A stretch of DNA of 25,421 nt from Methanobacteriota archaeon (GCA_018650165.1 JABIGM010000043.1:1-25421), one strand, 5' to 3'. Shown: positions 1-25,421, numbered from the stretch's first letter. Translations and numbers: made by a program. The notes: a model not told the origin generated them from the letters alone.

Positions 1-1587
1 GATTGTTTTCTCTCGATGTTTATCGTTAGGTGCAATTACCACGATTGGACTTCCCTCTTCTAGTAGAGCAATAGGGCCATGCTTCATTTCTCCAGCGGGA
101 TATGCTAGACAAGGAATGTAAGCAATTTCCATCAATTTCAATGCACCCTCACTAGCAACTGGTGATGAAAGGCCGCGACCAAGGAACATCACACTCTTTG
201 CATCTTTGACCAATTCAACAGCCTCATCTATCGGTCCTGGATTGGAAAGGTATTTCTCCATGAGGTCAGGTATTTTTCCAAAATTCTTTACAATTAGTTG
301 GCCCTTTTCACGAGAAAACGAACGTGTTCTACCCATTCGTATAGCAAATAATAGCAATGCGCCGACCATATTTGTGAATGCTTTAGTAGAAGCTACCGCT
401 TGCTCAGGCCCACTATGAATGTATACGCCTTGCCCACAAAGCCGAGCTATGGAAGAGCCCACTACATTCACAATTCCATGTACAGAACCCCCTTTCAACT
501 GAATTTCTTTTACCGCAGATAATGTATCTGCAGTTTCTCCTGATTGTGAGACCGCAAAGTGAATTGCATTCGGATTAATTACCGAATTATTGTATCGAAA
601 TTCGCTTGCCACGTGTGCCACAGCAGGTATTCTTGCTAGGTTTTCAATAGCAAGTTGCCCAATTTTACAAGCGTTAAGTGCAGTGCCACAGCCAATTAAT
701 CTCACATGGGTTGCGCTATGTAATCGCACTGGTTCTAATTTCAATCCGCCAAGTTTGGAACTCCCATTTTTATAATCTAGACGCCCACTTATACACCTTC
801 GAAGTGCTTCTGGTTGTTCATGAATTTCTTTTAGCATGTAATGAGGATAACCTGCCATCTCTGCTTCACCCCATTCTTCTTCGAGCACTGTAATGCTAGT
901 GTCTGAAGAGCCCCCTTCAAGGCGAGTAATATCAATTCCTGATTTTGTTATTGCCGCCATATCACCATCTTCTAAGAAAAAGATATTCTGAGTGTGCTGG
1001 GAAAGTGCGTGCGGGTCGGAAGATACAAAGGTTTCATCATCGCCTTTCCCAATGATCAATGGAGAACCATTACGTGCACAAATTATCAAATCATGGTCTT
1101 TGAAAAGAACACATAACCCCCATGTTCCAGTAACTCGTTTCAAAGTCTGCCTAACCGCTTCCAATGGCTCTTGGCCAGAATTAAGACCAATTGTAATCAT
1201 ATGAACAAGTGTCTCGGAATCCGTTTCTGAGCGTAATTGAATTCCTTTTGATTCAAGGCGTGTACGTATACCTCTGGCATTATCAATAATCCCATTATGG
1301 ACCAAAGCAACGGTGCCATCCGAATTAAGATGCGGATGAGCATTCTCATTGGTGACCAAACCATGTGTTGCCCATCTTGTGTGCGCAATACCAATATTTC
1401 CATCGATATGATTTGGTAAAATTTTGGATAACTCGGACACTTTACCAACTATTTTATGCACCTGTAGAGTTTCATTCTTTACTGCAATTCCTGACGAATC
1501 ATATCCCCTATATTCGAGTTTCCTCAAACCCTCAACAAGCAAAGGTGCTGCAGATCTATTTCCTAAAAAACCAAAAATTCCACACAT
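1..1587 (-). CDS. glmS: Glutamine--fructose-6-phosphate aminotransferase (isomerizing), 5' 529 codons; the 3' end runs off the window
   Basis: Translated by hand from the reverse complement (the ORF track misses it because there is no stop in the window). ATG at 1587 gives MCGIFGFLGNRSAAPLLVEGLRKLEYRGYDSSGIAV...GNIGIAHTRWATHG...NAHPH, with the catalytic N-terminal Cys2 and the LEYRGYDS and HTRWATHG motifs of GlmS. A GAGG SD-like site lies just upstream (plus-strand cctc, 1595-1598). Confidence 0.97.
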   Translation of the reverse strand, partial: MCGIFGFLGNRSAAPLLVEGLRKLEYRGYDSSGIAVKNETLQVHKIVGKVSELSKILPNHIDGNIGIAHTRWATHGLVTNENAHPHLNSDGTVALVHNGIIDNARGIRTRLESKGIQLRSETDSETLVHMITIGLNSGQEPLEAVRQTLKRVTGTWGLCVLFKDHDLIICARNGSPLIIGKGDDETFVSSDPHALSQHTQNIFFLEDGDMAAITKSGIDITRLEGGSSDTSITVLEEEWGEAEMAGYPHYMLKEIHEQPEALRRCISGRLDYKNGSSKLGGLKLEPVRLHSATHVRLIGCGTALNACKIGQLAIENLARIPAVAHVASEFRYNNSVINPNAIHFAVSQSGETADTLSAVKEIQLKGGSVHGIVNVVGSSIARLCGQGVYIHSGPEQAVASTKAFTNMVGALLLFAIRMGRTRSFSREKGQLIVKNFGKIPDLMEKYLSNPGPIDEAVELVKDAKSVMFLGRGLSSPVASEGALKLMEIAYIPCLAYPAGEMKHGPIALLEEGSPIVVIAPNDKHREKTI

Positions 1588-1596
1588 GATTGAGCC

Positions 1597-4500
1597 TCAC
1601 ATATTGATTATTTCAGAACAGATTGGACAATCCATTTTCCTTAATGTCATATCTTTGACAGTGATACCAGCACCACAGGAGGAGCAAGTTACCTTTCTCT
1701 CTGGAGCAGGCATTGCTGGAAGCGGCAGTGGAGGTAAGTTTCCATCTCCTAGCAGCATAGGCATTTCACCTGGTGCAGGAGGTGGCGGTAATGGCGGTAA
1801 TTCACTGAGAATCGGTGCAGCAATAATTGGTAAACTTCCAGGCAGAGGAAGCGGTGGAAGATGTTTCGCCATATTTTCGAAGATTTCCTGAGCTTCTCGG
1901 TCATCTTTACGCTTCATTCTACGCTCCAATCTCTTCGATGCAGTTCCCGATTCTAGTTTTGCTTCTAATTCAGCAGTTAGATCTCGAGACTCTTCTTCGC
2001 CATCTTCGTCCTCTAAAATGACCTTTGGTGAATTCATAGAAACTAACAAGTCCGAGTCACCATCGGCATCGATGGCGACTAGTGGCCCTGTATCCTCTTC
2101 AGTGAGCACTAGTAATTCTAGGTCTCCACCTTCGGCTGAAACTTCTAATTCTTCTTCTTCACGGTGTGACCTTCGTAATACAACAATTACCAATCCAAAG
2201 AGCATGAATAGGAACACTCCTATTCCGGCTAAAGACATCAATTTCTGATCGATATTATCACCTGGCAATGGATTCAGAAGCATTTCTATTATGCCATCGC
2301 TATCATCACTTTCTGAAGGGTAAAGATACACGATTTGCTTTGCACTAATTTGTCCAGATGGTGAAGCCATAACCACAATCGCATCATCTCCGATACTACC
2401 TGCGCCAACAATATGGCCTTCTGCAATTAGATTAGATAAACCGATTTCTGAATCTCCAAGATTATACATCCCATATCGAGATACTGGGCCAAGTACTCCT
2501 ATTTCATCGTGGAATAATTTTATTTCTTTATTGGAGATTTTCATCATAATGATTTTTGTAGCACCGGGTGCGGATGTATTTACGTAATCATCAACCGACC
2601 AAATTGAATCTTGAACAACCGTGATTATCTCTGCTGAGCGACCACTGCCTTCAATCCAAGCAGAAACAAGTACGTCCTTGTTTTTGTGCTCCATTACCAA
2701 AAGTTCTGGCATGCTAGCATCATCACCTGCAGGTGCTTGGAAATTAAATGGGGTTTGTGAAATGACTCCATGCGCATAAAATAATCCCACTCTCTCAATT
2801 CCAGTAACGTCATCACGCATTGCTTGGTATAGTAGATGAATCGTATCTCGTCCGATTGCTACAGCTAATGCGTCACCATTTTGTGGTTTGATATCAATAT
2901 CAGATAAGACGTTCATTTTGGTAGTCCAACCTGTATTTGATTTTACATTTTCATTATGAACCATGAAGATATTTGTAACATCATTCCATGAACCGCCAGT
3001 TAAGATATCTCTATGGTATCCTGCAAGTACAATTTCATCTCCTCTAACTGAAAAATCCATTCCCCAATAACTGCCTTCAGATTGCTTTAGGGGAGTCAAA
3101 TATGATGTAACGCTGCTCAAATCTCCGGATAATCCAATACTTGCCATTCCTACATCTGCCAAGGTATATCCAAGTTGATCATCAAATCTCTTGCTCCAAG
3201 CAAGATGGACTCTCTTGTCATCTCTTAAAACAAATGCAAATTCTCCAGCCCAATTAGATTCAATCAATGTGTCTCCTGGCATCCCAAAAGTGGAGGTGAG
3301 GGTTCTAGCATGTAATTCTCCATCTTTCGTAGTGAATAGTAATCCTCCGCCTTTAGAACTGTCATCATCATCTGGAATGCCCACGAATCCTAACACTGCC
3401 TCTCCATCAGATAGAGTTAGTCCAGTCTTTGAGCCAACTTCGAATTCATCAACAATTACTTTGAATCGTAATTCTGAATATTGTGCAGTGACGCCATTCC
3501 CTTCTAACACCACTCGGTGTTTGACAACACCAACTGAATCGTGGGTGTTAGTGAATTGTGCCTTTGCATTTCCGGATGAACTTGTTGAACCCGGTACTAT
3601 TGAAATGGTCTTAGTGTCGCCGGGGGTACTATACCACCCACCTTCTACCCATGTGTGTAGTTTCATTTTGATGTTTGTAGCATCGTTCTGACCAAGGTTA
3701 TCAACACGTACATTGATTGTGTAGGGAATCGGGACATCAGGATCTAGGCTCGGTGAAGGAATGGATGCATAAGTCGTAACTGCGCTAGTCAAGAAACGTA
3801 AAGTTGGTTCGACTGGCCGCTCTTCAATCTCAAAAGAGAATGTATACTCATTGTCACTTTGATCATCACCCATCAATCCATTCGGATCAATTTGAATTGT
3901 AACATCATGTACTCCTGCTTCAGTTGCCCACCACCAAAGTATGACTGAGATTGTTTCGCCTTTATCCACGCGTGGCAATTTACCTTCATTTGGATAGGTG
4001 CTAGAGTCTTCACCCGGCGCATCCAAGTAGAGGGGAAGGTCAGTTGCATCTAAATCTCCAGTGTTAACTACACTGAAATGAACTTCGAGAATTGTACCTG
4101 CTACTGCTTTACTAGCGGGTAAATCTTGGTCCATAATTTGGACAGTTCCCTGGAACCTCAACTCTGGAGCTGCCGGTTGGTTGTCGATAGTAAAGGTTCT
4201 ACGAACTATATCGGATTCAGCACCACTAACATTCACTAATTTTATCGAAATCTTGTGCGACCCATCGTCTATGCTGGATGAATCCCAAGTAAATGACCAA
4301 TCTTGAGTGCTATAATCAGTGTCATCGAAGGTGTGAACATTTTCCCATTCCTCAGAATTAACACGGTACATTAGATGACTTGGCTCAATACCTTGGGCTG
4401 TTCCACTAAAACTCACTGTGTCGGTTAACGTAGAACCAGAAGAGGGTGAGCCGAATGTTACTATCATTCGACCAATATTGCCCCATCTTGCATCGCTAGA

Positions 4501-6480
4501 AACCAATTCGTCATCCCCGATTGCTTTGGCTTCAATTACAACATTTAATTCTTCAGAATCAAACCAATCATCCTTGATTAGGACATCCAAATACCATGAG
4601 TCAGTATCTCCTCCTGCTGAAGTCCAATCAAGCAAAACTACTTCCTCAAAGTCATCTAGATATTGGGTAATTCGGATATTTATTTCATTCCAAGGCCCGC
4701 TATCTGCAAGAATGCCTCCTTCGATTCTGATTATTTCTCCTGCTACAAACCAAGAGCCATTGACTATGTTGGTGATTTCTACTCCAGCGGAAGTGTCGTT
4801 ATCTGGTGGAACAACAACTCCGCCTCCACCTGAAAACGGGGCGCAATTGCGTTCAAGTGCCATGTCAACCGCGCAAGATGCATCGAGCAAACCAAAGCCC
4901 CATTCATCATTCCAACGGTCAGAAATTCCGGATTCACTAGGACTTCCTTTCTCTTCACTTGAGTTACGCAAGATATCTTTTACTTCTTCTGGAGTTAGGT
5001 CCGAATTAGCTTGAAGCATTAATGCAACTACGCCAGACACAATCGGAGTTGCCATCGAAGTACCATCCTTTGATTCATATGAATCTTCAGCCATTGGCCT
5101 TGGTGATCCGGGGAATGATGTCCCTGTAGCTGCTGATGCTGAATATATACCGCTTCCATATGCTGTAAGGTCAGGCTTTAGTTCGTCCCATTCGTCATCA
5201 TCATTATCACTTTCACGGGGCCCTGAATTTGAATAATCTGCCATGAAATCATCGGTCCGGTTGATTGAACCTGAATCATCAGCAGAAGCGATTGTGATTG
5301 CGCCATCTGCACTCCCTGGAGATGCAATACGACGCTTTCCATCATTACCTGCTGCAACAATACAAGCAATTCCGTGGTCATATGTTGCATTGTTAACCAA
5401 ACGTGATTCTGCACTAGTTCCGTTGTCACCAGTATCATTAGGGTCTAGTGCATTACCAATTGAACCAAAGGACATTTGCCCAATCTGGATTCCTTGAGCG
5501 CCATCTCCCCAATTTGTATCTTTGTTGTTAATCATCCACTGTATCCCATTCAGAGAGTTTTGTGAATTAGTACCTCCGCTGTCGGTTAGTACTTTGACAT
5601 CAACTAGGAAGGCCCCCGGTGCGGCTCCGATGTGAACTCTTGAGGAGTCTCCTGTTCCCAAAGCGATTCCTGCTACGTGGGTACCATGCCCTTGACCGTC
5701 ATCGGGGTCTTGAGATCCATCTGGATTGGATGCTTGTGAGGTTGCATCATATCCAGCAACCCACTTTTGGTCATCATAGGAATTAGCATCTAAATCTGGC
5801 TCATCGTCTTGGTCATCAAAGTCATTTAGAGAACGATGCTCATTATCTACACCACTGTCTAGAACGGCAATTACAATTCCTTCACCATCATAACCGCGGT
5901 CGTATACAGTTCCAGAATATTCGTCAGATGGTTGGATGCGTGTTGCAGGGTTTGCAGTCTCTAGGAATGTGCCCATTACATTTTGCATTTCGATGACAAC
6001 TACGGATTCGAGTGCTTGGATTTCGAGCAGTGAACTTACTGGAACATGGTCGACTACAATTGAATCTAGGGAATCGAGAACTTGGAACCATGAATCTCCA
6101 GCCTCCCATCCATGACTGCGTAAAATTGCAACCAATGCATCCGTTTCAGGTTGTGTTGGATGCCAAGCAAAGTCGACAACTATTGCAACCGTTTTACGGC
6201 CATCTGCGCCAATTATTGCTGTAGCAGAGACCGAATCTTCACCAGCTATGACCTTTTCAAGTCGGTCATCCATACCATCAAAGTTAGAATCTGGACCATA
6301 TGAAAACCACCACCCATAGTCTTCTGAAGCATATCTACCATCTCGTTCAGGTAATCGGTCTCCTGCTTCTTCGATGATTATTTCTTCAGAAGCCGGAGCC
6401 GCTGAAGCCAGTGCAGAGAGGTCTGCAATAAGAAAAACTGTGACTAGTAAAAGCGCCTTGAGGTCTCTCATTGGTGTCAT
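1597..6480 (-). CDS. Large membrane-anchored S8 (subtilisin-like) serine protease, 1627 aa: signal peptide, propeptide, S8 domain, Ig-like/CARDB-like repeats, C-terminal TM helix, cytoplasmic acidic/Pro-rich tail with Zn ribbon
   Basis: Catalytic motifs VIAVLDSGVD (Asp), HGTHVAG (His), VAAGN (oxyanion Asn) and GTSMATP (Ser). Hydrophobic N-terminus ending ASA-AP. CARDB-like segments (VHFSVVNTGDLDA..., INVRVDNLGQNDA...). TM helix LAGIGVFLFMLFGLVIVVL followed by RR. C-terminal CSSC...CPIC. The start could alternatively be the ATG at 6471. Confidence 0.93.
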   Translation of the reverse strand: MTPMRDLKALLLVTVFLIADLSALASAAPASEEIIIEEAGDRLPERDGRYASEDYGWWFSYGPDSNFDGMDDRLEKVIAGEDSVSATAIIGADGRKTVAIVVDFAWHPTQPETDALVAILRSHGWEAGDSWFQVLDSLDSIVVDHVPVSSLLEIQALESVVVIEMQNVMGTFLETANPATRIQPSDEYSGTVYDRGYDGEGIVIAVLDSGVDNEHRSLNDFDDQDDEPDLDANSYDDQKWVAGYDATSQASNPDGSQDPDDGQGHGTHVAGIALGTGDSSRVHIGAAPGAFLVDVKVLTDSGGTNSQNSLNGIQWMINNKDTNWGDGAQGIQIGQMSFGSIGNALDPNDTGDNGTSAESRLVNNATYDHGIACIVAAGNDGKRRIASPGSADGAITIASADDSGSINRTDDFMADYSNSGPRESDNDDDEWDELKPDLTAYGSGIYSASAATGTSFPGSPRPMAEDSYESKDGTSMATPIVSGVVALMLQANSDLTPEEVKDILRNSSEEKGSPSESGISDRWNDEWGFGLLDASCAVDMALERNCAPFSGGGGVVVPPDNDTSAGVEITNIVNGSWFVAGEIIRIEGGILADSGPWNEINIRITQYLDDFEEVVLLDWTSAGGDTDSWYLDVLIKDDWFDSEELNVVIEAKAIGDDELVSSDARWGNIGRMIVTFGSPSSGSTLTDTVSFSGTAQGIEPSHLMYRVNSEEWENVHTFDDTDYSTQDWSFTWDSSSIDDGSHKISIKLVNVSGAESDIVRRTFTIDNQPAAPELRFQGTVQIMDQDLPASKAVAGTILEVHFSVVNTGDLDATDLPLYLDAPGEDSSTYPNEGKLPRVDKGETISVILWWWATEAGVHDVTIQIDPNGLMGDDQSDNEYTFSFEIEERPVEPTLRFLTSAVTTYASIPSPSLDPDVPIPYTINVRVDNLGQNDATNIKMKLHTWVEGGWYSTPGDTKTISIVPGSTSSSGNAKAQFTNTHDSVGVVKHRVVLEGNGVTAQYSELRFKVIVDEFEVGSKTGLTLSDGEAVLGFVGIPDDDDSSKGGGLLFTTKDGELHARTLTSTFGMPGDTLIESNWAGEFAFVLRDDKRVHLAWSKRFDDQLGYTLADVGMASIGLSGDLSSVTSYLTPLKQSEGSYWGMDFSVRGDEIVLAGYHRDILTGGSWNDVTNIFMVHNENVKSNTGWTTKMNVLSDIDIKPQNGDALAVAIGRDTIHLLYQAMRDDVTGIERVGLFYAHGVISQTPFNFQAPAGDDASMPELLVMEHKNKDVLVSAWIEGSGRSAEIITVVQDSIWSVDDYVNTSAPGATKIIMMKISNKEIKLFHDEIGVLGPVSRYGMYNLGDSEIGLSNLIAEGHIVGAGSIGDDAIVVMASPSGQISAKQIVYLYPSESDDSDGIIEMLLNPLPGDNIDQKLMSLAGIGVFLFMLFGLVIVVLRRSHREEEELEVSAEGGDLELLVLTEEDTGPLVAIDADGDSDLLVSMNSPKVILEDEDGEEESRDLTAELEAKLESGTASKRLERRMKRKDDREAQEIFENMAKHLPPLPLPGSLPIIAAPILSELPPLPPPPAPGEMPMLLGDGNLPPLPLPAMPAPERKVTCSSCGAGITVKDMTLRKMDCPICSEIINM

Positions 6481-6481
6481 C

Positions 6482-6496
6482 CCGCCCTACGGGCGG
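6482..6496. repeat. Perfect palindrome CCGCCC-TAC-GGGCGG immediately upstream of the S8 start codon
   Basis: 6-bp arms and a 3-nt spacer, read directly. The 11-bp core GCCCTACGGGC is identical to the one at 8697-8707. Confidence 0.7.
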
Positions 6497-6507
6497 TTTG
6501 CATAACA

Positions 6508-6513
6508 CATGAA
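6508..6513 (-). promoter_or_regulatory. Putative non-canonical TATA box (TTCATG, preceded by AAGG) for the S8 protease
   Basis: At -33..-28 from ATG 6480, matching the position and form of hexamers at other unit starts. Confidence 0.45.
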
Positions 6514-6527
6514 CCTTGGGTGAATAC

Positions 6528-6544
6528 GAGTCCCTTCGGGACTC
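6528..6544. repeat. Perfect palindrome GAGTCCC-TTC-GGGACTC overlapping the rhomboid stop codon (possible terminator/processing stem or operator)
   Basis: 7-bp arms and a 3-nt spacer, read directly. Confidence 0.7.
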
Positions 6545-7451
6545 AAGGCCATGCTACATGGGAGGATTCGACAACACATCTAATTCGCATCTTTTTGAGA
6601 TGTAATTCTCCTTCACAAATTGGACAAGTTGCACGCTCTGCAATTTCTTCTAACCAAGCCTGCCGCGTCTCTTTTTCATCGCCTTCATCATGAAGGCGTT
6701 TGACAAGTTCATCTACTCCTTTGAATGGATTCTCTTCTGTAATTTCAGTCAACTCTACTTCATCTTCCCATTCGATCCCTTTCTTCAAAATTGGAAGTGT
6801 CGCATATGCAAGAATAAAACCCCCGAAATGTGCGATGTGAGCAACATGGCTTACTTCAGATAATCCATATACTTGCCAAGCCTTGTAAATTTCAAATCCG
6901 AAGTAGAATAAAGCTATCAATTGTACAGGCCATTTCCTAATCAAAATTAATGGGAAATAAACCTCATCTTCGGGCCATCCACAAAGGTATGCTCCAAGTA
7001 TTCCAAACGCAGCACCAGATGCCCCTAAAGCCGGATTGGTAGAACCACTATTTGCGAGGGTCCAAGCGACTGAACCTCCTATCAATCCAACCATATAAGA
7101 GATCAACCACTTATTCCGCCCCAATCTTTCCTCAAGTGGAATACCAACTAAGGCGATAATGATGATATTTCCAAGTACATGTAACGGGTCATCCCATGAG
7201 TGAACAAATCCACTTGTAATAAGAGTGTGAAGATGGCCTTCTTCAACAAGTGCTGGTTTCATCCAAACACGCGTGTAAAGGTCATACAATTCAGGGCCAT
7301 ATCCAAGTGTCCACCCCCAGATTAATTGTACGATATAGCCGAAAAGAAGTGACAAAGTCATGGCCATAGCAATCGAGGCTTTATGATACCAAGCCCAAGC
7401 CAAAGGAGCGATAATCGCAACTATCCAAAGCCCGAATAATACCTCCTCCAT
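6543..7451 (-). CDS. Rhomboid family intramembrane serine protease with C-terminal Cys/His putative Zn-binding extension
   Basis: Multiple TM segments. Shows the H-x4-H-x3-N type motif (FVHSWDDPLHVLGN), LEERLG, the catalytic GASG and the catalytic His in AHIAHFGG. Soluble tail contains CPIC...C...H. Confidence 0.93.
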   Translation of the reverse strand: MEEVLFGLWIVAIIAPLAWAWYHKASIAMAMTLSLLFGYIVQLIWGWTLGYGPELYDLYTRVWMKPALVEEGHLHTLITSGFVHSWDDPLHVLGNIIIIALVGIPLEERLGRNKWLISYMVGLIGGSVAWTLANSGSTNPALGASGAAFGILGAYLCGWPEDEVYFPLILIRKWPVQLIALFYFGFEIYKAWQVYGLSEVSHVAHIAHFGGFILAYATLPILKKGIEWEDEVELTEITEENPFKGVDELVKRLHDEGDEKETRQAWLEEIAERATCPICEGELHLKKMRIRCVVESSHVAWP

Positions 7452-7471
7452 GTTAGGGCGGAGGAGGCGGC

Positions 7472-7482
7472 GGCTTGAAGCC
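7472..7482. promoter_or_regulatory. Putative bidirectional TATA-like element GGCTTGAAGCC serving the divergent rhomboid and ccmAB genes
   Basis: Palindromic. Reads TTGAAG at -31..-26 from the ccmAB ATG and TTCAAG at -28..-23 from the rhomboid ATG. Confidence 0.5.
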
Positions 7483-7505
7483 CATGCGGTTGCTCGGAAC
7501 TTCTG

Positions 7506-8681
7506 ATGGGAATCATCGAACTATCGGAAGTCACCGTTCGCCGTGGGCGTTCACAGGTACTAGATAGTTGGTCGATATCGGTGGACAGCGGCGAAGTTGT
7601 TTGCTTATCTGGAGACAATGGCTGTGGTAAATCTACAGTTATTGAAACCGCTGCTGGACTTATTTCAATGGAAAATGGGTCATGTGAAATCTCTGGCCAA
7701 CTCATTCGTGACTCACAAGGTAGAAGGGGACGCACAAATTTCGGCCTTTGCCTACAAGATGATTGCATAATGGGTGATGAATTGGTGGGGGAGCGAATCT
7801 TAGATGCCGCCGGTAGTGAATTCGATATTACTGATTTGTTGGCAAAGTGGGGTCTTAGCCATAGAATTCATGATAAAGTCGCCATGCTTTCTGGCGGTCA
7901 GAGACGACGTGTTGCTCTTCTGAGTGGCCTTGTCCCCGCTATGATTTCATCAAAGCCTGTGGCTATATTATTGGATGAACCCGATAGCGGTTTAGATGAT
8001 GAATCGGTTGAGAAATTAGCCGAAACTGTTCGTGATTTAGCAGCGGGTGGCCATGCAATTCTAATTTCAAGTCATGATTCTAGAATTATTTCTACTGCAG
8101 ATCGCATCATTGAATTCCCATTCAAAGAGAAGAAAGGTGAGCCGGCATCTGGTAAATTCACGGTAATAAAAACTAATTCTGTTCGTAAATCATATGTCGG
8201 ACACCGATTGAATTTGCGAACAATGTCAGGAATTGCAAACAATGGTATTGCAGGATTACTGACTTTAGGAGCAATGCTAGCTTTACTTGAGCCTGCTATT
8301 TTGGAAGGGCGGATGCTGACTGCATTTATCTTAGCCCCAGCACTTGCTGCGGGATTATGTGGTAACCCCATACACCGATTGACACTTGAAAATAGAGCAT
8401 TTGCATGGTGGAATACAAAATCGTCAATACCGCTAAATTCACTTTCCCATTCATTACTGATTTACTCAGGACTTACTACACTGGCTGCTTCGGTAACAGG
8501 AGAATTTGATGTTCAATTAATCCTCGTGGGAGGATTGCTAGGCGTGGTTACCGAATCTATTGTTGGATTACTAAGCAATGCTACACTCAGACTATCACGC
8601 CCAAATGCGGTTATGGTTCGCCTACTAACGCCTATTCTTTTACTTCCATGGGCACTAGTTGTTGATACTCTATCAGCATGA
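7506..8681 (+). CDS. ccmA: ABC ATPase fused to a membrane domain; probable heme-exporter CcmA-CcmB fusion
   Basis: Walker A GDNGCGKST, signature LSGGQRRR, Walker B/D-loop ILLDEPDSGLD and H-loop ISSHD in about aa 1-205, followed by about 150 aa with several hydrophobic helices. It lies directly upstream of ccmC-ccmD. The ABC ATPase call is firm; CcmB identity of the membrane part rests on context. Confidence 0.65.
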   Translation: MGIIELSEVTVRRGRSQVLDSWSISVDSGEVVCLSGDNGCGKSTVIETAAGLISMENGSCEISGQLIRDSQGRRGRTNFGLCLQDDCIMGDELVGERILDAAGSEFDITDLLAKWGLSHRIHDKVAMLSGGQRRRVALLSGLVPAMISSKPVAILLDEPDSGLDDESVEKLAETVRDLAAGGHAILISSHDSRIISTADRIIEFPFKEKKGEPASGKFTVIKTNSVRKSYVGHRLNLRTMSGIANNGIAGLLTLGAMLALLEPAILEGRMLTAFILAPALAAGLCGNPIHRLTLENRAFAWWNTKSSIPLNSLSHSLLIYSGLTTLAASVTGEFDVQLILVGGLLGVVTESIVGLLSNATLRLSRPNAVMVRLLTPILLLPWALVVDTLSA

Positions 8682-8684
8682 ACA

Positions 8685-8690
8685 TTGAAG
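8685..8690 (+). promoter_or_regulatory. Putative TATA-like TTGAAG for the ccmC-ccmD-nmd3-pgi/pmi unit
   Basis: At -33..-28 from ATG 8718. Confidence 0.45.
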
Positions 8691-8694
8691 ACGG

Positions 8695-8709
8695 AAGCCC
8701 TACGGGCTT
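8695..8709. repeat. Perfect palindrome AAGCCC-TAC-GGGCTT upstream of ccmC
   Basis: 6-bp arms and a 3-nt spacer. It sits between the TTGAAG hexamer and the ATG. Confidence 0.7.
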
Positions 8710-8717
8710 GGTATTAG

Positions 8718-9416
8718 ATGAAGATTAGGGGGGAGGCGCTAGCAATACTCGGCCTTGCCGGTGCAAGTCTTACATTCTGGCTAGGCATGTCGTGGGCTCC
8801 ATCTGTGTCTATTGACGCTTTCAAAGCACCTGATGCTCAACGTATTTTCTATTGGCACGTCCCAAGTGCTTGGGCTGCAATGATTGCTTTTGGAATGCTC
8901 TTTGTTGGCTCTCTAGTCTGGTTTTTCAAGCGGAGCGAGTGGGCATGGAGACTGCATGTAGCTAGTAGTGAAGCGGGTCTAGCAACCGGACTGATGTGTG
9001 TTTGGTCAGGTTGTATTTGGGGTGCTGCCGAGTGGGGAGTCCCGTGGGATTGGACAGATATCAGGCTCAACACATTTGCAATACTAACACTCCTCTCGCT
9101 ATACCTTGTACTGGGTAGGCGTTCGCAACCTGATGGAATTGAAACTCGTGATACTTTTTCTGCATTTGGCATGTATGGTTTTGTTCTTGTTCCAGTAACC
9201 TACATTGCAACAAGGTTGTGGCAGATAAGGCACCCTGGGCCAGTTGTTGCTACTTCCGAAGGTTCGCTAAACTCCGATATGGGCACAGTTCTATTGATTG
9301 GAGCGATTTCATTCACCGTACTTATCATAGGCCATGTGATGGCAGGCATGCGGCTAACCAAATTAGAGATGCATCTCGAAGATTTGCAAAGCCGTTTTGA
9401 GGAGGAATCTCGATGA
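8718..9416 (+). CDS. ccmC: Heme exporter / cytochrome c biogenesis protein CcmC
   Basis: Both heme-ligand His motifs (IFYWHVPSAW, QIRHP) and the Trp-rich WWD motif (WGAAEWGVPWDWTDIRL) are present; about 6 TM segments. Confidence 0.92.
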   Translation: MKIRGEALAILGLAGASLTFWLGMSWAPSVSIDAFKAPDAQRIFYWHVPSAWAAMIAFGMLFVGSLVWFFKRSEWAWRLHVASSEAGLATGLMCVWSGCIWGAAEWGVPWDWTDIRLNTFAILTLLSLYLVLGRRSQPDGIETRDTFSAFGMYGFVLVPVTYIATRLWQIRHPGPVVATSEGSLNSDMGTVLLIGAISFTVLIIGHVMAGMRLTKLEMHLEDLQSRFEEESR

Positions 9417-9562
9417 GTGGTCAAACCTATCTAATCGCTGCATACCTCGGCATGATAGGTGCTCTTTCGCTTTGGACTTGGACTGTGTTTGCACGCTCCA
9501 AAACTCTAGAAGCAAAAATTGCTTCATTGGAGAAGGCTTTAGGCAAAGAGGAATCCGAGTAA
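9413..9562 (+). CDS. ccmD: CcmD-like small membrane protein, 49 aa (MSGQTYLIAAYLGMIGALSLWTWTVFARSKTLEAKIASLEKALGKEESE)
   Basis: Below the ORF-track length cutoff. ATGA overlap with the ccmC stop. N-terminal Y-x4-Y single TM helix followed by a charged coiled-coil-like tail, the typical CcmD layout and position. Confidence 0.8.
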   Translation: MSGQTYLIAAYLGMIGALSLWTWTVFARSKTLEAKIASLEKALGKEESE

Positions 9563-9580
9563 TCCAAAGGCAGTGATTGT

Positions 9581-10636
9581 ATGGACCTCGGCGGTGATTT
9601 TTGTTTAGTATGCGGGGCAGAACCGCCGCTATTTAGAGATCGTATGTGTGAAAAGTGTACTCGTGATAGGGTAACTTTGGTTAAAGTCCCCAAAAATGTT
9701 CCTTGGACTCGATGTGCACGGTGTGGTATTGTCGATTTCAAAGGCAAGTGGAGCAATGTAGAACCTGAGGATTTGTGGCATGAATTAATCCAAAGAAATG
9801 TACAATTCCATCCAGAAATTGAAGACCTAGAATTGGGCATTATACCCCAAGAGGTAGATGGAAGGCACACCCTAATCCACCTCGATATTGAAGGAGTAAT
9901 TGACGATTTATTGTATAATGAAAAACATACTATGAGAGCACGTATGTCAAATGGAGTTTGCCTTACTTGTACACGCAGGGCGGGTAATTATTTCGAAGCT
10001 ACTGTTCAACTTCGTTCAAGTGCCCGCAGATTATCAGAGCAGGAATTTCAAACCCTTAGGAAAACCCTAGACCAAGTTATGGCAGATATGCCGGAAGACC
10101 CTATGTTCTTCATTACAAGTGAAGGTCCTGTAACTGGAGGATACGATGTTGTTCTTGGCTCGAAAGCACTCGCTAGAGCATGGGGCAGAAGCCTAATCGC
10201 TTCACACGGAGGCATCGTAACTACCACCACTTCCGTCGTTGGAAGAAAGGATGGTTTAGATGTAACTCGCCTAACTCTTCTCTACCGAAAACCAGGGTAC
10301 AATCTTGGAGATGTCATCCGATGGAGAGGATCGCTTTGGCGACCTGCATCTTGGACCGGAGAGGGAGTTATACTCGAAAAGATTGAGCGAAGAGAGCGCA
10401 CAGGTGCATCATGGCGCGACCTTGAAAATTCTAATGTCGTATCTCGAAAGAAAGATTTCATAAAAATTGGTGCAATTAGTGAAGATTCTTCAGCCGCTGA
10501 ATTTTTGGACCCCAACACTTGGAAGATGGTCGCTGTCAGATTACCGTTTGAACATGAGGCTGGAAGGGACCTATTGTTGGCAAGAATTGATGACGAATGG
10601 ATATGCCTGCCGCAATTAGGGATGGATGGTGAGTGA
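9581..10636 (+). CDS. nmd3: NMD3 family ribosome biogenesis protein
   Basis: Four CxxC pairs (CLVC, CEKC, CARC, CLTC) and the conserved C-x2-C-x-R-x3-NYFEATVQLR segment. SD-like GTGAT at 9573-9577. Confidence 0.9.
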   Translation: MDLGGDFCLVCGAEPPLFRDRMCEKCTRDRVTLVKVPKNVPWTRCARCGIVDFKGKWSNVEPEDLWHELIQRNVQFHPEIEDLELGIIPQEVDGRHTLIHLDIEGVIDDLLYNEKHTMRARMSNGVCLTCTRRAGNYFEATVQLRSSARRLSEQEFQTLRKTLDQVMADMPEDPMFFITSEGPVTGGYDVVLGSKALARAWGRSLIASHGGIVTTTTSVVGRKDGLDVTRLTLLYRKPGYNLGDVIRWRGSLWRPASWTGEGVILEKIERRERTGASWRDLENSNVVSRKKDFIKIGAISEDSSAAEFLDPNTWKMVAVRLPFEHEAGRDLLLARIDDEWICLPQLGMDGE

Positions 10637-11711
10637 GTTGGAAGAAGGTATAATTCGCCTAGCAACTGCTCTTGATAGCCAAGATCAGATTGGCTTAACC
10701 CGTTCTTTTGTTTCTGACATTAAGGCCGGACGTGAAAGTGTCACTCGTGAATTGCTTCCTTGGCTAACCGATATTGACAGAGGTTGGGCTGGTGTACTTT
10801 TCATTGGAATGGGGGGCTCTGCCGCTGGTGGAGATTTCGTTTCAGAATTATGTAATCTAAATGGTGCTGTTCCAGTTAAGTGCCATCGTGATTATGATTT
10901 ACCACATTGGTGGACCCCAGACTGGCTTGTTGTAGCAACATCCTACTCGGGAAATACCGAGGAAACTCTGTCTGTTTGTGAGCAAGCAATGCACCAAGGA
11001 GCTACAATAATTGTAATTTCAAGTGGTGGAATTCTTTCGGGAATGTGTGAACTTTCGGATTCAATGTACCTGATTTCTTGCCCTGCAGGGCAGCCTCCAC
11101 GTACTGCTTTTGGACATATATTTTCACGTCAATTGTCTTTACTTGTAGAAATTGGAATCTTACAAACTGAGATTTCAGATGATGCGTTATCTCGACTACA
11201 GGAAGCTGTTGAAGATTGTGATATAATCTCCAACCCTGAAGGAGATGTTGCAAGTCTTGCATTGAATATGCTGGAAAACCCAATCGCAATTCTTGGTCCG
11301 AGTGAATTACTTCCTGCAATATCTCGTTTCAAGAATCAACTGAATGAAAATTCTGCTCGTTTCGCTAGAATTGGCGCATTCCCCGAAATCAGTCACAATG
11401 AATCGGTTGCTTGGGGTGGTGTTGGTGAGTACCAAGACCAAGATGCTGAAATTCAAGCCCTGATTTTGCTATCATGGAACAAGATGCATCCTAGAGTTAT
11501 TCAGCGAATGGATTGGTTTGTTTCCAATTGTCCAACCGAACTGGCATGGAGAATAAATGGTGAAGGTGAAACTTTACTCGAAAGTCTACTTCACCTTTGC
11601 ATTATGATGGACTGGTTGTCTATTGCCCTAGCATTATTACACGGTAAAGATCCTTCAGCAATCGAGCCTATCTTATCGCTCAAGGAATACCTGTCCCAAA
11701 TAAATCAATAA
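10626..11711 (+). CDS. Bifunctional phosphoglucose/phosphomannose isomerase (SIS domain, archaeal PGI/PMI family)
   Basis: Motifs IGMGGSA, SYSGNTEETL, GQPPRTA, RFKNQLNENS, FPEISHNE. The start overlaps the nmd3 end (ATG 10626 or GTG 10629). Confidence 0.9.
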   Translation: MVSELEEGIIRLATALDSQDQIGLTRSFVSDIKAGRESVTRELLPWLTDIDRGWAGVLFIGMGGSAAGGDFVSELCNLNGAVPVKCHRDYDLPHWWTPDWLVVATSYSGNTEETLSVCEQAMHQGATIIVISSGGILSGMCELSDSMYLISCPAGQPPRTAFGHIFSRQLSLLVEIGILQTEISDDALSRLQEAVEDCDIISNPEGDVASLALNMLENPIAILGPSELLPAISRFKNQLNENSARFARIGAFPEISHNESVAWGGVGEYQDQDAEIQALILLSWNKMHPRVIQRMDWFVSNCPTELAWRINGEGETLLESLLHLCIMMDWLSIALALLHGKDPSAIEPILSLKEYLSQINQ

Positions 11712-12268
11712 ATTGGGCCAAGAACAATTCGTGGGTCGGGGTATTTTTCTAATGCCCATTCTCTATCATCGCGAGATACTACACCCGGCATATCATTTTC
11801 CAATGGCTCTTCCCAAGACAATTGAAAGTGGAGATGTGGCGCCCATCCACCATTGACACTTTTGTCACCCACAGTTGCAATTATTTGCCCTTCTTCAACA
11901 GCTTTTCCAACTTCTACCATTTCCAATGATTCCATTGAGAGATGGCCATAGAGTGCCCAAATCGGTCGCCCATCATATTCATGCTGAATGATGATTGTAG
12001 GTCCGTAAGACCCGTCTTCATCATTGACTCCGAGTGAATGAATAATACCTGCCCCAAAGGCATGTATCGGCTCACCTACTGGTGCACCAATGTCTATACC
12101 GATATGTAAATCACGGACACCATCAAAGATTTCTTGAGTATACATCCCAGGCCTAACTTCATCATAGCGTCCGATTTGATATGGGAATGGGCACTCAAAA
12201 TTAGGGTCTTCTCCCCGAGTGAAATCAAATACCCAATAGTCCTCTGGGAGTATGATGACTTCTGCCAT
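11705..12268 (-). CDS. M23 family metallopeptidase, no evident signal peptide
   Basis: Zn ligands HxxxD (HIGID) and HxH (PHLHFQ), plus LYGHL. The stop overlaps the convergent PGI/PMI stop (11705-11711). Confidence 0.88.
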   Translation of the reverse strand: MAEVIILPEDYWVFDFTRGEDPNFECPFPYQIGRYDEVRPGMYTQEIFDGVRDLHIGIDIGAPVGEPIHAFGAGIIHSLGVNDEDGSYGPTIIIQHEYDGRPIWALYGHLSMESLEMVEVGKAVEEGQIIATVGDKSVNGGWAPHLHFQLSWEEPLENDMPGVVSRDDREWALEKYPDPRIVLGPIY

Positions 12269-12313
12269 GATGTTACCGAACTGGCTCTAACTCATCATCC
12301 TTCGCAAATAGGT

Positions 12314-12319
12314 TTGAAG
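12314..12319 (+). promoter_or_regulatory. Putative TATA-like TTGAAG (AGGT-TTGAAG) for the GT-C-like gene
   Basis: At -29..-24 from ATG 12343. Confidence 0.5.
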
Positions 12320-12342
12320 GCTGAATTGGAATCCCGAGTGCA

Positions 12343-14376
12343 ATGTCCCTAGGATTAGAAGTCGCATTCTTACCGGGGATTGCTATTGCAAGACGTTTGG
12401 ATTCCGATGGTGATTGGAAAAGACATTTGATGTTTACACCGGCCTTTGGCTTACTTGTTTGCTTGGGATTATCAGGATTATGTTTTGTTCTCGGCTGGAA
12501 TCTAAATTCGCTAACGACACTACTTGTCTTGGCCAATATTATTGCACTTATTTCTATGAGAGTTGAACTTAACCCGGTATATGATGTGAAAATTATTCAA
12601 CGTTCACCATGGTTTTGGATTTTCACCTTAATCGCTTGTTACATCGCAATCATTCCACTAACCTATGGATTACCAATGGGGGTCGATTGGGTTGGATTTT
12701 CTGCATTAGCCGATTCCATTAGCCGTACCGGAGGATTCAATCTCGAAGACCCATCGATTGGACAATGGATCTATCCACCTGCTTTCCCAATGTTTGCAGC
12801 ATGGCTAGGAGGTGCCCCCCAGGTTGCCGTATTTTTACTTGGAACTGGGTGCTTTGTAGCATTGCTACTGGGTATTGCAGCTATTGGTGACAAAATGGGA
12901 TGTGGCCATTGGACGATAATGGCAATGCTGATGGCGCCTGCGTTATTTGCAAAAAACCTAGATTCAGGCTATCCCACAGTTGCAAGCCAATTGGGCTTGG
13001 TTGTGATTCTTACTATGTTTTCTTCAAAATTGCGATGGGAATTAGTAGCTTTAACTACCCTAGTTGTTGCTATGATTCACCCTACTGGTCTCATCTATCT
13101 TACTACTTTAATCGCCGCTAAAATCTTGGCTGACAAGGGTGGTACACTAACACTAGCCGATAAAGTTCAATCCAGTATCCTAATTGCTTCAATAATTTTT
13201 GCCATTCTAATCATCTCTCCAGCATTCGATGGCACTGCTGTATTCGCCGAATATGGATGGCAGGGTGGAGCTCCATTGGCAATGTATGCGGGGCTGTTAT
13301 TGCCTCTTGGACTATGGTCGGCATGGACACTTCGCAATGATAAAACCGCACGTGTTCTAATTTTATGGCTAGGAATCAATTGGGTATTATCATCAATCCA
13401 TTTATTCGATGGATTGGAAGGGGTCACATTGCTTTCAATGATGTCCTATGCTCTGTATTCAATGAGTATGCATGCATTCCATATCCCGCTTGCAGTCTTG
13501 GTAGGAATGCGATTATCTCGTCTTGAAGGGGGGATTTCATCCGACGGTGGCAGGGCTGCAATGATTGTGACATTGCTACTTTGTGGTGTGGCAAATAGTG
13601 CACTTGTAGATCTTGCTCAGCATGATCAATTGCACGTATCATCGACTGGAGATGCCACTCTATTCGATATGCTTGATGCCTTACCAGACGATTCTATTGT
13701 TTATACTGAAAATGAGCACTGGGGTCATATCTATTCAGTTCCAGAGCATATTGGCGTAACTTCGGTTCCCACGCTGGGCATTCTCAAACAAGAACATTCG
13801 ATACAAAATGCTGCAACGACTGCAATAGCATATGATGACATTGCAAGATTGCAAGACTTGGGTATAACCCATGCGCTTGCATCGCCTAAAGGAATAATGA
13901 TGCAATATATCCAAGCATCAACTCATTGGGAAAAAATGTGGTCAAGTGGGGCTTCAACCCTGTATATTCTCCAAGATGATGGATTGATTTCTGATTTCCA
14001 GCCAGTTATCGGAGATAATATGCGCCCTGACCCTTGGGCATCGCAGCGAAACTATGACCCATTCAACCTCGGCAAGGATAGATTGTACTTGACTGAAGGT
14101 TCGCACAGTTTTGCTGTTAGTGAAGAGGGCGCTTATCAAATATGTGTGATGGTGGAATTTGTTGGAAATGTTGATGCTGAAATCAATGGGGAATTATACC
14201 AAGGTTCAGGATGGTACAATGCTTGTTCGTATGCTGGTTATGGTGGTATCGGAATTAGTGTATTAAGTGACTCAGAATATTGGATTAATCCACTAGGCGC
14301 ATCAGGCCGTGGCGACTTGTTTATCGATCAAACTGGAATAAGGGTACATTGGATAGAAACCATCTCATTCGCTTAA
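12343..14376 (+). CDS. Polytopic membrane protein (677 aa), probable GT-C fold glycosyltransferase
   Basis: About 12 or more hydrophobic helices followed by a soluble C-terminal domain. An early loop carries PMGVDW and YPPAFP, resembling the first external loop of lipid-phosphate-sugar-dependent GT-C enzymes. Adjacent to a GT2. Ends in a triple stop TAATAATAA (14374-14382). The CDS is certain; the function is inferred. Confidence 0.55.
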   Translation: MSLGLEVAFLPGIAIARRLDSDGDWKRHLMFTPAFGLLVCLGLSGLCFVLGWNLNSLTTLLVLANIIALISMRVELNPVYDVKIIQRSPWFWIFTLIACYIAIIPLTYGLPMGVDWVGFSALADSISRTGGFNLEDPSIGQWIYPPAFPMFAAWLGGAPQVAVFLLGTGCFVALLLGIAAIGDKMGCGHWTIMAMLMAPALFAKNLDSGYPTVASQLGLVVILTMFSSKLRWELVALTTLVVAMIHPTGLIYLTTLIAAKILADKGGTLTLADKVQSSILIASIIFAILIISPAFDGTAVFAEYGWQGGAPLAMYAGLLLPLGLWSAWTLRNDKTARVLILWLGINWVLSSIHLFDGLEGVTLLSMMSYALYSMSMHAFHIPLAVLVGMRLSRLEGGISSDGGRAAMIVTLLLCGVANSALVDLAQHDQLHVSSTGDATLFDMLDALPDDSIVYTENEHWGHIYSVPEHIGVTSVPTLGILKQEHSIQNAATTAIAYDDIARLQDLGITHALASPKGIMMQYIQASTHWEKMWSSGASTLYILQDDGLISDFQPVIGDNMRPDPWASQRNYDPFNLGKDRLYLTEGSHSFAVSEEGAYQICVMVEFVGNVDAEINGELYQGSGWYNACSYAGYGGIGISVLSDSEYWINPLGASGRGDLFIDQTGIRVHWIETISFA

Positions 14377-14391
14377 TAATAAGCGAAAGGC

Positions 14392-14397
14392 TTGACT
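14392..14397 (+). promoter_or_regulatory. Putative TATA-like TTGACT (AAAGGC-TTGACT) for GT2-asd
   Basis: At -29..-24 from GTG 14421. Position 5 deviates from the consensus. Confidence 0.4.
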
Positions 14398-14420
14398 GTG
14401 AAGCCATCGCCCCATAAAAT

Positions 14421-15128
14421 GTGCCAAGTCTATTCATTATGCTACCAACACTCGATGAAGAGTTGGGTTTAGCCGATGTTTATGCCAGAATTCCATTTGA
14501 AGAATTGAAGCTAATGGGATATTCGACAAAGGTTGTTGTTGTGGATGGCGGTTCCAAGGATAATACTGTTGAACTTGCAAAAGAATTGGGTTGTACGGTT
14601 ATTCCACAATGGGGTAAAGGTAAGGGCGCAGGTATTCGTCAAGCATTCAAACGATTCATTGAGGATGGTGATGATGTATTGGTAATGCTAGACTCTGATG
14701 GTACTTACTATCCTGAAGAGATTCCTAAACTTGTGTCAGCATTACCAGAATCTGGTATCGTGATTGGTGACCGATTACATGGCACCCTCGAACCAGATGC
14801 TATGACTGGAATAAATTGGATCGGAAATCATCTCCTAACTTGGCTTGCAGTCGCTCTATACGGCAAACAAATCAACGATTTATGTTCAGGATTTTGGGTT
14901 TTTTCAAATTATGCTGTGAAGAATTTACGGCTCAATAGTATGCGTTTTGAAATCGAAGCTGAAATGTATACATCATGTGTACATCAAAATATTTCGATTC
15001 GACATATTCCTATTCGTTATGCCAAAAGAGTAGGGGATGCTAAACTAGGTAGCATCAAAGACGGGACCTCAATCGCAAGGAAACTCATCATAAGGAGAAT
15101 CTTCCTCACGCCTCATGAGGAGAACTGA
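14421..15128 (+). CDS. GT2 family glycosyltransferase, DPM1-like (polyprenol-phosphate sugar synthase)
   Basis: Motifs PTLDEE, VVVDGGSKDNT, GKGAGIR, the DxD motif LDSDGTY, DLCSGF, RFEIEAE and YAKRVGDAKL. GTG start. Confidence 0.88.
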   Translation: MPSLFIMLPTLDEELGLADVYARIPFEELKLMGYSTKVVVVDGGSKDNTVELAKELGCTVIPQWGKGKGAGIRQAFKRFIEDGDDVLVMLDSDGTYYPEEIPKLVSALPESGIVIGDRLHGTLEPDAMTGINWIGNHLLTWLAVALYGKQINDLCSGFWVFSNYAVKNLRLNSMRFEIEAEMYTSCVHQNISIRHIPIRYAKRVGDAKLGSIKDGTSIARKLIIRRIFLTPHEEN

Positions 15129-16090
15129 TGGCCCGGTACAGTGTTGCAATTCTTGGTGCGAGCGGCCTAGTTAGTCAGCGCCTACAAGAATTGCTTTACG
15201 ACCACCCATTTTTCGAGGTTGTTGCGATTGCAAGTTCACCTAAAAATGTGGGATTGCTTTACGAAGAAATCGAGTGGAGGTTAGAGTCTCCGCGGCCATA
15301 TTATGACATTCTTCTTTGTTCGATGAGCGACATTCCGGATGTAGATATCGCATTCTCGGCTCTACCCAACAATGTCGCTGAAATTGTAGAGCCGTCCCTT
15401 GTTGCACGAGGCATCCATGTATTCTCCAATGCAAGTGTATTTCGAAGAGTCGCTGGCATCCCATTAGTAATTCCTGAAATAAATCCTGAAGCAATGGTTT
15501 CCTATGAAGGACATGCTTGCGCAACTAATTGTACTGTAGTACCAGTGGCTATGCCTATTAAGGGATTAATGCCACTAGGAATAAAATCGGTTTCAATACA
15601 CACTCGTCAGGCGTTGTCAGGTGCTGGCTGGAGATTACTTTTCGATGAATCAGCATTATCAGGGGATGTCAACCCATTTATTCCAGGTGAAGAAGAAAAA
15701 TTGGTTGCTGAATTAAAGCACCTCTTAAATCTAGAAATTCCAGTATTTGCATCATGCAATAGAGTTCCTCACAAGGATGGCCACTTTGTATCATGTGGGG
15801 TTGAAGTTAGTCGAGACACTGATATTGAGGAAGTTATTCGTTTGATGGCGATTCCAAGCCTAGATTTACCGTCTTCACCAAGAGAAGTCAATTCTATTAT
15901 TGATGAATCGCCAAATCGGGCAGATCACCTCTGGGCGGGCAATGGAATGACAACTACGATTGGAAATGTACAAGTTGAAGGAAATGTCATTAGATTTGAT
16001 GCTCTATCCCATAATACAGTTCGAGGAGCAGCGGGTGGAGTCATATTATTGGCAGAATTTGCAGTTCAAGAATCCTATATCACCAAATAG
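15128..16090 (+). CDS. asd: Aspartate-semialdehyde dehydrogenase (archaeal/fungal type)
   Basis: Rossmann motif ILGASGLV, FSALP, FSNAS, PEINP, catalytic Cys in TNCT, QALSGAG, CNRVP..DGH and SHNTVRGAAG. TGATG overlap with the GT2 stop. Confidence 0.92.
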   Translation: MARYSVAILGASGLVSQRLQELLYDHPFFEVVAIASSPKNVGLLYEEIEWRLESPRPYYDILLCSMSDIPDVDIAFSALPNNVAEIVEPSLVARGIHVFSNASVFRRVAGIPLVIPEINPEAMVSYEGHACATNCTVVPVAMPIKGLMPLGIKSVSIHTRQALSGAGWRLLFDESALSGDVNPFIPGEEEKLVAELKHLLNLEIPVFASCNRVPHKDGHFVSCGVEVSRDTDIEEVIRLMAIPSLDLPSSPREVNSIIDESPNRADHLWAGNGMTTTIGNVQVEGNVIRFDALSHNTVRGAAGGVILLAEFAVQESYITK

Positions 16091-16111
16091 TCAACCTCTC
16101 TTCGCTAGCAT

Positions 16112-16117
16112 GGTGAT
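16112..16117 (+). promoter_or_regulatory. Archaeal Shine-Dalgarno GGTGAT (similar sites at 9573-9577, 17306-17311, 19351-19356)
   Basis: Matches the archaeal SD consensus GGAGGTGAT, 3-5 nt before the start codons of operon-internal genes. Confidence 0.65.
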
Positions 16118-16120
16118 TGT

Positions 16121-17059
16121 ATGGGCGTCACGGCAATGATTCCGAATATGACTTTCCTTCAAATGAAAGATGAGGCGAATTCTCGATGGGGAGAAATATG
16201 GGATGGAGAGGCTGCGCGACTCAATATTATGCTTCTTTGTCCGCGTAAAGAACGTAAATTATTGGAGTTACATGGTGACATGATAGATCATGGTCAGCCA
16301 GTAATGGGTATATTCCATAGACCTCGGGCTGAAGCGGATTTAATCAGCGAGCAGGGTTTCGACCCTCGCTCAGCATCATTCCAATTCCTAAATATTTCAA
16401 ATGCAGACATGGGCCCTTGGATGCAACAATTAGTTACTCAAGAAGGATGGCTACGCAGTACAATTGAACTGGCGCCAGTCCCATTTGCAATGGACATTCC
16501 AAACCAAAGACCATTCGAAAGACATTCAATCCTTTGCTTTCGGCACCCTAGTCTTCCAGCACTCGGAAAATACTTCTTGCCTTATCCAGTTAGTGCATTA
16601 GTCGGTAAAGCATTCGTGTCACTACCTCGAAAACAAGCTGCTGAACTTGCTAGACAGCAGGCTGAAATCCTAGGCGTCGGCCTAGCAAAACCAGAACCTG
16701 AAATTGTTGAAGTTCCAGTGGTTGAAAAGGTGGTAGAAGTAGAGCAAGTTCCACTTGCCGTCGAAGATGTATTCGTTTCAGAAATGGCACCTGAGGCTGC
16801 TCCTGAGATTGTATCTCCACCAATTACAGAAACTGCCGAAGTACCTGACGAAGGAAGTATTCCTCTCCCAAAGGGTACTCCCGAAATGGATAATTCTTCA
16901 CCGATAGAAAGAGAATTCCGTGGTTTAATTAAGGAACTTCTTGATGCAGGTGTTGACCCATCTGATATGATGACAGACCCACGGTTGGAAGAAATATCTG
17001 AAAGGGCTCTAGCACAGAATTTCGAAACCTGGCCAGTATTCATGCAGATGGTTGGTTGA
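16121..17059 (+). CDS. Hypothetical protein (312 aa): globular N-domain, acidic Pro/Val/Glu-rich linker, small helical C-domain
   Basis: Long ORF filling the gap between asd and the next gene, with a clear GGTGAT SD at 16112-16117. No family recognised. Confidence 0.8.
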   Translation: MGVTAMIPNMTFLQMKDEANSRWGEIWDGEAARLNIMLLCPRKERKLLELHGDMIDHGQPVMGIFHRPRAEADLISEQGFDPRSASFQFLNISNADMGPWMQQLVTQEGWLRSTIELAPVPFAMDIPNQRPFERHSILCFRHPSLPALGKYFLPYPVSALVGKAFVSLPRKQAAELARQQAEILGVGLAKPEPEIVEVPVVEKVVEVEQVPLAVEDVFVSEMAPEAAPEIVSPPITETAEVPDEGSIPLPKGTPEMDNSSPIEREFRGLIKELLDAGVDPSDMMTDPRLEEISERALAQNFETWPVFMQMVG

Positions 17060-17068
17060 ATGCGAGGG

Positions 17069-17074
17069 TTCAAG
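17069..17074 (+). promoter_or_regulatory. Putative TATA-like TTCAAG (GAGGG-TTCAAG) for the Zn-ribbon and METTL5 genes
   Basis: At -29..-24 from ATG 17098. Confidence 0.5.
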
Positions 17075-17097
17075 GACAAGTTTGGAGTGGGAGAGAT

Positions 17098-17310
17098 ATG
17101 GCATTCTGTATCAGTTGCGGCCAAATGCAGGTAGATGGAACTCGTTTCTGTCGTTTCTGCGGTGGCCAACAACCGGGCGACCAGTTAATCGCTAGACTCC
17201 GCATGGAAGCAGAAGCCATTAGATTCCACTTGCAACAATTACAGGCTCAACAGGCTCAACAGATGCAGCAATTTGGCCAGCAGCAGCAAAACCAAGGAAA
17301 CCGTTGGTGA
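17098..17310 (+). CDS. Small zinc-ribbon protein with Gln-rich tail (70 aa)
   Basis: MAFCISCG...FCRFCGG (two CxxC), then a helix and QQLQAQQAQQMQQFGQQQQNQG. I placed the start at ATG 17098 rather than the track's 17056 because the TTCAAG promoter-like hexamer lies 24-29 nt upstream and 17056 overlaps the previous gene. Confidence 0.78.
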   Translation: MAFCISCGQMQVDGTRFCRFCGGQQPGDQLIARLRMEAEAIRFHLQQLQAQQAQQMQQFGQQQQNQGNRW

Positions 17311-17315
17311 TTATT

Positions 17316-17867
17316 GTGAAACTTCGCCACTTGGCGATTGCCCTGTCAAAACTACCATCTCACCCTTGCAATAGTGTTGAGTTGGAGCAATATCAAACCG
17401 AAGGCAATCTAGCAGCATTATGGCTTTCTCAAATTGATGGCATCGATGGCCTCAGTGGAAAGAAAGTTGTAGACCTCGGTGCCGGAAATGGGATTCTAGG
17501 CCATGGTGCTCAATTACTTGGCGCAGAAGTTACGTTTGTTGAGTGTGACCCCGATGCTGCTGAATTATGCAGGGCGCTTGGAGAAACTATCGAAGGTCGT
17601 GTTGGTGAAATCGATATACCAATGGCAGATATTGTCATTTCAAATCCACCTTGGGGAGTTCAGATTCATGGGGCAGACCGCCCGTTTGTTGAAGCCGCTA
17701 TCAAATGCGCCCCGGTCATACATATGATGCACAGCGCCTCAGCCACACACCTTCCCGAGGGTGAAATAATTCTGGAAGGTGATTTTAGAATGCCTGCAAT
17801 ATACGCACATCACACCTCCAAGATGGGGGCTACTGCTGTCAAGTGTTGGCGTTTTACTCGAGGATAG
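17316..17867 (+). CDS. METTL5-family class I SAM-dependent (rRNA N6-adenine) methyltransferase
   Basis: LEQYQT motif, SAM-binding VVDLGAGNGILG and catalytic NPPW (NPPF-type). The start is most likely GTG 17316 (MKLRHLAIALSKL), with SD GGTGAT at 17306-17311. METTL5 homologs next to csl4 are a known archaeal gene neighbourhood. Confidence 0.85.
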   Translation: MKLRHLAIALSKLPSHPCNSVELEQYQTEGNLAALWLSQIDGIDGLSGKKVVDLGAGNGILGHGAQLLGAEVTFVECDPDAAELCRALGETIEGRVGEIDIPMADIVISNPPWGVQIHGADRPFVEAAIKCAPVIHMMHSASATHLPEGEIILEGDFRMPAIYAHHTSKMGATAVKCWRFTRG

Positions 17868-17870
17868 GGG

Positions 17871-17876
17871 TTCAAA
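17871..17876 (+). promoter_or_regulatory. Putative TATA-like TTCAAA (AGGGG-TTCAAA) for csl4-radical SAM, implying a leader of about 40 nt
   Basis: Same motif context, but at -69..-64 from ATG 17940. Confidence 0.35.
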
Positions 17877-17910
17877 AGCAAACAGCCCCCGCCTCAACTA
17901 TCCCCTTCCC

Positions 17911-17927
17911 GTCACCCTTAGGGTGAC
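17911..17927. repeat. Perfect palindrome GTCACCC-TTA-GGGTGAC in the csl4 upstream region
   Basis: 7-bp arms and a 3-nt spacer, flanked by C-rich tracts. Confidence 0.7.
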
Positions 17928-17939
17928 TCCCCCCCAAAA

Positions 17940-19352
17940 ATGAGCGTGAAAAAAATGGCGAGCATCGTCACCCCAGGAACCGTAGTTGGTACTACAGAGA
18001 AGAATAGCCCCGGAGCGGGGATCACTGAACAAAACGGCGACCTAGTTGCACTTTTGACAGGTGTCGTAACAGAAAATGAAGGTGTCATTAGCATAGCATC
18101 GCACAATGAAATGCTCCGACTTGAAGTCGGTGACATGATTATTGGAGAGGTTGTAAAACTAAATGAAAAAGCAGGAGAAATCCAAGTCCTAAGCGTTGAA
18201 GGAAAGCCAAATCGTTCGATTATGGCCGACCAACTTTTCGCACAATTCCACGTCACAAGAATCTGTGACCGCTTCCTACACAATACTGCGGACGGACTAC
18301 GTCGTAGAGATATTGTTCGTGCCAAGGTTAGCGAAGCAGAAAATGTAGTTCGTATCGACATGCGTGAAGATGTAAACTGTGGCGTACTTTGGGCTCTTTG
18401 CCCGCCTTGTGGAGATACCTTCGTTGCTGAACAAAATGGTGATTGGAATGTATCTTGCCCAACCTGTGGCAATCAAGCATTCCGAGCATTAGCTGATGAT
18501 TTCGGTGGAGAGGCTGGTAAGTCTGCACTAAACGGATCTGGAAAGAGATGGAGCGGGGCTGCTGAGGCGCAATTCGCTAAAGGAAGTGCGGGAAGAGCAA
18601 CTTTCATCGCAGAAGATATTCGTGAAGATGGTAGTGAACGAACCTACTTCAGATTCGAAGGTGATGTCGGCGGCGGACGTCAAGAACGTCGCCAAAAAGC
18701 AGCACCAGGTTGCAGATTATTCGTTGGCGGTCTTTCGTTTGAAGTCGAAGATGATGAATTGCGTGAAAAATTCGCAGAGCATGGGAAGATTACTGATTTC
18801 GCATTGATGAGAGATGAAACAGGCAAGAGCCGCGGATTCGGATTCATTACTTTCGATAAGAAAGCAATGGCCGATGCTGCAGTTGCTGCTCTCGATGGCT
18901 TGAGATTAAAAGGTCGTAAAATCGGTGTACGTGATGCAGATGCTCCTAAGGAAGACAAACCTCGTCGTAAGGAACCAGAAGGTGCAAAACTCTACGTTGG
19001 CAATCTGCCATTCAAAGCGAGTGAAGATGACCTGCGTGCCCTCTTCAAGGACCTTTGTGATTCGGTACACATTTACTGGCCAGCAGATAATGCGGGCCGC
19101 AAGAAGGCATTCTCATTCGTTACTGTCATGCCTGAATCAAAGGCCGAAGAAGTTGCCAAGAAACTGAATGGCAGCGATATGATGGGACGTGAAATCAAAG
19201 TCGATATTGCAAAACCACGTGACCGCAACAACCGTGGCCCAAAGGGCAAGAGTGGAGATTCAAGTGGGAAATCATCACGAGAATTACGTGCTCTTGCTGA
19301 GGAAGAAGCGGACTCTAAGAAGAAGAAGCACCGCCGACCAAAGAAGGATTGA
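17940..19352 (+). CDS. csl4: Exosome cap subunit Csl4 fused to two RRM domains and a basic tail (470 aa)
   Basis: aa 1-190 match Csl4: N-domain IVTPGTVVG...PGAGI, S1 domain VGDMIIGEV...DIVRAKV, Zn ribbon GVLWALCPPCG...CPTCGN. RRM1 has RNP2 LFVGGL and RNP1 RGFGFITF. RRM2 has RNP2 LYVGNL and RNP1 KAFSFVTV. The tail is KKKKHRRPKKD. Confidence 0.85.
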   Translation: MSVKKMASIVTPGTVVGTTEKNSPGAGITEQNGDLVALLTGVVTENEGVISIASHNEMLRLEVGDMIIGEVVKLNEKAGEIQVLSVEGKPNRSIMADQLFAQFHVTRICDRFLHNTADGLRRRDIVRAKVSEAENVVRIDMREDVNCGVLWALCPPCGDTFVAEQNGDWNVSCPTCGNQAFRALADDFGGEAGKSALNGSGKRWSGAAEAQFAKGSAGRATFIAEDIREDGSERTYFRFEGDVGGGRQERRQKAAPGCRLFVGGLSFEVEDDELREKFAEHGKITDFALMRDETGKSRGFGFITFDKKAMADAAVAALDGLRLKGRKIGVRDADAPKEDKPRRKEPEGAKLYVGNLPFKASEDDLRALFKDLCDSVHIYWPADNAGRKKAFSFVTVMPESKAEEVAKKLNGSDMMGREIKVDIAKPRDRNNRGPKGKSGDSSGKSSRELRALAEEEADSKKKKHRRPKKD

Positions 19353-19361
19353 GGTGTAGAA

Positions 19362-21095
19362 ATGGTTGAGACCCAGGAACCATCCTGGCTCGTCATTGAC
19401 GGTTATGAAGATGAACCGGCTGCTTTCGGGGTTCCGCCTTATGTCGGGTTCCATGTCAGATACATTTGTGGTGTTCTAGAACAACAAGGTATCCCTTACG
19501 AATATTGTACAATAGATTCCTACCGCCTGTCACCCCCTTCTCTAGAAAACCGATTAGGTATTGTGATTTTAGCGGGCGCTGTAGTTCCAGGCAAGTACTT
19601 GCGTGGTGCTCCAATATCCCTTCGTGAAACTCGTGAGTTGATCACTAAATCTCCAGGAAATACTCCGATTTTGTGTGGTGGCTGGGCTATTCGTGGTTGG
19701 AAAAATCAAGGATGGAGTCCTCTTCGTCACAATTTATTCCTTGCATTACAAGATACAGATGCGACATTATCCTACTTTTTAGACAAGAGTGAATGGAAGC
19801 ACCAAAGGCGTAATTCTGAGCAATGGACTGCTTGGGCACAAGCTGGAGCGAGATCCAAAGCAGTAACCAATAATCCAGACCTAAACGGCCCACTAACCTA
19901 CGAAGTAGAAGTCTACCAAGGATGCGTTAGGTACAAACGCGGCTGTAAGTTTTGTATTGAACCAAAGAAAGGAGTTCCTATTTGGCGCAGTCCGGAAGAT
20001 ATCATCGAGGAAGTGCGAATCGCTCATGACATGGGTGTTGAACATGTTCGCTTAGGTGGGATGACAGATACTTACACCTACATGGCCGAAGGTGTTGTTG
20101 AGATGGAATATCCTCGTCCAAATCCTGAGCCAATAGCAAAATTACTTCACGGCTTACGTGATGATGAAAGACTAGGAATCCTGCATACAGACAACGGCAA
20201 CCCATCTATTATCGCAGAACATCTGGAAGAGTCTGAAGAAATTACCAAAACTTTGGTAGAGACACTATCTGATGGAGCAGTTCTCTCTTTTGGATTAGAA
20301 TCGGCAGACCCAAATGTCCATGAAGAAAATTGGTTAAACTGTGATGCTAAACAATTGAAGTCTGCAATTGCTCTAATCAACAAACATGGCAGAACTCGTG
20401 GTGAAAGAGGGCTGCCCAAATTATTACCAGGACTCAACTTTATTGCTGGATTAAATGGTGAATCAAGTATAACATACGGCCTCAATTTGAAACTTCTTAG
20501 AGAATTGAAGGAAGAAGGTCACATGATTAGAAGAGTCAATATTCGTCAAGTAGAGGGTGAAGGTTTCCAAGAAATCGATGATGTTGATTTCCGTTCTTTC
20601 AAGAATAGTGTGAGAGAAGAGTTCGACGGACCTCTTCTGGAAGAGATGTTACCTATTGGAACAATACTAGACGATGTTTGGTGGGAGGCGCATGATGGTA
20701 GAACTCGCCTTCCTCGACACTTAGGACCTGAGGCAAGAGACCCCACGATTCATGGAAAACCGGGAATTACATTTGGCCGTCAAATCGGTGCATATCCGAT
20801 TTTGGTTGGCATGAATTATCTCGCTCCTCTAGAAAATTATTCTCAAATTCTGGTCACTGGCCATGGTGCACGTTCAATTACTGGAATTGAAACTGGATTA
20901 GATTGGAGGACCGTTACGGAAAAGCAGTTGGCTGCAGTTCCTGGAATCTCGGCCAAAGGCGCTTGGAATCTAATAGGAACAAGGGCAAAAGCACACTCGA
21001 AAAAGCGCCCACTTGAAAGTGTGGAAGATTGGTTCAAATCTGCGGGTGTAAATATCCCAGAACTAATTGATTTTGAGAAGATATTGAAGGATTAA
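19362..21095 (+). CDS. Radical SAM protein with C-terminal helix-hairpin-helix (COG1031-like), function unknown
   Basis: N-terminal IDGYEDEPAAFGVPPY, cluster motif GCVRYKRGCKFC (CX6CX2C), SFGLESAD, NFIAGL.GE, RRVNIRQV, FGRQIGAYPILVG and HhH-like LAAVPGISAKGA. SD GAGGTG at 19351-19356. Confidence 0.85.
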   Translation: MVETQEPSWLVIDGYEDEPAAFGVPPYVGFHVRYICGVLEQQGIPYEYCTIDSYRLSPPSLENRLGIVILAGAVVPGKYLRGAPISLRETRELITKSPGNTPILCGGWAIRGWKNQGWSPLRHNLFLALQDTDATLSYFLDKSEWKHQRRNSEQWTAWAQAGARSKAVTNNPDLNGPLTYEVEVYQGCVRYKRGCKFCIEPKKGVPIWRSPEDIIEEVRIAHDMGVEHVRLGGMTDTYTYMAEGVVEMEYPRPNPEPIAKLLHGLRDDERLGILHTDNGNPSIIAEHLEESEEITKTLVETLSDGAVLSFGLESADPNVHEENWLNCDAKQLKSAIALINKHGRTRGERGLPKLLPGLNFIAGLNGESSITYGLNLKLLRELKEEGHMIRRVNIRQVEGEGFQEIDDVDFRSFKNSVREEFDGPLLEEMLPIGTILDDVWWEAHDGRTRLPRHLGPEARDPTIHGKPGITFGRQIGAYPILVGMNYLAPLENYSQILVTGHGARSITGIETGLDWRTVTEKQLAAVPGISAKGAWNLIGTRAKAHSKKRPLESVEDWFKSAGVNIPELIDFEKILKD

Positions 21096-22642
21096 TCTTC
21101 AACCCAAGCATAGGTACGCATACCTTCATCGAGACCTTTTCCAGCAACATCTACTAGTGCAAATTCGCCTTGTGGAGTGATGATTGATTCCCTTGCCAAT
21201 CCCTTGTGAAGTGCTTCGTAAGTTACACGGTCGATTGCCATTCTTCCCTCTAGCCTTTCGAATAGATTCCAGCGGCTTGCGATTTCTCTCCATGTAGGTT
21301 GAATCTCAGCCTCAAACACCTTTGCCTTAGCACCAGAACCATATCCGCACAATCCTAGAGTCATATTGTCAAGGTTAGCATTCTCCTCATAGTCAGCCTC
21401 AAAGGTTGACATTAGTGCTAGGAAAATCGAACCAGTATACTGGTTTCCAATCAGAGAAGATGCACGTTGTCCCTTCTCGATTCTATCTTCAACGAATTGT
21501 TTGAATGCTTCGGTCTTGGAAACTGCACGACGGTAACTATCCATCTCCTTCTCCCATTCCTCAACGGTTTCGAAGTCATCCTCTAGAGGCATTTGGCCAA
21601 TTTCTGTTTCGACATCCTTCCATGAATCAAGATGTTGACGGTCGTGACGGAATACGTCAGGGAACATTCGCTTTGCTTGGAAAGCATATGGCAAATGCAT
21701 GATGATGCGAGCCCATTGTTCGGTTAGAATGATGTCCATATCTGGATCGAATCTTCCTTGCTTGATTGCTTTCTCACTGAAGTGTGTGAAAGCCTGCTTG
21801 ACCGCTTCTCGGTAGCAACGGTTAGAGAATTGTCCATCAAATACTGGTTCATCTCTGTGAACTTTGACGTTTTCTTCACCGTGAGCGAAAATACCTAGTC
21901 TGCGAACGGTTGATTCTGGAAGATGCTTAATCATAGCTTCAGCCATACCATCTCTAAAGGTAGCACCTGCTTCGGAAGCAAGTTGCAAAACATGGTCGAT
22001 TACACTCTGGATAGAGACTTCTCTCCTTGGTTTGAAGAAGTCGTGAACAGGTGTTGTTGAGACACCCCAGCGGTCAGGGATTACAATTAGGCGAGGATTG
22101 TGGCGAACAAGAAGAGCGCCACCTCCGGCACCTTGAGTATACTCACCTGAAGATTCCAAGTCATACTTTGCATTATCAGAAAAAACTACGATTCCCATGC
22201 GGCCATCTTCTTCGCCTCCACGAGCAACCCAGTCCAGAGTGTTGTGGAGAGCATCTACCGCCCCGATACAAGCAAATGTCATGTCAACAACATCGCAACC
22301 TCGGAAACAATCTTTCCCAAAGCGGTCGCCATATCTATGCGTTAGCATGTCAACAATGTAAGTGGCAGTAGGTTTTGCTCCATCTAGAGCAGATTCTGTA
22401 CCAAGGTAGATTCTGCCAATGTCTCTTGGGTTTATGCCATTACGATCAATCAGACGACAAACTGCATTTGCCCCCATTGTAGCAGTATCCTCATGAACAT
22501 CAGGAATTGCCATTGCAGCAAGTCCTAGTCCCTTGTTCAATTTGCCGAAATCGGCTCCCCGCATCTCTGCGAAATCCTCCATATCCATGTATAAACGTGG
22601 GAAATGAAGAGCCATATCGTCGATTCCAACTCTAGCACCCAT
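21092..22642 (-). CDS. mvaS: Hydroxymethylglutaryl-CoA synthase, long bacterial (MvaS-like) type
   Basis: VGIDDM, EDTATMGANA, catalytic Glu in GTES, catalytic Cys in FACIGA, EYTQGAG, HLPY, GNQYTGS and YGSGA. Start at ATG 22642 (the track uses TTG 22645). The stop overlaps the convergent radical SAM stop (TTAA, 21092-21095). Confidence 0.92.
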   Translation of the reverse strand: MGARVGIDDMALHFPRLYMDMEDFAEMRGADFGKLNKGLGLAAMAIPDVHEDTATMGANAVCRLIDRNGINPRDIGRIYLGTESALDGAKPTATYIVDMLTHRYGDRFGKDCFRGCDVVDMTFACIGAVDALHNTLDWVARGGEEDGRMGIVVFSDNAKYDLESSGEYTQGAGGGALLVRHNPRLIVIPDRWGVSTTPVHDFFKPRREVSIQSVIDHVLQLASEAGATFRDGMAEAMIKHLPESTVRRLGIFAHGEENVKVHRDEPVFDGQFSNRCYREAVKQAFTHFSEKAIKQGRFDPDMDIILTEQWARIIMHLPYAFQAKRMFPDVFRHDRQHLDSWKDVETEIGQMPLEDDFETVEEWEKEMDSYRRAVSKTEAFKQFVEDRIEKGQRASSLIGNQYTGSIFLALMSTFEADYEENANLDNMTLGLCGYGSGAKAKVFEAEIQPTWREIASRWNLFERLEGRMAIDRVTYEALHKGLARESIITPQGEFALVDVAGKGLDEGMRTYAWVED

Positions 22643-22764
22643 CAACCCTCGCCCATTCCCTACCCTATTTCACGGCATCGCAACTTTTCTAGGCGGTGGA
22701 GGGTGTTGCTGGCTACACCGCCGTGGCCGAGCGTTTTTTCATCAATAACTGGCTGAGAGAGGCT

Positions 22765-23490
22765 ATGGGAGCGACCGATTATGCTAAGAAACTCTCCCAG
22801 TCATGCGATTCCCTAACTAAATCAATTTTGAAACAGACAAATCTAGCATATGTTACAAATCCTCTCAATTATGCATGGGAATATCATGAATCTTATCTTA
22901 CACAATATTCTAATCTTGGAGCCACAACCTTGCTCCTAGGAATGAATCCTGGACCATACGGTATGGCCCAATGTGGAGTGCCGTTTGGTGCAACACATAT
23001 CGCTAGAGATTTCCTCAATATCACTGGAGAAATTTCTGACCCAAAGGGGCGTCATCCTAAACGACCAATCGAAGGCCTAGATTTTGCACGACAAGAGGTT
23101 AGTGGGACAAGGCTATGGGGGCTGCTAAGAGATATTTGGGAAACCCCTGAAGAAATCCATAGAAATGTGTTTTTGGTTAATCATTGCCCACTATTACTGC
23201 TAGGAGAAACTGGAAAAAATATAACTCCGGATAAAATTAGTGGAAATGCAGTTAAAAAATTGCTAAAAGCCTGTGACGAACACCTCCGAGATGTAGTGGT
23301 TGGTATGGGAATTACAAGGGTGATTGGTATTGGAAAATATGCGGAAAAGAGAGCGCTGCTTGCCCTTAAAGGCATGGATATCGAAATCACAACATGCTGG
23401 CATCCTTCACCTGCATCGCCACTTGCAAATCGTAATGATGGGGCCGATTGGAGAGCGAATGTTCGCAAGGTATTACTGGGCGAGCATTGA
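22765..23490 (+). CDS. smug1: SMUG1-type (family 3) single-strand-selective monofunctional uracil-DNA glycosylase
   Basis: GMNPGPYGMAQCGVPFG, EVSGTRLW, NHCPL, NITPDK and HPSPASP. The start is probably ATG 22765 (preceded by GAGAGG) rather than the track's GTG 22696. Confidence 0.92.
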   Translation: MGATDYAKKLSQSCDSLTKSILKQTNLAYVTNPLNYAWEYHESYLTQYSNLGATTLLLGMNPGPYGMAQCGVPFGATHIARDFLNITGEISDPKGRHPKRPIEGLDFARQEVSGTRLWGLLRDIWETPEEIHRNVFLVNHCPLLLLGETGKNITPDKISGNAVKKLLKACDEHLRDVVVGMGITRVIGIGKYAEKRALLALKGMDIEITTCWHPSPASPLANRNDGADWRANVRKVLLGEH

Positions 23491-23492
23491 TA
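23487..23492 (+). promoter_or_regulatory. Putative TATA-like TTGATA for fadD, overlapping the SMUG1 stop
   Basis: At -30..-25 from ATG 23517. Confidence 0.45.
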
Positions 23493-23516
23493 ATCAATAC
23501 CGACTCTGTCAAAGTC

Positions 23517-25418
23517 ATGCCCGCGAAAGAAATGGCTTGGCCAAAACAACCTTCAGACAGACAATGGGTTAAACCAGAGGGTGATGATCCACGAACTTTG
23601 TATCAAATGCTGATGGTAAGTCAAGAGATGTTTGGCGGCGAACCTTGTATTGGATACATACCTGGCCCGGAAAGTCCTAGGGTACACCTTTCCTACAACC
23701 AATTTGGAGATTTATCTACCCAAGTTGCCAAGGGTTTGCGAAACATTGGTGTTGAGAAGGGTGACCGAGTTGCTATCATTCTTGACAATTCATTCCAGTG
23801 GGCGGCGCTGTCATATGGAGCAAATGCACTAGGCGCTGCTTACACTGCAATGTACACCCACCAGCATGGAAAGGATTGGGCTTTCATTCTTGAAGATGCA
23901 ACTCCAAAAGTAGTTGCTGTTCAGAATACTGAAGTTCTAGATAAGTTGTGTGATGCACTTCCTGATGATGGATGGCCTGCATCCGGAGTCATTCTACTAG
24001 GAGATGAACCTGCAAACCAGTTACCTCCAGAAGGTGTTGAAGTCCGTTCTTGGATGGAATTCACGCAAGAGGGTAGAGCAAGCGCTGACCTAGAGGAAAT
24101 CGCAGATGACCCAAGTGCTCTATCCACTTTGATTTACACATCTGGAACAACTGGTAATCCGAAGGGAGTAATGCTGTCTAACTGGAACACTTTGTCTAAC
24201 GTACTATGTGTTCAAGGGGTATTCGAATTGTATCCTGGTGACAAGAACGCTGCGTTCTTGCCTTGGGCTCACTCATTCGGTTCTACATTCGATCTACACT
24301 GGATGCTGCGAATGGGAGTTCACATCAATCTGATTTCCGACCTAACAAAGATTGCAGATGAATGTATTGAAATCAAGCCTGCCGCACTATTGGCAGTTCC
24401 TCGTGTCTGGAACAAGTTCTATGACCGTGTAAACAGTCAGTTCGAAAGCGCAACTGGATTGAAGAAAATGTTTGTTGGAAAAGCACAAAAGTCTGCAGAA
24501 AAGAGAATCGCAAAGGCTGGAGTCGAGTGTGACTCAGTAACTCCAAATGGCTTCTTCGACAAGTTATGGGATAAGCTGGTTTGGAAGAAAGTACGTGCAC
24601 GATTCGGTGGAAACATTCGTTTCTGTATGTCTGGTGCTGCTGCACTTTCACCCGATGTTGCTGGATTCGTTCAGAAAGTCGGATTCAACTGCTATGAAGG
24701 ATATGGACTTACTGAGACCAGCCCGCTTGTATCTGCAAACGGATGGATGGGTAAGGGGAAATCTCGCCTAAACACAGTAGGAATGCCAGCAAATGGTGTC
24801 CGTGTTGAAATCGATAAGAGTGCATGGGACGACCCAGACCGACCTGATGAAGGAGAAGTTGTAGTATACGGACCTAACGTCATGCAAGGTTACTGGAACT
24901 TACCAGAGGCTACTGCTGAAGTGATGACTGACGATGGTGGATTCAGAACTGGTGACTTAGGAAAGATGGTTGACGGATACCTATCTATCACTGGACGAGT
25001 TAAGAGCCAATTCAAGTTAGAAAATGGAAAGTATGTCTCTCCTGCACCTCTTGAAGAGAATCTCAAACTCAGCCCACTTGTAGAACAGTGTGTTCTTGAT
25101 GGACGCAACATGAGAAATACATACCTAATCGTTCATCCTGCAGCAAGTGCACTAAGAAAAGCAGCAAGCGCTGCTGGTGTAGCTGTTCCTGAAGACAATG
25201 TTGCTATGTGTAATGATGAAGGAGTCAAGACTTGGTTCCTATCTGAATTGAGAGCAAAGAACATGCTTGAGCCTAAGTGGAAAGGATACGAAACCGCACG
25301 TAATATCATTCTAGACCCAGAAGAGTGGACAGTTGACAATGACATGATGACACCATCACTGAAGGTCAAACTACGAAACCTTCTGACCCATCACGAAGAA
25401 GCGATCAATTCACTTTGA
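23517..25418 (+). CDS. fadD: Long-chain fatty-acid--CoA ligase (AMP-binding, FadD15/ACSBG-like)
   Basis: YTSGTTGNPKGV, YEGYGLTETSP, FRTGDLG, ITGRVKSQFKLENGKYVSP and TPSLKVK. The start is probably ATG 23517, because the track's 23448 overlaps SMUG1 and TTGATA lies 25-30 nt upstream of 23517. Confidence 0.93.
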   Translation: MPAKEMAWPKQPSDRQWVKPEGDDPRTLYQMLMVSQEMFGGEPCIGYIPGPESPRVHLSYNQFGDLSTQVAKGLRNIGVEKGDRVAIILDNSFQWAALSYGANALGAAYTAMYTHQHGKDWAFILEDATPKVVAVQNTEVLDKLCDALPDDGWPASGVILLGDEPANQLPPEGVEVRSWMEFTQEGRASADLEEIADDPSALSTLIYTSGTTGNPKGVMLSNWNTLSNVLCVQGVFELYPGDKNAAFLPWAHSFGSTFDLHWMLRMGVHINLISDLTKIADECIEIKPAALLAVPRVWNKFYDRVNSQFESATGLKKMFVGKAQKSAEKRIAKAGVECDSVTPNGFFDKLWDKLVWKKVRARFGGNIRFCMSGAAALSPDVAGFVQKVGFNCYEGYGLTETSPLVSANGWMGKGKSRLNTVGMPANGVRVEIDKSAWDDPDRPDEGEVVVYGPNVMQGYWNLPEATAEVMTDDGGFRTGDLGKMVDGYLSITGRVKSQFKLENGKYVSPAPLEENLKLSPLVEQCVLDGRNMRNTYLIVHPAASALRKAASAAGVAVPEDNVAMCNDEGVKTWFLSELRAKNMLEPKWKGYETARNIILDPEEWTVDNDMMTPSLKVKLRNLLTHHEEAINSL

Positions 25419-25421
25419 TGC

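Follow-up and report, generated by a model that had tools for sequence, protein, structure and literature searches.

An archaeal exosome cap subunit, Csl4, carrying two RRM domains in Poseidoniales (Marine Group II)

Results

The csl4 locus

The window, i.e., the whole stretch of DNA that was analysed (25,421 nucleotides; Methanobacteriota archaeon, GCA_018650165.1, JABIGM010000043.1:1-25421), contains a gene in which Csl4 and two RRM domains are joined in one frame. By the NCBI names of its close matches, the organism belongs to the order Poseidoniales (Marine Group II), and its own family is MGIIa/Poseidoniaceae. The features of the locus, numbered from the first letter of the window, are listed below.

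17304..17867, + strand: small class-I methyltransferase gene, upstream (Pfam); a neighbour conserved in the order and in the sister order
17940..19352, + strand: csl4-RRM2 gene, 470 aa plus stop (ORF scan, translation)
17964..18071, + strand: Csl4 N-terminal domain, residues 9–44 (Pfam ECR1_N, E 3.9e-7)
18117..18359, + strand: Csl4 S1-type beta-barrel, residues ~60–140 (2ba1_A alignment; AF2 strands at pLDDT 80–90; Foldseek)
18378..18506, + strand: Csl4 Zn ribbon, residues 147–189, with C154/C157 and C173/C176 (NF034126, 2ba1_A, homologue alignment)
18522..18587, + strand: conserved post-Csl4 motif LNxxGKRWxxxAE, residues 195–216, common to all three families of the order
18588..18674, + strand: most conserved stretch, residues 217–245, GRATFIAEDxREDGxERTYFRFEG (alignments); predicted to be disordered when folded alone
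18711..18944, + strand: RRM1, residues 258–335; RNP2 LFVGGL, RNP1 RGFGFITF (Pfam, AF2, alignment)
18984..19214, + strand: RRM2, residues 349–425; RNP2 LYVGNL, RNP1 KKAFSFVTV (Pfam, AF2, tree, alignment)
19260..19349, + strand: C-motif GKSxRELxAxxEE, residues 441–456, followed by a Lys/Arg tail, residues 457–470 (alignments, AF2)
19362..21095, + strand: gene for a 577-aa radical-SAM protein, downstream (Pfam); a neighbour in all three families of the order

The csl4 gene was confirmed as the uninterrupted 470-aa ORF originally predicted, with 0 internal stops. Since the homologues begin MASIVTPG, translation probably starts at the ATG at 17955, giving a protein of 465 aa. The radical-SAM gene starts 9 nt past csl4.

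The N-terminal part is a complete Csl4

The N-terminal part of the protein reached 105 bits against the Csl4 equivalog model NF034126 of NCBIfam (cut-off 90), with residues 9–188 aligned to positions 2–178 of the 180-position model. A phmmer search of the PDB returned Csl4 of A. fulgidus (2ba1_A) as the top match (E 3e-16, residues 9–189). In an AF2 model built on 44 homologues, the Csl4 part folds at pLDDT 80–90; Foldseek ranked 2ba1_A first for this model (E 3.5e-17, TM 0.65 by target) and also matched yeast and human Csl4. C154, C157 and C173 are invariant, and C176 is present in 41 of the 44 homologues. NF034126, 2ba1_A and the cysteines thus bear out the claim that Csl4 is complete here, with its N-domain, S1 domain and CxxC/CxxC Zn ribbon. 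A failure of the N-terminal part to score as Csl4 had been named as grounds for abandoning that claim, and the score lies above the equivalog cut-off.

The other parts of an archaeal exosome were found in the same genome, where a check for rrp41, rrp42, rrp4 and dnaG had been proposed. One contig (C37) carries a psmA-SBDS-rrp4-rrp41-rrp42 operon, and another (C29) carries an archaeal dnaG (NF003108, 362 bits; cut-off 300). The alignment of Rrp41 with solved archaeal Rrp41 spans the whole protein (E 1e-76), and the phosphate-binding and catalytic motif blocks are preserved; the Rrp41 scan also matched PNPase models. No second Csl4 match was found beside the extended one, either in its own genome (80% complete) or in those genomes of the order that consist of a single contig. 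In the sister order, the methyltransferase gene likewise adjoins csl4, which there encodes an unextended protein of 184 aa. Because the gene is single-copy and shares this adjacency with the unfused gene of the sister order, it is, on sequence grounds, the organism's one csl4 and an orthologue of the archaeal exosome cap subunit.

The protein therefore has the equivalog score, the three domains and fold, the partner genes, and the position and single copy expected of the Csl4 family. It resembles canonical archaeal Csl4 (AF0206, PDB 2BA1/3M7N/3M85; S. solfataricus Csl4) in its N-domain, S1 domain, Zn ribbon and predicted fold, in its partner set of Rrp4, Rrp41, Rrp42 and DnaG, and in having the small methyltransferase neighbour, as in the sister order. 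Canonical Csl4, however, is ~180–190 aa long and ends after the Zn ribbon, whereas here a conserved extension of ~280 residues follows, consisting of a conserved motif, two RRMs, a conserved helix and a basic tail. Because of its 470 aa, we call the protein a variant of the Csl4 family and not a plain member.

The fusion is found across the order

Csl4 with an RNA-binding extension was present in 150 of 151 sampled genomes of the order, single-contig genomes among them, and in 22 of 22 genera. A homologue search of 5.8 billion proteins, clustered at 90% identity, gave more than 100 clusters of full-length look-alikes of 450–520 aa, down to 51% identity to this protein; these clusters come from many sources, including contigs of 2.0–2.4 Mb. 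An assembly or gene-calling artefact joining csl4 to an adjacent RRM gene is refuted, since the same single open frame occurs order-wide in many independent assemblies and sources and, within the gene, conservation peaks in the junction region. The possibility that the fusion would be missing from relatives, and thus chimeric, had been raised with the original prediction and is settled by the same data.

The gene is already in the databases, where NCBI names look-alikes "Csl4 [Candidatus Poseidoniaceae archaeon]" and the automatic JGI name pairs "RNA recognition motif-containing protein" with "Csl4". In the searchable literature, no account of a Csl4-RRM protein turned up, which agrees with the earlier statement that no description of this architecture was known. 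Of the reservation that the architecture might be widespread and characterised already, the first half applies, in public, automatically annotated data, and the second does not. What is new here is a lineage-wide, undescribed RNA-binding-type extension on a bona fide Csl4.

Two conserved motifs flank the RRMs

The region between Csl4 and RRM1 had been described as a Gly/Arg-rich linker. This description suits a variable G/R spacer at ~246–255 but not residues 195–245, which are strongly conserved. Among 19 genomes of the organism's own family, mean pairwise identity over residues 217–245 was 0.71, compared with 0.54 for S1, 0.60 for RRM1 and 0.47 for RRM2. In the 44-sequence alignment, 18 of the 29 columns in this stretch are at least 90% conserved. 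AF2 placed residues 217–253 at pLDDT below 50. Synonymous-codon sameness over residues 217–245 was 0.45, within the range of the rest of the gene (0.38–0.51), indicating that it is the protein that is constrained; on these values, both an RNA element within the gene and an overlapping gene were rejected as causes of the conservation.

Residues 188–256 had no Pfam match at E up to 10 and no sequence match in the PDB, and the ESM Atlas returned nothing usable. MAFFT sets this linker and the treble-clef zinc finger of another family of the order in overlapping columns; the idea that the linker is a degenerate, cysteine-less copy of that finger was dropped, as no convincing similarity was seen. 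At the other end of the protein, the Lys/Arg tail is present as predicted, and ahead of it lies the conserved GKSxRELxAxxEE motif, which the original prediction did not include. AF2 predicted a helix at residues 446–461. Because residues 217–245 and 441–456 are conserved yet predicted to be disordered alone, we infer that they are likely docking motifs.

Both RRMs keep the canonical RNP residues

Pfam RRM_1 (PF00076) matched the protein in two stretches (E 3.1e-34, 117 bits, cut-off 20.7). Both RRMs were modelled at pLDDT ~80, with a DSSP pattern that fits the beta-alpha-beta-beta-alpha-beta fold. The RNP aromatics F261, F300, F302, F391 and F393 are present in all 44 sequences, and Y352 in 43. 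Gathering score, fold and stacking aromatics of RNP1 and RNP2 are thus all those of RRMs, and the Pfam match and the invariant or near-invariant aromatics uphold the claim of two RRMs with intact RNP2 and RNP1. Their closest solved relatives are tandem-RRM proteins, namely PABP, Hrp1, hnRNP A1, hnRNP A2/B1, HuD and Sxl, which differ widely in RNA preference; the tandem-RRM structure of HuR was matched as well.

The two RRMs of Csl4 are the only RRMs in their genome (80% complete), and for this reason they are predicted to serve the exosome only. One statement about their background did not hold for this phylum, and another was not supported. RRMs had been called uncommon in archaea, yet of 306 genomes sampled from the phylum outside the order, ~47 have a free gene with a single RRM, as do 10 of 10 sister-order genomes. 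They had also been called eukaryote-like, and they show ~50% identity to bacterial Rbp-type and CIRBP/GRP-type free RRMs alike and form a clade of their own in the domain tree. RRM1 is 47–55% identical to free single-RRM proteins, both of the bacterial/archaeal Rbp type and of the eukaryotic CIRBP/GRP type, and the whole protein exceeds the cut-off of NF058537, the model of the free Rbp type (115 bits, summed over two domains; cut-off 100).

A probable single acquisition with later duplications and swaps

The appendage differs in its parts among the lineages of the order:

Own family (f1): Csl4, conserved motif, RRM, RRM, C-motif
Second large family (f3), presumably MGIIb: Csl4, motif, treble-clef Zn finger (zf_Tbcl_2), one RRM, RGG tail
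Small third family (f2): two RRMs; a single RRM in a metagenomic look-alike
One metagenomic variant of an unplaced lineage: two Zn fingers, RGG tail, no RRM, C-motif kept
Sister order of the same class (f4): plain 184-aa Csl4 directly 3' of the same small methyltransferase; free 94-aa RRM gene elsewhere

In 73 of 74 genomes of the second large family, zf_Tbcl_2 occurs once per genome, inside the csl4 frame. As judged from its domains, the appendage is always of the RNA-binding type despite its differing parts.

The RRM domain tree compared Csl4-fused RRMs with free RRMs from bacteria, the CIRBP/GRP-like group, the sister order and other Thermoplasmatota. In this tree, which is unrooted, covers a short domain (82 columns) and has outgroups picked by similarity to RRM1, all Csl4-fused RRMs lie together on one side of a 100/100 branch, whereas every free RRM sampled lies on the other. 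RRM2 of the organism's own family forms a separate long-branch clade (100/100), which marks it as a family-specific duplicate. The third family points to an independent duplication, because its two RRMs are mutual closest relatives (99/99). The pattern is consistent with a single capture in the order's ancestor and later duplications and swaps within the gene, and from it we infer that the C-terminal RNA-binding appendage was gained in the common ancestor of Poseidoniales. A read-through fusion with an adjacent RRM gene is unsupported: the free RRM gene of the sister order is not beside csl4 and belongs to a different clade.

Elsewhere in Thermoplasmatota, most Csl4 proteins are 183–195 aa long and a minority carry RGG tails of 50–150 residues, a count taken partly from the best 150 of 379 matches in a representative Csl4 search. 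Given the varied appendages within the order and the RGG tails outside it, the C-terminus of Csl4 seems to be a site at which RNA binders have been attached repeatedly.

Discussion

A proposed RNA-capture arm on the exosome cap

We consider it likely that, through the appendage gained by the order on its sole csl4, the exosome cap has a built-in RNA-capture arm. The N-domain, S1 domain and Zn ribbon of Csl4 would sit on the phosphorolytic Rrp41/Rrp42 ring as in the solved archaeal exosomes. From the peripheral Zn ribbon, the RRMs would hang on a flexible tether and bind single-stranded RNA. In this way they could locally enrich substrates around the S1 pore, or select among them, for 3'-5' decay or A-rich tailing. 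The conserved disordered motifs at residues 217–245 and 441–456 would probably dock another factor. Binding of the ring and of RNA, an influence on which substrates are chosen, and docking through the two motifs are all proposals here, and the capture-arm model leaves the most conserved segment (residues 217–245) unexplained.

The geometry assumed for Csl4 follows the solved archaeal exosomes, in which the N-domain anchors Csl4 to the ring, according to the literature as cited in PMC4227792, and the Zn ribbon is peripheral (PMC3672285, PMC4227792). In Sulfolobus, docking of DnaG depends on Csl4 (PMC3672285, PMC4227792). Prediction gave little on the placement of the arm: AF2 left the position of the RRMs relative to Csl4 undefined (pTM 0.38), and a complex prediction with the appendage (residues 191–470) as a separate chain alongside Rrp41, Rrp42 and Csl4(1–190) gave 0.47, 0.25 and 0.00 (mark 0.32), which counts neither way.

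The closest functional precedent is an engineered one. In the Csl4-NT chimera of Hou et al. (2014), Csl4 of S. solfataricus is extended at its C-terminus by the RNA-binding N-domain of DnaG (DnaG NTD). The chimera still assembled with the ring, and poly(A) decay by the exosome containing it was quicker than by the Csl4 exosome, also when DnaG was bound (PMC4227792). We propose tethered RRMs feeding the S1 pore because the natural protein shares the topology of this chimera, in which an RNA-binding domain on the Csl4 C-terminus passes its RNA preference to the exosome. Unlike the natural protein, the chimera is man-made and crenarchaeal and carries the DnaG NTD instead of RRMs; the additional conserved motifs of the natural protein have no counterpart in it.

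Alternative readings

Within the same complex, instead of choosing decay substrates, the appendage might anchor the exosome on one particular RNA or RNP, such as rRNA or the ribosome, where it would serve 3' maturation or A-rich tailing; or it might be an RNA chaperone and melt structure in front of the pore. RGG tails and free RRMs of the Rbp/CIRBP type are general RNA binders or chaperones of low specificity. The small methyltransferase and radical-SAM neighbours would suit an RNA-modification or ribosome context, but gene adjacency by itself is weak evidence. In S. solfataricus, DnaG bound to Csl4 enables tailing of the 16S rRNA 3'-end and not its decay (PMC4227792). The present data fit this reading and the capture arm alike. 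All told, we regard a tether or chaperone as rather unlikely.

A more specific idea concerns Cid1-type enzymes. The two-RRM arm could be a reader of tails added by such an enzyme, in a eukaryote-like tag-and-destroy system in which residues 217–245 and 441–456 would dock the tailing enzyme or a cofactor; if so, tailed RNAs would be fed straight into the exosome. PAP_assoc, a marker of Cid1/TUT-type terminal nucleotidyltransferases, was found in 53 of 74 genomes of the organism's own family versus 0 of 74 of the other large family, in proteins of ~700 aa; related genomes are non-independent samples in these counts. At the family level, PAP_assoc thus overlaps with the two-RRM form. One genus with the two-RRM Csl4 has PAP_assoc in only 2 of 20 genomes, which leaves a strict coupling of the two unsupported. 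We think a tail-reading role quite improbable.

It is also very unlikely that the protein acts mainly off the exosome as a free multi-domain RNA binder, with a cap made of Rrp4 alone. Homotrimeric Rrp4 caps are functional in vitro (PMC4227792), and some archaea without Csl4 keep Rrp4, Rrp41 and Rrp42 (PMC7414124). In the present protein, however, the ring-anchoring N-domain is kept and scores as ECR1_N, the match spans the Csl4 model from end to end, and the Csl4 part is under purifying selection; dnaG, whose product in Sulfolobus needs Csl4 for docking, is retained.

The two conserved and probably disordered motifs that flank the RRMs hint at protein partners, and the RRMs themselves could be UHM-like protein-interaction modules that recruit another factor instead of binding RNA. 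UHMs typically lose the RNP stacking aromatics, whereas in both RRMs RNP1 and RNP2 are canonical and their aromatics invariant or nearly so, and the alternative modules used in the order, a treble-clef Zn finger and RGG, are nucleic-acid binders. We give this reading very little weight.

Comparison with other RNA-degrading systems

An RNA-capture arm, our preferred reading, invites comparison with eukaryotic adaptors. RBM7 (of NEXT) and Nrd1-Nab3 are separate polypeptides that reach the exosome via the Mtr4 helicase or TRAMP. The analogy drawn in the original prediction would hold at the level of function, as RRMs bring RNA to the exosome in eukaryotes and would do so here. It does not extend further: the eukaryotic proteins are separate, helicase-bridged adaptors, whereas the RRMs here are covalently part of the cap and have no known helicase link. 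Accordingly, what defines a eukaryotic exosome adaptor, a separate RRM protein with a link to Mtr4, Sen1 or TRAMP, was not found, and NCBIfam and PDB sequence searches gave no homology to NEXT/RBM7 or Nrd1-Nab3-Sen1 beyond the generic RRM fold. In bacterial PNPase, a single chain unites an RNase PH core and the RNA-binding domains KH and S1. The design principle is alike, a phosphorolytic RNase PH ring with covalently attached RNA-binding modules, but in PNPase the binders are on the catalytic chain, whereas here they are different modules on the cap subunit.

Implications for Marine Group II

In the archaeal exosomes studied so far, RNA preference comes from Rrp4 and from DnaG docked via Csl4. 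Marine Group II ranks with the most abundant archaea of the surface ocean and is uncultured, so its RNA control is almost unexplored. An entire order has hard-wired extra RNA-binding-type modules (RRMs, a zinc finger, RGG tails) onto Csl4 and reshuffled them repeatedly, and an extremely conserved motif of 29 residues hints at a further partner. Poseidoniales may thus offer a natural experiment in how an exosome gains substrate adaptors, a job for which eukaryotes use separate cofactors.

A constrained segment between the zinc ribbon and the first RRM

The strongest conservation within the Csl4-RRM protein falls between its zinc ribbon and RRM1, in the following segment:

Window 18588–18674, plus strand: residues 217–245 of Csl4, 29 residues.

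This segment is predicted to be disordered and matched no known family. The constraint acting on it is at the protein level, not at the RNA level.

Other Csl4 variants

Csl4 also occurs in other extended forms. Among related Csl4 clusters, 17 of 80 exceed 215 aa, and about 10 of these 17 carry RG-rich tails. Arg/Gly-rich (RGG-like) C-terminal tails of 50–150 residues are present on Csl4 of other Thermoplasmatota (homologues P0202, P0204, P0186, P0346, P0347, P0376, P0391 and others). P0135, a metagenomic Csl4 of 460 aa without an RRM, combines two treble-clef zinc fingers with a long RGG tail, and its C-terminal end retains the conserved R-E..A..EEG motif. Additionally, some representatives (P0142, P0148, P0153, P0154, P0191 and P0218) have N-terminal extensions of 80–300 residues. 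These extensions may reflect fusion to the methyltransferase gene lying 5′ of csl4 or a start codon wrongly called within it.

Genomic neighbourhood of csl4

Three reading frames lie close to csl4 in the window:

Window 17056–17310: 84-aa ORF just 5′ of the methyltransferase gene.
Window 17304–17867, and locus L015, 896–1507: small class-I methyltransferase gene with weak MTS/PrmA-like Pfam matches.
Window 19362–21095: gene for a 577-aa radical-SAM protein, starting 9 nt past the end of csl4.

In each of the three Poseidoniales families the methyltransferase gene lies immediately 5′ of csl4, and its sister-order counterpart shares a 4-nt overlap with csl4. It looks like an ancestral neighbour of csl4. 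The 84-aa ORF begins with a zinc-ribbon-like N-terminus (CxxC...CxxC), ends in a Gln-rich tail and had no family match. On the 3′ side, the radical-SAM gene likewise comes after csl4 in the other two families (loci L009, 3793–5613, and L011, 243–1964, minus strand), and it does not follow csl4 in the sister order. Farther away, a very long ORF of 1627 aa occupies window positions 1597–6480 on the minus strand.

Additional RNase and putative RNA-tailing genes

Two further genes of the same genome were located:

Contig C4, 8022–8411 (locus L004, 1114–1953, minus strand): bacterial-type RNase PH (TIGR01966).
Contig C43, 4075–4296 (locus L040): PAP_assoc domain in a frame of ~699 aa.

The RNase PH is encoded besides the exosome subunits Rrp41 and Rrp42 and scored 245 bits, above the model's cut-off of 141.5. 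PAP_assoc, a marker of Cid1/TUT-type nucleotidyltransferases, was detected in none of the 74 genomes of the other large family and none of the 14 control genomes; it was found in 53 of the 74 genomes of the family studied here, in host proteins of ~700 aa.
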